64,000 nt of DNA from an uncultured Eubacteriales bacterium (GCA_910586545.1 CAJUIQ010000001.1:156157-220156), one strand, 5' to 3'. Counted from the stretch's first letter, positions 1-64,000 are shown. The notes: generated by a model from the sequence alone, not told the origin. Numbers and translations: made by a program.

Positions 1-150
1 CAGCGAGACTTCAATTGCTCCGTTTCCAGCAATTGTCTCTGAAACGGCCACACCACGGCTTGCATTTGCTTCATCACTGAACGCGGAAATTGGCAGCCCG
101 GCTGACATCAGTAAAACTGCTGCAAGCAGGCTTGCTATGGTACGTTTCAT
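1..150 (-). CDS. secreted protein, N-terminal fragment (continues past window start)
   Basis: Minus-strand ATG at 150 preceded by AAAGGGTG. It reads MKRTIASLLAAVLLMSAGLPISAFS..., a signal-peptide-like N-terminus, and stays open to position 1. Confidence 0.5.
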   Translation of the reverse strand, partial: MKRTIASLLAAVLLMSAGLPISAFSDEANASRGVAVSETIAGNGAIEVSL

Positions 151-547
151 GATACTATCACCCTTTCATTTTTACTTCGTTATTCCTTAGCCAACGCCAC
201 TGTTCGATGTAATTATAATGGATAATGTTGGATCATGCAACCGATTTTCAAAATAAAAAATTAATTTTGTCGAAATACTTTTTTGTGCAATTTGCTTAAA
301 TGTCTTCTATTTAACAAAAAAACCAGTATTTTCAGGATTAAATTTACTATAATACTTTAGCGCATTGCATTGTTATAAGAGTAAAATGCACGTAAAATCC
401 CAATATAGTTGGTAACCATAATAAACAAATTTTTTGCGTGATTTATGGATATTTTTTGTGAAATTCATTCTATCATTTGTGGGCTGGAAGGTGTATAATA
501 TTTTATAATGGGGTAATTTGGAATAAAATTATGAATTGAGGAATATA

Positions 548-1504
548 ATGGCAAATAAGGGAAAGAAAATTGTAATACTTGGGGCAGGCAATGTCGGCGC
601 TTCCATCGCATATACGCTCACAGTACAAGGACTGGCATCTGAAATTGTTCTCATTGATGTAAATTACGATAAGGCAAAGGGGGAAGCCATGGATATTATC
701 CAGGGTACCGCTTTCTGTCCGCCGGTAAATATTTACGCTGGGCAATACGAAAATGCCAAAGACGCCGATATTGTGATCGTCACTGTGGGCGCCGCAAGAA
801 AGCCCGGACAGTCCCGGATTGACCTTGCCCAAGGAAACGTGAATATTGTCAAGCAGGTAATGCCTCAGGTGATTCCATATGCGCCGAACGCGGTGTATGT
901 GGTAGTAAGCAACCCTGTAGATATTATTACATATGCGATTATAAAAACATCCGGGCTGAAAACCACACAGGTAATCGGTTCCGGCACGACGCTGGACTCT
1001 GCCCGGCTGCGCTCCCGTTTGGCGGAGCATGTGGGACTCAACCCCAAAAACGTCCACGCATATGTGCTGGGCGAGCATGGGGATTCATCTGTGATTCCGT
1101 GGTCGCTGGCTACCATCGGCGGCATTCCTATGGACAAATACTGCCTGGAAATTTGCAATGAGCATAACCGTTGCGGCAAAGCGGAGCTGCTGGAAATAGA
1201 AGACGACGTGCGTACCGCCGGCGCGAAGGTCATTGCAAACAAGGGCGCTACCTATTACGCTATCTCCCTGGCTGTTTCCCGTATTTGTTCCTGCATTATC
1301 CGGGATACCGATTCTGTGCTGACGGTATCTAGTCTGATAGAGGGACAATATGGACTAAATGATGTGTGCCTGAGCATCCCCTTTGTTGTGGGCGCACATG
1401 GTATTTCCCAGTCTATCGTATCTCCCCTGACGGCGCCGGAGCAAAAGCAGATCGAGCAGAGCGCCGCCGCCCTGCGCTCTGTCATTGATTCGCTGGAGAT
1501 TTAA
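548..1504 (+). CDS. ldh: L-lactate dehydrogenase
   Basis: ILGAGNVGASIAY Rossmann motif, GEHGDS catalytic-His block and ~318 aa length. ATG at 548 follows a GAGGA RBS; the track start at 536 is a TTG. Confidence 0.9.
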   Translation: MANKGKKIVILGAGNVGASIAYTLTVQGLASEIVLIDVNYDKAKGEAMDIIQGTAFCPPVNIYAGQYENAKDADIVIVTVGAARKPGQSRIDLAQGNVNIVKQVMPQVIPYAPNAVYVVVSNPVDIITYAIIKTSGLKTTQVIGSGTTLDSARLRSRLAEHVGLNPKNVHAYVLGEHGDSSVIPWSLATIGGIPMDKYCLEICNEHNRCGKAELLEIEDDVRTAGAKVIANKGATYYAISLAVSRICSCIIRDTDSVLTVSSLIEGQYGLNDVCLSIPFVVGAHGISQSIVSPLTAPEQKQIEQSAAALRSVIDSLEI

Positions 1505-1558
1505 CATAAACTCTTCCTTCTATTAAAGATTATTTATATATTTTAAGGAGAATAAAAA

Positions 1559-2731
1559 ATGGATTACGCAAAAGAATCTCTGAAAAAACACGCCGATTGG
1601 AAAGGTAAAATTGAAGTAGTCTGCCGTGCGCCCCTGGAAACCCGGGATGATTTGTCCCTGGCATATACTCCCGGCGTTGCGCAGCCCTGCCTGGAAATCC
1701 AAAAAGATGTGGACCAAAGCTATAATTTGACGCGTCGGGCCAATCTGGTAGCGGTTGTAACAGACGGCACCGCCGTTTTGGGTCTTGGAGACATCGGCCC
1801 GGAGGCCGGCATGCCTGTTATGGAGGGTAAATGCGCTCTGTTTAAAGCTTTTGGCGACGTAGACGCGTTCCCTCTGTGCGTGCGCTCCAAGGATGTAGAC
1901 GAAATTGTGAAAACCGTACAGTTGATTGCCGGCAGCTTCGGCGGCGTAAACTTGGAGGATATCTCAGCACCCCGCTGCTTTGAAATTGAGCGCAGACTGA
2001 AAGAATGCTGTGATATTCCTATTTTCCACGATGACCAGCATGGCACTGCCGTGGTAACGCTGGCCGCTATGATCAATGCCCTGAAGCTGTGCGGCAAAAA
2101 GCTGGAGGATATTACCGTTGTTACCAGCGGCGCAGGTGCTGCTGGGATTGCTATCATCCGGCTGCTGATCTCCATGGGTCTCAAAAATGTAATCCTGTGC
2201 GACCGTCAAGGCGCTATTTATAAGGGACGGGAAGGGCTCAACAAAGAAAAAGAAGAAATGGCTGAAATCACCAACCTGCAGTGCAAAAAGGGCACGCTGG
2301 CTGAAGTGCTGGTTGGCGCGGATGTATTCATTGGCGTATCTGCGCCGGGCTGCGTAACTGCGGAAATGGTGGCCAGCATGAACAAGAATCCTATTTTGTT
2401 CCCTATGGCCAACCCCACGCCGGAAATCATGCCGGACGTTGCAAAAGAAGCAGGCGCTGCGATTGTAGGTACAGGCCGCAGCGACTTCCCCAACCAGATC
2501 AACAACGTACTGGCGTTCCCGGGTATTTTCCGGGGTGCGCTGGATGTTCGTGCATCCGATATCAACGATGAAATGAAGATTGCCGCCGCATATGCCATTG
2601 CAAACAGCATTCCGGAAAGTGAGCTGAGAGCGGATTATATTATTCCATCCGCACTGGATAAATCCGTGAGCACTGCTGTTGCAGAAGCGGTTGCAAAGGC
2701 TGCTCGGGACAGCGGCGTTGCAAGAATATAA
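1559..2731 (+). CDS. NAD(P)-dependent malic enzyme (short form)
   Basis: N-terminus ...LSLAYTPGVA..., VVTDGTAVLGLGDIG and GAGAAG NAD-binding motifs, typical of ~390-aa bacterial malic enzymes. AAGGAG RBS. Confidence 0.88.
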   Translation: MDYAKESLKKHADWKGKIEVVCRAPLETRDDLSLAYTPGVAQPCLEIQKDVDQSYNLTRRANLVAVVTDGTAVLGLGDIGPEAGMPVMEGKCALFKAFGDVDAFPLCVRSKDVDEIVKTVQLIAGSFGGVNLEDISAPRCFEIERRLKECCDIPIFHDDQHGTAVVTLAAMINALKLCGKKLEDITVVTSGAGAAGIAIIRLLISMGLKNVILCDRQGAIYKGREGLNKEKEEMAEITNLQCKKGTLAEVLVGADVFIGVSAPGCVTAEMVASMNKNPILFPMANPTPEIMPDVAKEAGAAIVGTGRSDFPNQINNVLAFPGIFRGALDVRASDINDEMKIAAAYAIANSIPESELRADYIIPSALDKSVSTAVAEAVAKAARDSGVARI

Positions 2732-2810
2732 GGCCGGTTGCTGCATGATGCGGTCTCTCAAAGCGGGTGAAGAAATAAGCAGACTTTTATTCTGTGTACA
2801 TTAGCCTGTA

Positions 2811-2843
2811 AAAAAACCTTTCTCAAATGAGAAAGGTTTTTTT
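2811..2843. terminator. bidirectional intrinsic terminator
   Basis: A-run, stem CCTTTCTC / GAGAAAGG with a 4-nt loop, then a T-run. It sits between convergent genes. Confidence 0.7.
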
Positions 2844-2852
2844 ATTGCGTTT

Positions 2853-3251
2853 TTATTGCAGTCGAACTCGATTCTTCACTTGGAAATTGTGATCATTGGA
2901 ACACAAGTAAACAATGCCTTCAATAAATCCCACAAAAGCTGGGATCCCTGTCCAGCAAAACAGCAAATAAATAATGCCGAGTCCTACCTGACCCAAATAA
3001 AACTTATGGATCCCAATGCTGCCTAAGAGAATAGCCAGCACACCAGCCACAATCTTGTTTTTAATGGGCCAGGCCGGGTTGATTCCATTCCCATTTGGCT
3101 GCGGACCGCGATACAGCTGCTGAGGCTGCGGCGCCTGCTGATATGTAGGCTGCTGCACAATAGTTGGGGTTAGGGGTTCACCGCAATATTTGCATTCCCT
3201 TGCGGCGGCATCGATAGAAGCCCCGCACTGCGGACATTTGTTATCTTTCAT
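2853..3251 (-). CDS. zinc-ribbon + TM2 domain membrane protein
   Basis: MKDNKCPQCG...CKYCG zinc ribbon, a Q/P-rich linker, then a TM2-type segment (AGVLAILLGSIGIHKFYLG...CWTGIP). Start moved to the ATG at 3251, which follows GGAG. Confidence 0.75.
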   Translation of the reverse strand: MKDNKCPQCGASIDAAARECKYCGEPLTPTIVQQPTYQQAPQPQQLYRGPQPNGNGINPAWPIKNKIVAGVLAILLGSIGIHKFYLGQVGLGIIYLLFCWTGIPAFVGFIEGIVYLCSNDHNFQVKNRVRLQ

Positions 3252-3297
3252 TATAATCTCCATTCCGCCGCCTGCGACGGCATAGTTCGTTGAATTT

Positions 3298-3705
3298 TCA
3301 GTGAGAGTTGGTATTTCCTCTGCCGACGCCAAAGATACCAATAGGCAAAGCAATTAAGAGGTAGAGGAAAAGCACAATCAAATGATACAGAACATATCCC
3401 TCAACAGACATGACCGTATTCACGGCGACTATAAAATGAATAAACTGCGCCAAGGTATAAAAAATTGTGGCGGTACAAAGCCCTCCGTAAAAGGCAATCC
3501 CCATTTTTCCAGACAGCCAGGAGCCGCCCGCAGAAACAAAAGTAATCGCCGCAAGGTTAATAAGCACAAACAACAACGCCGGTACAAACAAAGCGCTTCC
3601 TTGCAGGCGACATATCGCGAAAATCCAAAACAGGACGATTCCCGTCAAAAATAGGGACAGGAACAAAGCTACTGCCGATCCCCTTGTGAAACTTTTCTTA
3701 TGCAT
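3298..3705 (-). CDS. hypothetical polytopic membrane protein
   Basis: About four hydrophobic helices. The ATG at 3705 overlaps the stop of the upstream SPFH gene (ATGCATAA), with AGGTGA 6 nt upstream. Confidence 0.6.
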   Translation of the reverse strand: MHKKSFTRGSAVALFLSLFLTGIVLFWIFAICRLQGSALFVPALLFVLINLAAITFVSAGGSWLSGKMGIAFYGGLCTATIFYTLAQFIHFIVAVNTVMSVEGYVLYHLIVLFLYLLIALPIGIFGVGRGNTNSH

Positions 3706-4918
3706 CACCGTTCACCTGCTTCCCACATTCCACACAAAACTTGGCGCCAGGGGTCAGCTTTGCGCCGCATCCGCCACAAACAGGCGTTGTATCTTCTACC
3801 GCGTTGCCGCATTGATTGCAAAACCTTGCGTCGCGAGTGAGCTTTGCACCACATTTTGCGCAAGTCTTTTCACTGATTTCTCGTCCGCAAGAGGGACAGA
3901 ATTTCGATCCTGACGCCACGCTCTTCCCACAGAAAGGGCAGGCGCCCTCTTCCTGCGGGGTAAGGCTTTTGCCGCATCCGCTGCAAAACGCCGCGTCAGC
4001 GTTGTTTTGTGCATGGCAGGCTGGACAATACTTCCCGCCCGCTGCCGACTGCAGATCACTTTGCGCATTTTTTGCGATAGCGCCGGCAGCGCCCAGTCCA
4101 ATACCGCCGGCTACAAACGCACCGGCAACGCCGCCTTGATTGGTAGCCGCGCCTTCATATACGTCAAAAGAGCGCATGGTAGCATACCGGTTATCGCCCA
4201 TAATTTCAAATTCCGCTCTGTTTTCCAGAATTTTGTTAATTTGTTCGAAATCTTCATCAGGAAAATTTATTGACTTGATAAAAAATTTCGTGAGAGACAG
4301 GCCAAACTCTGCAAAATCCGCTTCCAACTGGGCCTCAACTTTTTCAGAAATCTCCTCCAGCATAGGGGTAATTTCCAAGGCGGAAATTTTTTGATTGATC
4401 ATCAGATCCGAGATAATCGATTTGACTTTGGTGACCAAAATTCCCTTGAAGTAATCGGTAACCTTTTGGAACTTGACAATATCCGACGGATTCATCGCGC
4501 CGATAAGCTCCCGCATAAACAGCACGTGATCACTGATCTTCATACCGAATTGCCCAAAGGCGCGCACCCGCAAACGGGTATAATATTTAGGATCCACAAG
4601 CTGAATCGGATCGGATGTGCCCCACATCATGTCCAGCTTAGTAACCGTATTGATATAGAATATTTCAGCGGTAAACGGGGTTTTTCCACCAAAGGGGAGA
4701 TTGATCAGTTCACGTAAAATGGGGAGGTTCTCCGTAGACAGCGTATATGTTCCAGGGGTGAAAACATCGCATATCTGTCCATGCTTGACAAAAAGGGCGA
4801 CCTGTCCTTCACCGACAATCAGCTGCGTACCCCAGGAAAGTTTTTCACTGGGATGCTTATATATCAGCCAGTCCCGGGAGGCCAGTCCATCAAATTTTAC
4901 ACGATCGATGAACGCCAT
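3698..4918 (-). CDS. SPFH/band-7 (YdjI-like) protein with four C-terminal zinc ribbons
   Basis: The N-terminus MAFIDRVKFDG...LIYKHP...LIVGEGQVALFVKHGQ is typical of YdjI-type SPFH proteins. The C-terminal ~110 aa carries 4x CxxC-N9-13-CxxC. Start at ATG 4918 after AAGGATG. Confidence 0.8.
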   Translation of the reverse strand: MAFIDRVKFDGLASRDWLIYKHPSEKLSWGTQLIVGEGQVALFVKHGQICDVFTPGTYTLSTENLPILRELINLPFGGKTPFTAEIFYINTVTKLDMMWGTSDPIQLVDPKYYTRLRVRAFGQFGMKISDHVLFMRELIGAMNPSDIVKFQKVTDYFKGILVTKVKSIISDLMINQKISALEITPMLEEISEKVEAQLEADFAEFGLSLTKFFIKSINFPDEDFEQINKILENRAEFEIMGDNRYATMRSFDVYEGAATNQGGVAGAFVAGGIGLGAAGAIAKNAQSDLQSAAGGKYCPACHAQNNADAAFCSGCGKSLTPQEEGACPFCGKSVASGSKFCPSCGREISEKTCAKCGAKLTRDARFCNQCGNAVEDTTPVCGGCGAKLTPGAKFCVECGKQVNGDA

Positions 4919-4955
4919 AATCTTCACATCCTTTATCCTTTTATAATACAAAGTT

Positions 4956-4984
4956 ATGATAACAAAAAACACACGTTCTGTCAA
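4956..4984 (-). promoter_or_regulatory. sigma-A type promoter of the SPFH operon
   Basis: Minus strand reads TTGACA-17 nt-TATCAT, about 40 nt upstream of the start codon. Confidence 0.5.
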
Positions 4985-5054
4985 GAAAACGGGAAAAATA
5001 TCGTCTTTTTCTTTTCCTTTTTCTATGTAAGGCGCATGGGGAGTGCAGGAAGGA

Positions 5055-5092
5055 AAAAGTCCCCCTCCTGACGAGGGGGAGACTTGTTTTTT
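5055..5092. terminator. intrinsic terminator after queH
   Basis: Stem TCCCCCTC / GAGGGGGA with a 5-nt loop, flanked by T-runs on both strands. Confidence 0.6.
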
Positions 5093-5094
5093 CG

Positions 5095-5631
5095 CTATTT
5101 CTTTTTCTTTTTGTAACGCTCTTCTTCGCTAAAAATACAGCCGCAATACTTTTGCATGTACAGCCCTAATTCTCGGGCTGTTTGTTGTCCCGCTCGAAAA
5201 TATGGCCGGAAGTCCCGATATACAAACGCTACGCCATATTCCTCTCCAGCGCGCCGGGCCGCCTGGCAAATTCCCTCGTGATTTTGATACGGGCTGACCA
5301 GCAGCGTTGTAGTAAACCCATCATATCCGTGCTCTGCCGCATAGCGGGCGGCTGCGGTCATACGAACGCTGTAGCAATATGCGCAGCGGTTTTCAAAATC
5401 CGGGGAAACAGCGGCTACAAAGGAACGTAGCCCGTAGGTGTCGTCTACATACAGAGGCGCTTCAATAGAGGCAGCGTACGCTATAAGAGTATCTCTGCGG
5501 CTGCGGTATTCGGTAAAAGGATGGATGTTTGGATTGAACCAGTATAAATGGGGATCTATCCCCTCGCCGCGCAGCGTTTCAATGCATTGAATCGAGCACG
5601 GAGCGCAGCAGGTGTGCAGCAGCAGATTCAT
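5095..5631 (-). CDS. queH: epoxyqueuosine reductase QueH
   Basis: MNLLLHTCCAPCS... N-terminal Cys motif plus C-terminal ...YCGCIFSE, characteristic of DUF208/QueH. ATGA overlap with the upstream gene. Confidence 0.85.
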   Translation of the reverse strand: MNLLLHTCCAPCSIQCIETLRGEGIDPHLYWFNPNIHPFTEYRSRRDTLIAYAASIEAPLYVDDTYGLRSFVAAVSPDFENRCAYCYSVRMTAAARYAAEHGYDGFTTTLLVSPYQNHEGICQAARRAGEEYGVAFVYRDFRPYFRAGQQTARELGLYMQKYCGCIFSEEERYKKKKK

Positions 5632-6839
5632 ATTGACACTCCCGTAGATTCTTTCTCTTTTTTAGGCGCACGCTGAATTTCTCCCGCGCCGGTGAGAGCC
5701 AACTTGGTACATACAGGGCCGATCAGTTCATATACAAAAGTACCGCAGAGAATCACTGCCTGAATTGTCTCACCGATATCCGGCAGAACCTTGGCCGCCA
5801 TAAGAGAAAGCCCGATGGCCACGCCTGCCTGTGGAATCAGGGTAAAACCAATATACTTACGTACCGTCGGTTTGGAGTGGGCAATCACCGCGCCTAGGGA
5901 AGCGCCCCCGATTTTTCCCGCTACCCGGGCCAGAATATAGGCGACGCCAAGCAATCCGATTTTAGGCAGAATAAACAGATTCAATTCCGCTCCGGATATT
6001 ACAAAAAACATGAGAAAAATCGGTGGCGTAACCGTGTCGGCAATATCCAGTATATCCGTGCCGTCCGGGCACAAATTGATCAGCGTTGCCCCCATAAACA
6101 TGCACAGTAGCAAAGAGGATAACCCCAGCATAGTTGCCAGCGATGTTCCCATAAAGGTGAATGCCAACGTAATAATCAACCGGTTGGAGGATTTTTTGAA
6201 AAACCGCAGGGGAATCCGGAACAAAAGCCCCAAAACAATCCCAACTCCCGCGGAACCCAGTATCTCCACAAAGGGCTTGGCAACAGCCCATGCGATAGAT
6301 ACCTCTCCGGGATTCTGCAGGGTATTCACGACGGCCATGGCAATACCGAACGCAATCAGCGCCACTGCGTCGTCCAGCGCCACTACACTCAGAAGGGTTT
6401 CCGTAACTGGGCCTTTTGCCTTATATTGCTTTACCACCATCACGGTAGCGGCAGGTGCGGTAGCGGAAGCAATCGCGCCCAGCAGCAGAGAAACTTCTAT
6501 ACCAAAGCCCAGGGCCAGCAGCACCGCGCACACCAAAATCATAGCGCCAAATGCCTCCAGCAAGGCGATAATCAGCGGTGCGATTCCCACTTTTTTCAGG
6601 TAAGAAAAGTCAAATTCCGCACCGATGGTCAGTGCGATCAGCGCCAGCGCCATTTCGGAAACCAGCTCCATTTCATGTACAAATCCGGCAGGCAGAAACC
6701 CCAGCACACATGGACCCAGTAGCAGTCCCGCCAGCAAATATCCGGTCACATTTGGCAAGCGGATCAGCTTCACCACCCGGCCCATAATCAGCCCGGCAAA
6801 CAGGATAACAGATAGATAAAACAGGATCGTAAAGGTCAA
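5628..6839 (-). CDS. cation:proton antiporter (CPA2/Kef-like membrane domain)
   Basis: About 12 TM helices, N-terminal ...LPNVTGYLLAGLLLGP... motif. TTG start overlaps the upstream stop (TTGA). Confidence 0.82.
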   Translation of the reverse strand: MTFTILFYLSVILFAGLIMGRVVKLIRLPNVTGYLLAGLLLGPCVLGFLPAGFVHEMELVSEMALALIALTIGAEFDFSYLKKVGIAPLIIALLEAFGAMILVCAVLLALGFGIEVSLLLGAIASATAPAATVMVVKQYKAKGPVTETLLSVVALDDAVALIAFGIAMAVVNTLQNPGEVSIAWAVAKPFVEILGSAGVGIVLGLLFRIPLRFFKKSSNRLIITLAFTFMGTSLATMLGLSSLLLCMFMGATLINLCPDGTDILDIADTVTPPIFLMFFVISGAELNLFILPKIGLLGVAYILARVAGKIGGASLGAVIAHSKPTVRKYIGFTLIPQAGVAIGLSLMAAKVLPDIGETIQAVILCGTFVYELIGPVCTKLALTGAGEIQRAPKKEKESTGVSI

Positions 6840-7183
6840 AGCAGGTCCACTCCTTCCGCAGAAAGCACCGGCAGGGTAAACATAACGGCAGTGTCAGGTT
6901 TGGAAAGGTCCCCTACGATTGTGCGGACGACCGCCTTTGCAGCCTCAATTTTTTCATCCTGCAAAGCCATAAAAATCGTACGGCTGTCTTTGCGTTCATC
7001 CATATCTCCTAGCAGCCGCCGCAAGGAGCCTACAATCGGATACTGCTCTATATTTTTTGCCAGAATATGTACCATACCCGAGCTTTTCAGTACGGTGGCC
7101 CCGCCGATTCCCTGCTCCATCCAGGCGTCCAGCAGCGGACTAAGTTTTTCCGTTTTGTTCAAAACAATCAGCAACAATTGCAT
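6836..7183 (-). CDS. small P-II-like regulatory protein (function uncertain)
   Basis: 115 aa with a beta-alpha-beta pattern (LLLIVLNK..GIGGATVLKSSGM). Strong GGGAGGA RBS before the ATG at 7183. Coupled to the antiporter gene. Confidence 0.55.
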   Translation of the reverse strand: MQLLLIVLNKTEKLSPLLDAWMEQGIGGATVLKSSGMVHILAKNIEQYPIVGSLRRLLGDMDERKDSRTIFMALQDEKIEAAKAVVRTIVGDLSKPDTAVMFTLPVLSAEGVDLL

Positions 7184-7376
7184 AAGCTTTTCCTCCCTAC
7201 ATGCATAAATACTTTTCTTACAGTATAGCACAAAACGTCGCAAAAGTCGAGACGGGGCGCACATCCTTCAACATTTTATATTGCCGGGAGATTTGATCAA
7301 TTGCGTATTGACGAGAGGGGCTGGACAACGATATAATGAGAGTATTAAATGTACGTTTGCGGCGAGGTATTTTAGA

Positions 7377-8195
7377 ATGGACAAAGAACGCAGAAAAGCC
7401 AGAAAGCTTGTAATCGGCTTATTTCTCTCCTGCTTATGTATTGCCCTAGCATGTTTCGGATTTTTTGCTTACATCGCATTCACCAGGCGGGGAGCGGAAC
7501 CGGTGAATCAAAGGATTGTTACTATCTCTAAAATTATTGTTATGACAGGGATATTCTTTTTGGTGATAGCTTTTGGGCATCTGCTGCCTGTTCTGCGTTC
7601 TCATAAAAAACGTACAAGGAAGCAAGGAGGACATGATATGTCTGAAATTTTTGATGAAGAAAACATGCGGCGCGCTTTGGAGGAACATATACCTGACGGG
7701 GAAACGCTGCTGGCGGGAATCCACGCGGTAGCGAAAGAAACAAATGTGACGTGTCTCTTTGGAGGAGGCGTATGTACGGAAAGCGGGCTGATTCCGGATG
7801 AAAACGGAGGTATCATTGCGTTAAACAAGAAAAAATATTCCACATATGATATTTATTTGGGTATTACGCAATCTTTCTTAATACTTGTCGAGTGCGAAAG
7901 AAATAGCTACTACTATCAAATTGACAACGACCCGGACGGGGATGAAGCGGATATACAGGAGGTCGTCGCGGCGATACCTTTTGTGGATATTGGAACATGC
8001 TTCCCATTGGCAGACATACAAAGCTGCGAAATAAAAAAGGGATGGATGGGTTCTGTAAAGTGCTTTATTACAATGAAAAACGGAAGCTATTTCAAGCTTA
8101 TACTTCCAAAGATGGGAGGACTGGGCGGCGGCATGCCGCATCATACGGAATATCGCGAGGCAATTATCGCGCGGCTGCGCGGCGGTAACATATAA
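7377..8195 (+). CDS. hypothetical membrane-anchored protein
   Basis: Two N-terminal TM helices followed by a soluble ~170-aa domain. GAGGT RBS 9 nt before the ATG at 7377. I recognise no family. Confidence 0.55.
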   Translation: MDKERRKARKLVIGLFLSCLCIALACFGFFAYIAFTRRGAEPVNQRIVTISKIIVMTGIFFLVIAFGHLLPVLRSHKKRTRKQGGHDMSEIFDEENMRRALEEHIPDGETLLAGIHAVAKETNVTCLFGGGVCTESGLIPDENGGIIALNKKKYSTYDIYLGITQSFLILVECERNSYYYQIDNDPDGDEADIQEVVAAIPFVDIGTCFPLADIQSCEIKKGWMGSVKCFITMKNGSYFKLILPKMGGLGGGMPHHTEYREAIIARLRGGNI

Positions 8196-8225
8196 AAACA
8201 TACAATAAGATTGGAGGAAAACAAA

Positions 8226-8576
8226 ATGTTATTTATAGAATATCCTAAATGCACCACTTGCCAGAAAGCGAAAAAGTGGCTGGACGAAAACGGCGTCCGG
8301 TATACGGACCGGAATATTAAAGAGGAGCGGCCAAGCTATACGGAACTGGAAGAATGGCATAGAAAAAGCGGACTTCCCCTAAAAAGATTTTTCAATACCA
8401 GCGGACTTTTATATAAATCCATGGGGCTCAAGGACAAGCTGCCGGATATGCCTGTGGAGGCGCAGCTGCAGCTACTGGCCACCGACGGAATGCTGGTAAA
8501 AAGGCCGATTATCGTAGATGGAGATACTGTCCTTGTGGGATTTAAGCCTGGGGAGTGGGAGATTTTGAAAAAATAA
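8226..8576 (+). CDS. ArsC/Spx-family (YffB-like) thioredoxin-fold protein
   Basis: MLFIEYPKCTTCQKAKKWLDENGV...LVKRPI pattern. GGAGG RBS. Confidence 0.8.
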   Translation: MLFIEYPKCTTCQKAKKWLDENGVRYTDRNIKEERPSYTELEEWHRKSGLPLKRFFNTSGLLYKSMGLKDKLPDMPVEAQLQLLATDGMLVKRPIIVDGDTVLVGFKPGEWEILKK

Positions 8577-8591
8577 AAAAACAAACAAGTA

Positions 8592-8619
8592 AAGCCCCCG
8601 TGTAAAACGGGGGCTTTTT
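8592..8619. terminator. bidirectional intrinsic terminator
   Basis: Stem AAGCCCCCG / CGGGGGCTT followed by a T-run, between convergent genes. Confidence 0.75.
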
Positions 8620-8681
8620 ATGATAGAACTGTATGCAAGTAGCGCGACAGGCTTTTTTGACTACAAACCTAAGGATACCGG

Positions 8682-9587
8682 TCAGGAAGCTGAAATCGCA
8701 TCCGCAAACTCCGGCAGCAGAAAATTTGCAATCACATTTTTTTCAATTGTAAATTCCGGTGTTCCCATATATCCAGGGGCGACCTCATACTTATCAAACG
8801 GAATCACAAGATCACCGTTTTCATTCCAGTAAAAATTATGTTCCGCATGTATGGAAACGATATCGTTTCCAAACGTGCTGTCCTGTACCCAATATTTCAA
8901 ATCGCTGTCCTTTTCCATAGCTTCCAGCATTTGTTTTTCTATCTCCTGTTGTACTGCGTCATAAAAGCCATCATTCGCCGCCATATCGCCAAGCGTTACT
9001 ATTTCTCCGGTGCGCTTGTTGAAATGATAGTATTTATAATATGTGTTGCTGCTCCCGGCAGCTTCGTGTACACGAAGCTTTAAAGTAAACCAGCCATCTG
9101 AGTTGGTGATCGTTTCGTAGTCAACATAAACCGAGCTGTGTCCATTGTCTCCGATAGACGCAAGGTCGTCGTAAAAACGGTGCATAAGCGCGTCTGTCAA
9201 CGTTTTTACATCCTCGTTTATGGAATCAAACGCTGCGTTGCCTGCGTCTTCTAATTTGGGAACATCGATATCCATTTCGTGTTTGTCATCAGCATAAAAA
9301 TAGTTTCGGATAGTGACCACCCGGACAATATCTCCGATTACGGGAACCTGCTGTAGCGCCTGCCCGTAGGCAGCGCTTATATTCGGGAGAAGGAAAAGCG
9401 TTATGAAAACAAACCCGGCGGCAGCGGCGGCAATCCGTGGAAACACGCGTGTGTGTCTTGCACATACGGCGGGGCTCTTTTCAGGCAAATCGGCAAGGAC
9501 CTGTTCTATGCGGGCTTTTACAGGGGCGGGAATTTCAATAGAATCCTGCGCAGCCCGGTCTTTTATATATTTATCAAAATCATGCAT
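8682..9587 (-). CDS. RsiV-like anti-sigma factor (DUF4163/DUF3298-type ectodomain)
   Basis: Short cytoplasmic N-terminus, one TM helix, and an ectodomain ending ...LVIPFDKYEVAPGYMGTPEFTI (DUF3298 signature). Overlaps the sigma gene by 8 nt. Confidence 0.72.
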   Translation of the reverse strand: MHDFDKYIKDRAAQDSIEIPAPVKARIEQVLADLPEKSPAVCARHTRVFPRIAAAAAGFVFITLFLLPNISAAYGQALQQVPVIGDIVRVVTIRNYFYADDKHEMDIDVPKLEDAGNAAFDSINEDVKTLTDALMHRFYDDLASIGDNGHSSVYVDYETITNSDGWFTLKLRVHEAAGSSNTYYKYYHFNKRTGEIVTLGDMAANDGFYDAVQQEIEKQMLEAMEKDSDLKYWVQDSTFGNDIVSIHAEHNFYWNENGDLVIPFDKYEVAPGYMGTPEFTIEKNVIANFLLPEFADAISAS

Positions 9588-10071
9588 TTGTAAAATCCTC
9601 CTGCAAAATTTCCCGCAGCATTTTTCTGGCTCGGGAAAGCTGTTTTCTCACGGCAATACCGTTTACGCCTGTAATTTGCGCGATTTCCGATATCGAAAAA
9701 TCTTCGAAGTAAAACAAAACGACAACCGTACGGTAGGGAGTCGGAAGCTGCCCGACAGCCGCGCGAAGCGCCAGCTTTGTAATGATTTCATTTTCACTTT
9801 CATCGTCGCCAGTCTCTGTAAATGCTTCCACAGATGTGATTTTTTCATTTTTTCGAATCATCTCCACTGCCGTGTTGTGTACAATACGAAGTATCCACGG
9901 TTTAAAGGAAGCATCTTTTTTCAGGGCGTCTAAATTTTTATAGGCGCGGTATATGGATTCGCTGATCACTTCAGCCGCATCCGCCGTATTTCTTACAATC
10001 GAAAAGGCCAAAGCATACATTATCCGCTCATATTGCCGTATGTGCCTTACAAACACATCCTTGTCCGTCAA
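9580..10071 (-). CDS. ECF-type RNA polymerase sigma factor (SigV-like)
   Basis: Region 2 (..AAEVISESIYRAY..FKPWILRIVHN) and region 4 (ISEIAQITGVNGIAVRKQLSRARK). Start set at TTG 10071, 6-7 nt after GGGAGGG and just after the upstream stop. Confidence 0.85.
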   Translation of the reverse strand: MTDKDVFVRHIRQYERIMYALAFSIVRNTADAAEVISESIYRAYKNLDALKKDASFKPWILRIVHNTAVEMIRKNEKITSVEAFTETGDDESENEIITKLALRAAVGQLPTPYRTVVVLFYFEDFSISEIAQITGVNGIAVRKQLSRARKMLREILQEDFTNA

Positions 10072-10073
10072 AA

Positions 10074-10907
10074 TCAACCCTCCCTGATATATGCCGCAGT
10101 TTGCTCCATGATCCATTGCCCCCACTCTAAATAATATTCCCCATAAAGATGGGCGCTGTCAATACATTTTTCTAAGGGCAAATTTCCATTCCCATCGTTA
10201 AAAATTGCATTGGCGTCCAGATAGAAAATTGTTTCTCCGTCCGCAAGCGCCGACAAAGCTGTGTTCAGCTTGCTAATAGCAGTATTATTTATAATTTTGT
10301 CTGTGTCGGAACGGCTTTTTGTAACATACAAATTGGCCTGGATAAATATAAGCGCACCGGGCTGCTTTTCTCTAATATATGTAATAAGCTCGTTATATTT
10401 TTTTACCGTTCTGTCCATGTTATAGCCCAACTCATTGATGCCAAGCATAATATATATTTTACCATACCTTTTGCTTTCCAGCAAATCCGCGAGAGTGATT
10501 TTACCAATGGAGGGAACGGATATGGGTTTGCTGTGGATGTTGTATACGTTCATGCCTACGCTGGCAAAAAAGCTTGCGCCGTCAATTTGGGCGTAGTCCA
10601 TCAGCCCCACGGTTCTGGAATCTCCAATAAACAGAGCGTCTTCCATTGTGGCGGTAGGCATAGGTTCTGGAACCGGGGCTTCCTCCGCTTGGGTGTCTGT
10701 GCTGTCTTTGGGCGGATTTGTCTCCACCGGAGCGGGTTCCGTTGTGTCCACGTTTTTTTCAGGACTGTTTGCCTCTATGGAATCCAATAGAGTGGTAGTA
10801 TCCTCCTCCATATCTGCGGTGGCGGCAGAGGTGGTCCAGAATGCTATAAACAGTATAACGGAAACGGCTGTAAGGGATAGAATTGTAATAATGCTTGCTT
10901 TTTTCAT
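10074..10907 (-). CDS. membrane-anchored SGNH/GDSL hydrolase-family protein
   Basis: N-terminal TM helix, T/E/P-rich linker, block I FIGDSRT, GINELG, and block V DSAHL. It is the first gene of the sigma/anti-sigma operon. Confidence 0.8.
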   Translation of the reverse strand: MKKASIITILSLTAVSVILFIAFWTTSAATADMEEDTTTLLDSIEANSPEKNVDTTEPAPVETNPPKDSTDTQAEEAPVPEPMPTATMEDALFIGDSRTVGLMDYAQIDGASFFASVGMNVYNIHSKPISVPSIGKITLADLLESKRYGKIYIMLGINELGYNMDRTVKKYNELITYIREKQPGALIFIQANLYVTKSRSDTDKIINNTAISKLNTALSALADGETIFYLDANAIFNDGNGNLPLEKCIDSAHLYGEYYLEWGQWIMEQTAAYIREG

Positions 10908-11050
10908 TGTTACCTCTCCGAATTTGCAAATATAAAAATAGCGCGTATAAACGATGGCGACGCACACAAAAGCGCCATCATTTTGCTGCTTTTGATATAT
11001 AGATGCACGGTAAAGACAAAAGGTGACAACATTTTTAAAATTTTATATGC

Positions 11051-11090
11051 AAAAAATTCCCCCGCCGAGTTCATAGGCGGGGAATTTTGC
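11051..11090 (-). terminator. intrinsic terminator after MATE gene
   Basis: Stem ATTCCCCCGCC / GGCGGGGAAT (one bulge), with A-run and T-run flanks. Confidence 0.65.
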
Positions 11091-11096
11091 TGATTT

Positions 11097-12521
11097 TTAT
11101 TCAGAAACGGTTGCCGCTTCCGGCAGTATGGCCGGCTGTTCCAGCCCTGCATCCTGTTCCTTTTTTGCATGGTATTGGCGCATCATCCGCTTTTTCACAA
11201 TGATAAAGCATACAAACTGGGCCGCAAAGCTGATGAACCAGGAAACCGGATAGGAGATATAAAGGGAGGTAAGCGTATGAAAAGAAGGGAAGATAAACCA
11301 TACCCAAAGGACTCTGGTGCCGCAGATTCCGATAACCGATATAAGGGTCGGTACCAGGGAAGCGCCCATGCCCCGGAGCACGCCGGTCATCACATCCGTG
11401 CCGGCACATAGACAGTATGTAGTACATATTACCAGGAGCCGCTGTATGCCAAAGGCGACAGCCTCCTCAGAGGCGGGAATATATATGTGCAGCAATTCCC
11501 GTCTTGCCAGCAGGAATACGCCGCCCATGATAATACTTACAGCCATCGCCATGGTAAGGGTCGTTCTCATAATTTTGCCGGCGCGCTGATATTTGCCGGC
11601 GCCGATGTTCTGTCCGGTAAAGGAAACGGCGGATTGGTGGAACGCGTTTACGGAAAGATACATAAATCCTTCCAGATTGGAAGCGGCGGAATTTCCGTTC
11701 ATTGCCACAGCTCCAAAGGAGTTGATGGAAGACTGAAGCACTACGTTGGAAATCGAGAATACAGTGCCCTGCAGTCCGGCGGGAAGTCCAATTTTTATAA
11801 TTTTCAGCAGCTTATCGGGATAAATTTTCAGTTTTTTGAGATTGAGCTTATACCATTCGTCGCACCGCATCATATGGATTACAATTAGTGTGGCGGAGGT
11901 AATCTGGGAGACGACGGTGGCAATGGCCACGCCGGCTACATCCAGACGAAACAGAATTACCAGTATCAGGTTCAAAATGATGTTGATGATACCAGACACA
12001 ATGAGATAATACAGGGGCCGCTTTGTATCGCCTGCGCTGCGCATAATAGAAGCGCCGAAGTTGAATATCATCATTGCGGGGATCCCGCAGAAATAGATTT
12101 GCATGTAACGCGACGCCTGCTCAATTACGTCGTCGGGGGTACCCATAAGACGCAGCGCGGGAGCGGATATGACAATGCCAAGAATACCTACAAAGATACC
12201 GGTGACGGCGGCAGCAAGGATAGAGGTATGCACTACCTGCTGCACACCTTTCCGGTCGCCCGCGCCGTAACAGTGTGCGGCGATTACGCTGGAGCCTACG
12301 GAGAGGCCCATAAATAAATTGACGATCAGGGTGATCAGGGATCCGGTGGAGCCAACGGCGGCCAGCGCGTTTTCGCTGCCGTATCGGCCTACGACGACGG
12401 TATCCGCCGCGTTGAATAAAAGCTGGAGCGTGCCGGAGAGCATAATCGGGATGGAAAAGAGGATCAGCCCCTTCACAATAGACCCGTTTACCATATCGAT
12501 GTTTTTGCTGTGTTTTGCCAT
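11097..12521 (-). CDS. MATE family efflux transporter
   Basis: 12 TM helices. The N-terminus ...GSIVKGLILFSIPIMLSGTLQLLFNAADTVVVGR is the typical MATE/NorM signature. Confidence 0.9.
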   Translation of the reverse strand: MAKHSKNIDMVNGSIVKGLILFSIPIMLSGTLQLLFNAADTVVVGRYGSENALAAVGSTGSLITLIVNLFMGLSVGSSVIAAHCYGAGDRKGVQQVVHTSILAAAVTGIFVGILGIVISAPALRLMGTPDDVIEQASRYMQIYFCGIPAMMIFNFGASIMRSAGDTKRPLYYLIVSGIINIILNLILVILFRLDVAGVAIATVVSQITSATLIVIHMMRCDEWYKLNLKKLKIYPDKLLKIIKIGLPAGLQGTVFSISNVVLQSSINSFGAVAMNGNSAASNLEGFMYLSVNAFHQSAVSFTGQNIGAGKYQRAGKIMRTTLTMAMAVSIIMGGVFLLARRELLHIYIPASEEAVAFGIQRLLVICTTYCLCAGTDVMTGVLRGMGASLVPTLISVIGICGTRVLWVWFIFPSFHTLTSLYISYPVSWFISFAAQFVCFIIVKKRMMRQYHAKKEQDAGLEQPAILPEAATVSE

Positions 12522-12676
12522 AAGAAAATCTCCATACAGGATAAAAGTTATACGAAAAACCGTAACAAAGCTCCGCTGATTTGATCCGCGGAGCCTTAGA
12601 TGATACTTATATTATAGTATATGATAAAACAAAGTCAAGGTGCTTGGCACAATTTGAAAATATATGGTTTGTTACA

Positions 12677-12715
12677 CAAAAAAGCCGGTTTACAGGCCGG
12701 CTTTTTTGGTATAAT
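12677..12715 (+). promoter_or_regulatory. A-run/hairpin/T-run element fused to an extended -10 promoter (TGgTATAAT)
   Basis: Stem AGCCGG / CCGGCT with T6, then TGGTATAAT at 12707-12715. It lies between the divergent MATE and vWA genes. Confidence 0.4.
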
Positions 12716-12946
12716 GACTGCCTGACGCTATGGCAGTATGAGTCTGAATGAAGCACAGTATTTTAAAAATCAGCATTGGACAGTATGAAGGGAGAAAGCA
12801 CACTGTGCGCGTGCGTCGGCATATGATAATAACAAGGCTGCAAAAAAGCAGTCTGAAAATCAAGGAACATCGTATGACAAGGCAGCTCTGCAAAATACCT
12901 TGTTACACGCTATTTTGCGGATACCCGCAAAATAGTATAGAAAGGA

Positions 12947-14335
12947 ATGGAAAGAAAAATGGGATTAACCAATGCAAATAAATCAATCAATACCACCCAG
13001 ATTGACTGCTGCGGCTCTCTGCGTGTCACTCTGGCGCTGGCCGCATCCCCGGATATCAGCAGCAATCCTACGGATATCGTGTTGATTTTGGACCGATCTG
13101 GCAGTATGGCAGGCACGCCTCTTGCCAACATGAAAGCAGGCGCCGACACATTTATTGATATTATTGATGAAGCCACCGACGGCACGCCGGATGGGACCAT
13201 CGGTTCCGGAAGCAGAATTGGTATTGTGAGCTTTGCCGATACCGCCGTGCAGAACACCCAGCTGATCACTTCCGTGGCCACCCTGAAGGCGGCGGTAAAC
13301 AGCCTGAGCGCCGGCGGATCCACAAATCATGCAGACGCCTTTACCCAGGCAATGGCGCTGTTTGATCCAACCTCTACCAATGCAAAGGTGATGGTCATGT
13401 TTACCGACGGAAAAACCACCGCCGGCCCTAACCCCAATCCGGTTGCGGCCGCCGCCAGAGCGGCGGGGATCACCATATACTGCATCGGTCTTATAGGAGC
13501 AGACGGAATCGACCCAGCCGAATTGAACGAATGGGCCACCGATCCGGACTCCTCTCACGTAGCGATTACCCCGGACGATGCCGCTTTGGAGGATTTGTTT
13601 GCCGATCTTGCGGCAAATATCTCCAATCCGGGCGCTACCAATATTGTCATTGACGAAGTAGTAAATCCGGATTTTGTAATTACCAGCATTTTGGCTCCTA
13701 CCAAGGGAAGCGCCAATCTGGTAAATCCCAATACGCTGAAATGGACGATAGACGAACTGGGGACCACCGCCGGAGAGGGGGCAACCCTGGAATTTTTCAT
13801 CCGACATGTTGCCGACACCTCCGGTACTAAGCTGGTGAATGAGTCGATCACCTATACGGATGACCAGATGAACCAGGCAACCTTCCCCGCTCCCACTGTA
13901 GAAATTGACTGCGGAATTGTAGTGCGTCCGGAACCCTGCCCGGTTCCTATAGATATTGAAATTGGAGGATGCCAGGATTCCGTGGTCTACGATCTGGGAG
14001 ACACTTATTTGGAATCCCTTGGCAGAATTCTCCAGGTAGATGTGAATATTCGAAATGTATGCCCAAATCGCCGAGTGGCCGTAGGCGTTGTGCTCACGGA
14101 AATTGATGATCAGGGAGAGGAACACCAGCGGGGCCTGAAAACCCTAACGGTGCCCGCCCACCAATATCCCACGTGCCGGGATGTGCTGATCAAATGTATC
14201 AAATTTGTTTTGCCGGAGGATCTGGACGTCTCAGGCGGATCCCCAACAGCGCTGTGCAATCCGCGTAACTTTAAGGTTAGAGTCATTGCCCATAATATTG
14301 ACTCCGATTTTCAATGCTGTGACGTAACTGTTTAA
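12947..14335 (+). CDS. vWA (MIDAS) domain protein with DUF11-like beta domain and Cys-rich C-terminal domain; no signal peptide
   Basis: MIDAS DRSGSM...GGSTN...FTDG; then NIVIDEVVNPDF..LKWTIDELG..GATLEFFI (DUF11-like repeat); the C-terminal 150 aa has 10 Cys. The start may be the second ATG at 12959. Confidence 0.78.
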   Translation: MERKMGLTNANKSINTTQIDCCGSLRVTLALAASPDISSNPTDIVLILDRSGSMAGTPLANMKAGADTFIDIIDEATDGTPDGTIGSGSRIGIVSFADTAVQNTQLITSVATLKAAVNSLSAGGSTNHADAFTQAMALFDPTSTNAKVMVMFTDGKTTAGPNPNPVAAAARAAGITIYCIGLIGADGIDPAELNEWATDPDSSHVAITPDDAALEDLFADLAANISNPGATNIVIDEVVNPDFVITSILAPTKGSANLVNPNTLKWTIDELGTTAGEGATLEFFIRHVADTSGTKLVNESITYTDDQMNQATFPAPTVEIDCGIVVRPEPCPVPIDIEIGGCQDSVVYDLGDTYLESLGRILQVDVNIRNVCPNRRVAVGVVLTEIDDQGEEHQRGLKTLTVPAHQYPTCRDVLIKCIKFVLPEDLDVSGGSPTALCNPRNFKVRVIAHNIDSDFQCCDVTV

Positions 14336-14359
14336 TATCTATTACAGCAAAAAAACAAA

Positions 14360-14389
14360 CAGGCGCAAGATTATCTTGCGCCTGTTTTT
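14360..14389. terminator. bidirectional intrinsic terminator
   Basis: 11-bp stem CAGGCGCAAGA / TCTTGCGCCTG with a 3-nt loop, flanked by an A-run and a T-run. Confidence 0.8.
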
Positions 14390-14390
14390 A

Positions 14391-14561
14391 TTAGAACTTA
14401 TGGCAGGATCCGCTCATTGGACACTGACCGCAGCTTTTGCCGCAGGCGGATTTGCCTCTCTTTTTATCCCTTTTCATCCCAAGAATAATTCCGGTTACGA
14501 CTGCAAGCAATGCCAGCGAAACAAGGATTGTTCCAATATTTGCGCTGATCCATAAAAACAT
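14391..14561 (-). CDS. FeoB-associated Cys-rich membrane protein (56 aa; absent from the ORF track)
   Basis: Hand translation gives MFLWISANIGTILVSLALLAVVTGIILGMKRDKKRGKSACGKSCGQCPMSGSCHKF*. GGAAAGGAG RBS, and it lies directly downstream of feoB. Confidence 0.7.
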   Translation of the reverse strand: MFLWISANIGTILVSLALLAVVTGIILGMKRDKKRGKSACGKSCGQCPMSGSCHKF

Positions 14562-14585
14562 TTCTAAAAGCGCTCCTTTCCTTAT

Positions 14586-17090
14586 TTATGATTCGGCCCC
14601 TACTTTTTTTGTCAGTCTGGTAGCTTCCTTATATGGACGGATGAGCATATAGAGCATCCCCGCAAGCACAGCGGCTGCAACAATCAGACCTGCTACATTT
14701 GCTGTTCCTGTAAATAGTCCACCAAATTGGTTGATTATCAGCGCAATGATATAGGCAAATCCGCACTGATACGCAATAGCAAATAAAGTCCATTTGGCGC
14801 TGTTCATTTCCCGTTTTATGGCGCCCATTGCCGCAAAGCAGGGTGCGCACAGAAGATTGAATACCAAGAAGGAATAAGCGGTAACACCGGTAAACACACT
14901 GCCCAGGGTGGCATAAACATTGCCGGCAGCGCCATAGAGAATTCCCATGGTACCCACAATGTTTTCTTTCGCCACAAGGCCTGTGATGGAAGCGACTGCC
15001 GCTTCCCAAGTACCCCAGCCCAGCGGCTTAAAAATCCAAGCGATGGCGCCGCCAACAGCCGCTAAAATGGAATGATCAATTTCCTCTTCGGACAGCATTC
15101 GGAATGCACCGTCCACAAATCCGAAATACGTAGTAAACCATATAAGAATCGTAGACAGCAGGATAAGCGTTCCTGCCTTTTTAATAAACGACCAGCCCCG
15201 CTCCCACATAGAACGGAGTACGTTTTTTACAGTCGGCCAATGATACGCTGGCAGTTCCATGACAAAGGGTGCTGGATCCCCGGAAAACATTCTGGTTTTC
15301 TTCAAAATAATACCGGAGACGATGATGGCTGCCATGCCAATAAAGTAAGCGGAGGTGGATACCCATGCGGATCCGCCGAACAGGGCGCCGGCAATCATGG
15401 CAATGAAGGGAACCTTTGCACCACAGGGAATAAAGGTGGTGGTCATAATGGTCATGCGGCGGTCCCGCTCGTTTTCAATGGTTCTGGACGCCATAATTCC
15501 CGGAACACCGCAGCCCATTCCCACCAGCATGGGGATAAAGGACTTGCCGGAAAGGCCAAATTTGCGGAACACGCGATCCAAAACGAAAGCGATTCGAGAC
15601 ATATAGCCGCAGGCTTCCAAAAATGCCAGAAGCAGGAACAGCACCAGCATTTGGGGAACAAAGCCCAACACCGCGCCCACCCCGGCTACGATTCCGTCAT
15701 TGATCAGACCGGCCAGCCAATCCGCTGTGTCCATCGCCTCCAGACCGTTACCGACCAGCACCGGAATGCCGGGAACCCATATACCGTAAGTGGAGGTATC
15801 CGGCGCGCCATATGCCGATTTGTCGTCTGTTTCCAAATAAGCCGCTACAGCCGTTTCCAGCGCTGCTTTTGTCGCGCCTGGGTACTCCGTCTCCTCCAGC
15901 GTTTCCTCGTCTACCGTTCGGTAAGTGATGCTGGCGTCCGCTGGGGTCAACGCAATGAGGTTTTCCAGCGCTGTTTTAGCGTCCGGTTCACTGTAAGCCG
16001 CATTCTCCATATCTATGGCGTCAGCAATAGCATCATCTCCATATTCCGTTACAAACGCATCGATAATCTGGTCGCTGTCGCCGTATCTCTCGGCAGCTTC
16101 CTCATAGGCGCCGGACCCAATGCCAAACAAATGCCAACCGTCTCCGAACAGACCGTCGTTGGTCCAGTCGGTAGCCGCCGCGCCTACAGTAACCATAGAT
16201 ATGTAGTATACAAGAAACATGACTAAAGCAAAAATCGGCAGGCCCAGCCAGCGGTTGGTGACAATTTTGTCAATTTTATCAGAAGTGGAAAGTCCTCCAG
16301 CAGATTTCTTCTGATAGCAGTCCCGGAGAATCTCTCCGATATAAATATACCGTTCTCCTGTGATGATAGATTCTGCGTCATCGTCCCGCTCTTTTTCAGC
16401 TGCCTGAATATTTTCTTCAATATGCGACAGAATATTTTTCTGCAGTTGCAGCTGTTCCAGCACCTTGTCGTCCCGCTCAAAAATTTTGACGGCATACCAT
16501 CGCCGCTGCTCTTTTGGCATAGTATGTAAGGCCGCCTCCTCAATATGAGAGAGCGCGTGTTCTACCCTATCGGAAAACGTATGTCCAGGGATAGCGCCGA
16601 CATTTTCCGCTGCGTCAATGGCCGCTTGTGCTGCCTCCATAACGCCGTCGCCACGCAATGCGGAGATTTCCACCACCCTACATCCTATTACCTTGGACAG
16701 TTGTACGGTATTGATCCTGTCTCCCCTATTTTTCACTACATCCATCATGTTAATAGCAATTACCATTGGAATGCCTAGTTCGGCAAGCTGTGTGGTCAGG
16801 TACAGATTACGCTCCAGATTTGTGCCGTCAATGATGTTTAAAATTGCCTCGGGACGTTCACCAATTAGATAATTTCTTGCCACCACTTCCTCCAACGTGT
16901 ATGGGGACAAGGAATAAATTCCGGGAAGGTCTGTAATGGTAACGCCATCGTGCTTTTTCAACCCGCCCTCCTTTTTCTCCACTGTCACGCCCGGCCAGTT
17001 TCCTACAAACTGATTTGCTCCGGTAAGCGCGTTAAACAATGTGGTTTTTCCACTGTTGGGGTTGCCTGCGAGAGCAATACGCAGCTTCAT
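14586..17090 (-). CDS. feoB: ferrous iron transporter FeoB (long form)
   Basis: N-terminal G domain (GNPNSGKTTLFN, DLPG, NMMD) followed by a polytopic membrane domain. Confidence 0.93.
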   Translation of the reverse strand: MKLRIALAGNPNSGKTTLFNALTGANQFVGNWPGVTVEKKEGGLKKHDGVTITDLPGIYSLSPYTLEEVVARNYLIGERPEAILNIIDGTNLERNLYLTTQLAELGIPMVIAINMMDVVKNRGDRINTVQLSKVIGCRVVEISALRGDGVMEAAQAAIDAAENVGAIPGHTFSDRVEHALSHIEEAALHTMPKEQRRWYAVKIFERDDKVLEQLQLQKNILSHIEENIQAAEKERDDDAESIITGERYIYIGEILRDCYQKKSAGGLSTSDKIDKIVTNRWLGLPIFALVMFLVYYISMVTVGAAATDWTNDGLFGDGWHLFGIGSGAYEEAAERYGDSDQIIDAFVTEYGDDAIADAIDMENAAYSEPDAKTALENLIALTPADASITYRTVDEETLEETEYPGATKAALETAVAAYLETDDKSAYGAPDTSTYGIWVPGIPVLVGNGLEAMDTADWLAGLINDGIVAGVGAVLGFVPQMLVLFLLLAFLEACGYMSRIAFVLDRVFRKFGLSGKSFIPMLVGMGCGVPGIMASRTIENERDRRMTIMTTTFIPCGAKVPFIAMIAGALFGGSAWVSTSAYFIGMAAIIVSGIILKKTRMFSGDPAPFVMELPAYHWPTVKNVLRSMWERGWSFIKKAGTLILLSTILIWFTTYFGFVDGAFRMLSEEEIDHSILAAVGGAIAWIFKPLGWGTWEAAVASITGLVAKENIVGTMGILYGAAGNVYATLGSVFTGVTAYSFLVFNLLCAPCFAAMGAIKREMNSAKWTLFAIAYQCGFAYIIALIINQFGGLFTGTANVAGLIVAAAVLAGMLYMLIRPYKEATRLTKKVGAES

Positions 17091-17109
17091 TTATGTTTCC
17101 TCACTTTCT

Positions 17110-17127
17110 GGTTAGCGAAAGCTAACC
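17110..17127. promoter_or_regulatory. palindrome GGTTAGC-GAAA-GCTAACC (candidate DtxR-family operator, copy 1)
   Basis: Perfect 7-4-7 inverted repeat in the feoA-feoB intergenic spacer. Confidence 0.45.
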
Positions 17128-17172
17128 TTTGCTTCAAATAATACGGGGGATGCCCCCCGCCAAAACCATATT

Positions 17173-17394
17173 TTACGCAATCTCTACCATTTCCGCATCT
17201 GCCTTGCGCAGGGACAGTTCATATCCGCGAACCGTTATCTCAATCGGGTCTCCCAGCGGTGCCGTCTTGCAAATCCGTACCTCTGTGCCTTTGGTCAGCC
17301 CCATATCCATAATGCGACGTTTGACGGCGCCCTCTCCATGGAGTTTTATGATTCGGACCGTATCTCCAATTTTTGCTTCTCTAAGCGTTTTCAT
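17173..17394 (-). CDS. feoA: FeoA domain protein
   Basis: 73 aa, SH3-like FeoA pattern (..GDTVRIIKL....RRIMDMGLTKGTEV). Confidence 0.85.
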   Translation of the reverse strand: MKTLREAKIGDTVRIIKLHGEGAVKRRIMDMGLTKGTEVRICKTAPLGDPIEITVRGYELSLRKADAEMVEIA

Positions 17395-17426
17395 AGCTTA
17401 TATCCTCCTTTGTAATGCATAGACAA

Positions 17427-17636
17427 TCAAATAATAATTTTCTGTGCCATTTCCCGGCTGATTGCGATACGGGATTCCTTTACATGCACTATAACATTTC
17501 CCCCGATGGCGCTGATTACCGTAACCGTGCTTCCTGCCACAAATCCCAGATTTTCCAGGTGGGTCCGTATATCCTGCTTTCCGCCAATTTTTTTGATAAT
17601 ATTTTCTTCTCCAACTCCTGCAAGCGTAAGCGGCAT
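17427..17636 (-). CDS. feoA: FeoA domain protein
   Basis: 69 aa, FeoA pattern (..LENLGFVAGSTVTVI...). Confidence 0.82.
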   Translation of the reverse strand: MPLTLAGVGEENIIKKIGGKQDIRTHLENLGFVAGSTVTVISAIGGNVIVHVKESRIAISREMAQKIII

Positions 17637-17684
17637 CTTTTTCCTGCCTTTCTGTAAAGTATCATTTCAAATATATGCGCCATA

Positions 17685-17702
17685 AGTTAGCGCATGCTAA
17701 CC
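17685..17702. promoter_or_regulatory. palindrome aGTTAGC-GCAT-GCTAACC (candidate operator, copy 2)
   Basis: Inverted repeat in the feoA / dtxR-like divergent intergenic region. TATAAT follows on the plus strand at 17704-17709. Confidence 0.45.
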
Positions 17703-17790
17703 GTATAATATTATATGAATAGCAAGCTTTTTTGTCAATATACTTTTAGGGAAATTTTCCTTTCTATCTAAATTCCAGCAAATTGCGCAA

Positions 17791-17812
17791 ACGGTTAGCG
17801 ATTGCTAACCGT
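17791..17812. promoter_or_regulatory. palindrome ACGGTTAGC-GATT-GCTAACCGT (candidate operator, copy 3)
   Basis: 9-4-9 perfect inverted repeat about 100 nt upstream of the DtxR-family gene. Confidence 0.45.
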
Positions 17813-17913
17813 TTACTTGTGCATATTGTCTCTCAGCAGACTGCCTTGCTTTTCGCATGTAACTATGATATGCTATTACTAGAATACAGCAAGCGAAGGA
17901 AGGGGGTACTGTT

Positions 17914-18288
17914 ATGCATCTACAGGAATCCGGAGAAATGTATTTGGAAACCATTTATATTTTATCGAAAAAGGCTCCATCCGTCCGGGCTATTGATATA
18001 GGCGAATATATGGGGTATTCGAAACCCAGCGTGAGCCGCGCGGTGGGAATTTTGAAAAAGAGCGGCTATATTATCGCGGATGCGCAGGGCTGTCTGTCGC
18101 TTACGGACGCCGGGCTTGCAATCGCGCAGAAAATTTACGAACGGCATACCTTAATGACAGATTTTTTAATTCGCCTTGGAGTCAGCGAGGAAGTGGCCGC
18201 TAAAGACGCCTGCAAAATAGAGCATGATATCAGCGACGAAACTTTTGAAGCCATCAAGCGGCATGTTCAATCGGTTTCTGGCCGCTAA
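17914..18288 (+). CDS. DtxR/MntR-family metal-dependent transcriptional regulator (no SH3 domain)
   Basis: MHLQESGEMYLETIYIL...IGEYMGYSKPSVSRAVGILKK wHTH, then HTLMTDFL...ACKIEHDIS metal-binding helices. Confidence 0.85.
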   Translation: MHLQESGEMYLETIYILSKKAPSVRAIDIGEYMGYSKPSVSRAVGILKKSGYIIADAQGCLSLTDAGLAIAQKIYERHTLMTDFLIRLGVSEEVAAKDACKIEHDISDETFEAIKRHVQSVSGR

Positions 18289-18400
18289 CGTATAACGTAC
18301 ATACTTTTGCTATTTTATGTCTGAATTATGAATTTTATATTGATTTTTGTTTACAAATATGTTATTCTGTAGTCAATCTTATATTATGGAGGGTAATTTT

Positions 18401-18985
18401 ATGAAAAAATTACTTGCGTTCCTTTTCGCTATGGTAATGCTCATGGCATTTACCGCATGCACAGTGGAAGAGCAGCCGGGGGACAAAAAAGAAGATGTGA
18501 CGACAGAAGATTCTGCTGAAAAAGAAACGAATCCGGAAAATACAAAGGCAGAGACAACAGAACCTGAAACAACCGCAGAGGAAAAGAAGGAACTGTCATT
18601 TGGATCCACCTTTACTTTTGACGATCTGGAAATTACCATTGGAAACGCAGAGAATATCACCTGGGCGAAAATTGAGAATCAATATTCCGACAAAAACGGC
18701 GCGGATGTAATTGTGTTGCCTGTTACGGTTAAAAATTTAAAGGACGAAACCCACAGTCTCAACATGTTTTACTACTCCTTCTATGGTTCAGCAGGAACAG
18801 AGCTTGGATCTGTCAGTTCCTATTTTTCAGATACGGATATTGGATTTGCCGGAGATATGAGAAGCGGCGCGTCTATGACTTCTGCTTTCCATATTTTATA
18901 TGATGGAGATGGAGATTATTACATTGAGTTCAGCCAATTTTATCCAACTGAAAAAATAGAAGTTAAGCTGCCCATTACAAAATAA
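18401..18985 (+). CDS. lipoprotein, DUF4352-like
   Basis: Lipobox LMAFTAC, acidic T/E linker, and a beta-rich C-terminal domain. GGAGGG RBS before the ATG at 18401. Confidence 0.6.
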   Translation: MKKLLAFLFAMVMLMAFTACTVEEQPGDKKEDVTTEDSAEKETNPENTKAETTEPETTAEEKKELSFGSTFTFDDLEITIGNAENITWAKIENQYSDKNGADVIVLPVTVKNLKDETHSLNMFYYSFYGSAGTELGSVSSYFSDTDIGFAGDMRSGASMTSAFHILYDGDGDYYIEFSQFYPTEKIEVKLPITK

Positions 18986-18988
18986 TTC

Positions 18989-19017
18989 AAAAAACGTCCC
19001 TTTAGGGACGTTTTTTT
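18989..19017. terminator. bidirectional intrinsic terminator
   Basis: A-run, stem ACGTCCC / GGGACGT with a 4-nt loop, then T7. Confidence 0.8.
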
Positions 19018-19032
19018 GCAAACATATAAAAG

Positions 19033-19905
19033 TTAAAGATAGGTAAATCCGGACCTGTCTAAATCCTGAATGATAGAGAGTAGGTCTTCATTTGAGCTAT
19101 TGACTTCTAAAACCAAATTTCTAACTTGGTTATCGTCAAAAAGCTGCTGGAGTGCATCTAAAAAGGCTTGTTTTAGCTCCGCATTGTAGTTAAAGTATGT
19201 ATCTAAATTGCCGCAATGTGCAATTCTTCTGCCGTTGGATAAGGTCTTCCCCCATATATGAACGCCGCCAATATACTGGCGCACTTCTTGTAATGCACAA
19301 AGCAATGCTGTGATTCCGTCACATTTCCTTGGGGTTACTTGGTGTGCTGTATACAATTGAGGAATATCTAACGCGATTTGGAGGTTTAAATTCTCCGACG
19401 CAATATGCTGACAAAGTTCCTTGATTTGAGAAACGGTTGCAATCAGAAATTGACCGCCATAGTATCTTGAACCGCAACGATTTTCAATTTGAATATTTGT
19501 TTTCGCAAATGTATTCTTGATAATTTCCTCAAAAACCTTATATATCTCTATAAATTCTTCTACAGACTCCATATAATCGTTAAACGGCGGATGAATCTCA
19601 ATTACCGTTGGAGCATGCACAGGCTCGGTTAGCGCAATTAAAAATTTGGCAAACATTCGTGCCCATGTTTTATTTCTCCAGAGCATGGGAACGCCGTTTT
19701 TGCTTGCCTGTAAAATCTCAGGGTACTTTTGAAGAAGCACATTTTTAAAAAGTCGGCTTCCATAACTGTATTCCGTATGGAGTGAGTAGGGCATGGTGGG
19801 AAAAAATTTTTTTATATCAAAGTGGCCGGCAATCTCTTCTAAAGGAAGCGGAATCGTAGACGGATACGCTTGCTTATGATATTTGACCATACGAAATAGA
19901 GTCAT
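19033..19905 (-). CDS. hypothetical protein with xylose-isomerase/EndoIV/UvdE-like TIM-barrel motif pattern (island gene 2)
   Basis: 290 aa. AGGAGGG RBS 5 nt before the ATG. Ordered motifs IEIHPP, IQIENR, ALDIPQ, GVHIWGK, RIAHCGNLD, LVLEVN. AT-rich codon usage unlike the flanking genes. Confidence 0.6.
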   Translation of the reverse strand: MTLFRMVKYHKQAYPSTIPLPLEEIAGHFDIKKFFPTMPYSLHTEYSYGSRLFKNVLLQKYPEILQASKNGVPMLWRNKTWARMFAKFLIALTEPVHAPTVIEIHPPFNDYMESVEEFIEIYKVFEEIIKNTFAKTNIQIENRCGSRYYGGQFLIATVSQIKELCQHIASENLNLQIALDIPQLYTAHQVTPRKCDGITALLCALQEVRQYIGGVHIWGKTLSNGRRIAHCGNLDTYFNYNAELKQAFLDALQQLFDDNQVRNLVLEVNSSNEDLLSIIQDLDRSGFTYL

Positions 19906-20068
19906 GGCGTCCCTCCTATATGCATATTACAAAACAATCTTACCATAAAAACCAAAAGAAGTCGACCTTTTACCATGCCGGCTTCTTCTAGATGGAAAAT
20001 ACTGCTTTGGCAAAGCATAGTGATTTCACATTTTCGGCAAAGGAATACACATCCGGTTGCTTTGATTA

Positions 20069-20866
20069 TTATTCTCTTGTATCAATTACAACAACTCCCG
20101 CTAGATCGTCAAGCTCATAACGAAATTCATCTTCCAGCCAGGACAAATTGTCTTGCCTGTTTCGCCCTATAAATGTTTGTACATATGTGGGTAAGTCCTT
20201 GTAGTTATGTACTATCCCTTTATTATTAAAAAAATTCATGAAATGAGAATTAAGCTGATTTAAAAATTTCCGAGAACTTTCTGCGTCCTTAAAAATAACA
20301 TCCAATAATGATAAACCAAATGAGGCATTAATTAATTCTTCTTCCAATATTTTTCTTCTAGGATACCCAAATATATTTTTTTGTAAAGCAAGGGCCGATG
20401 TCAAGAAACATCCATTTATACAGGGATCGCACCACATTAACGACTCTTTTGAAACATAATTTATATTGAAAAGCTGCTTATTTATATCTGGTTGGCAGCA
20501 AGAATAGTATGCATATAACGGCAACGCATGTCTTGTCTTAGCTGCTTCGATTAACAAATCAATTTGCATTCCATTTTTGTTGCTATAATGAATGAGCGGA
20601 TAATTATCAACATTGGGTCTTAACTTTTTGGCTTGCACCAACAAACGGTATGCGGTGGTTTCATAATTACTATTATAAGATAAAATCCACCACTCCCAAT
20701 CAGAGCCGTTGAATGCTTCTTCATTTCTGGTGAAGGTTTTATAATAGATTTTTGAACTAAGGTTAGAAATATTATACAACAGCCAATCCGTCAAAGACTC
20801 CTCTTTAACAAATGATTGGTTATTTAACCAATCATAGCATTGCCTTGATGTTGGATGAAATACCAT
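20069..20866 (-). CDS. hypothetical protein with PD-(D/E)xK-like nuclease motifs (island gene 1)
   Basis: 265 aa. AAAGGAG RBS. EESLTDWLL helix, GSDWEWWIL strand, LLVQAKKL strand (D56...Q78-A-K80). Central Cys cluster CC...CxxCxxxC. AT-rich. Confidence 0.6.
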   Translation of the reverse strand: MVFHPTSRQCYDWLNNQSFVKEESLTDWLLYNISNLSSKIYYKTFTRNEEAFNGSDWEWWILSYNSNYETTAYRLLVQAKKLRPNVDNYPLIHYSNKNGMQIDLLIEAAKTRHALPLYAYYSCCQPDINKQLFNINYVSKESLMWCDPCINGCFLTSALALQKNIFGYPRRKILEEELINASFGLSLLDVIFKDAESSRKFLNQLNSHFMNFFNNKGIVHNYKDLPTYVQTFIGRNRQDNLSWLEDEFRYELDDLAGVVVIDTRE

Positions 20867-21060
20867 AATTGTCTCCTTTGCATTTAATCCAATAAATCAA
20901 CGTTTATGGAAAATACCCAAAATATTTGGATAATTTTGAGATTATTTGTAGTATATCATTGACAGTCATAAATTTATGTCGAACTTGGGCGAGAAAACAA
21001 ATTTTGATGAATAAATTCCGTAAAAATATGTAAAATCGTAGTAAAATATATATACAAAAG

Positions 21061-21105
21061 AAAAGCCCTGCATTTCCTTTAAAACAAAGGAAATGCAGGG
21101 CTTTT
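21061..21105. terminator. long-stem terminator downstream of tRNA-Pro
   Basis: 17-bp stem AGCCCTGCATTTCCTTT / AAAGGAAATGCAGGGCT with a 5-nt loop, A4 and T4 flanks. Confidence 0.75.
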
Positions 21106-21119
21106 CAGCAATTTTTCGT

Positions 21120-21196
21120 TGGTCGGAGTGACTGGATTCGAACCAGCGGCCTCTTGGTCCCGAACCAAGCGCTCTACCGAACTGAGCCACACCCCG
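21120..21196 (-). tRNA. tRNA-Pro (anticodon CGG)
   Basis: Hand-folded cloverleaf: acceptor CGGGGTG/CACTCCG, D arm GCTC..GAGC, anticodon stem CTTGG/CCAAG with loop TTCGGGA, T arm GCTGG-TTCGAAT-CCAGT, discriminator A, encoded CCA. 77 nt. Confidence 0.9.
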
Positions 21197-21213
21197 ATAT
21201 TTTTATCTTACAT

Positions 21214-21242
21214 ATTTTATCATGCGATTGCTATATTGTCAA
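21214..21242 (-). promoter_or_regulatory. sigma-A promoter for tRNA-Pro
   Basis: Minus strand reads TTGACA-17 nt-TAAAAT, ending about 18 nt before the tRNA 5' end. Confidence 0.6.
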
Positions 21243-21434
21243 CTGTTTTTCAATAATTTTTCCCAGTAAAAAATCTGTAAAAAATCTGTTTTCCCGTAGA
21301 AATTTGTCCACAGGCTGTATATAATATAAAGTAAGCGACAAATGTATAGGTTTTCTGCATCAGGCATTTTCATATAAGCCGCTCAATTTGCAAATGGCCC
21401 CGATTGCCGCAACACACTTGAAAAAGGAGCAAAA

Positions 21435-22280
21435 ATGCATAAGAAAATTTTGTTTTTGATTTTGGCAATTGTGCTGGTGATCGCCAGCGTGATTGTTTCC
21501 ATTGTCATTATTTGCAAAAGCGGCAGCAAGCGGCCTAGCCCGGAAGAGTCGGAAAACACAACAGAGCAGGATACGACGCAGGAAACTACCGAAGAGACGA
21601 CACAGCCTGTGCAAACGCAGCCGGAACCGGATACAACCGCTCCCCCGGATACAGAAGAAACGTCCGCGCCGGATACGCCCACATCTCTGCCGGCAAACTC
21701 CGGCGCCCATAAATCTGCAAATTTTGGGAATGTGCTGTTTATTGGCGATTCCCGAACCGTGGGCCTGAAGGATAATGCTGATTTGGGAGCGGCAAATGTA
21801 TTTGCCGAAAACGGCCTAAATATATTTCGTCTTTTCAAGGATGCGGTAAATGTGCCGGGTCAAGGACAGGTTACTTTGGAAAATCTGCTGCTCTCCCATC
21901 AGTATGACAAAATTTATGTTATGCTGGGTATCAACGAAATTGGCTATAATTTAGATAAAGTCATAGAAAAGTTTGGGCATGCACTGGACAAGATCCAAAA
22001 TTATCAGCCCAATACCACCATATATATTCAGGCAAACTTAATGATTCAAAAAAGTCGTTCTGACCGAGACGCCGTATATAATAACGCCAATATGCGGTAT
22101 TTAAACGATCACATGGCTGCTTTTGCCGATGGTGTAAAACGGATTTTTATAGATGCGAATCCCCTGTTCGGCGATGGTGCGGGAAATCTTTCTCCTCAAT
22201 ACGCATGCGATGATTTTCATTTGATTGGCGTATACTATACTGTTTGGGCCGATTGGATCTGGGAAACAACCTGCCAGTAA
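21435..22280 (+). CDS. membrane-anchored SGNH/GDSL hydrolase-family protein (paralogue of 10074-10907)
   Basis: Same architecture as the paralogue: TM helix, T/E/P-rich linker, FIGDSRTVGL, GINEIGYN, DDFHL. Aligns by eye along the whole catalytic domain. Confidence 0.8.
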   Translation: MHKKILFLILAIVLVIASVIVSIVIICKSGSKRPSPEESENTTEQDTTQETTEETTQPVQTQPEPDTTAPPDTEETSAPDTPTSLPANSGAHKSANFGNVLFIGDSRTVGLKDNADLGAANVFAENGLNIFRLFKDAVNVPGQGQVTLENLLLSHQYDKIYVMLGINEIGYNLDKVIEKFGHALDKIQNYQPNTTIYIQANLMIQKSRSDRDAVYNNANMRYLNDHMAAFADGVKRIFIDANPLFGDGAGNLSPQYACDDFHLIGVYYTVWADWIWETTCQ

Positions 22281-22341
22281 AAAATAGGGACGCCTCTTGT
22301 GAGAAGGTGTCTAAGCATCCTTTTCGAGTTATGCGTATATG

Positions 22342-22369
22342 AAAAGCCACCGCTAAAGCGGTGGCTTTT
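22342..22369. terminator. bidirectional intrinsic terminator
   Basis: Stem AAGCCACCGC / GCGGTGGCTT with a 4-nt loop, A and T flanks. Confidence 0.75.
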
Positions 22370-22391
22370 CATAATTTACTTCCATTTTATA

Positions 22392-23057
22392 TCACAGCAG
22401 CACAGCGGCAAGGCTTAGAAATATTACGATAGAAATCGCGCTGCCTGCAAAAAATTGGGGTATCGTGTGCCGTCCCATATGGAGGCTTCCCCACAGACAC
22501 AGTCCGAATAACACCGCGCCCACGATCAGGCTGGGCCATCCGGTAAAGTAAACCATCGCTGCAGCTGGGCCGCACAGGCCGCAGGCGTGACCGCTTGCAT
22601 GAAATCCAAAGGCCTTGTTGATAATCAGCAGAGCCGCCCCGGAAAAGAGATAGGTTAAATATAGGGTAAGCAGACTGCTTCCAACGCCAGCGCTCATTGC
22701 GTATACCATACTAAGCAAATATCCTACATTGGCCATAATCATCGCAAGCGTGCGCTGCCCGTCTCTCCCGCGACTGCGAAAGGCAGGAAGGATTTTCTGC
22801 AACGGATATGCAGTAAGCGGAAGTAAGGTAAACAGTACAATTGTTACGGCAAATTCGGTAGGCGTAGTAAACACGCCGCCGGTGAAAAATAAAAGAGTGA
22901 ACAGCACAAGAGACAAAATGGGCGCGGTGGTCAGCACGCGGATGGTTTTTGCCAGTATATCTGCACATTTTCTCCGCCGCCGTATGGCGCGCCGCAGGCG
23001 AATTGCGCCGGCATATACGTCGTAATTTTGATTTTGTGAGCTTTGTGTTTGCATCAT
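22392..23057 (-). CDS. polytopic membrane protein, divergent PAP2-like motifs
   Basis: Six hydrophobic helices. ..HASGHA.. and ..SLHMGRHTIPQ.. resemble PAP2 motifs C2/C3. GGGAGGT RBS; the start may be the second ATG at 23054. Confidence 0.5.
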   Translation of the reverse strand: MMQTQSSQNQNYDVYAGAIRLRRAIRRRRKCADILAKTIRVLTTAPILSLVLFTLLFFTGGVFTTPTEFAVTIVLFTLLPLTAYPLQKILPAFRSRGRDGQRTLAMIMANVGYLLSMVYAMSAGVGSSLLTLYLTYLFSGAALLIINKAFGFHASGHACGLCGPAAAMVYFTGWPSLIVGAVLFGLCLWGSLHMGRHTIPQFFAGSAISIVIFLSLAAVLL

Positions 23058-23282
23058 GTACCTCCCGCGGCAGGGGAAGCCTCCCCGGCCTGATTCGAAT
23101 GTACCACAAGTTTTCCCAAAAGTCACCCTACCTAATCAAAGGGAAGGTAGATAGATAGAAAAAGGGACTCTACCATCGGTAGAGTCCCTTTCGTGACAGG
23201 GGATTTGCGGTATTGTTGACGAATCCGAAGGACTATGATAAAATAACAAAGTACAAAATTTTGCTTTGGAGGGGAGAGCAAT

Positions 23283-23879
23283 ATGGAAGATATTCGGCAG
23301 ATTGTCGCTGCAAATATTGCCGCTTTGCGTAAAAATGCAGGATATACACAGCTTGCTCTGGCCCAGAAGCTACAGTATTCCGATAAGGCCGTATCAAAAT
23401 GGGAAAGCGGCGCGTCTATGCCGGATGCGGGAGTGCTGCTTGCTATCGCGTCCTTATTCGGCGTCACGGTAGATTATCTTCTGCAGGCGGAACATGGTGC
23501 GCAGCCGCTTCCTGTTTCTTCTGCTGCAGGCCAGCGGCGCAGGCACCTGATTATAGCCCTGCTTTCAGTGGCCTTAGTATGGCTGATTGCCACGGCGGTG
23601 TTTGTGTTTATGACCTTTTCCCCGGTAGAAGGACCAATGTGGCTTTCTTTTGTTTGGGCGGTTCCTGCAAGCCTGATTGTAGCGCTGGTGTTTAACTCCA
23701 TTTGGGGAAAACGGCGGCGGAATTATTTATACATATCTCTGCTGATGTGGACATTCCTCGGTTCGGTATATCTTACGTGCTTGCCCCGCAATCTTTGGCT
23801 TCTGTTTGTAATCGGTGTTCCCGGGCAGGTGATTGTCCTGCTGTGGGCAGGGATGCGGAAAAGGCCGGAAAAGACATAG
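23283..23879 (+). CDS. XRE-family HTH regulator with C-terminal membrane domain
   Basis: LRKNAGYTQLALAQKLQYSDKAVSKWESG HTH, followed by four TM helices. TTGACG-17-TAAAAT promoter at 23215-23243. Confidence 0.8.
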   Translation: MEDIRQIVAANIAALRKNAGYTQLALAQKLQYSDKAVSKWESGASMPDAGVLLAIASLFGVTVDYLLQAEHGAQPLPVSSAAGQRRRHLIIALLSVALVWLIATAVFVFMTFSPVEGPMWLSFVWAVPASLIVALVFNSIWGKRRRNYLYISLLMWTFLGSVYLTCLPRNLWLLFVIGVPGQVIVLLWAGMRKRPEKT

Positions 23880-23960
23880 TTGCCTGTTGCATTTTGCACA
23901 GGGCTGTGCTACAATATTTGCAGAAATTCATTTCATTGAAAATATAGGAGTATATAAACT

Positions 23961-24536
23961 ATGGAAAAGAAAGTTTTGGTGGAGACCAGTGCGCGTCACG
24001 TACATTTGACAGAAGAACATATTGCCATCCTTTTTGGAGAAGGCGCCGCGCTTACTTTGAAAAAGGAACTGAGTCAGCCTGGCCAGTTCGCTTGTGAGGA
24101 GCGGGTCACTGTGGTGGGTCCGAAAAAGTCTATTCCGAATGTGATCATTCTCGGACCGGCAAGAAAGGCATCTCAGGTAGAGGTATCTCTGACAGACGCC
24201 CGTACGCTTGGTATCGCAGCGCCTATCCGTGAAAGCGGAGACGTTGCCGGAAGCGCCCCCTGTAAGCTGGTAGGCCCCTGTGGCGAGGTGGAGCTTACCG
24301 AAGGTGTAATTGCGGCTAAGCGGCATATCCATTTTACACCGGAAAATGCAAAAGATTTTGGCGTAGAGGATAAGCAGATCGTATCCGTCAAGATTACAAA
24401 CGCAGACAGAAGTACCATTTTTGGCGACGTGGTGGTTCGGGTAAGTGAAAAGTTTGCGCCTGCCATGCACATTGATACGGATGAAGCCAACGCGGCGTGC
24501 GCATTTGGCGAATGCTACGGAGAAGTGCTGGTTTAA
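23961..24536 (+). CDS. pduL: phosphate propanoyl/acetyltransferase PduL
   Basis: Duplicated PduL motif (VETSARHVHL... and ..AAKRHIHFTPE..). Confidence 0.85.
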   Translation: MEKKVLVETSARHVHLTEEHIAILFGEGAALTLKKELSQPGQFACEERVTVVGPKKSIPNVIILGPARKASQVEVSLTDARTLGIAAPIRESGDVAGSAPCKLVGPCGEVELTEGVIAAKRHIHFTPENAKDFGVEDKQIVSVKITNADRSTIFGDVVVRVSEKFAPAMHIDTDEANAACAFGECYGEVLV

Positions 24537-24620
24537 TACATATCCCATGCTCCATTTGCATACGATGTAAGAAAGCGGCAGAGACCGGATTTGCAATCCT
24601 AATTTAATGTAAAGAAAGGT

Positions 24621-24851
24621 ATGGTCAAAGCGATGAACAGAATTAAAATACGTATTGACACCATGTCTGATGTAAGTAAACTGGTGGCGGTGGCGACTAA
24701 GGCCAAAGGCCGCGTGATCCTGACAGACAATACCGATTTCAAGGTAAGTGGAAAAAGTCTTTTGGGAGCTATCTATACCATGGAGTGGTCGGAGGTATAT
24801 CTGGAATCTGACGAGGATCTGTACAACGCCCTGTCCGATTTGGTGGTATAA
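24621..24851 (+). CDS. HPr-like domain protein lacking the His15 motif
   Basis: The KVSGKSLLGAI block resembles the HPr Ser46 region, but there is no GLHARPA-type His site. The start may be the ATG at 24633. Confidence 0.45.
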   Translation: MVKAMNRIKIRIDTMSDVSKLVAVATKAKGRVILTDNTDFKVSGKSLLGAIYTMEWSEVYLESDEDLYNALSDLVV

Positions 24852-24916
24852 TTTTTGAGGGGGACATGAAAATGTTCCCCTTCTGTATTTTTGATACTTT
24901 GTGAAAGGAGAGCGCT

Positions 24917-25723
24917 ATGTTTTATCGGGACCGCTATATATGGAAGTCGGGTATATTGGATATTCCTGGAACCTCCCATGGCTTTTCTACCAGAAAGGGA
25001 GGCGTCAGTGCTCTGCCTCATACGGCTTCTATGAATGTGGGCTTTTTTCGGGGAGACGAAGAGGAGACAGTGCTGGAGAACATCCGTCTTTTTTGTACCT
25101 ATGCCGGCCTTCCTGCCCAAGTGGTGTGTACGCCGCAGATTCACTCAGACCGGATCCGATATGTAACGGGAGAGAATGCAGGAGAGGGAACCTTGCGGGA
25201 TGTGCCTTTTCCCTGCGATGGATTTGTTACGGACCAGCCGGGGATTACGCTTTTGGTGCGGGTGGCGGACTGCGCTCCGGTGCTGCTTGCAGGGAAGACT
25301 GAGAGCGGCGCGCCGCTGGTTGGGGCTGTACATGCAGGCTGGCGCGGTACTGCTGCCGGAATTGGAGCGAAGGCGGTAACTATGCTGCGGGATATGGGCG
25401 CCGCAGAGGTATGTGCCGCCGTGGGGGCTTGTATTCACGCCTGCTGTTATCAAGTGGGCGAGGAGATGCGGGATACGGTGGCTGGTCTGCGGGGTACGGA
25501 TTTTGCCAGGCGTTATGTACAGGAGCGAGACGGGAAACTGTATGCGGATATTGCCGGCATGAATCGGGAATTGCTGCTGGAGGCAGGCGCAGCGCAGGTA
25601 GATGTTTGCGGAGAATGTACCCAATGCGCTCCCAATTTATACCACTCACACAGAGCTACTGGCGGCGTTCGGGGAACGATGGGAGCTGCTGTGGGAATAG
25701 TTTCCTGTGATTGTTCTAAGTAG
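24917..25723 (+). CDS. pgeF: peptidoglycan editing factor PgeF (YfiH/DUF152 family)
   Basis: HGFSTRKGGVS, PQIHSDRI, VADCAPVLL and HAGWRGT motifs. Confidence 0.85.
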   Translation: MFYRDRYIWKSGILDIPGTSHGFSTRKGGVSALPHTASMNVGFFRGDEEETVLENIRLFCTYAGLPAQVVCTPQIHSDRIRYVTGENAGEGTLRDVPFPCDGFVTDQPGITLLVRVADCAPVLLAGKTESGAPLVGAVHAGWRGTAAGIGAKAVTMLRDMGAAEVCAAVGACIHACCYQVGEEMRDTVAGLRGTDFARRYVQERDGKLYADIAGMNRELLLEAGAAQVDVCGECTQCAPNLYHSHRATGGVRGTMGAAVGIVSCDCSK

Positions 25724-25775
25724 AGAGGGATATGTTTTTTATAGAAGAAAAAGGGGAGAAATCTGTCCTCCCCTC

Positions 25776-25930
25776 TTGACAAGCGGCCATCTATATGCTA
25801 TTCTACTATAAGAATCTTTAAGCAGGTACAGAGATACCGTCAAGATTTTTTTCATAAAGGACATGCCGCAAAGAAGTTTGTGGTTTTGTTTTATGCGGGA
25901 TGATCTTGCCGGGCAAGGTCATTTTTTATT
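25776..25930 (+). promoter_or_regulatory. pyr operon promoter and attenuator-type leader
   Basis: TTGACA-17-TATTCT, then hairpin 25813-25847 + T7 with apical GGTA-CAGAGA-TACC, then hairpin 25901-25920 + T6 directly before pyrC. Confidence 0.45.
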
Positions 25931-25980
25931 GTACGATGAATAATGAATAAAAATCGTACTGTTTTTGATAGGAGATCGGT

Positions 25981-27258
25981 GTGAAAATTGTATTCAAAAA
26001 TGCGGTTATTTATAAAAACGGCCGTATGACATCCGAAGATCTGTTTCTGTCGGACAAAATGGTTTCCGACCCTTTTCTCCGTCCCGATTTTGTTGTGGAT
26101 GCAGCGAAATATTGTATTTTCCCCGGGTTTGCTGATGTGCATGTGCATTTCAGAGAGCCCGGATTTTCTTATAAGGAAACCATCTCCTCAGGTACGGCGG
26201 CAGCGGCCAGAGGGGGGTATACCCGGGCGTGTACTATGCCCAATTTACATCCTGTTCCAGATAGCCGCACACATTTGGATACCCAGCTTGCCATCATAGA
26301 AAAAGATGCGAAAATCCGGGTGTATCCATATGGGGCGATTACGACAGAACAGAAGGGCGATGCGCTGGCTCCTATGGAAGAAATGGAAAAGGCCGTTGCC
26401 TTTTCCGACGACGGGCGGGGTGTGCAGTCTGCTGAAAGGATGGAAGCCGCGATGAAAAAAGCGGCGGCCCTGGATAAAATGATTGCGGCGCACTGTGAGG
26501 ATGAATCTCTGCTCCACGGCGGATACATACACGACGGGGTCTATGCCGCGGCTCACGGACATAAAGGCATCTGCTCCCAGTCGGAATGGGGCCCGATTCA
26601 GCGGGATCTGGCGCTGGCGGAGAAAACCGGATGCGCCTATCATGTTTGCCATATTTCCTGCGCAGAGAGTGTAGCGTTGATCCGACAGGCAAAGAAACGG
26701 GGGATAAATGTGACCTGTGAGACGGCTCCCCATTATCTAACCTTGTGCGAGGAAGACATCCAGGAGGACGGCAGATTTAAAATGAATCCACCTCTGCGAA
26801 GCAGGGCGGATCGGGAAGCCTTAGTGCAGGGACTTTTGGATGGTACCATTGATATGATTGCTACGGATCACGCGCCGCACACGGCAGAGGAAAAAGGGAG
26901 AGGCCTGGCAGGCAGCCTTATGGGTGTCGTAGGGCTGGAAACCGCTTTTCCTGTACTATACACGCACCTTGTAAAGACCGGCATTTTGCCGCTGGAACGG
27001 TTGATACAGCTGTTGAGCGATAACCCCTGTCGTCGATTTGGCTTGGGAGCGTGCGATATACGTCCGGGGATGTGGGCAGATTTCACAGTGTTTGACCTGG
27101 AAGCGGCGTACACGGTAGACCCGGATACGTTTTTGACCATGGGCCGTGCCACGCCGTTTGCGGGAGCACAGGTGTGGGGCAGGTGCTTACTTACCGTATG
27201 CGACGGACGTATCGCCTGGCGGGATCCGGCAGCCGATACAATGCCGCAGACATTGTAA
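25981..27258 (+). CDS. pyrC: dihydroorotase
   Basis: GFADVHVHFREPG metal motif, DHAPH. GTG start after GGAGAT. Confidence 0.9.
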   Translation: MKIVFKNAVIYKNGRMTSEDLFLSDKMVSDPFLRPDFVVDAAKYCIFPGFADVHVHFREPGFSYKETISSGTAAAARGGYTRACTMPNLHPVPDSRTHLDTQLAIIEKDAKIRVYPYGAITTEQKGDALAPMEEMEKAVAFSDDGRGVQSAERMEAAMKKAAALDKMIAAHCEDESLLHGGYIHDGVYAAAHGHKGICSQSEWGPIQRDLALAEKTGCAYHVCHISCAESVALIRQAKKRGINVTCETAPHYLTLCEEDIQEDGRFKMNPPLRSRADREALVQGLLDGTIDMIATDHAPHTAEEKGRGLAGSLMGVVGLETAFPVLYTHLVKTGILPLERLIQLLSDNPCRRFGLGACDIRPGMWADFTVFDLEAAYTVDPDTFLTMGRATPFAGAQVWGRCLLTVCDGRIAWRDPAADTMPQTL

Positions 27259-27431
27259 TAAGGAGAAATGACAGTGTGAAAATAACGTGGGCTGAACCTT
27301 GTAGTGAACGTATTTCACACCCAAAATCAGCTTAGAAATGGGACCCCACCCCATTTCTGCCGTCTTCGTCGGCACAGGCTGATTTTCAGGAACAATTTGT
27401 GCCGCCGCAGGGCGGCGGAATGGAGTTTACA

Positions 27432-28172
27432 ATGAAACAAGGTATATTCCGTATTAGAGAAAACATACAGATTGCGCCGGACATGTATGAGATGGCTTTG
27501 GAAGGTGATATCAGCGCCGTTACCAACCCGGGGCAGTTTGTCAATATCGCCCTGGATGGATTTTACCTGCGGCGGCCCCTGTCTGTTCATGATGTGGATC
27601 CGGCATTGGGCGTTTTGCGGGTGATCTATAAAGCGGTAGGTCGTGGCACCGAAGTTTTGGCCGGTATGGGCGTCGGAGAGACGCTGGACATGCTTACAGG
27701 GCTTGGCAACGGATTTGACATCCATAAGGCCGGAGAAAACACCTTAGTGATCGGCGGAGGGGCTGGCGCGCCTCCTATGTATTGGACAGCTAAGGCCTTG
27801 CGGGATTCTGGCAGAAAGGTAACGGCTGTTCTGGGTTTTAACACAGCAGAGGAGGTAATTCTGCAGCAGAAATTTGCAGACGCCGGGATTCCTGTGGTGA
27901 TTACCACGGCGGACGGCAGTCTGGGCACAAAGGGGTTTGTCACAGCGGCGTTGGCAGAGCTGCCTGCTCCGAATTATACTTTTTCCTGCGGACCAGAGCC
28001 TATGCTGCGTGCAGTATACGATGCGCTGTCCAGCGACGGTCAGTTCAGCTTTGAAGAGCGAATGGGCTGCGGCTTTGGCGCTTGCATGGGCTGCAGCTGC
28101 AAGACGAAATACGGCACGAAGCGGATTTGTAAAGACGGTCCGGTACTGGAAAAGGAGGAGATTCAGTGGTAA
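27432..28172 (+). CDS. pyrK: dihydroorotate dehydrogenase electron-transfer subunit
   Basis: FAD/NAD-binding fold (RRPLSV), C-terminal 2Fe-2S Cys cluster CGFGACMGCSC. Start set at the ATG 7 nt after GGAG. Confidence 0.85.
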   Translation: MKQGIFRIRENIQIAPDMYEMALEGDISAVTNPGQFVNIALDGFYLRRPLSVHDVDPALGVLRVIYKAVGRGTEVLAGMGVGETLDMLTGLGNGFDIHKAGENTLVIGGGAGAPPMYWTAKALRDSGRKVTAVLGFNTAEEVILQQKFADAGIPVVITTADGSLGTKGFVTAALAELPAPNYTFSCGPEPMLRAVYDALSSDGQFSFEERMGCGFGACMGCSCKTKYGTKRICKDGPVLEKEEIQW

Positions 28173-29077
28173 ACCTGCAAACGACGCTGTCCGGCATTGT
28201 GCTGGACAATCCGGTCATTCCGGCAAGCGGAACGTTCGGATTCGGGGAAGAATTTGCCCCTCTGTATGACTTGAATATATTGGGGTCTATTTCTGTTAAG
28301 GGAACGACACAGGAACCCCGTTTCGGCAATCCTACCCCTCGTATCGCAGAATGTACCGCGGGACTGATCAATTCAGTAGGCCTGCAGAATCCTGGGGTGG
28401 AGAAGGTGGTAACAGAAGAACTGCCGCGCCTGGCCGCGCACTTTCAAAAGCCTGTGATCGCCAACATCAGCGGTTTTTCTATTGAGGAATATGCCGCCTG
28501 CGCGGCGCAAGTGGACGCGGCGGAGCAGGTGGGAATTATTGAAGTCAATGTAAGCTGTCCGAATGTCCACGGAGGCGGGATCAGCTTTGGAACAGATCCG
28601 TCCGCCGCCGCTGCCGTTACAAAGGCTGTAAAGGCAGTGACGAAAAAGCCGGTATATATTAAGCTTACCCCTAACGTGACAGATATTGTGTCCATTGCAA
28701 AGGCCTGTGAGGATGCGGGCGCTGATGGCCTCGCACTGATCAACACCCTTTTGGGGATGCGAATCGATTTGAAAAGGAAAAAGCCGGTGATTGCCAATAA
28801 AATGGGGGGATTTTCCGGCCCGGCTATTTTTCCGGTGGCGCTGCGGATGGTGTATCAGGTGTACGAGGCGGTACAAATCCCTATTATCGGTATGGGCGGA
28901 GTGTCCACGGCGGACGACGTAATTGAGATGATGCTGGCGGGCGCCGCGGCAGTGCAGGTTGGCGCCGCTAACTTAGTGAACCCCTGGGCGTGCCGGGATA
29001 TTATCCGGGATTTGCCTTTGCGGGCAGAACACTATGGAATTCAGGCTCTTTCCGATATCATCGGCGGGGCGCATTGA
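28166..29077 (+). CDS. pyrD: dihydroorotate dehydrogenase 1B catalytic subunit
   Basis: NPVIPASGTFGFG, NVSCPN and GGVSTADD motifs. GTG start overlaps the pyrK stop. Confidence 0.9.
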   Translation: MVNLQTTLSGIVLDNPVIPASGTFGFGEEFAPLYDLNILGSISVKGTTQEPRFGNPTPRIAECTAGLINSVGLQNPGVEKVVTEELPRLAAHFQKPVIANISGFSIEEYAACAAQVDAAEQVGIIEVNVSCPNVHGGGISFGTDPSAAAAVTKAVKAVTKKPVYIKLTPNVTDIVSIAKACEDAGADGLALINTLLGMRIDLKRKKPVIANKMGGFSGPAIFPVALRMVYQVYEAVQIPIIGMGGVSTADDVIEMMLAGAAAVQVGAANLVNPWACRDIIRDLPLRAEHYGIQALSDIIGGAH

Positions 29078-29108
29078 ATCGATAATACGAAGAAAGGTAA
29101 AAATAATT

Positions 29109-29813
29109 ATGGGAAAAGACGTAATTGTTGCATGCGACTTTGCCAGCGCGGAGGCGTATACTGCATTTTTGGATCGGTTTGCTGGAGAGACACGGAGGCC
29201 CTTTGTAAAAATCGGTATGGAGCTGTTTTACGCTGCCGGGCCGGATATCATCCGTATAACGAAGGAGAGAGGGCATAAGATTTTTCTGGATCTCAAGCTC
29301 CATGATATTCCAAACACGGTAGAAAAGGCTATGGCGGTTCTGTCACGGCTTGGAGTGGATATGTGCAACTTGCACGCCGCCGGTGCTATCCCCATGATGG
29401 AGGGGGCGCTGCGGGGACTTTCCTCCGGCGGCGGCCCGCGTCCGATTCTCCTTGCGGTCACGCAGCTGACCTCCACCAGTCAGGAAGTGATGGAGCGGGA
29501 TCTGCATATCCACGAGCCGATTGAAGAAGTCGTTTGTTCCTATGCGAAGAATGCGCAGACGGCCGGTCTGGACGGAGTTGTTTGTTCTCCTCTGGAAGCA
29601 GGCATGGTCAAAGCGCGCTGCGGCTCCGCTTTTCTTACCGTAACCCCTGGCGTTCGTTTCGCAGATGGAGATAAAGGCGACCAGTCCCGGGTGACCACAC
29701 CGGAACGGGCAAAAGAGATAGGCAGCGACTATATTGTGGTGGGACGGCCCATCACGGCGGCAGAGGATCCGGTGGCTGCATACAAGCGATGCGTGGCAGA
29801 ATTTTGTGACTGA
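29109..29813 (+). CDS. pyrF: orotidine 5'-phosphate decarboxylase
   Basis: VACDF..., DLKLHDIPNT and IVVGRPI motifs. Confidence 0.9.
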   Translation: MGKDVIVACDFASAEAYTAFLDRFAGETRRPFVKIGMELFYAAGPDIIRITKERGHKIFLDLKLHDIPNTVEKAMAVLSRLGVDMCNLHAAGAIPMMEGALRGLSSGGGPRPILLAVTQLTSTSQEVMERDLHIHEPIEEVVCSYAKNAQTAGLDGVVCSPLEAGMVKARCGSAFLTVTPGVRFADGDKGDQSRVTTPERAKEIGSDYIVVGRPITAAEDPVAAYKRCVAEFCD

Positions 29814-29826
29814 GAGAAAGGATGAT

Positions 29827-30468
29827 ATGAATATGAATACAGAAATGCAGATTGCAAAGGCACTGTTGGATATCAAGGCGGTATTTTTTCGTCCCGACCA
29901 GCCGTTTACTTGGGCCAGCGGTATCAAAAGCCCTGTTTACTGTGACAACCGATTGATTTTGACAGCCCCCGCCGTGCGTACCCTTGTGGAGGGCGCTATT
30001 GCGCAGGCAGTGAAAGATCATTATCCGGATGCGGAGGTATTGATGGGAACCAGCACGGCGGGCATCGCTCATGCAGCCATTGCGGCCCATATGCTGGAGC
30101 TTCCCATGGGATATGTACGGGGAGGCAATAAGGATCACGGCAGGCAAAACCGGATCGAGGGTAAGCTGGAGGCAGGCCAGAAAGTGGTGGTCATTGAAGA
30201 TTTGATTTCTACCGGCGGCAGTGTAATCGATGTGGTAGAGGCTCTGCGGGAGGCCGGCGCACAGGTGCTGGGCGTGGTAAGCATCTTTACATATGGCATG
30301 CAGAAAGGACTGGAGCGGCTGCAGGCAGCGCAGGTGGAAAATCACAGCCTGACTTGCTTTGACGCCGTAGCCCAGGCTGCAGGAGAAAACGGATATATTG
30401 CTATGGAGGACATTGCGCGTTTGCTGCAATTCCGGGACAATCCTTCCGACGAGAGCTGGATGAAGTAA
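29827..30468 (+). CDS. pyrE: orotate phosphoribosyltransferase
   Basis: FTWASGIKSPVYCDNR and PRPP loop VVVIEDLISTGGS. Confidence 0.9.
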   Translation: MNMNTEMQIAKALLDIKAVFFRPDQPFTWASGIKSPVYCDNRLILTAPAVRTLVEGAIAQAVKDHYPDAEVLMGTSTAGIAHAAIAAHMLELPMGYVRGGNKDHGRQNRIEGKLEAGQKVVVIEDLISTGGSVIDVVEALREAGAQVLGVVSIFTYGMQKGLERLQAAQVENHSLTCFDAVAQAAGENGYIAMEDIARLLQFRDNPSDESWMK

Positions 30469-30495
30469 AAAAGAGCCATAGAAAGGGAGCGTTGT

Positions 30496-31410
30496 ATGAG
30501 AAGTCTCATTGGAATTCTAGACCTTTCCACTAAAGAAATTGACGATTTAATCCACACTGCCCAGGATATTATTGCCCATCCAGAGGCATATCGGGAAAAG
30601 TGTAAGGGTAAAAAACTTGCCACCCTGTTTTTTGAGCCTTCCACCCGTACCCGTTTGTCTTTTGAAGCGGCTATGTATGAGCTTGGGGGCAATGTACTGG
30701 GCTTTTCGGAAGCAAGCAGTTCTTCTGTTGCCAAGGGGGAAAGCGTAGCTGATACCATCCGTACGGTGAACTGCTATGCGGACATTATTGCTATGCGCCA
30801 TCCAAAGGAAGGAGCGCCGCTGGTGGCGTCTGTGAAAAGTCAGGTGCCTATTATCAACGCGGGAGACGGCGGCCATAACCATCCGACCCAGACTCTAACC
30901 GATTTGCTCACCATCTATCGTGAGAAAGGACGGCTGCAGGATCTCACCGTAGGTTTTTGCGGGGATCTCAAATTCGGCCGGACTGTGCACTCCTTAATCG
31001 AGGCACTTTCCCGGTACAGCGGAATCCGAATTGTTTTGATCTCTCCTGATGAGCTGCGGCTGCCGGAATATATGCAGAATAAACTGAGCGCGCTGGAGAA
31101 CGTCACCTTCACGGAGACAAAGGATTTGGAAGAGGCAATTCCTCAACTGGATATCCTATATATGACCCGAGTGCAGAAGGAACGGTTTTTCAACGAGGCG
31201 GATTATATCCGACTGAAAGACAGCTACATTCTCACGCCGGAAAAGTTGGCGGGGGCAAAGGCGGATATGTCTATCCTGCATCCACTGCCTAGAGTCAACG
31301 AAATTTCCGTAGAGGTAGACGACGATCCACGGGCATGCTATTTTCGGCAGGCGCTCAACGGCAAATTTATTCGCATGGCGCTGATGCTTATGCTTTTGGA
31401 AATCCAATGA
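30496..31410 (+). CDS. pyrB: aspartate carbamoyltransferase catalytic subunit
   Basis: FFEPSTRTR and HPLPR motifs. Confidence 0.92.
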
Positions 31411-31433
31411 GACAGGGAAGGGAGAAAGTAGAG

Positions 31434-31850
31434 ATGCTGGTCAATCCTATAAAAAATGGAACGGTACTGGATCATATCACGGCAGGACGTGGAATGGAGC
31501 TGTATCGGATTTTAAAGCTCAACGAACTGGAATGTCCCGTTGCAATTATTACCAACGCCTACAGCCTGAAAATGGATCGCAAGGATATTATAAAAATTGA
31601 CGGAGAGGCGCCGCTGGATTTAAATGTGATTGGATATGTGGATCCGGGGGTGACGGTGAGTACGATTCGAGACGGGGATGTAGCGCAGCGAATTCATTTA
31701 AAGCTGCCCCAGCAGATCACCGGGGTGATTCGATGCAAGAACCCTCGCTGCATCACTTCTGTGGAGCAGGAGCTTCCGCATACGTTTCGGCTGGATGATC
31801 CCGAGACGCGTGTATACCGGTGTATTTATTGCGAGTCCCGAGCAAAATGA
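31434..31850 (+). CDS. pyrI: aspartate carbamoyltransferase regulatory subunit
   Basis: IKNGTVLDHI N-terminal domain and C-terminal Zn motif CKNPRC...YRCIYC. Confidence 0.88.
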   Translation: MLVNPIKNGTVLDHITAGRGMELYRILKLNELECPVAIITNAYSLKMDRKDIIKIDGEAPLDLNVIGYVDPGVTVSTIRDGDVAQRIHLKLPQQITGVIRCKNPRCITSVEQELPHTFRLDDPETRVYRCIYCESRAK

Positions 31851-31938
31851 AAAAGAAATAAGGGCGCCCGTATCATATGCGATATTTTGGCATATACTAC
31901 GTTTGTACGGGTTCATCCCGTAAGGTCATTTTGACGAA

Positions 31939-31986
31939 GCCGCCGCAGACTGCTGACCCCGTAGGGGCAGCCTGCAGCGGCTTTTT
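31939..31986 (+). terminator. intrinsic terminator of the pyr operon
   Basis: Long imperfect GC-rich hairpin GCCGCCGCAG...CTGCAGCGGC followed by T5. Confidence 0.6.
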
Positions 31987-32190
31987 GTATAGTTTTTTAT
32001 GGAATATAATGGACAAGCTTTTCCCGTGTATATTTCCAAACAGTTTTCAACAACCTGCAGCAGGAAAAAGTCCTTTCAGGGATACATTTCCACAGACTTT
32101 TCCACAGGCTGTGGATTGTTTGAACACAGAAACAAATAAATGTAAGGATATTCACATTTTATTAAAAATACACAATATACCCAGGAGCAA

Positions 32191-32219
32191 TTGACAGACG
32201 GACACGCCTATGATAGAAT
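32191..32219 (+). promoter_or_regulatory. sigma-A promoter of the GH20 gene
   Basis: TTGACA-17 nt-TAGAAT, about 48 nt upstream of the ATG at 32268. Confidence 0.55.
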
Positions 32220-32267
32220 GAACCAAGATTAGTATGTATTTTAAAACAGTTTGGAAGGATCAAAACA

Positions 32268-33737
32268 ATGGCAATGCTTACAAAAGTAATCCCCTCTCCC
32301 AAGGGTTTTTGCGGAGAAGAATCTGAATACTGCTTTGCGCCAAATCTTTTTTTCGGCGAGTATGAGGAGCCGGCTGAGACCTTTGCCGCTTATGCAAAAA
32401 AAGGCCTGGATTTGGAAATATCCCTGGCTGCTTCTCCGACAGCCGATGCAGAAGGAATCTATCTTGTCACAGATATCTCCTATGCCAAAGGAGAATATAA
32501 GCTGACAGCAGGAGAGGATGGCAAGATTCTTCTGCGGGCAGCAGACAGAGAAGGAATTCGATATGGCCTTGCTACCCTCTTTCAGATGACGAAAAATATC
32601 CAGGGTAAGCTGCAGATGCAAAGGGGTACCGTGTGGGATCAGCCGGATTCTTCCTATAGAGGACTGATGATCGACTGTGCCCGCAGTCGTCACGCCTTGC
32701 CGCTGCTCTTAGAATATATAGACATGTGCTGGCTGTATAAGGTGAAATACCTGCAGCTCCATTTTTCCGACGACGAGGCATATACGCTGCCTTCTAAGGT
32801 GTTTCCGGAGGCTACCAGTCCAGACAGATGCTATACCTATGCCGAAATTGAAACGCTGCGAGCCTATGCGCGGTCCAGAGATGTGGAGCTTGTTCCGGAA
32901 ATCGACGCGCCTGGCCATGCTACATATCTGCAGCAGAAATACCCTGCAGTTTTCGGGGACAAAGGCATTATTTGTTTCCATGAAAATACCATTGAAGCGA
33001 TGCAGGGCCTGTATCGGGAGCTGTGCGAATTGTTCCCCGAGTCTCAGTATATCCATATTGGTGGAGACGAAGGACGTATGGGCTGGTGGCTGGATTGCGA
33101 CGAATGTATTCAGTATGGTCGTTCTCTGGGATATAAAGAAGAAAACGAAGCACCGGGCATTCCGGGCAGGGAATATGTTATGCTCCAGTATTTGGGCCAC
33201 TTTATTTCCAAAATGGCGCAGGCGGTATTGGATTGCGGTAAAAAGCCCATTGTGTGGGAAGGCTTTTCCAAGTATGTGAATGACATGATCCCAAAGGACG
33301 TCACCGTTATGGTATGGGACGGAAGCTTCCAAGATGCGCAGTCTCTTCTGCAAAGCGGATTTTCCATTATCAACTGTTCCTGGATTCCAAATTATATTGT
33401 AACCCCTACATGGTACTACGGCACGCGGGAGTGTTATGACTGGGATGTATATTCTTTTGGCTCTATTTCGGAACACTCCGCTTACTACCAAAATACGACC
33501 CGAATTTATCCCACAAATGCGGTTTTGGGCGGACAGCTCCATGCCTGGGGGGATACGGTAGAAAAGGCATTCCCTTCTCTGGAGGCGGGGCTTTCCGACG
33601 AACAAATGAAAATTCGGCAGCGGCTGCCGTATGTTATGGAAAATACCTGGAACCTGGATAAGCAGCGCAGCTTTGATCAGGTGCAGGAAGCGGCTGCGGC
33701 AGCAGACGATTTATGTGGGAGAATTCTGGGAAAATAA
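32268..33737 (+). CDS. glycoside hydrolase family 20 beta-N-acetylhexosaminidase (intracellular; no signal peptide)
   Basis: RGLMIDCARS, LQLHFSDDE, EIDAPGHA and HIGGDE catalytic block. Confidence 0.82.
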   Translation: MAMLTKVIPSPKGFCGEESEYCFAPNLFFGEYEEPAETFAAYAKKGLDLEISLAASPTADAEGIYLVTDISYAKGEYKLTAGEDGKILLRAADREGIRYGLATLFQMTKNIQGKLQMQRGTVWDQPDSSYRGLMIDCARSRHALPLLLEYIDMCWLYKVKYLQLHFSDDEAYTLPSKVFPEATSPDRCYTYAEIETLRAYARSRDVELVPEIDAPGHATYLQQKYPAVFGDKGIICFHENTIEAMQGLYRELCELFPESQYIHIGGDEGRMGWWLDCDECIQYGRSLGYKEENEAPGIPGREYVMLQYLGHFISKMAQAVLDCGKKPIVWEGFSKYVNDMIPKDVTVMVWDGSFQDAQSLLQSGFSIINCSWIPNYIVTPTWYYGTRECYDWDVYSFGSISEHSAYYQNTTRIYPTNAVLGGQLHAWGDTVEKAFPSLEAGLSDEQMKIRQRLPYVMENTWNLDKQRSFDQVQEAAAAADDLCGRILGK

Positions 33738-33767
33738 GCGCTGTACTTACGCAGAAAGAGAGTACCT

Positions 33768-34748
33768 ATGTCTGCAAAAGAAAAGATTTTAGAAATTTTG
33801 GAAGAAAACCGAGGGGGGTACGTGTCCGGAGAGTTTCTGGCCGCACAGGTGCAGATTTCCCGGGCCGCAGTGTGGAAAGCGATTACTGCCTTGCGTGGCC
33901 AGGGATATGATATCCAAGGCGTAACAAAGCTGGGGTATGCCCTTGCAGAGGATACTGACCGGCTTACCGCAGCGGGAATTGGCGCGTGCCTTTCTCCCGT
34001 TTTGCGGGAACAGCTTTCCATCCTTTCTTATGAAACATTGGATTCTACCAACAATGAGGCCAAACGGCTGCTGACAGCGGATGGGCTTGACGACGGCAAG
34101 ATGCTTCTGATTACCGCTGAACAGCAAACCGCCGGCAGGGGCCGACTGGGACGCAGCTTTTATTCTCCTCTAGGTACTGGTATCTATATGAGTTTTGTTT
34201 TTACCGCGTCTGCGTCGCTGGCGGATGCGGTGGGCATTACCGGAGCCGCGGCAGTTTCAGTGGTTCAAGCAATTCGCCGCCTAACCGGAAAGGAGCCCCA
34301 GATCAAGTGGGTAAACGATATTTTTTTGGAAGGCAAGAAAATCTGCGGTATTTTGACAGAAGCGGTCACCAGCCTGGAAAACAGCCGGGCGCAGCAAATT
34401 GTTGTGGGTATTGGTATTAACTGCGCCACGGCGGATTTCCCGAAAGAGGTGGCGGCGGTTGCAGGATCTCTGGGTGCGGACAGCGTACGCCGGTGTGCTT
34501 TATGTGCAGCCGTAGTAGAAGCGCTTTGCGGCTTTATTGGGCAGCTTGGGGAGCGTTCCTGGATGGAGGAGTATAGGGCCGCATCTCTGGTACTTGGCAG
34601 GGAGATTTTGTGTATACAGGGAGAAAATACCTTTTTAGCGGTAGCAGAGGCAATTGACGATGACGGGGGCCTGGTGGTGCGCTGTACGGATGGTTCTTCC
34701 AAGACGCTGCATTCCGGAGAAATCAGCGTGCGTCTTACAGGCAAGTAA
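33768..34748 (+). CDS. birA: bifunctional biotin-protein ligase / biotin operon repressor
   Basis: N-terminal wHTH, QTAGRGRLGRSFYSP and KWVNDI motifs. Confidence 0.9.
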   Translation: MSAKEKILEILEENRGGYVSGEFLAAQVQISRAAVWKAITALRGQGYDIQGVTKLGYALAEDTDRLTAAGIGACLSPVLREQLSILSYETLDSTNNEAKRLLTADGLDDGKMLLITAEQQTAGRGRLGRSFYSPLGTGIYMSFVFTASASLADAVGITGAAAVSVVQAIRRLTGKEPQIKWVNDIFLEGKKICGILTEAVTSLENSRAQQIVVGIGINCATADFPKEVAAVAGSLGADSVRRCALCAAVVEALCGFIGQLGERSWMEEYRAASLVLGREILCIQGENTFLAVAEAIDDDGGLVVRCTDGSSKTLHSGEISVRLTGK

Positions 34749-34760
34749 GAACATAAGAAG

Positions 34761-34788
34761 AAAAACCGGCAGGATTTGCCGGTTTTTT
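34761..34788 (+). terminator. intrinsic terminator after birA
   Basis: Stem AACCGGCA / TGCCGGTT followed by T6. Confidence 0.75.
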
Positions 34789-34932
34789 ACATTTTTACTA
34801 AAAAAATAAATTCATTCACGAAAACAATTGCTAAAGTTCACAATCAATACTTACAGTTTTCATAAATAAATGGTAGTATGCTATTGGAAGGGTAAAAAGA
34901 CTTTTCCAAATAGACTACCAAATGGTAAGATT

Positions 34933-35214
34933 ATGGAGCTTTACATGGATACGTTAATAGATGAAGTAATACATAAACGCATTGAAGAAGCAGCGGCAGC
35001 GGGAGATATTGCACTGCTGCAAAAGCACCTTTCTGCAAACTATAACGAACAGGTGCACCGTGCCGTATATCAGGCCCTGGGCCGTATCGGCGGTTTGAAA
35101 AGTCTGCGGATTCTTGTGTCGGCAGCGGCGGGAGAAACATCGGATGAGACAAAGGGCGTGATTTTGGAAGCGCTGGCAGACGCTGTTTGCGCACGGACGC
35201 TTTTGCAGCAGTGA
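34933..35214 (+). CDS. small HEAT-repeat-like protein
   Basis: 93 aa, helical, with ..VHRAVYQALGRIGG...ILEALADA resembling HEAT/PBS-lyase repeats. The start is uncertain. Confidence 0.45.
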   Translation: MELYMDTLIDEVIHKRIEEAAAAGDIALLQKHLSANYNEQVHRAVYQALGRIGGLKSLRILVSAAAGETSDETKGVILEALADAVCARTLLQQ

Positions 35215-35283
35215 AAAAATAATCAATAAATCGTATTGCATTTTGCTGGTTTTGTGTTATACTATACATATACCGGAGAATAG

Positions 35284-35634
35284 ATGCGGTCCGACGAGAT
35301 CGCAGGGAAGGACATGGTTATAACAATGAGAAAGAATGAAGAAAAACGCGTAAGCGTGATTAAGATTATCGCTATATCCGCAGGAGTTGCACTGCTGATT
35401 GTCTCAGTAGCAGCATTGCTCTACAAATTTTTCAAAAAATATTTCCGCATTTCTTTTGACTGCGGCGACTGTGATACCTGCTGTCAGGATTGTTTCGGAG
35501 ACGAATTCGACCCGCTGTGCAGCTGCGATGAGGATTTTGCACCTGGATGCAGTATTTGTGACGAGTGCGATGCTGCTGATTGTGCAGATGCGCAGGATGA
35601 CGCTGGCGATGCTACAGCGGCAGAAGAGGCATAA
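35284..35634 (+). CDS. membrane-anchored Cys/Asp-rich small protein
   Basis: One TM helix (IKIIAISAGVALLIVSVAALLY), then a 60-aa tail with 12 Cys and many Asp/Glu. The start could be 35314 or 35326. Confidence 0.55.
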   Translation: MRSDEIAGKDMVITMRKNEEKRVSVIKIIAISAGVALLIVSVAALLYKFFKKYFRISFDCGDCDTCCQDCFGDEFDPLCSCDEDFAPGCSICDECDAADCADAQDDAGDATAAEEA

Positions 35635-35747
35635 ACGGGCAAAGGCAAGCTGCGTCTTGGCAAGGGCGTTTTTGCATGCAAAAAATGGATATCTATGCGA
35701 AAGCGGACCTGAGAAGCGTCCGCTTTCTTTATGTATGGAGAGAATGT

Positions 35748-36809
35748 ATGAAGCTTAGAAAACTTGCAGGGGGACTTTGTATTTTACTGATCCTGTCGCT
35801 GGCGGTTTCCTGTGACAAGGAGAGGCCTGCGGCCAAACCAGAGGAATCTACCAGGGCTACAAATTGGCGCAATCGAATTGAATACGATGGCTCCTTTTAT
35901 GTATCGCAGGAAATAAAGCTCTTATATTCTTTGGATAAGGGAAGTATAACCCTCTGGGACGATAAAGGGAGTGGGGATGTGTTGCAAAAGCTGTCCTATG
36001 ATACTACCGTCCCCGATGCGATGGAAAATCTAATTCGGACAGATGTAAACGGGGATGGATATGCAGACCTGCAAACAGTGTACAGCCAGGAGCAGGGGCA
36101 GTCTTGTTACAATCTATGGCTTTGGAGTGAGCAGGCAGGGATGTATCAGGCGTGTGGAAGGTATCGTCTAATCAAGAATCCACAACCGGATCCACAGGCG
36201 GGAACAGTCAGCAGTACGCTTCAGACGGAAGCGTTTGGAACGGTGCAATCTACCTATCGGTTTACGGATGCACTGGATTTGGAGGCTATTTCCCAGGAAA
36301 TGATAGACGCGGACTTTGTGGCGTCGGCGATTGCTGCAGCCCTTACGGGAGATGCCGCCGTAGTGTCGGCAGAAGGACCGGCCACAATAGGCGGAGAAGA
36401 ATGTGCCGCTTATACGGTGGGAACAGGTATGAACGGCAGCGGCGCTTATATTGCGTATTTACCGGATGCCGTTTGGTATATAGATATGTATTGCCTGGGG
36501 GCGTATCGTTCTGTGGAATGGAAGGAAGGCGCTTATACTTTAGGTGCTTACATGGACGAGGCAGGTCAGGTGCAGGACTTAGCATCGGCATATAAAAAGG
36601 GGATTCGGGAAATTACCATTACGGCTAAGGAAAACGGAGCTTTTGATATTTGGGGTGCTGTTCGGTATACGGTAGAAGCGGACGGCGGATTTTTGTGTTT
36701 TTTATGCAAAACTGAGTCTGGAAACTGGTATATTTCCACAGATGGCACTGCTTACTGTGACTTTGCAAAAGGCGAAGTGGGCGCGGCCAGCGAATATACT
36801 TTTTCATAA
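35748..36809 (+). CDS. hypothetical lipoprotein
   Basis: Lipobox LSLAVSC after a signal peptide. GGAGAG RBS. I recognise no family. Confidence 0.6.
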   Translation: MKLRKLAGGLCILLILSLAVSCDKERPAAKPEESTRATNWRNRIEYDGSFYVSQEIKLLYSLDKGSITLWDDKGSGDVLQKLSYDTTVPDAMENLIRTDVNGDGYADLQTVYSQEQGQSCYNLWLWSEQAGMYQACGRYRLIKNPQPDPQAGTVSSTLQTEAFGTVQSTYRFTDALDLEAISQEMIDADFVASAIAAALTGDAAVVSAEGPATIGGEECAAYTVGTGMNGSGAYIAYLPDAVWYIDMYCLGAYRSVEWKEGAYTLGAYMDEAGQVQDLASAYKKGIREITITAKENGAFDIWGAVRYTVEADGGFLCFLCKTESGNWYISTDGTAYCDFAKGEVGAASEYTFS

Positions 36810-36832
36810 GGGACAATAAAAGGAGGATGCGG

Positions 36833-37396
36833 ATGTTTACAAAAAAGATCAGTGAGGCGGAAAAAGAAGCCGCAAGAAAAAAGGTGCGGGAAGTGTTTGG
36901 AGAGTGCCAGGAAATTACGGATAAGCCGCTTCGCCCATTTATGCTTAAGTGGCTTTCTGCCTTTGCCCCGGATATGGAATACTACGATGCAAAGTCTTTT
37001 TGCCTGCCTCGGCGGATGTATCAAAATAATCTATGGCATGCATTCAGCTTTCAGAAAACAGATTGTTATATGGGTGAGATGGCGAATGAGGCTTTTGCAG
37101 GGGGATTTTCCGATGCGTGTTATATTTTTTTGAATCGTGAACAGCTTTTGTTTCAAATTCCGGATGGGGGAATCCTTACACCGGAGCTGGTGTCCGCCTG
37201 TGACAATATTATTGTAACAGATAAGAACTTTTCCTACACGTATGTGTATACGGGGAAGGAAAACACCGGGCCCTATTTTAAAACGGCAGAAGGCTTGGCC
37301 GACGCCTTTGTGGAGGCAGGAGAAGACGAGCCGGAACCGGAGGAAGAGGGCTTTTCCGTACCTGATATGGATAGCGAGGATCCTTTTGTCTTATGA
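36833..37396 (+). CDS. hypothetical cytoplasmic protein (DUF4275-like), acidic C-terminus
   Basis: The NNLWHAFSF...GEMANEAF pattern recalls DUF4275. ATG 6 nt after GGAGG. Confidence 0.5.
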   Translation: MFTKKISEAEKEAARKKVREVFGECQEITDKPLRPFMLKWLSAFAPDMEYYDAKSFCLPRRMYQNNLWHAFSFQKTDCYMGEMANEAFAGGFSDACYIFLNREQLLFQIPDGGILTPELVSACDNIIVTDKNFSYTYVYTGKENTGPYFKTAEGLADAFVEAGEDEPEPEEEGFSVPDMDSEDPFVL

Positions 37397-37440
37397 CAAA
37401 GGGATCTTTTTATATTGCGTTGGAGCCGGCGTAATATAAG

Positions 37441-37471
37441 ACACCTCCCAGGGTAAAACCCTGGGAGGTGT
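37441..37471. other. 13-bp-stem hairpin between convergent genes (possible terminator, no U-tract)
   Basis: ACACCTCCCAGGG-TAAAA-CCCTGGGAGGTGT. Confidence 0.4.
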
Positions 37472-37477
37472 AAAAAA

Positions 37478-39058
37478 TTAGTTTCCGAGAGATTTTGTGG
37501 CTTTTACGGTTACATCTTCACCGTAGCAGCTGAACATAGCGTCTACTTTTTTAGCGTCCGGCTTTGGAGAAAGCAGGCTGATTATTGGCACCAACAGCAA
37601 TCCGCCTATCATGGCAAACACACCGGAGTATAGAGAATTTTTGAAAATCAGCCCCAGAATGCCTCCTTCTACGGTAAACACACCCATGGAAATGAGCATC
37701 TGCACAGTCATCAAACAGGAAGAAAACAAAAAGCTTACGGCTACAGCCGCTTTGGTGGTCCGTTTCCAGTACAGTCCATATAGGAAGGGAGCTAAGAAGG
37801 CACCTGCAAGCGCGCCCCAGGAAACCCCCATCATTTGTGCAATCATAGAGAAGTTGAAGGTATCTTTTAAAACTGCCAGTACTGCAGAAACAATAATGAA
37901 AAAGAGAATAAACAGACGCAGGATAAAGAGCTGCGTTTTTTCTTTTGTCTCCTTTTTGCGCATAGGCAAGATTACATCCAGAGTGAGTGTAGAACTGGAA
38001 GTGAGAACCAGACTGGACAGAGTAGACATGGACGCGGACAATACCAGCACCATGACGACAGCAATAATCACGCCGGGCATTTTCGAAAGCATAGTGGGAA
38101 TAATGCTGTCTGTCATCAGCTTGCCGGACGCGTCGTACAGGGCAGGGCTGTCGTATAGACGGCCGAATCCGCCGAGGAAGTAGCAGCCGCCCGACACAAT
38201 AATAGCAAATATCGTAGAGATAATCGTCCCTTTTTTTATGGCGTCCTCATTTTTAATGGAGTAGAATTTGCCAACCATTTGCGGAAGTCCCCATGTGCCA
38301 AGGGATGTGAGCAATACGACGATCAGCAGATAAAAAGGCTGCGGTCCTACAAAGGAGCTGTAAGCGCCCTCCAGAGCACCGGCCTCCGGCGCCTGCACAT
38401 GAGACAGGGAAATGATGGACTGACTCAGACCGCCGTTATCTGCCAGAACTGCCGCTATAACTGCTACAATTCCGCCCAGCATGATGATGCCCTGGATAAA
38501 ATCGTTAATGGCGGTGGCCATATATCCGCCAAAAATTACGTACAGGCCGGTAAGCCCTGCCATAACAGCAATGACTACCCAGTAGGGAATGTCAAAGGCA
38601 ATATGGAACAGGCTGGAAAGACCGTTGTACAGGGAGGCGGTGTATGGAATCAAAAAGATAAAAACAATAAAAGAAGCAGCAATTTTGAGCTTGCCGGAGT
38701 CAAACCGCTTCCCGAAAAAGTCCGGCATGGTTTTGGTGGAAAGATGCTGGGTCATAATCCGGGTTCTCCGTCCCAGAATCACCCATGCCAGCAGAGAACC
38801 GATGAAGGCGTTTCCAAGGCCGATCCAGGTAGACGCCATACCGAAGTTCCAGCCAAACTGACCTGCGTATCCTACAAATACTACCGCCGAAAAATAAGAG
38901 GTGCCAAACGCAAAGGCGGACAGCCAGGGTCCAACAGAACGTCCGCCCAGTACAAATCCGTTGACGTTTGTTGCGTGCCGGCGGCAGTACAGGCCGATTC
39001 CGGTCATCACAGCAAAGAAGATCAGCAGCAGCGCTGCGGTTAATACTTTTGTAAACAT
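37478..39058 (-). CDS. sodium:solute symporter (SSS) family transporter
   Basis: About 13 TM helices, N-terminal ..GFVLGGRSVGPWLSAFAFGTSYFSAVVFVGYAG, typical of the SSS family. Confidence 0.85.
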   Translation of the reverse strand: MFTKVLTAALLLIFFAVMTGIGLYCRRHATNVNGFVLGGRSVGPWLSAFAFGTSYFSAVVFVGYAGQFGWNFGMASTWIGLGNAFIGSLLAWVILGRRTRIMTQHLSTKTMPDFFGKRFDSGKLKIAASFIVFIFLIPYTASLYNGLSSLFHIAFDIPYWVVIAVMAGLTGLYVIFGGYMATAINDFIQGIIMLGGIVAVIAAVLADNGGLSQSIISLSHVQAPEAGALEGAYSSFVGPQPFYLLIVVLLTSLGTWGLPQMVGKFYSIKNEDAIKKGTIISTIFAIIVSGGCYFLGGFGRLYDSPALYDASGKLMTDSIIPTMLSKMPGVIIAVVMVLVLSASMSTLSSLVLTSSSTLTLDVILPMRKKETKEKTQLFILRLFILFFIIVSAVLAVLKDTFNFSMIAQMMGVSWGALAGAFLAPFLYGLYWKRTTKAAVAVSFLFSSCLMTVQMLISMGVFTVEGGILGLIFKNSLYSGVFAMIGGLLLVPIISLLSPKPDAKKVDAMFSCYGEDVTVKATKSLGN

Positions 39059-39082
39059 ATGCCCTCCGAAGAATATTATAAA

Positions 39083-40717
39083 TTATTTTGTAGTCTGGGC
39101 CTCTACCAAACTGCCGCCGCAGTAGATGCCGCGCAACTTGGGCTTTTCAATTTTTCCCGTAGGGTTTCTGGGAACATTGGCAAAAATGATTTTTCGTGGC
39201 CGCTTATACCGGGGAAGCTCCTGGCAAAATACGTCGATTTCTTCCTCTGTGGCGGTACATCCCGGTTTTAGTTCAATCACTGCGGCTGCGATTTCTCCCA
39301 GACGGTCGTCCGGCAGGCCGATTACCGCCGCATCTTTGATTTTTTCATTACTACGCAAAAAATCCTCGATCTGCACCGGATAAATATTTTCGCCTCCGGT
39401 GATAATCACATCTTTTTTGCGGTCTACTAGATAAATAAACCCGTCCTCATCGCACCGTGCCATATCCCCGGTCCAAAGCCAGCCGTCCCGCAGGATTTCT
39501 TTAGTAGCTGTGGGATTTTTATAATAGCACTGCATCACGCCTGGTCCACGGACGCACAGCTCGCCTACTTCTCCATCGGGAACTTGTCCGCCTGTGCTAT
39601 CCAAAATTTTTGCTTCCCATAAATATCCGGGAATGCCGATGGCACCCACCTTGCTGATATTTTCTACTCCAAGATGTACGCAGCCGGGACCAATGGATTC
39701 CGATAGGCCGTAGTTGGTATCGTATTGGTGATGCGGGAAAACCTGCATCCAGCGTTTGATCAGGCTGGGGGGAACAGGCTGTGCTCCGATATGCATCAGC
39801 CGCCACTGGGACAGCCGATATTTTTCCAGTCGAAGGTCACCCCGGTCAATGGCGTCCAAAATATCCTGTGCCCACGGCACCAGCAGCCACACGATGGTGG
39901 CCTTTTCCTGACTTACCGTCTGTAGGATCCATTCTGGGCTGACGCCTCGGAGCAGTACGGATCTGCTGCCAGAAAGAAGGCTGCCAAACCAGTGCATTTT
40001 GGCGCCGGTATGGTAAAGTGGGGGGATACACAGAAACACATCGTCTCGAGTTTGGCCGTGATGGGCCTGCTCGGTTCTTGCAGAATTGATAAGAGCCTTA
40101 TGTATATGGAGAATTGCTTTGGGAAAACCTGTGGTGCCGGAGGAAAAGTAGATTGCGGCTTCATCCTCCTCCTTCAGTTCAATGGCCGGCGCTGTCTTGG
40201 AACAGTATGTAAGGTATTGACAGAAATCTTCCGCACCAGAGGGGATGTCTTTCCCCACAAAGAAAACGGTGGAAAGCCCCTGCACATTTTCCTGAATTTG
40301 CGCCACTCTGTCTGTAAATTCCGGTCCATAGATCAGGGTAGTAGAATCGGACAGTTCCAGACAATACTGAATTTCCTCTGCGGTGTAGCGATAATTCATA
40401 GGAACGGCAAGCGCACCGGTCTTTAAGATGCCAAAATAAATGGGGAGCCATTCCAGACTGTTCATCAGAAGAATGGCTACCTTGTCTCCACGTTTGATCC
40501 CTCTGGTCAGGAGCAAATTTGCGGCTTGATTGGCTTTTTGTTCAAATTGCCGCCAGGTAATGGCGCGGCGGTATTTTTCCCCTTCCGCCGTTTCAATCAG
40601 ATTGTATTCCCGCCAGGTTGTAGTTCGGCTGGGATGATTTTCCGGATTAATTTCCACAAGAGCTTCTTCTTCTGGATACAGCCTTGCGTTCCGGTCTAGT
40701 AAATCTACGATGGTCAT
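39083..40717 (-). CDS. AMP-forming acyl-CoA synthetase (ANL superfamily)
   Basis: YFSSGTTGFPKAI P-loop, WLWTGD, GENIYP, and C-terminal PRNPTGKI. Start at the ATG after GGAGGAAGG. Confidence 0.88.
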   Translation of the reverse strand: MTIVDLLDRNARLYPEEEALVEINPENHPSRTTTWREYNLIETAEGEKYRRAITWRQFEQKANQAANLLLTRGIKRGDKVAILLMNSLEWLPIYFGILKTGALAVPMNYRYTAEEIQYCLELSDSTTLIYGPEFTDRVAQIQENVQGLSTVFFVGKDIPSGAEDFCQYLTYCSKTAPAIELKEEDEAAIYFSSGTTGFPKAILHIHKALINSARTEQAHHGQTRDDVFLCIPPLYHTGAKMHWFGSLLSGSRSVLLRGVSPEWILQTVSQEKATIVWLLVPWAQDILDAIDRGDLRLEKYRLSQWRLMHIGAQPVPPSLIKRWMQVFPHHQYDTNYGLSESIGPGCVHLGVENISKVGAIGIPGYLWEAKILDSTGGQVPDGEVGELCVRGPGVMQCYYKNPTATKEILRDGWLWTGDMARCDEDGFIYLVDRKKDVIITGGENIYPVQIEDFLRSNEKIKDAAVIGLPDDRLGEIAAAVIELKPGCTATEEEIDVFCQELPRYKRPRKIIFANVPRNPTGKIEKPKLRGIYCGGSLVEAQTTK

Positions 40718-40749
40718 ATGGATTCCTTCCTCCATTTTATAAGACATAT

Positions 40750-41045
40750 AAAAAGTCCTCATGAAGCAACAGCTTCATGAGGACGAATCAACCGCGGTAC
40801 CACCTCAATTGCCCCAGAGGGGCCTCTCACAGGCACGACACCGCGACCAATGTGCAGTGTATAGCCTTGGCGCAACTTTAACGGACGCCAACCCGTCGCT
40901 GCCTACTAGAGCAAACATACTTTTTCAGAGCGAAACTCACGAGATGTAATTCGCCTTTGCCATCCTACCGTCTTTCACCATCCGACGGCTCTCTGAAAGG
41001 GATACAGCTAGGGTACTCGTTCCCGGTCACTGTCTTTTTATATAC
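40750..41045 (-). promoter_or_regulatory. T-box riboswitch leader
   Basis: Minus strand carries AGAGAG (40989-40994), distal loop UGGUGAAAG, F-box CCGUUA (40879-40884), T-box GGUGGUACCGCG (40793-40804), then terminator hairpin 40755-40784 + U5. Confidence 0.85.
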
Positions 41046-41051
41046 GAATGT

Positions 41052-41080
41052 ATCTTATCACAAAGAAAAGATTTTGTCAA
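41052..41080 (-). promoter_or_regulatory. sigma-A promoter of the T-box leader
   Basis: Minus strand reads TTGACA-17 nt-TAAGAT. Confidence 0.6.
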
Positions 41081-41106
41081 GAGTAGACGAAAATAAATTT
41101 ATCCGC

Positions 41107-42207
41107 TTATTTACGAGTTTGGTATGCCTGCATCAGCTCTTCAATCTTTGTATGGGGATCCAGCAGTGTGGAGACAGAATTACCTGTATGCACAGAGAAA
41201 ATATAAAAGGAAATATATTTCAGCAAATCCACTTCTCTGTACCAGGATGCGCTGGTGACCGCTGGGCTGCGGTAGGACGCATTGGTGACAAAGACAGCTT
41301 CCAAAAGTCCGTTTTTAAAGGCAGCGTCAAATCTTTCTGTTCCGCCGGTAAAAAATCCGAAGGTGACGCCTACGAACACCCGCTTCGCGCCAAATTCTTT
41401 GATTCGTTTCACGGAATCCAACATAGAATCCCCTGAAGCAATGATATCGTCTATAATCAGCACGTCCTTGCCCGCCACATCCGGGCCAATATATTTGTGC
41501 AGCTCTACCGGATTCTTTCCATCCTGCACTTTTTTTACATTTCTTCTCTTATAGAACATGCCGAGGTCTATGCCAAGTTCGTTTGCATAGGCAAAATTTC
41601 GATTGATTCCGCCAAAATCCGGACTGACCACCACCATATGCTCTTCATCAAAGCGTAAGTCTTTAAAACTACCGCACAGGGCTTTGATGGTTTGATATGT
41701 AGGCATCAGGTTGTCAAATCCCATAAAAGGAGTGGCGTTCTGCACGCGGCTATCGTGGAGATCAAAGGACATCACGTTGGAAACGCCGATGGATTCCAGA
41801 TGCTGCAGAGCCACGGCACAGTCCAGAGATTCTCTGGCCACGCGTCTGTCCTGACGGGCGCTGTATAAAAAGGGAGCGATTACGTTTACCCGGTCCGCTT
41901 TACCGCCGATAGCGGAAATGGCGCGCACCAGATTTTGAAAGTGGTCGTCCGGGGACATACTATTCTCCCGATCAAAGATGGTGTATGTCTGGCTGTAGTT
42001 GCCTACGTCCACCAGAATGTACACATCTTTTCCACGGACAGAATTTTGCAGTACCGCTTTTGCGTCTCCTGTGGCGAATCGGGGTAGTTCTACCGGCAGA
42101 ATCTCACAGGGGACATCCTTGCAGACTGTTTGCAGATAGGCGAGAATTCCCGTGGCCATCCATTCCATTCCCGGAAGGGGCAGCAGCGCAATTGCAGTTT
42201 GATCCAT
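41107..42207 (-). CDS. prs: ribose-phosphate pyrophosphokinase family protein
   Basis: DLHD, VVVSPDFGG and PRPP-binding loop VLIIDDIIASGDS. Confidence 0.8.
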   Translation of the reverse strand: MDQTAIALLPLPGMEWMATGILAYLQTVCKDVPCEILPVELPRFATGDAKAVLQNSVRGKDVYILVDVGNYSQTYTIFDRENSMSPDDHFQNLVRAISAIGGKADRVNVIAPFLYSARQDRRVARESLDCAVALQHLESIGVSNVMSFDLHDSRVQNATPFMGFDNLMPTYQTIKALCGSFKDLRFDEEHMVVVSPDFGGINRNFAYANELGIDLGMFYKRRNVKKVQDGKNPVELHKYIGPDVAGKDVLIIDDIIASGDSMLDSVKRIKEFGAKRVFVGVTFGFFTGGTERFDAAFKNGLLEAVFVTNASYRSPAVTSASWYREVDLLKYISFYIFSVHTGNSVSTLLDPHTKIEELMQAYQTRK

Positions 42208-42245
42208 TTTTTATGGCCGATCCTTTCTTTGCATAATAAGTCTCT

Positions 42246-43187
42246 TTATTCCTGTTCCAATAGTTCCACAATTCGGATGAAATTTGCGGGTGGATCACAA
42301 CGGAAGGTCACCTGTCGGCCTGTGGACGGGTGGACAAAGGAAAGTTCCCCAGCATGCAGACATTGTCCATGAAACAGTGTGGGATGTTTTTTTTCAAAAG
42401 GAGCTTGTCCGCCTCCATATACGGGATCCCCTAAAACGGGATGCCCCATATACGCCATATGTACCCGAATTTGATGGGTACGTCCTGTTTCCAGCCGCAT
42501 CCTGCACAGGGTATGCCCTGTAAGGGGGCGCACAGGTTCATAGTGGGTAACGGCACGTCGGCCCCCGTCTTGCAGTACTGCCATTTTTTTGCGGTCCGTC
42601 CGGTGTCTGCCGATGGGAGCATTTACCGTTCCTCCCTCCAAAATTTTACCCCGGAGAACAGCGCTGTAGCTTCGATACATGGAGTGGTCTTCCAACTGCG
42701 CGGCAAGAGAAAGATGCGCAGCATTGTTTTTGGCCACTGCGATCAGTCCGCTGGTATCCCGGTCAATCCGGTGGACGATGCCGGGGCGGATGATTCCATT
42801 TATATCAGACAGGCTGTCTCCCGTATGATATAAAAGGGCGGAGACAAGGGTTCCGTCCGTATGGCCTGGCGCCGGATGGACCACCATTCCCTGCGGCTTG
42901 TTTACTACTACAATGTCGTTGTCTTCGTATACAATGTCCAGGGGGATGTTTTCTGGTCGCACCTCACATTCCCGTACCGGAGGCAGGGAGACGGCAAACG
43001 AGTCTCCTGCTTCTACCCGCAGGCTTTTTGAGACGGTTTCTCCGGCTTTTGTTACTGCTCCTGCGTCCAGCAGATGCTGGACGGCGCTGCGGGACATGGA
43101 CAGCGCTGCGGACAAAACCACGTCCACCCGTTTACCGGCCGTTTCTTCTGTCGCAGTTACGGTTTGTTCTTCCTGGTACAGGTTCAT
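42246..43187 (-). CDS. rluD: RluA-family 23S rRNA pseudouridine synthase (RluD-like)
   Basis: N-terminal S4 domain, catalytic HRIDRDTSGL, and HQIRVH. Confidence 0.88.
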   Translation of the reverse strand: MNLYQEEQTVTATEETAGKRVDVVLSAALSMSRSAVQHLLDAGAVTKAGETVSKSLRVEAGDSFAVSLPPVRECEVRPENIPLDIVYEDNDIVVVNKPQGMVVHPAPGHTDGTLVSALLYHTGDSLSDINGIIRPGIVHRIDRDTSGLIAVAKNNAAHLSLAAQLEDHSMYRSYSAVLRGKILEGGTVNAPIGRHRTDRKKMAVLQDGGRRAVTHYEPVRPLTGHTLCRMRLETGRTHQIRVHMAYMGHPVLGDPVYGGGQAPFEKKHPTLFHGQCLHAGELSFVHPSTGRQVTFRCDPPANFIRIVELLEQE

Positions 43188-43696
43188 GCGTCTGCCTCAC
43201 CGTCAGAAGCCGCCGCGTCTTTTTTGCCGCTGTTTTGTTTTTTTCTGTTTTGTACTTCGGAAAGGATCAAATACAGGATCAGCAGCCCGCAGCCGACACA
43301 CACAAAAGCGTCCGCTACGTTGAATATGTAAGGAAAGTGGATCAGTTCTACCTCCACAAAGTCAATAACAGCGCCCCGCAAAATTCGGTCAATCATATTG
43401 CCAATGCCGCCTCCCAAAATCATGCCGAGGGACAGACACACCAGGATGCTCTTCGGTTTTTCACGCCAGAGGTAAAAGAGAATTGCGACAATGGCGATTA
43501 CAGATAAGATCATAAAGATCCAGCGATGCTCAGCTAAAATACCAAAGGCGGCTCCTTTATTTTCAATATAGGTAAGGCGAAAAACGCCTCTGATTCCTTC
43601 CACAGAGGCGCCTTCACTAATATTTTGCACGACCAGAAGCTTTGTTATCTGATCCAGAAATATAGCGGCAGCCGCTACTACAAGACACAAAATCAT
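43184..43696 (-). CDS. lspA: lipoprotein signal peptidase II
   Basis: ..DQITK.., NKGAAFG and FNVAD motifs, 4 TM helices. Confidence 0.88.
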   Translation of the reverse strand: MILCLVVAAAAIFLDQITKLLVVQNISEGASVEGIRGVFRLTYIENKGAAFGILAEHRWIFMILSVIAIVAILFYLWREKPKSILVCLSLGMILGGGIGNMIDRILRGAVIDFVEVELIHFPYIFNVADAFVCVGCGLLILYLILSEVQNRKKQNSGKKDAAASDGEADA

Positions 43697-43719
43697 ATTT
43701 TGTATATGCCTTTCTGGGA

Positions 43720-44550
43720 TTATTTATCGTTATTTTCTGTAAATTCTCGCAGATATTGATAATAGTCCGTTTCTTTCGCGGTAGTAGAAACGGTTTCCGT
43801 ATCGAAGGAATAAATTTTCTCCGTTTCCTCGTCTCCTCCGGTGAAGAAGTCATCTTCCTCATCTTCTTCCACAAACTCCTGGGGTTGGGATTCGGTTTCT
43901 ATTTCTTCTTTTACAGGCGGTGCCTCCTCCTGTACGACAGGCGCATCTGCCTCCGGCATCTTTTCTTCTTCTTCTTCTTCTTTCTTTGGAAAGATACTGT
44001 TTGGGGGATATTCTGTAAACACAGGCACCTCTGCCTCCGGCTCTCCAGGTTCTTCAAAGGTGTTCACTGCGTCGGCAAGACTACCATAATCCGGTTCAGC
44101 TACAGGAGACTGGGCGGCGTTTGCAATGGCTTCGATCATTTCAATATGACCGCTGTACAGATTGAACAGCTGGTCTTTAAAATCGGCGGCTTGAGTACGC
44201 ATCACGTCTATTACCTGCATACGGTTTGCCACTTCATCATCCATTTGGGACACGATTTTACCGCATTCTGCCCGCGCTTCGTCCAGCAGTGTGGCCGCCC
44301 GTTCTTTCGCATTCAGAATCATAGCCGCCGCCGCTTTTTTTGAGTCCGCAATATTTTGCCGCAATTCGTCTTCTGCTTTGGACAAGCTTTCAATCAGATC
44401 TTCCGCCAAACGGATGCGTTTTTCCAGTTCCATGATCCGGCCCTGGAGAAACTGATTTTTTGCCCCGAGATTTTCAATATATACATCTACCGCTTCCGGA
44501 TCGTACCCTTTTTTCACTAGGGGAAATCTTTGTGTGGAATCTGTATTCAT
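43720..44550 (-). CDS. divIVA: DivIVA domain protein
   Basis: FPLVKKGYDPEAVDVYI N-terminal DivIVA motif, coiled coil, and an E-rich tail. Confidence 0.85.
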   Translation of the reverse strand: MNTDSTQRFPLVKKGYDPEAVDVYIENLGAKNQFLQGRIMELEKRIRLAEDLIESLSKAEDELRQNIADSKKAAAAMILNAKERAATLLDEARAECGKIVSQMDDEVANRMQVIDVMRTQAADFKDQLFNLYSGHIEMIEAIANAAQSPVAEPDYGSLADAVNTFEEPGEPEAEVPVFTEYPPNSIFPKKEEEEEEKMPEADAPVVQEEAPPVKEEIETESQPQEFVEEDEEDDFFTGGDEETEKIYSFDTETVSTTAKETDYYQYLREFTENNDK

Positions 44551-44580
44551 AACGCCGCGTCCTTTCTGCCTGTCATTGTA

Positions 44581-45540
44581 TCATTGATACTTTTGTGCTG
44601 TAAGATGCAGCCTGCCCCGTGTGGTAGGCCGCCCGATTTCATCGATCCTGAATTTTCCGTATCCACGTACGGATATAATATCTCCCGGCTCCATGCGCCG
44701 ATCTGTTTCTTCTATAAGGTCGTAATTGATTTCTACCATTCCGCGCTGAATCAGATTAGCCGCGTCTTCCCGGGACACATTGCATAGGATACGTATGACA
44801 CCGTCCGCTCGGGGGGATGCTACTGTTCCGTGAATGGATGTATATTGCTGCCGGGGTACAAAGCCAGCCGGCAAGCGGCAGGGGACGGCGTGCACCGCGT
44901 CCCGGCCCGCTTTTTTTAGCTCACTGATAAGATAGGAAGCTCCCCTGGTCTGACAGAACACCACAGCGTGAAAGTCGTCCCATATTACAATGTCGCCCAG
45001 AATTTCCCGTTTTATGCCAAGAGACATCAGGGAACCCAGCCAGTCGCGGTGGGAGAGGGCGCGAAATCCGCTCCCTTTCAGGAGCAAGGGATGCACAAAT
45101 GCGGACAGCAGGCCCTCCTCCTGGATTTCCTCCAGTTTTTCCGGCAGGAATTCATATGGATCCCCGCAGCAGTGTTCTATCGATTCTTCCATACCGGCTA
45201 CGGTTAAGAGATGCAGAAAATACGATTCTCTGTCCTGTGTAAAAAGCTGCGCTGGAGAGGCAGGCGGGGCGTCTTCTGCAAAGGACAAAATCCATGTTGG
45301 CAGGTAAACCGCCATACGTCGGGACGCTCCAAGGCAGCCGCCCCAGAAAAAGAGCTGATCGGCACGTTTTTCCCGCAGTGCGCTGTCAAATAAAATCCGC
45401 TGTTGCCGGGGGGATAAAAAAGATGATGCGACCGCAGAATGTTCCGCCCGTGCGGAAAGTTCCGCACCTCTGGCAATCAGCAGCCGCTCTTCTTCAGTAA
45501 TCCGGACGCCGCCGGGTGAGGGAGAATTTTCAGTCATCAT
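44581..45540 (-). CDS. ylmH: YlmH-family S4-domain RNA-binding protein
   Basis: C-terminal S4 domain (..ANLIQRGMVEINYDLI..) and conserved position between sepF and divIVA. Confidence 0.75.
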   Translation of the reverse strand: MMTENSPSPGGVRITEEERLLIARGAELSARAEHSAVASSFLSPRQQRILFDSALREKRADQLFFWGGCLGASRRMAVYLPTWILSFAEDAPPASPAQLFTQDRESYFLHLLTVAGMEESIEHCCGDPYEFLPEKLEEIQEEGLLSAFVHPLLLKGSGFRALSHRDWLGSLMSLGIKREILGDIVIWDDFHAVVFCQTRGASYLISELKKAGRDAVHAVPCRLPAGFVPRQQYTSIHGTVASPRADGVIRILCNVSREDAANLIQRGMVEINYDLIEETDRRMEPGDIISVRGYGKFRIDEIGRPTTRGRLHLTAQKYQ

Positions 45541-45639
45541 AGGGCCGCCTTGCCGTTGTATTTTTCCCTTACAGAACAAGCGCCGTCTCCCGTGCGGAAA
45601 AGTCCAGCGCGAGAGGCGGCAGCCGCTTCTGTATCTAGA

Positions 45640-46182
45640 TTAATATTCACCAAACTCGTCGGAGGTATTTTCCTGGGGTGCGCTCTGTGTCTGCGCGCCT
45701 CTTCTTGTAAGCTTCGCGTCTCCCACGTCTACGTTATTGGGTGTGATTACATATGCGTTTGTAGCAATTTTTTTCAGGGACCCGTCGATGGAATAGGCTA
45801 CGCCAGACAAAAAGTCGATAAGACGGCGGGCGGTTTCCTTGTTGGTGCTTTCTAAGTTTAAAACGACGGTTCTTCTGGAAAGCAGATGGTCTGCAATCTG
45901 CGCCACACTGTCAAAGGATTCCGGTTTGACAACCTTCATTTCCAGCGCGCTTCCACCATTGCCGGACAAACTGATACCGCCGCCCATACTCATGCCGCTG
46001 AGTCCTGTGCCGGCTCCTGTACTCACAGAAGCGCTGCCCATAGTGTCTGCGGGAGCGGTCATTTCTTCCGGCTCTTCATAGGAGCCGAAGCTTTCAGAGT
46101 AGTATCCATCGTCATTATAAGCGTCATCGTAAGCGTCTTCAGCGCCACCCATTCTTTTTTTAATATTGTCAACGATGCCCAT
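45640..46182 (-). CDS. sepF: cell division protein SepF
   Basis: N-terminal amphipathic MGIVDNIKKRMG, C-terminal ..VVKPESFDSVAQIADHL..VVLNLE...DFLSG. Confidence 0.88.
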   Translation of the reverse strand: MGIVDNIKKRMGGAEDAYDDAYNDDGYYSESFGSYEEPEEMTAPADTMGSASVSTGAGTGLSGMSMGGGISLSGNGGSALEMKVVKPESFDSVAQIADHLLSRRTVVLNLESTNKETARRLIDFLSGVAYSIDGSLKKIATNAYVITPNNVDVGDAKLTRRGAQTQSAPQENTSDEFGEY

Positions 46183-46227
46183 AAATTAACCTCCGGTTTT
46201 ATTTCTATTTCTATGTATTTAGCTGTG

Positions 46228-46950
46228 TTATAGGTAAATCCGCGGCCCGAATATGGCACTTCCAATGCGGACCATTGTTGCGCCCGCCTCTATGGCAGCT
46301 TCAAAACTGTCACTCATACCCATAGATAATACAGACTCTATTATATTATGCGTTTTTTTTCCGAAAATGTCAAGGTGCATTTCATATGTTTTACAAAAAT
46401 ATTTGTAATATTCGTCTTTTTTGTTGCAAATTGGCGCCATGGTCATAAGTCCCCGCAGACGGATTCCGGGGATTTCCTCCAGAGCGGCTGTAAACGCCTC
46501 TGCTTCTTCCGGCAAAATTCCCGTTTTATTTTCTTCTCGGCCAATATTGATTTCCGCCAAAATATCTGTTACAATGCCGGCCGCTTGGCTGCGCTTTCCA
46601 ATTTCAGCGGCTAAACGCAGGGAATCCACGGATTCGATCATATCCGCTTTTCCAACAATCTGCCGTACCTTGTTTGTCTGTAGGTGGCCGAGTATATGTA
46701 ACGGTGCCTGGCCTTTCAGCATGTCGTATTTTGAAAGAAATTCCTGTACCTTGTTTTCTCCTACGGCAGATAGACCCAGTTCATGAATGGCAAAAAGAAT
46801 TTCCTCTGGATCTACTGTTTTAGTAGCGGCCAGTAAGGTTACGTCACCCTTTATGGAAGGGTCCCGCCGCAGCTTTGCGTTTTCTATTTTTTCTGTGATC
46901 CGTTTATAATTTTCCGATATTATATATTTTCTTTCCTGGGTCATGTCCAT
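46228..46950 (-). CDS. ylmE: YggS/YlmE-family PLP-binding protein
   Basis: ..LLAATKT.. with the PLP Lys, GENKVQE, HxIGxLQxNK-type block (HILGHLQTNK), and MGMS. Confidence 0.85.
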   Translation of the reverse strand: MDMTQERKYIISENYKRITEKIENAKLRRDPSIKGDVTLLAATKTVDPEEILFAIHELGLSAVGENKVQEFLSKYDMLKGQAPLHILGHLQTNKVRQIVGKADMIESVDSLRLAAEIGKRSQAAGIVTDILAEINIGREENKTGILPEEAEAFTAALEEIPGIRLRGLMTMAPICNKKDEYYKYFCKTYEMHLDIFGKKTHNIIESVLSMGMSDSFEAAIEAGATMVRIGSAIFGPRIYL

Positions 46951-46970
46951 ACTCCTTTTCTTTTATTTCC

Positions 46971-48233
46971 TCAGCCGCTGAGCACCTTTCCGTGGTACAG
47001 CGCCCGGCCTTCTATGATTAGATTTTCATGCAGAGTAAGCCACTCATACCCTTCAGGCGGGTCCGCATCCGGATTTGTTTCCACAATATAGTATCCGTCG
47101 GTGACTACCAGACTGGATATTGGCCGAAATGCCACGGTAGAGCCGTCCAGAACATATACGCCGGTAATTCCGTCGACAACCCGCACTGCGGAAACCGGAA
47201 TTTGAAAGCCGGTATATTCCGCGGTAGGGAAACGGACTGTCTGCGTTCGGGAAAAATCAAAACCGCTTGGCATTTCTCTGGTAGTTAGAATGATGGCGAA
47301 TCGCTCGTCTCCTTCTAAAATTTTGTAGACTTCCATGTCCAGGCGATATTCTTCACCGGCTCTGAAATAGACGGTGCAACTTTTGGTATTTTCATAGACG
47401 TCCAGATATTCCCGCTCTAAGGTGCATACCAGAAACCATGCGCTGTCGGTAACGATTTTGCCGGCAGCTTTGCTATCCGATACAGGGGCGGAACGCAGCT
47501 TGTCCATCAACCCTCGGTAGGTCAGCGCGTCATCTGTTAGAAAATCTGCTGTAAATACAGATTCATATCCGTCGCAGGACGCGTAATAATATCCACTGAC
47601 GGGGGTAGCGACTGCTTCTAAGCAAGAGCCGAGGCCTGATACAAGAGAATCCCGCTCCGCCTGCAGAGCGGCGATTTCACTGCCGAATTCCGTACCTATC
47701 CCCGAAAGAATCATCCGCTTGTTTACTGCCTCTAAAAAGGCAGCCCGCTGCATGCCGACGTCGGTTGTTTTGCCGCTGTCTCCGGCCGCACGAATTTGTG
47801 AAAGAATGGCGACAATTTCCGCGTCAATGGTTTGAGAGTTTTTTAAGTTTTTTACATCCCCGCTGACGCATTCCTGCAGCAGCGCAATCTTTTGATCAAT
47901 TTCTGCTACCTTAGCGCGTATGTCCATACTGCTGCCCGTATACAGACGGGCGGCTTGCGCGCCTTTTGCAAGTCGTTTGCCGTCGCTTACCATGGGAAAC
48001 AAAGTATTGTTTTCCGCATCGCCTGCCGTGGAAAACAGGAGGGTTTGTTCTTTCCGGAAGATATATCCTTCTGTTTCCGTTGTTTTTTCAATCGTAGTTT
48101 CTGAAACGGGCTGGATTTTCACTTCTCTGGTAAAAGTTCTCCATAAGTGAAAACCCAGATAAAATACGAGACAGACGGACAATATGGCTCCTGCAATGTA
48201 CAAGCCTACCCGTTTTAAATACGCTGTATCCAT
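46971..48233 (-). CDS. HlyD/membrane-fusion-like protein with N-terminal TM anchor
   Basis: One TM helix, coiled-coil middle, beta-rich ends (..ETEGYIFRKE.. / ..GITGVYVLDG..). Confidence 0.55.
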   Translation of the reverse strand: MDTAYLKRVGLYIAGAILSVCLVFYLGFHLWRTFTREVKIQPVSETTIEKTTETEGYIFRKEQTLLFSTAGDAENNTLFPMVSDGKRLAKGAQAARLYTGSSMDIRAKVAEIDQKIALLQECVSGDVKNLKNSQTIDAEIVAILSQIRAAGDSGKTTDVGMQRAAFLEAVNKRMILSGIGTEFGSEIAALQAERDSLVSGLGSCLEAVATPVSGYYYASCDGYESVFTADFLTDDALTYRGLMDKLRSAPVSDSKAAGKIVTDSAWFLVCTLEREYLDVYENTKSCTVYFRAGEEYRLDMEVYKILEGDERFAIILTTREMPSGFDFSRTQTVRFPTAEYTGFQIPVSAVRVVDGITGVYVLDGSTVAFRPISSLVVTDGYYIVETNPDADPPEGYEWLTLHENLIIEGRALYHGKVLSG

Positions 48234-48260
48234 AAAAGTATCCCCCTTCCCGTATCTGAT

Positions 48261-50555
48261 TTATTTTTGTGTCTCCAGGCGGATCACCTGATCCGAGCCG
48301 CATTCCGGCAACGCCCGCACGATTTCGCTCTCCAGTTTTCTACAGGAGAACAGAAGGGATTGATTCCCCTTTTCTCCGGCGGCAGAGAGCATTGTTAAAA
48401 TTTTAGCAAGCCTGTCCGCATCGATTCCGGAAAAACTTTCGTCGAATACTGCCGGAGGCGGATCCCCCGGGAAAAGTACGTTTAGCAAAGCGTACCGGAG
48501 ACTGATATATGCAGCGTCCTGCGTCCCTTTGGAGAGATAATCTATCTCCCTGATTTTATCCTGCGTAATCAAATGCATGGAAAAGTCTTTAGTAATGCCT
48601 ACAGTGGGATATTTCCCGCCGGAGAACATTCCCAGTAAAAGCCCCGCTTCGCTGATAATTCGGGGAAGTATTCCCTGGCGCAAATTGTTGCCTGCGGCCT
48701 CTAATGTCTCCATAGCGGTGGTAATACCGCCGTAACGTTTCTCCAAAAGCGATAGTTCTTGCCGCAGCGCGTTTGTTTTTTCAGCAAGCTCAGCAGGGGA
48801 GACGAATACCGCCCGCATGGCGCTGAGCCTTTTTTCCATTTCCATGTGGCGGGTTTGCTGCGCTTCGGCGGAGCTGCGGCAGAAGTCCGCGTTACTGCGG
48901 GCCTTGTCCGCTTCTTGCCGCGTATATCCGGCGGCAATTTGTCCGGCTTCTGTGGACAGAACTTCTGTCACTTCGCCTATAATTTGGGCTTGCACTGCAG
49001 GATCCAACACGTCGGCAAAGGTGGACAGACGGCCTGCGGCAGTGTGGTATTCTTCCTGTAGACTGGTTTGCTGATCTAGCAGTTTTTTTGCTGCAGCAAG
49101 AGCCCCCTCCGTCATAATATCCGTATCGGGTACTTCCTCAGTGAACTGGGCGGCACAGGCGCGCAGAGTCTGGGTGTCTTCTTTTAGACCGGTTTCTTTT
49201 TCGCCAATTTCTGTTTCCAAAATGCTATATTCCGAATCAGGGGCTATCCGCTGTCTGGAAAGGTGGATCCGTTCTTCAATCACGTCCCCCAGGGCATCCG
49301 TATCGGATACGCCCCATTCCTGCAATATATTATGATATTTTTCAAGACGGGAGAGGCTGCGAACAAAGGCAATGACGCCGCCGACCGCTGCAATCCCGGC
49401 AAAACCAACTGCTCCTACGGCAAGATATGCATCTATGGTACGCAGGAAGAAGGCGGCGCAGCCGCTGATAGCTGCCAGAACAAACAGAATCAGCGAAACG
49501 GTAAAAGCGCTTTTTCTTCCCCTATACGCCGCCGCTGCTTCTTGTTTCTTGCTTCTTGCGGCTTCTTCTTCCTCCAGCGTCATTTCAGGAGGCAGGGTGT
49601 CGTCAATGGCAGCTAGAGAGCGGCGCATGGTGCGCAGTTGATTTTCCCATCCCCGCCGGCCGTCGGACAGCCGTTCCATCAATTGCATTTTTTCTCGAAT
49701 GTCTCCGTAAGAGGAGAAGGCGCTCAACCGAGTTTCCAGCTCTGCCACTTCTGCTTGACAGGCAAGAGCGGCGTCCAGCCGCGCTTTTCGCTGCAGTTTG
49801 TCGTAAGCCTGTGCATAGGAGGCCAGTCGGCTGCCCTCCCTTTTGCGGTTTTCCATCAGTGCCGCGCTATCGGCAAGGGCGCTTTCTAAGGCGATAATTT
49901 CAGCGCTTTTTTTAGATTCTTCCTCCCGCATTCCCTCCAGACGGCGCAGCTCCTGGCGCAGCATATAAATTTGCCCGCCAGCGCCGTTTTTGTGCAGCAG
50001 TGCTTTTCGTTCCTTATCTAATATAGCAGCAGCTTTTCGGGAGTTGACTCCTTCGTCTCCGGAAAGAAGAATATTTTCAATAGCTTCTGTCATACCGGTG
50101 CCGTCAATATGGTTGTCTGCAAGCTGCCGCACGAATACGGAGTTGCAGAACATCTGCTCTGTCATGCCCAGCAGAGACTCTCCGGGAGTCTCCCCCCGGC
50201 AGCAGCGTTCGCCGGATGGATCCGTTACCACCAGCCTATCATGCAGATTGCCCCGATCCAGCTCTCCAACAGGCACATACAGCTCCCGTTCGATCCGGTA
50301 GTCCCCTTTCTTGGTAGAAAGGATCATAGTACCGGCGGCGTATCCTGTGTCCCAGTTGGCATATTTTTTTCTTTCCGGCAGTTCACCGCCTTTTCCTTTG
50401 CCAGACAATCCATACAGCATGAATTTGATGAACATGGCAATAGAGCTTTTACCGGATTCGTTGGCGCCTTCAAAGACATTCAGTCCGGGCGCTAGCGCAA
50501 TATCCTTGTCCTTCAGGGGACCGAAGGAGGTTATATGAATGGATTTTATATACAT
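48261..50555 (-). CDS. YhaN/SbcC-like AAA ATPase with central TM hairpin
   Basis: Walker A GANESGKSS, long coiled coils, central hydrophobic segment (aa ~351-398), and C-terminal signature/Walker B region. Confidence 0.8.
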   Translation of the reverse strand: MYIKSIHITSFGPLKDKDIALAPGLNVFEGANESGKSSIAMFIKFMLYGLSGKGKGGELPERKKYANWDTGYAAGTMILSTKKGDYRIERELYVPVGELDRGNLHDRLVVTDPSGERCCRGETPGESLLGMTEQMFCNSVFVRQLADNHIDGTGMTEAIENILLSGDEGVNSRKAAAILDKERKALLHKNGAGGQIYMLRQELRRLEGMREEESKKSAEIIALESALADSAALMENRKREGSRLASYAQAYDKLQRKARLDAALACQAEVAELETRLSAFSSYGDIREKMQLMERLSDGRRGWENQLRTMRRSLAAIDDTLPPEMTLEEEEAARSKKQEAAAAYRGRKSAFTVSLILFVLAAISGCAAFFLRTIDAYLAVGAVGFAGIAAVGGVIAFVRSLSRLEKYHNILQEWGVSDTDALGDVIEERIHLSRQRIAPDSEYSILETEIGEKETGLKEDTQTLRACAAQFTEEVPDTDIMTEGALAAAKKLLDQQTSLQEEYHTAAGRLSTFADVLDPAVQAQIIGEVTEVLSTEAGQIAAGYTRQEADKARSNADFCRSSAEAQQTRHMEMEKRLSAMRAVFVSPAELAEKTNALRQELSLLEKRYGGITTAMETLEAAGNNLRQGILPRIISEAGLLLGMFSGGKYPTVGITKDFSMHLITQDKIREIDYLSKGTQDAAYISLRYALLNVLFPGDPPPAVFDESFSGIDADRLAKILTMLSAAGEKGNQSLLFSCRKLESEIVRALPECGSDQVIRLETQK

Positions 50556-50579
50556 AACATTATTTGCCTTTCTGGCCTG

Positions 50580-51704
50580 TTACAGAGTGGGAAGTTCTTC
50601 CCCGGACAGCGCTGCCATTGCATACCGTAGCGCATTGCGGCCTGTTTCCCGCACTGTCGGATCCGCGTCTTCCAATTTTGGCAGCAGCAGTCGATACACT
50701 TCTCCTCGGATTCCCTGGTCATTTTGCAAAAATTGGGCGTTCCATGTAGGCATAGTGGCGTCTCGAATCTCCAAAGCCGCCAAATTTGTTTCCATTGCTG
50801 CCAGAGCGGCTGTATCTATAGACAAGCCGGGGTCAATGCTTCCTGTTAAAGTGACTCGGAGCAGAACATCCGCACCAAATCCCGTTTCCTGGAGCATGGC
50901 GCACAGGGCAGATTCCACGTCTGCCTGTTCTGCCGTGCCATCCAACTGCAGGGTGCGATGCTCGTAAACTTTACGGCAAAAACGGATCCGCTTCCAATCC
51001 AGCGCAGCGTCGTTCCCTTCTTTTTCCAAAGTGACCAGGACAGCGCCTTTCACTCCGGTTTCTCCAAAGTCTCGGCCTTCCGGACAGCCGCAATATGCTC
51101 CCGGTACGGTCAGCGCGGCGGTGGCATTTTCCGGATTGTGAAAGTGCCCCAGGGCGCAGTAGTCCGCGCCGAAGGTCTCCAGCACGCCGGCGGGCAAGGG
51201 CCCATATGTGCTAATGGGGGAGGTAGCGTCTCCGTGCGCACACAGAATGTTGATTTTTGCAGGATCCTTTACGGTCTTTCCTTCTAAAGGACATGTGTGC
51301 AGAGAAGCGTTTTGAAATGCGTACCCATATACACAGCAGTGTAACGTATCAAAGGAAAAGCAAGAAAGTTCCGTTGTGGTAAATACATGAACATTGTCCG
51401 GAAAGATTTTTTTGTTCCAGATACTTTTATCGTCTGCCGGATCGTGGTTTCCCGGAGCGATAACCACCGGACAATGTAGCGATGCAAATTCCCTGCACAG
51501 CAGCGCGATGGTGTCTCGAGTTACATAAATTTTATCGAACAAGTCTCCGGCGATCAGTACAAGGTCTACGGCTTGCTGCCGGGCAAAGGCGATCATATCG
51601 GAGAAAGCGGCTCGCAGATCGCTGCGCCGCTGTCGGGCGGCGTCTGGTGAGAGTCCTGCAAAGGGGCTGTCCAGATGGATATCGCCGGTATGGAGTATTT
51701 TCAT
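50580..51704 (-). CDS. YhaO/SbcD-like metallophosphoesterase exonuclease
   Basis: MKILHTGDIHLD, AGDLFD, GNHD, and GH..H motifs. Start at the ATG after AAGGGAG. Confidence 0.85.
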   Translation of the reverse strand: MKILHTGDIHLDSPFAGLSPDAARQRRSDLRAAFSDMIAFARQQAVDLVLIAGDLFDKIYVTRDTIALLCREFASLHCPVVIAPGNHDPADDKSIWNKKIFPDNVHVFTTTELSCFSFDTLHCCVYGYAFQNASLHTCPLEGKTVKDPAKINILCAHGDATSPISTYGPLPAGVLETFGADYCALGHFHNPENATAALTVPGAYCGCPEGRDFGETGVKGAVLVTLEKEGNDAALDWKRIRFCRKVYEHRTLQLDGTAEQADVESALCAMLQETGFGADVLLRVTLTGSIDPGLSIDTAALAAMETNLAALEIRDATMPTWNAQFLQNDQGIRGEVYRLLLPKLEDADPTVRETGRNALRYAMAALSGEELPTL

Positions 51705-51792
51705 GGGATGCGCTCCCTTTCTGCTTGAAGAAATAATTAGTATAAGTATACCACGCTGTGCTGCGCTTTGCAACGGACAAACTGTGAATTTC

Positions 51793-52278
51793 TTAATCCC
51801 GTTTTGATTCGCACAGAGCGCCTTCCAGTTTTAGCAGCCAAAGCTTAATAGGCGTGCCCTGCGGCCCGCCGTAGCCGCCTAGCCCTGCTGCGCTCACCAC
51901 ACGGTGACAGGGGATAAGCAGCCATAGCGGATTGCCTCGAAGAGCGGTTCCTACTGCCCTAGCCGCCTTAGGATGTCCCGCTAATGCGGCTAGGTCTCCA
52001 TAGGTTACCGTAGTGCCGTAGGGAATCTGCAGCAGTGCGGTCCACACCTTTTTCTGAAAGTCTGTCCCCTGCATCTTCAGCGGCAAATCAAAGGCTTTTC
52101 TCTCGCCCGCAAAATATTCCCGCAGCTGCGCGGCGCAGCTGCGGCATAGAGCGTCCGGATTTTCCCCGTCGATTGGGTGGGGGGCATCCTTTTCCAGGTA
52201 TACTGCGCAAATTGCTTCTCCGTCGGACATAATCCATAGAGGCCCTATAGGGCATTCCTTATAAAAATATGTATACAT
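51793..52278 (-). CDS. ogt: methylated-DNA--protein-cysteine methyltransferase
   Basis: Active-site IPCHRVV motif. Confidence 0.88.
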   Translation of the reverse strand: MYTYFYKECPIGPLWIMSDGEAICAVYLEKDAPHPIDGENPDALCRSCAAQLREYFAGERKAFDLPLKMQGTDFQKKVWTALLQIPYGTTVTYGDLAALAGHPKAARAVGTALRGNPLWLLIPCHRVVSAAGLGGYGGPQGTPIKLWLLKLEGALCESKRD

Positions 52279-52291
52279 TTTTATCCTTCCT

Positions 52292-54094
52292 TTATAAAAA
52301 TAGACTTCCTATCTGATAGACCAGCGTGGACACAATCCATGCTGCACCAATTTGCAGCGCCGCTGCCCCCGCAGTCCACAGACGGCTTTTTGACTCGCAG
52401 CAGATTGTTGCCAGCGCGGCTGCGCAGGGAATATAAAGCAGTACAAACACCATCAGAGCGTATGCGTTTATCGGACCGAATCCGTAAGCTGCCCAAGCAG
52501 TCCGAAGCGCCCCCATTCCCGCGGCAGAAGAAATATTTGTGATACCAAGCAGTACTGCCAAAGAGGAAACCACCACTTCCTTTGCGGCGATTCCGGCAAT
52601 CAACGCCACGGCAATCTGCCACATCCCCAGCCCGCAAGGAGCCAGCAAGGGCGCAATTTTTTGTCCGATCCAAGCCGCAAAGCTGTCTTCCATAGAAGCG
52701 ACAAAGCCACCGGGTCCCACATGCAGTAAAATCCACAATAGAATAGACGCCAGAAAAATCGTGGTGCCTGCACGGGTGAGATAATCACGAATCTTCTCCC
52801 AAACGTACAAAATGACTGTGCGGGGGGCGGGAGCTTTGTAGTCGGGCAGCTCCAGTATAAGGGGCGCCTGCTTTTCTTTTTTGCCCAAATTTTTCGTACA
52901 CCAGGCCACAAGAGCGGCGGTAAGCAGGCCGATTCCGTACATGGACAAAGCCGCGAGAGAAGCGTATTTCCCGAAAAACGCGCCGGCAAGAAGTATGTAA
53001 ACCGGCAGTCGTGCGCTGCAGGACATAAAGGGGGTGATCAAAATTACCCGCAGCCGGTCCCGGCGTGTTTCCAGAGTACGGCTTGCCATAACGGCGGGTA
53101 CGGTACAGCCCATTCCAAGCAGCATAGGGAGAAAGGCTCTGCCGGATAGGCCCAGGGATCCCATAATTCCATCCATAATATATGCTACCCTGGCCATGTA
53201 CCCGCTGTCCTCCAGAAGGGACAGGGCAAAAAATAATAGGATGATATTGGGCAGAAAGGTAAGGATACCGCCTACGCCGGACAGGATCCCGTCTACGATC
53301 AGGGAGGTGAGCCAAGGGGCGGTATATAGGGCGTCCAGCCCCTGTCTGACAGCTGTATACAGCCGCTCCAACCCGGATTCCAAAGGGACTTTTGCTAAGT
53401 CCCCCAGCGAAAATGTCACAAGAAATACCGCGGCCATAATGATAAAAAAGATACAGGTTCCCCATAGAGAATGGAGCAGTACGGCGTCTGCCCGGTCGGT
53501 GAGGGCCGCGCGGCGGCAGCCTGTAAGACAGGTGTCTACAACGGACTCAATCCATGCAAACCGTTCCTGATCTGGGATATGAGAAAAGGAATAAGCTGGA
53601 TTTTGTCGGACTGCATCCGCACAAAGGGCCTTTTTCATTAACACAGATATGCCTTCCCGCCGGCGTGCACAGACGGGAATCACGGGAATTCCCAAAAGCT
53701 GCGACAGACGCTCCAAATTCAGCCGCTGTCCCCGTTTTTTTAGTATGTCCATCATATTGAGCGCCAGCACCACAGGACGTCCCGATTCTATTAGCTCTAG
53801 TGTTAGATACAGACTGCGGGAAAGACAGGAGGCGTCCGCTACGTTTATGACTACGTCTGCCGCTCCGGATAAAAGAAACTGGCGGGATACCCGCTCTTCT
53901 ATCGTATAGGTCGAAAGAGAATACATTCCCGGCAGATCCACCAGCGTATGCTCCCGGCCGTTACAAGTATATACGCCTTCCTTTTTTTCTACGGTCACAC
54001 CCGGCCAGTTTGCCACCTTCAGCGACGCGCCTGTGTATGCGTTGAACAGGGTTGTCTTGCCGCAGTTGGGATTGCCCGCAAACGCAATTGTCAT
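52292..54094 (-). CDS. feoB: ferrous iron transporter FeoB (short form, second copy)
   Basis: G domain GNPNCGKTTLFN, DLPG, NMMD, plus the membrane domain. Confidence 0.92.
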   Translation of the reverse strand: MTIAFAGNPNCGKTTLFNAYTGASLKVANWPGVTVEKKEGVYTCNGREHTLVDLPGMYSLSTYTIEERVSRQFLLSGAADVVINVADASCLSRSLYLTLELIESGRPVVLALNMMDILKKRGQRLNLERLSQLLGIPVIPVCARRREGISVLMKKALCADAVRQNPAYSFSHIPDQERFAWIESVVDTCLTGCRRAALTDRADAVLLHSLWGTCIFFIIMAAVFLVTFSLGDLAKVPLESGLERLYTAVRQGLDALYTAPWLTSLIVDGILSGVGGILTFLPNIILLFFALSLLEDSGYMARVAYIMDGIMGSLGLSGRAFLPMLLGMGCTVPAVMASRTLETRRDRLRVILITPFMSCSARLPVYILLAGAFFGKYASLAALSMYGIGLLTAALVAWCTKNLGKKEKQAPLILELPDYKAPAPRTVILYVWEKIRDYLTRAGTTIFLASILLWILLHVGPGGFVASMEDSFAAWIGQKIAPLLAPCGLGMWQIAVALIAGIAAKEVVVSSLAVLLGITNISSAAGMGALRTAWAAYGFGPINAYALMVFVLLYIPCAAALATICCESKSRLWTAGAAALQIGAAWIVSTLVYQIGSLFL

Positions 54095-54327
54095 ACGGCT
54101 TTTCCCCCGAAGATTCCCTTTGCAGCCCCTGCCCCCAAAGCATACCGCGCTCCCCGACAGCGTATTACCATAGTACCGCTCCGCTTTTTATAAAGAATAT
54201 GTATCTGGCATCCGGGGACAATTCCCAGCGCTTGCAGCCGGTGGCAAAGGCTCTCCTCCAGTCGAATCCGGGAGACAATAAAACGGTCTCCCACCTGACA
54301 GTCCGGCAGCTTCTCTGTTTGTGTCAT
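54091..54327 (-). CDS. feoA: FeoA domain protein
   Basis: 78 aa, ..GDRFIVSRI....HRLQALGIVPGCQI. Overlaps the feoB start by 4 nt. Confidence 0.82.
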   Translation of the reverse strand: MTQTEKLPDCQVGDRFIVSRIRLEESLCHRLQALGIVPGCQIHILYKKRSGTMVIRCRGARYALGAGAAKGIFGGKAV

Positions 54328-54479
54328 TGTTTCTACCCTCCATTATACCGGGCGCCCCATCCCTTGTCAACGCGGACGACGCCTGGTTTTTTCTATTGAT
54401 TCTGTAAGTGTTTGCGTGTATAATATATATGAGTGAGAGTAGCCAAAAAATATCCAGAACAGGAAAGCGTGAATATAAA

Positions 54480-55781
54480 ATGCGAAATCATATTTCTGCT
54501 GAAATCATCTCCGTAGGGACGGAATTGCTCCTCGGAGATATTACCAATACAAATACAGCATACCTTGCCCGCCGTTTGGCTGAGTTGGGTATCCCGCTCT
54601 ATCGTCAAACGGTGGTGGGAGATAACGCTGCCCGCCTGACACAGGCGCTGCAGGAAGCGTACAGCCGCAGCCGGTTGGTAATCCTCACCGGGGGCCTGGG
54701 CCCTACCTGCGATGATATCACAAAAGAAACGGTAGCAGCGTATTTTTCTTTGCCTATGGAGGAGGATACGCCTACTAAAGAAGCTATCGTATCCTATTTC
54801 CATACAAAGGGCCGCTCCTTTACAGAAAACAATTTAAAGCAATGTTTGGTGCCAGTGGGCGCTACCGTGTTTACAAATAGCTGGGGAACTGCGCCAGGAA
54901 TCGGCATTGAGCAGGATGGAAAATACGCCGTTCTGCTGCCTGGCCCGCCCCATGAACTAAAGCTGATGTTTGAAGAGACGGTGCTGCCGTGGCTTTCCCG
55001 TCTGTCGTCCGATACGCTTTATTCTCTAAATCTGCATCTGACAGGTATCGGGGAAGGGGAGGCGGAAGCTGTGCTTCGGGAAATGATGGATGCAGGGGAA
55101 AACCCGACAATTGCTCCCTATGCCGGAGAAGACGACGTCCGCATTCGTATTACAGCCCGTGCGGAGAATGAAGCGCAGGCAAAAGAAATGTGCGCAGCCG
55201 CGGCAGAGAAAATTCGGGAAACCGCTGTTGGAAAATATATTTTTGCCAGCACGGACACCCCTGAGGCAGCTGCGGCAGTGGTGGAGCGCACGTTGCTGTC
55301 TGTTTTTTTTAAGAAGGGCTTGACGTTTGGCGCGGCGGAATCCTGTACCGGCGGCATGGTTTGCCAGCGGATTACCGCTCTGCCTGGGGCGTCGTCTGTT
55401 TTACAGGGGGGTATTGTATCCTACGCCAACGAAGTAAAAACAGGCGTGCTGGGCGTGTCTAGGGATATTTTGCATACGCATGGAGCAGTGTCCGAACCCT
55501 GTGCCGCGCAGATGGCTAGAGGCGCCGCTGCGCAGCTTGGATGTGATATTGCCGTGGCGGTTACTGGAATCGCCGGCCCGGATGGGGGAACGGCGGAAAA
55601 GCCTGTTGGCACCGTTTGCTTTGCGGTTGTCTGCGGCGCGGCGTTGGGCGGCAAGGTGCGGACTTGTACGGAGCATTACCGCAGCGGCCTGACTAGAGAG
55701 CGGATTCGTCGGCTAGCTTCCGGAAAAGCAATGCAGTTGGCTATCGCCGCAGCAAAAGAGGCGGGAGATCGGCAAGTATGA
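54480..55781 (+). CDS. cinA: competence/damage-inducible protein CinA (MoCF + PncC domains)
   Basis: AEIISVGTELLLG..NTN N-terminus, and C-terminal AAESCTGG...AVTGIAGP. Confidence 0.88.
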   Translation: MRNHISAEIISVGTELLLGDITNTNTAYLARRLAELGIPLYRQTVVGDNAARLTQALQEAYSRSRLVILTGGLGPTCDDITKETVAAYFSLPMEEDTPTKEAIVSYFHTKGRSFTENNLKQCLVPVGATVFTNSWGTAPGIGIEQDGKYAVLLPGPPHELKLMFEETVLPWLSRLSSDTLYSLNLHLTGIGEGEAEAVLREMMDAGENPTIAPYAGEDDVRIRITARAENEAQAKEMCAAAAEKIRETAVGKYIFASTDTPEAAAAVVERTLLSVFFKKGLTFGAAESCTGGMVCQRITALPGASSVLQGGIVSYANEVKTGVLGVSRDILHTHGAVSEPCAAQMARGAAAQLGCDIAVAVTGIAGPDGGTAEKPVGTVCFAVVCGAALGGKVRTCTEHYRSGLTRERIRRLASGKAMQLAIAAAKEAGDRQV

Positions 55782-57634
55782 AATATTTAGAAAATATCCA
55801 TTCTCCAAGAGATTTGCAGGGAATGGGTCCGGCTCAGTTGGACGCCCTGGCGGCGGAGATCCGGGAAAAAATTTTGTCCTGCGTGTCAGAGACGGAGGGA
55901 CATTTGGCGTCTAATTTGGGGATGGTAGAAGCTACCATCGCCCTGCATCGGGTATTTGACAGCCCTAGAGATTCTATTTTGTTTGATGTGGGCCACCAGG
56001 CTTATGCCCATAAGCTGCTTACTGGCCGGTACGAGGCCTTTGATACCATTCGCCAATTTGGAGGGATATCTGGCTTTACCAACCGGGAAGAAAGCGCCCA
56101 CGATGTGCTTACCGCCGGACACAGCGGCAGTGCGCTGCCGGCAGCCTTGGGTATTGCTCGTGCGGCGATCATGGAGGGATCAGACCGCTACGCGATAGCT
56201 GTTGTGGGTGATGGCTCTTTTACCAACGGTATGGTATATGAGACCCTCAACTGCTGTGCAGACGAGGGAGTACGTTTGATTGTACTGCTCAACGACAACG
56301 AAATGTCTATTTCCAAAAATGTGGGAAGCATGTCCAGGCATTTTTCCCGGCTGCGCACCTCCCGCAGGTATTTTTCCTTTAAGCGACAGCTGCAGGCGGC
56401 GTTGCGAAAGCTCCCCTATATAGGAGAGGGACTGATTATGGTCGCCTATCATATAAAAGAATTCTTTAAGCGCCATATTATGAAAACCAATTTATTTGAA
56501 AATATGGGGTTGTATTATTTGGGACCGGTGGACGGCAACGATGAGAAAAAAATTGAGTTGCTCCTCCGCGAGGCCAAAACAAAAGACCGGTGTACGCTCA
56601 TCCACATGATCACTTTAAAGGGAAAGGGATATGCACCGGCGGAAGAGCATCCGGCCCAGTATCATTTTGCAGGTGGATTTGATCCGGCAAAGGGAGTATG
56701 TACGCCGCGGGGACGCACGTTCTCTTCCGTATTTGGCAGCCATTTGTGTGCGTTGGCGCTGGATAACCCCCATATTGCGGCGGTAACTGCGGCTATGGAC
56801 AAGGGAACGGGGCTGACCAACTTTAAATATATGTTTCCAGATCGTTTTTTCGATATGGGAATCGCGGAGGAAGCAGCCGCGACCTTTGCGGCCGGACTTG
56901 CCATCGGGGGCGGCGTGCCGGTATACGCGGTATACTCCACGTTTTTGCAGCGTGCTTTCGACCAGCTATGCGAAGATGTGGCTATGCAGAATATCCATGC
57001 GGTAATCGCCATTGACCGAGCAGGAATTGTTCCCGGAGACGGAATCACCCATCAGGGCGTTTATGACGTGTCGCTTCTTTCTTCTATTCCTGGCGTTACT
57101 TTGTATGCTCCGGAAACCTATGAGGAACTGAAAACCTGTCTGAAGCGATGCGTATATGGAGAGGGACTCTGTGCGCTGCGATATCCGAAGGGAGAAGAAA
57201 TATCATATGACCGGACGCGGTTTGCTCCGGCGGATCAGGATATTGCTATATGGGACGCAGACAGCGCGGCAGACGCAGTGATTCTTACATATGGACGTCT
57301 TACCGGCCATGCCGTCGCCGCTGCCCAGCAGTTGGCGGGCACATGTAAAGTGCGTGTGGTCAAACTGCTGCGGCTGCTGCCGTTGGAACTTGAAAAAATC
57401 GCGGCGTTATGTGAAAATGCCTCTCTTGTATATGTATTGGAAGAAGGCGTGCGTAGCGGTGGTGTGGGAGAAGCGGTGGCTGCGTATTTTGCAAGGCGGC
57501 CGGAAATGCCGCCGGTGCATATCCGCTGTGTGGAGGGCTTTCTGCCTCATGGAGACCTGGAAAGCCTCTTTCGTTTGTGCGGCTTTCTGCCGGAGCAGAT
57601 TGCTGCGGAGATTTCTGTTGTTTTGCAGGATTGA
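55778..57634 (+). CDS. dxs: 1-deoxy-D-xylulose-5-phosphate synthase
   Basis: GHLASNLG, DVGHQAYAHKLLTGR and GDG..T..M..EALN-type ThDP motif. ATGA overlap with cinA. Confidence 0.92.
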   Translation: MKYLENIHSPRDLQGMGPAQLDALAAEIREKILSCVSETEGHLASNLGMVEATIALHRVFDSPRDSILFDVGHQAYAHKLLTGRYEAFDTIRQFGGISGFTNREESAHDVLTAGHSGSALPAALGIARAAIMEGSDRYAIAVVGDGSFTNGMVYETLNCCADEGVRLIVLLNDNEMSISKNVGSMSRHFSRLRTSRRYFSFKRQLQAALRKLPYIGEGLIMVAYHIKEFFKRHIMKTNLFENMGLYYLGPVDGNDEKKIELLLREAKTKDRCTLIHMITLKGKGYAPAEEHPAQYHFAGGFDPAKGVCTPRGRTFSSVFGSHLCALALDNPHIAAVTAAMDKGTGLTNFKYMFPDRFFDMGIAEEAAATFAAGLAIGGGVPVYAVYSTFLQRAFDQLCEDVAMQNIHAVIAIDRAGIVPGDGITHQGVYDVSLLSSIPGVTLYAPETYEELKTCLKRCVYGEGLCALRYPKGEEISYDRTRFAPADQDIAIWDADSAADAVILTYGRLTGHAVAAAQQLAGTCKVRVVKLLRLLPLELEKIAALCENASLVYVLEEGVRSGGVGEAVAAYFARRPEMPPVHIRCVEGFLPHGDLESLFRLCGFLPEQIAAEISVVLQD

Positions 57635-57698
57635 AATATTGTTTTTGCATGAATAGGTATATTTTTGAATCTATATATGCGAATTTGCATGATCTCTA

Positions 57699-57727
57699 TT
57701 GACACGATGCAAAATATGCATTATACT
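57699..57727 (+). promoter_or_regulatory. sigma-A promoter
   Basis: TTGACA-17 nt-TATACT. The spacer contains the palindrome ATGCAAAATATGCAT. Confidence 0.55.
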
Positions 57728-57768
57728 ATATAAAATTACAGTGCACAGTACAGAACGGAGGGCAGAGC

Positions 57769-59214
57769 GTGCAGAAAGAAACAAAGAAGAAGACGAAGCG
57801 GTTTCACGATGTAAATGGTGACCGGGACGGTAAGATTGAGTTTTCGGAAGTAACCAACTTAATTGAGCAAAGTGTGCATCATTATTCCCTGCAGGACAGG
57901 GACACCCCATATTTGTACCGGCAGCTGTACAGCTATGACGCGGTTCCACGTGTGTCCTTCAACCATCGATATGTGCCAATGAGTATGCCGGACGAAATCT
58001 GGATTACGGATACTACGTTCCGAGACGGGCAGCAGTCGCGGGCCCCATTTACGGTGGATCAGATTGTGGATCTGTTTACCATGATGCACAAGCTTGGCGG
58101 ACCAAAGGGACTGATCCGGCAGACAGAATTTTTTGTATACACGGAAAAGGATAGAGAGGCGCTGGCGCGCTGTATGGATCTGGGATATGAATTTCCCGAA
58201 ATCACCAGCTGGATCCGGGCGTCTACTCAGGATTTTCAACTGGTAAAAAGCCTGGGTATCAAGGAAACCGGCGTTCTGGTGTCCTGCAGCGATTATCATA
58301 TTTATAATAAAATGGGTCTGACCCGTGCCAAAGCGATGGACAAATATCTTGGGGTGGTTCAGGAAATTCTGGATATGGGTATCCGTCCCCGCTGCCATTT
58401 TGAGGACATCACAAGAGCGGATTTCTATGGCTTTGTGGTGCCTTTTGCAAACGAACTGCGCAAGCTTGGCGAGGCGGCGGGCATTCCGGTAAAAATTCGG
58501 GCCTGCGATACGATGGGTTATGGCGTTACCTATCATGGCGCGGCTCTGCCCCGAAGCGTTTCCGGGATCATTTATGGATTGATGCATTATGCGGGCATTG
58601 ACTCATCTATGCTGGAGTGGCATGGCCACAACGACTTTTATAAGGTGGTGCCCAATGCTGCTACGGCATGGCTGTATGGTGCGTCCAGCGTCAACTGTTC
58701 CTTGCTGGGAATCGGAGAGCGTACCGGTAACTGTCCCTTGGAAGCAATGGTGATGGAATATGCGTCCCTGCGTGGAACGCTGGACGGCATGGATCCAACC
58801 GTCATTACAGAAATTGCACGGTATTTTGAAAATGAAATCGGATATGAGATTCCCCCGCGTACGCCTTTTGTGGGGCACGATTTTAATGTCACCCGTGCGG
58901 GAATCCACGCAGACGGCCTGCTCAAAGACGAAGAAATCTACAATATTTTTAATACGCAATTGATTCTGAACCGGCCGGCGTCGGTAGCCATTGACGCGCA
59001 CAGCGGCCTTGCAGGGATCGCCCACTGGCTGAACGCCCAGCTGGAAGAGAAGGGAATCGACAAAACGTATGGCAAACGCAGCAGCGCAGTGATGAAGATC
59101 AAAGAGCTGGTAGACGCGGAGTATGCGGCTGGAAGAAATACTACCATGAGCGATTCGGAACTATATGCGATGGTACGGCAAGTGATTCCGGCGCTGGCGG
59201 AGCGGTTTCAATAG
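57769..59214 (+). CDS. HMGL-like (isopropylmalate/homocitrate synthase family) enzyme, probable Re-citrate synthase
   Basis: ITDTTFRDGQQS motif and H.HNDF metal site. The N-terminal extension and length match clostridial Re-citrate-synthase-type proteins. GTG start after GGAGGG. Confidence 0.7.
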   Translation: MQKETKKKTKRFHDVNGDRDGKIEFSEVTNLIEQSVHHYSLQDRDTPYLYRQLYSYDAVPRVSFNHRYVPMSMPDEIWITDTTFRDGQQSRAPFTVDQIVDLFTMMHKLGGPKGLIRQTEFFVYTEKDREALARCMDLGYEFPEITSWIRASTQDFQLVKSLGIKETGVLVSCSDYHIYNKMGLTRAKAMDKYLGVVQEILDMGIRPRCHFEDITRADFYGFVVPFANELRKLGEAAGIPVKIRACDTMGYGVTYHGAALPRSVSGIIYGLMHYAGIDSSMLEWHGHNDFYKVVPNAATAWLYGASSVNCSLLGIGERTGNCPLEAMVMEYASLRGTLDGMDPTVITEIARYFENEIGYEIPPRTPFVGHDFNVTRAGIHADGLLKDEEIYNIFNTQLILNRPASVAIDAHSGLAGIAHWLNAQLEEKGIDKTYGKRSSAVMKIKELVDAEYAAGRNTTMSDSELYAMVRQVIPALAERFQ

Positions 59215-59343
59215 AGATTTCCAGAAATTTTCTGAAAAAAGAAAATATCTATTGCATTTTTTCCTGCACCGTGCTATAATACATAGGCGTTCTATCTGAA
59301 CATATAATTTTTGTTTGTATATAGAAAGGTAAGGAGAAGCAAA

Positions 59344-59772
59344 ATGACAACAGCGCAGCTTGTAATTGGCATTGTTCTGATCGTATTTGCTGTTTTTTTG
59401 GTAATCGCAGTTCTGCTGCAGCAGGGTAAGGCGCACAATTTGTCCGGAACGATTGCCGGCGGTGCAGAGACCTTTTTTGGCAAGTCTAAAGCGCAGACGA
59501 TCAATAAGAAGCTTTCTATTCTGACCACCGTTGTTTCCATTATTTTTGTATTGCTGGTTTGTTCCGTATATATTATGCAGGATACCGGAGACGCTTCTGA
59601 CTTCGGCAGCTTCTGGGGAATGGTGTTCGGCGAGAATAAAGACGAAGATGCAAACGCCATTGACGATACCACAGCAGCAGAGACTACCGCCGAGGAAGAA
59701 ACGACAGCAGATACAGCAGATGAAGATGACACTACTGCGGATACTACAGCGGCAGATACCACTGCAGACTAA
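59344..59772 (+). CDS. secG: preprotein translocase subunit SecG with acidic T/A/D/E-rich C-terminal extension
   Basis: ..LVIAVLLQQGK... SecG core with two TM helices. AAGGAGA RBS. Confidence 0.8.
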   Translation: MTTAQLVIGIVLIVFAVFLVIAVLLQQGKAHNLSGTIAGGAETFFGKSKAQTINKKLSILTTVVSIIFVLLVCSVYIMQDTGDASDFGSFWGMVFGENKDEDANAIDDTTAAETTAEEETTADTADEDDTTADTTAADTTAD

Positions 59773-59784
59773 ATAATTGTTATA

Positions 59785-59811
59785 AAAAAGCCCTCGTAAG
59801 AGGGCTTTTTT
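59785..59811 (+). terminator. intrinsic terminator after secG
   Basis: Stem AAGCCCTC / GAGGGCTT followed by T6. Confidence 0.75.
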
Positions 59812-59957
59812 ATAACCCTTCTACTAGGGGGATTTTGACATTTATATAGATTTTATAGCTTTAAGAAAAATTATAAAAACGACGCTGTTCTTGACTTTCC
59901 CCTGCAAAGTGTGGTAAACTGACCACATATTGTATCGCGCAAAGGAGCATAGCACAT

Positions 59958-61982
59958 ATGCCAACGAAATTGGAAATCACTACAATCACCATGCCTTGTC
60001 AGCAAATGAATGGGGAGTCATCCCTGCCGCCGCTGTCCAAACTGAATTTTTGGCACAGAAATGGCGACTCCGGTCTTTCGGAAGACGACGAGCTGTTTAT
60101 CGGATACGGCCACGTTCCATCTCCCTTTCCCTATCGGATGCAGGACATGTACACTCGACCGCTGCAGGATACACAAATGCAGGCTGTGGTTTTGGAGAAC
60201 GAATATTTAATCGCTACCTTTCTGCCTCAGTGGGGCGGGAAGCTGATGTCCCTGTTTGATAAAGAAAAACAAAAGGATCTTTTATATAAAAATCCCGTTA
60301 TGCGGCCTTGCAATCTGGCTTTTCGAAACGCCTGGACCTCCGGCGGCGTAGAATGGAACTGCGGCATGTTTGGTCATCATGTACATACCTGTGAGCCTAT
60401 GTTTACGACTACAACAAAGCTGGACGACGGCACGCCTGTGCTGCGTATGTACGAATTTGAGCGTATCCGCCAGGTAGTGCAGCAAATGGACTTTTTTCTC
60501 CCGGCCGGATCCCGCGTTTTGTTTGCACGCAATCGGATCATCAACCCTCTCCCGGATGTAGTTCCTATGTATTGGTGGAGTAATATTGCCGTGCCGGAAA
60601 CGCCGGATACTCGAATTATTGTGGATGCGGACGGCGCGTATGTGGCGGACAATAACACTAGCCTTGCGCCCATTCCTGTGTATAACGGAGACGACGTAAC
60701 CTATCCCATCAACGTGCCGGCAGCAGGAGATTATTTTTATAATATTCCGCCTAAAAACAGAAAGTTTGAAGCCGCTGTAGACGCGGACGGATATGGCCTC
60801 ATCCATACGTCTACTATGCGTCTTAAGGGCCGAAAGCTATTCTGCTGGGGACAGAATCCCGGCGGCGACCGGTGGCAGGAATATCTTACTGAGGACGGCA
60901 GCGCCGACCGGTATGTGGAACTGCAGGCAGGGCTTGCCCATACCCAATATGAATGTATTCCTATGCCGCCCCATACAACTTGGGAATGGCTGGAAGCGTA
61001 CGGCGCACTGCAGGCCGACGGAGATAAAGTCCATGGGGAATGGGAAGGCGCGAAAGCAGAAGTGCGGCAGCGACTGAACGCTATCGTTACCGACGATGAA
61101 ATGGATCAAATTTTAGCGGATACGAAAAAAATGGCCACATCTGCTGCAACAGGAGAGATGATTCTTCAGGGAAGCGGCTGGGGGGCTTTGGAGAATATGC
61201 GTCGGAAGCAGCAAGGCCAGCCCTGTATGGCGCCTCATTTGGATTTTGGAACACCCGGTCCAGAGCAGGCGGACTGGATTTGCCTGCTAAAGCGGGGATT
61301 TTTTCCGGAGCATGCCCCCGGGGAAATCCCGCCTTCCTGGATGCTGCAGACGGAATGGGTGCGCATGATGGAAGCGGCGATAGAGGGGGGAGACAAATTC
61401 TCCTGGTATGCCCATCTGCAGCTTGGTATGACTTATCTGTGCATGAATCGTCTGGATGAAGCGGCCGGTCTGTTGGAAAAGTCTATGCTTCTCTGTCCGT
61501 CCTGCTGGGCGGTATATGGTATGGCGCATGTGCAGCGTCAAATGGAAAATCACGCAGCCGCGGCAACCCTTGCCGCTAAGGCTTATCGGATGCGCCCCAC
61601 AGATGTATCCCTTGCGAAGGAATCCATGGAACTGCTGGTTGACGCAAAAATGTATGAGGATGCCCTAGAACTTGCTGCTGAAATGGCTCCCGCTATGCGG
61701 ACAGTTGGCAGAGTACAATTGTATACTGCCCAGGCCCATATCCGACTGGACCACATTGAAGAGGCGGAAGCTGTATTATATGCAGCCGGGGGTGTGGCCC
61801 TTCCGGACATCCGTGAGGGAGAGCTGAGCATTACAGAGCTGTATTTGGACATTGCGGAAAAGAAAGCAGCTAGAGATGGGGTTCCTTTTGATCGGGAAAC
61901 GGCTCCCGTTCCGCCTGTTTTTGATTACCGGCAATGCGATAGTACCAGACGTCGTCCTGCTAGAAAACGGGTACGGGGATGA
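59958..61982 (+). CDS. DUF5107 domain protein with C-terminal TPR-like repeats
   Basis: ..SLPPL.....YPYRMQD.Y........VLENEYL...FLP..GGKL.S..DK pattern of DUF5107 (mutarotase-like), with a helical TPR-like C-terminus. Confidence 0.7.
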   Translation: MPTKLEITTITMPCQQMNGESSLPPLSKLNFWHRNGDSGLSEDDELFIGYGHVPSPFPYRMQDMYTRPLQDTQMQAVVLENEYLIATFLPQWGGKLMSLFDKEKQKDLLYKNPVMRPCNLAFRNAWTSGGVEWNCGMFGHHVHTCEPMFTTTTKLDDGTPVLRMYEFERIRQVVQQMDFFLPAGSRVLFARNRIINPLPDVVPMYWWSNIAVPETPDTRIIVDADGAYVADNNTSLAPIPVYNGDDVTYPINVPAAGDYFYNIPPKNRKFEAAVDADGYGLIHTSTMRLKGRKLFCWGQNPGGDRWQEYLTEDGSADRYVELQAGLAHTQYECIPMPPHTTWEWLEAYGALQADGDKVHGEWEGAKAEVRQRLNAIVTDDEMDQILADTKKMATSAATGEMILQGSGWGALENMRRKQQGQPCMAPHLDFGTPGPEQADWICLLKRGFFPEHAPGEIPPSWMLQTEWVRMMEAAIEGGDKFSWYAHLQLGMTYLCMNRLDEAAGLLEKSMLLCPSCWAVYGMAHVQRQMENHAAAATLAAKAYRMRPTDVSLAKESMELLVDAKMYEDALELAAEMAPAMRTVGRVQLYTAQAHIRLDHIEEAEAVLYAAGGVALPDIREGELSITELYLDIAEKKAARDGVPFDRETAPVPPVFDYRQCDSTRRRPARKRVRG

Positions 61983-62917
61983 TGCGTCTCGGAGTAAAGA
62001 CTACAGGCAGTATTATGCTGCTCTTGACCGCCATTATTTGGGGATGTTCTTTTGTGGCCCAAAGCGAGGCTATGGATTATATGGGGCCGCTCACCTTTCA
62101 GGCGGCCCGCAGCTTTGTAGGAGGCGCAGTGCTTGTCCCAGTTCTTCTTTTAGCCGGCAGGGGAAGGAAGAAATATCATGCTCCGCAGCAGATGCAGCAA
62201 AGCGGCGGTGGAAGAAAAAAGCTGTTTTTAGCTGGGACGCTTTGCGGCGTGGTTATGTTTGCCGCGGCTATGCTGCAGCAGTATGGGATTGCCTTTGGCA
62301 CCTCCGGCGGGAAAGCGGGATTTATCACAGCTACCTATATATTGTTGGTTCCATTGTTCGGCCTGTTTCGAGGCAAAAAAGTGACGCTTAAAATCTGGAT
62401 TTGTGTGCTTGCGGCTTTGTGCGGCTTGTACTTGCTGTGTATCACCGGTGGATTTTCCTTTGCGCCCAGCGATGGAATCGTATTATTGGGAGCAGTGTTT
62501 TGGGCGCTGCATATTTTGGTAATCGATCATCTGGCGCCTGGACTGGACGGAATCAGCCTTTCCTGCATTCAGTTTTTTGTATCCGGTGTGCTGGCCTGCG
62601 TGGGGATGTTTTTGTTTGAAACTCCCAGTTGGCAGCAGATTTTAGACGGATGGGTTACCATTGCTTATGTGGGTATTTTGTCCAGCGGTGTGGGCTATAC
62701 CTTACAGATATTAGGGCAGCAGCGAACAGCGCCTGCCGTTGCTTCTCTGCTGATGAGCTTTGAATCTGTGTTTGCGGTACTTGGGGGGATAGTGGTGCTG
62801 CATCAAATTCCTACCGCACGGGAATGGGTCGGCTGCACTCTAATGTTTGCAGCTGTCGTATGCGCGCAGATTCCTGGCAGGCGGGAGCGGCGTATTGCTG
62901 CGGAACCTGCACAATAG
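61979..62917 (+). CDS. DMT (EamA-type) family transporter
   Basis: 10 TM helices and duplicated EamA pattern. Start overlaps the upstream stop. Confidence 0.82.
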   Translation: MMRLGVKTTGSIMLLLTAIIWGCSFVAQSEAMDYMGPLTFQAARSFVGGAVLVPVLLLAGRGRKKYHAPQQMQQSGGGRKKLFLAGTLCGVVMFAAAMLQQYGIAFGTSGGKAGFITATYILLVPLFGLFRGKKVTLKIWICVLAALCGLYLLCITGGFSFAPSDGIVLLGAVFWALHILVIDHLAPGLDGISLSCIQFFVSGVLACVGMFLFETPSWQQILDGWVTIAYVGILSSGVGYTLQILGQQRTAPAVASLLMSFESVFAVLGGIVVLHQIPTAREWVGCTLMFAAVVCAQIPGRRERRIAAEPAQ

Positions 62918-62924
62918 TATAAAT

Positions 62925-62956
62925 AAAAAAAGAGGAGTATACTCCTCTTTTTTTAT
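62925..62956 (+). terminator. intrinsic terminator
   Basis: A-run, AGAGGAGTATACTCCTCT hairpin, then T7. Confidence 0.7.
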
Positions 62957-63018
62957 TTTGTCGCTATAGGCTCTACGAGCATCTATAGTGACAGTTCATA
63001 TTTTTTATAGAAACAAAT

Positions 63019-63060
63019 AATTCACATATATTTGTTAATTTTAACAAATATATGTGAATT
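63019..63060. promoter_or_regulatory. 42-bp near-perfect palindrome (20-bp arms, 2-nt spacer), candidate operator
   Basis: AATTCACATATATTTGTTAA-tt-TTAACAAATATATGTGAATT, ending 4 nt before the -35 box. Confidence 0.5.
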
Positions 63061-63064
63061 TGCG

Positions 63065-63093
63065 TTGACATATTTGCGCATATGTGTTAAAAT
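63065..63093 (+). promoter_or_regulatory. sigma-A promoter
   Basis: TTGACA-17 nt-TAAAAT upstream of the YhcH-family gene. Confidence 0.6.
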
Positions 63094-63119
63094 AATCAAA
63101 ATTACAATAGGAGAAAAAT

Positions 63120-63575
63120 ATGATATTTGACGCACTTGCCAATATAGAAAAGTATAAGGGAATCAGTGAGAATCTGGATCAGGCGATTGATTTTATTATG
63201 CAAACAGATTTTTTAAAAAGCGAAACGGGCCAAACAGATGTATGTGATGCTTTTTATTATACAAAGGCGATGGTACGGACAGGGGATATCTCCGCCGCCC
63301 CTTTTGAGGCCCACAAAAAGTTTATTGACATTTTTATTCCCCTTTCGGGAAGAGAAATTGTAAAAACGGCGGAGGTGAACAGTCTTACCGTTACATACGC
63401 GTATCAGGACGCAGACGATTTTTATCTTTTGGAAGGCAATACCCAAGCCAACGTGATCAACACGCCGGACACCTTTACGATTTTGTTTCCCCAGGACGCC
63501 CACAATTCTGCCGGCGGCGTGGATGGAGAAGTAATCGATTTTGAAAAGATCGTGGTGAAGGTGCGGGTATCGTAA
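63120..63575 (+). CDS. YhcH/YjgK/YiaL-family (DUF386) cupin protein
   Basis: MIFD.L.N...Y..... start, ..FEAHKKFIDI.., and C-terminal ..FPQDAH.. motif. Confidence 0.78.
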   Translation: MIFDALANIEKYKGISENLDQAIDFIMQTDFLKSETGQTDVCDAFYYTKAMVRTGDISAAPFEAHKKFIDIFIPLSGREIVKTAEVNSLTVTYAYQDADDFYLLEGNTQANVINTPDTFTILFPQDAHNSAGGVDGEVIDFEKIVVKVRVS

Positions 63576-63626
63576 AACAGACATGCATATATATAAAGTA
63601 CATCAGCGTAGAAAGGAAGAAACAAT

Positions 63627-64000
63627 ATGGCAAATCCAGTGATTATGCCGCGTCAGGGCCAAAGCGTAGAGGCCTGTATCATTACGGCGTGGCATAAAAA
63701 AGTAGGGGATGCGGTCAGCGAGGGGGATCTTCTGTTTTCCTATGAGACAGATAAATCCGCTTTTGATGAGAAAAGTCCCGTGTCCGGAACCATGCTTGCG
63801 ATTCTCGCGTTGGACGGGGACGTGGTGCCTTGTTTGGATACCGTTTGCGTAATCGGCCAGGCAGGAGAGGATGTTTCCGCTTTTACAGGCGCGCCGACGG
63901 CAGAGGCAAAAGGGGCAGACGCCACGCCTGCCACACCTGCGACCGTATCTTCTCCGGCTGTGACTCCTGTACAACCTGTGCAGCAGGAGGGAGACATTCT
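63627..64000 (+). CDS. 2-oxoacid dehydrogenase E2 (dihydrolipoamide acyltransferase), N-terminal lipoyl domain; truncated by window end
   Basis: Hand translation gives MANPVIMPRQGQSVEACIITAWHKKVGD...SYETDKSAFDE (lipoyl-Lys motif), then an A/P/T-rich linker. GAAAGGAAG RBS. Open to position 64000. Confidence 0.75.
   Translation, partial: MANPVIMPRQGQSVEACIITAWHKKVGDAVSEGDLLFSYETDKSAFDEKSPVSGTMLAILALDGDVVPCLDTVCVIGQAGEDVSAFTGAPTAEAKGADATPATPATVSSPAVTPVQPVQQEGDI

Follow-up and report, generated by a model that had tools for sequence, protein, structure and literature searches.

A tyrosine-specific T-box leader upstream of a CoA ligase–symporter operon with a proposed role in aryl-acid salvage

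We analyzed a 64,000-nucleotide stretch of DNA from an uncultured Eubacteriales bacterium, hereafter called "the window", which carries a two-gene operon on its minus strand. The first gene (39083..40717) encodes a 544-residue acyl/aryl-CoA ligase of the ANL superfamily, and the second (37478..39058), which begins 24 nt past the ligase gene, encodes a 526-residue sodium:solute symporter of the SSF family, both assigned with Pfam. The ligase is likely to start at the ATG at 40717, behind the ribosome-binding site GGAGGAAGG (40733..40725). The same frame also contains ATGs farther upstream, at 40762 (559 residues) and 40747 (554 residues), and some database entries begin at the second of these. 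These codons lie within or just past the terminator described below and lack a ribosome-binding site; a start at 40762 is improbable, because it would fall inside the terminator. On the other side of the operon, a hairpin search revealed a probable operon-end hairpin with a 14-bp stem and a poor U tail (37471..37441, minus strand), and the genes beyond 37441 lie on the opposite strand. The two-gene operon therefore ends there. Upstream, on the same strand, positions 41107-45579 are occupied by the end of a cell-division cluster (YlmH-like, DivIVA, lspA, and rluD) and, behind it, by a PRPP synthetase gene. The operon has its own promoter, 27 nt past the stop codon of the PRPP synthetase gene.

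The minus-strand leader of this operon is a genuine, ordinary class I transcriptional T-box. The search with the Rfam model RF00230 matched positions 41039..40776 over the full model (1-219) with 119.1 bits (E 9.3e-26), above the gathering score of 93, and thereby confirmed a reading made from the sequence alone, in which a T-box controls this ligase and this symporter rather than an aminoacyl-tRNA synthetase. In the Rfam scan, the leader is the sole cis-regulatory RNA of the window, and the only other Rfam match is a tRNA-Pro(CGG) gene (21120-21196, minus strand). The promoter, TTGACA-17-TAAGAT, is of the sigma-70 type with a TG-extended −10 element (41052..41080, 10 of 12 matches); it is the top-ranking promoter-like site across 37300..41300 and precedes the Rfam match by 13 nt. 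Stem I (40927..41039), which scores 93.7 bits against our custom Stem-I covariance model, includes the GUGA of the GA/K-turn motif (41030..41027), the AG bulge AGAGA (40994..40990), and the distal helix and loop (40989..40967), with GGAUGGUGAAA as the loop sequence (40983..40973). The F-box CCGUUA (40879..40884) aligns to the conserved CGUUA of the model, and the T-box sequence GGUGGUACCGCG (40804..40793) lies inside the antiterminator. Promoter, AG bulge, distal loop, F-box, T-box sequence, and the terminator with its U5 tail are thus all found where the sequence-only reading had placed them. Every element is intact, including the complete Stem I, the UGGN bulge of the T-box sequence, and a terminator that excludes the antiterminator.

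The one structural element that required correction is the lower helix of Stem I, which had been drawn as a K-turn-flanked ACGAG/CUCGU pairing. The covariance model instead pairs CGGGA (41025..41021) with UCUCG (40944..40940), the A and the U forming the additional pair, and leaves ACGAGUA unpaired as the 5′ strand of the specifier loop, with the AGUA S-turn element inside it. A 97% identical locus (L001) separates the two pairings: the CGGGA/UCUCG helix becomes CGGGA/UCCUG and stays fully paired through compensating changes, while ACGAG/CUCGU turns into AUCAG/CCUGU and loses two of its five pairs. Over 30 leaders, the three modelled helices of Stem I are paired in 92.8% of the cells, with compensatory changes in 13 of 13 pairs. 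None of 500 shuffles reached the covariation score of this set, and the slid controls were all less than 45% paired. When Stem I was folded thermodynamically on its own, the canonical structure did not emerge (z −0.77), and RNAalifold on a plain MAFFT alignment returned the distal helix only. The evidence for the Stem I structure is therefore drawn from the covariance models.

At the 3′ end of the leader, the terminator/antiterminator alternative, which the sequence-only reading had made a test of its claim, can indeed form. The intrinsic terminator (40750..40784) consists of a perfect 13-bp stem (40784..40755) with a 4-nt loop and a UUUUU tail. Its stability is −24.4 kcal/mol (z −8.97), which none of 200 shuffles matched. 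The antiterminator (40779..40806), placed by the Rfam alignment, consists of GAGG/CCUC, the 7-nt bulge UGGUACC, and GCGG/UCGU, and its canonical fold reaches −5.9 kcal/mol. The hexanucleotide GUCCUC (40784..40779) is common to both structures, and therefore the two folds are mutually exclusive. Given the large difference in stability, termination is the default, and antitermination needs stabilization from outside, as in all T-boxes. Within the antiterminator bulge, UGGU (40802..40799) is complementary to the ACCA end of a tRNA. The discriminator A that this bulge implies fits tRNA-Tyr; as tRNA-Leu and tRNA-Ile also carry A73, the bulge does not discriminate among the candidate tRNAs.

Which codon does the specifier loop present? 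The sequence-only reading had left UUA (Leu), AUU (Ile), and UAC (Tyr) open on the 3′ side of the loop, GAAUUACAU (40952..40944). In the Rfam alignment, UAC (40948..40946) occupies the specifier columns and A40945 the purine column that follows. An extra a and an extra u are treated as insertions; the lower helix is longer by one pair, and the 3′ side of the loop is 8 nt long, with the layout GAA-U-UAC-A (40952..40945). We compared this layout with the leaders of 80 species-level loci encoding orthologues of the ligase. Full-length Rfam T-boxes precede the orthologous ligase operon in 22 of these 80 loci, and the custom Stem-I model added three further leaders. The T-box thus occurs at 25 of the 80 loci, and roughly two thirds of them lack it. 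Together with the window, and with two leaders contributed by one locus (L042), the set comprises 27 leaders. The specifier is UAC in 22 of them and UUC (Phe), at the same position, in the other five, while none of the 26 leaders from other loci has a Leu, Ile, or Val specifier. The orthologous leaders read GAA-UAC-N or GAA-UUC-N, in most cases with a 7-nt 3′ side. Leaders ahead of aminoacyl-tRNA synthetase genes in the same loci served as controls: the valS leader reads GAA-GUA-G, the pheS leader reads GAA-UUU-C, and the leader of asnS-asnA in L023 reads GAA-U-AAC-A, which is exactly the 8-nt layout of the window. If the asnS leader were read straight after GAA, then its specifier would be the stop codon UAA, which supports the offset register in the window. 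From the Rfam register, the 26 orthologous leaders, and these controls, the specifier is UAC (Tyr), and the UUA and AUU readings are excluded.

The ligases under Phe-specific leaders form a single clade. No residue column was found to separate the Tyr-regulated from the Phe-regulated ligases; therefore, the ligase is not visibly tuned to the hydroxyl group. As judged from these sequences, the pattern fits one switch from UAC to UUC on an unchanged, probably broad, aryl-acetate-specific enzyme.

The ligase itself contains the AMP-binding domain PF00501 (256.8 bits) and the C-terminal domain PF13193 (45.8 bits), which place it in the ANL superfamily. It remains below every NCBIfam cut-off, with PRK06187 (NF004837) as the best match (411.8 versus 476). 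Of the 107 NCBIfam families that it matches, the 25 with the highest scores do not include PaaK (TIGR02155). Its nearest solved structures include the fatty-acyl ligases FadD13 and FadD5 and feruloyl, malonyl, and 4-coumarate ligases, all with similar scores; accordingly, the sequence does not give the substrate. The symporter matches PF00474 with 176.5 bits (cut-off 22.8) and is therefore an SSF member, while its score of 174.2 against the TIGR00813 superfamily model is slightly under the cut-off of 184. It stays under the equivalog cut-offs of PutP (184.5 versus 515.5), PanF (147.7 versus 328), and ActP (33-48 versus 750-1099), and among these NCBIfam models it is nearest to PutP and PanF, not to the acetate/phenylacetate permease branch. 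On the basis of the gene context described below, we propose the ligase as a candidate aryl-acetate-CoA ligase and the symporter as a candidate aryl-acetate importer.

The ligase family is widespread and well conserved. The 120 best-scoring database entries listed are all 74-97% identical to the ligase of the window, and the family is about 70-80% conserved over hundreds of gut and rumen Clostridia. A relative is present in at least 596 species-representative genomes, among at least 600 pattern matches, and the carriers are nearly all gut or rumen Clostridia, such as Oscillospiraceae, Acutalibacteraceae, and Faecousia. Close orthologues (68-75% identity; L038, L048, and P0103) also occur in metagenome-assembled genomes labelled Thermoguttaceae, Chloroflexota, and Sumerlaeota, which suggests either mis-binning or a recent acquisition from Clostridia.

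We then annotated the gene neighborhoods of the 80 orthologous loci by ORF clustering followed by tblastn. Four ORF clusters from high-GC loci (7, 10, 11, and 13) proved to be antisense shadow ORFs and were replaced by the tblastn-based annotation. The recurrent gene order is the ligase gene, sometimes an SSS gene, iorA, iorB, a gene for a PaaK-like ligase, a gene for an ACT-pair protein, and sometimes an aminotransferase gene. Downstream of the ligase gene, iorA is present in 34 of the 80 loci, and iorB was detected in 30 of those 34; among the 55 loci with 2.5 kb or more of downstream sequence, iorA is present in 30. The representative IorA scores 709 bits against TIGR03336 (cut-off 651), the indolepyruvate:ferredoxin oxidoreductase (IOR), and the representative IorB scores 289 bits against NF005325 (cut-off 230). 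No linkage of a 2-oxoisovalerate-type oxidoreductase (VOR) to the ligase orthologues was seen in the 80 loci. Of the two classes of precursor suggested from the sequence alone, the aryl-acetates therefore agree with the neighborhoods and the branched-chain acids do not. Of the 34 iorA-linked loci, 24 also carry the PaaK-like gene, as do 19 of the 24 where at least 1.5 kb follows iorB; the product of this gene, of about 435 residues, scores 540 against the PaaK model TIGR02155 (cut-off 646). Moreover, five loci have the ligase gene and iorAB without paaK, so this ligase can be the sole CoA ligase adjoining IOR. Symporter orthologues (more than 55% identity) adjoin the ligase gene in about 20 of the 80 loci, and in several loci the symporter gene lies between the ligase gene and iorA, including ligase-iorAB operons that have no T-box.

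The T-box is present in 14 of the 34 IOR-linked loci, and in 13 of these 14 it stands ahead of the entire cluster. At least eight species have it ahead of the ligase gene, whether or not the SSS gene is present, and lack IOR genes within 6 kb. The window belongs to this group: tblastn found no homologues of iorA, iorB, paaK, the ACT gene, or the aminotransferase gene within its 64 kb. One locus (L042:5704-8074) combines a Tyr (UAC) T-box ahead of the ligase gene with a separate Phe (UUC) T-box that lies between the ligase gene and iorA-iorB-paaK-ACT-aminotransferase, which hints at a division of labor between the two ligases. A protein of about 270 residues from the Amidohydro_2 family (PF04909) also recurs beside the ligase (L079:5184-6000, L005, L053, L057, L065, and L070), and in L079 its gene lies between the SSS gene and the ligase gene, inside the T-box operon. 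The Amidohydro_2 family includes reversible aromatic-acid (de)carboxylases.

These observations lead us to favor, as the probable function, an aryl-acid salvage operon under a Tyr-specific, transcription-attenuating T-box, in which the symporter and the ligase would feed an IOR-type reductive carboxylation. A T-box turns its genes on when the cognate tRNA is uncharged, and the products are therefore expected to raise the supply of that amino acid. IOR interconverts aryl-acetyl-CoA, CO2, and reduced ferredoxin with the arylpyruvate. Since an AMP-forming ligase channels an acid into its CoA thioester, and IOR is the only conserved partner of this one, the salvage of aryl-acetates is the simplest reading. 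The T-box provides independent regulatory evidence for the biosynthetic direction of the IOR clusters. The specifier and the gene function agreed in all tested T-box cases (PMC2494555). A narrower proposal is that the FadD-like family is specialized as an aryl-acetate-CoA ligase for 4-hydroxyphenylacetate and phenylacetate, within a starvation-induced, tRNA-sensed SSS-IOR salvage of tyrosine and phenylalanine; in our estimate, this proposal is evenly balanced.

The explanation that competes most seriously accepts the Tyr-specific T-box and departs from salvage thereafter: the symporter might import tyrosine or phenylalanine itself, like the majority of transporters under T-box control, or the ligase might activate another aromatic acid, such as 3-(4-hydroxyphenyl)propionate, 4-hydroxyphenyl-lactate, or 4-coumarate. 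PutP (184 bits) and PanF (148 bits), not ActP, indeed give the symporter its highest scores, amino acid transporters are commonly under T-box control (PMC2494555), and the solved structures closest to the ligase include feruloyl-CoA and 4-coumarate-CoA ligases. In addition, many orthologous clusters already carry a PaaK-like ligase, a type active on aryl-acetates elsewhere (PMC13285125), and the need for a second ligase is unexplained, which counts against the salvage reading. However, the conserved neighbor is IOR, whose acyl-CoA substrates are aryl-acetyl-CoAs, and the dehydratase, acyl-CoA dehydrogenase, or lyase that a route through a propionate or a lactate would need does not recur among the 80 loci. 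Furthermore, the ligase is the only one beside iorAB in the five loci without paaK, and the symporter gene also occurs inside ligase-iorAB operons without a T-box. We regard this explanation as a minority possibility that deserves to be kept in mind.

Two other explanations carry far less weight. The ligase could be an ordinary fatty-acid-CoA ligase, with the T-box either linked to it incidentally or present as a decaying relic; its best NCBIfam and PDB matches indeed carry fatty-acid-CoA ligase names, and most orthologous loci lack the T-box. This is quite unlikely, because the leader is intact and has been kept with compensatory changes over many families, its specifier is held at Tyr or Phe, and the neighboring genes are iorAB, paaK, ACT, and aminotransferase genes, not those of beta-oxidation. 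The remaining explanation takes the specifier as UUA (Leu) or AUU (Ile) and the pathway as the salvage of a branched-chain acid, such as isovalerate or 2-methylbutyrate, through a VOR-type oxidoreductase. It draws on the UUA that stands directly behind GAA in GAAUUACAU, in the register of the 7-nt loops (GAA-UAC-A) of the orthologues, and on the match of the UGGU bulge to A73. We consider it scarcely credible: both the Rfam and the custom models put UAC-A in the specifier columns, the 8-nt asnS-asnA leader makes sense only in the offset register, each of the other orthologous leaders has a Tyr or Phe specifier, and the oxidoreductase linked to the ligase belongs to the IOR equivalog and not to VOR. 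The branched-chain version is thus ruled out by the identity of the oxidoreductase together with the absence of Leu, Ile, and Val specifiers from the leader set.

For the favored aryl-acetate salvage, we propose the following sequence of events. By default, the 13-bp terminator would form, and transcription would halt ahead of the ligase and symporter genes. When uncharged tRNA-Tyr accumulates, its anticodon GUA would pair with the specifier UAC in the loop of Stem I, and its free ACCA end would pair with the UGGU of the T-box bulge. The weak antiterminator would be stabilized by the bound tRNA-Tyr, allowing RNA polymerase to read into the two-gene operon. The SSS symporter may then take up 4-hydroxyphenylacetate, and probably also phenylacetate, and the FadD-like, AMP-forming CoA ligase would convert the imported acid to the aryl-acetyl-CoA. 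An indolepyruvate:ferredoxin-type 2-oxoacid oxidoreductase, presumably encoded elsewhere in the source genome, would reductively carboxylate the 4-hydroxyphenylacetyl-CoA to 4-hydroxyphenylpyruvate, and finally a transaminase would turn the latter into tyrosine.

How does this system compare with those already known? As an RNA, the leader resembles the class I T-boxes (RF00230), such as those of Bacillus subtilis tyrS and glyQS, in its GA/K-turn, the AGUA…GAA specifier loop, the AG bulge, the distal loop, the F-box, the UGGN bulge of the T-box sequence, and the competing terminator and antiterminator; its specifier ends in C, as in most of them. The difference in the loop is confined to its 3′ side, with 8 nt (GAA-U-UAC-A) rather than the 7 nt of most orthologues. 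The genes are what sets the window apart, since they are neither an aminoacyl-tRNA synthetase gene, nor a classical biosynthetic operon, nor a recognized amino acid transporter gene.

The proposed pathway also has precedents. Rumen bacteria reportedly incorporate aryl-acetates, according to Allison and co-workers. In Methanococcus maripaludis, the feeding of aryl acids into aromatic amino acid synthesis via IOR is known genetically, in the account of Porat et al. given in PMC4162585. The same order of steps—aryl-acetate to aryl-acetyl-CoA to arylpyruvate, followed by transamination—is proposed here, and iorAB is linked to the ligase gene in the orthologous loci. Unlike the archaeal route, the genes in the window are under a tRNA-sensing riboswitch, the ligase belongs to another family, iorAB is absent from the window, and the pathway in these Clostridia is a predicted one. 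In Bacteroides, an AMP-forming ligase beside IOR was assayed as an aryl-acetate-CoA ligase in a 2026 study, whose authors suggested on thermodynamic grounds that such ligases favor the biosynthetic direction (PMC13285125). The orthologous loci resemble this iorAB-PaaK cluster in that an AMP-forming ligase adjoins IOR, and the same PaaK-like gene is found in the 24 loci mentioned above. In contrast to the Bacteroides PaaK of about 435 residues, the 544-residue enzyme of the window is, by its sequence, a FadD/4CL-like ANL enzyme, which would be an additional or alternative ligase. Finally, the oxidative tyrosine fermentation of Clostridium scatologenes and C. difficile, which uses the HpdDEFG oxidoreductase, a phosphotransacylase, and a kinase, and whose steps are reported to be reversible (PMC13285125), has 4-hydroxyphenylpyruvate, 4-hydroxyphenylacetyl-CoA, and 4-hydroxyphenylacetate in common with the proposed route. 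That fermentation runs toward the acid and yields ATP, whereas the operon of the window would deploy an ATP-consuming, AMP-forming ligase upon starvation. The ATP-consuming ligase and the induction by starvation imply the opposite direction.

The RNA in itself is ordinary; the novelty lies in the regulon, which is seemingly unreported, and in the testable function that it provides for an uncharacterized ligase family. We found no link of a T-box to indolepyruvate, phenylacetate, or an acyl-CoA synthetase in the literature searched, although a prior mention in older reviews is possible, and CoA ligases, IOR, and phenylacetate are all absent from two surveys of T-box regulons. Gene function can be read reliably from T-box specifiers, and here the specifier assigns an uncharacterized and very widespread ligase–transporter pair to the supply of tyrosine and phenylalanine. 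This suggests that, when the amino acid is short, the bacteria take up aryl-acetic acids and use them to remake tyrosine and phenylalanine. If so, then genes could be named for the reductive carboxylation of aryl-acetates in gut and rumen Firmicutes, a route that has long been known and is genetically unassigned, and the T-box would be the first regulatory evidence for the biosynthetic direction of their IOR clusters. It would also mean that aromatic end-products of fermentation, the precursors of p-cresol and phenylacetylglutamine, are turned back into tyrosine and phenylalanine, and it would reveal which commensals use up 4-hydroxyphenylacetate and phenylacetate, two acids that otherwise give rise to p-cresol and phenylacetylglutamine, both of which act on the host.

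Two of the orthologous loci carry further structured RNAs. In L079, from a gut Clostridia metagenome-assembled genome, a T-box-SSS-ligase-iorAB-paaK-ACT cluster is followed, a few hundred bases past its final ACT gene, by a full-length OLE (ornate large extremophilic) RNA (11974-12609, 487 bits). In L025 (1800-2250), a tmRNA gene is directly followed by the Gut-1 sRNA (RF01706, 67.6 bits), about 2 kb upstream of a T-box-SSS-ligase operon.
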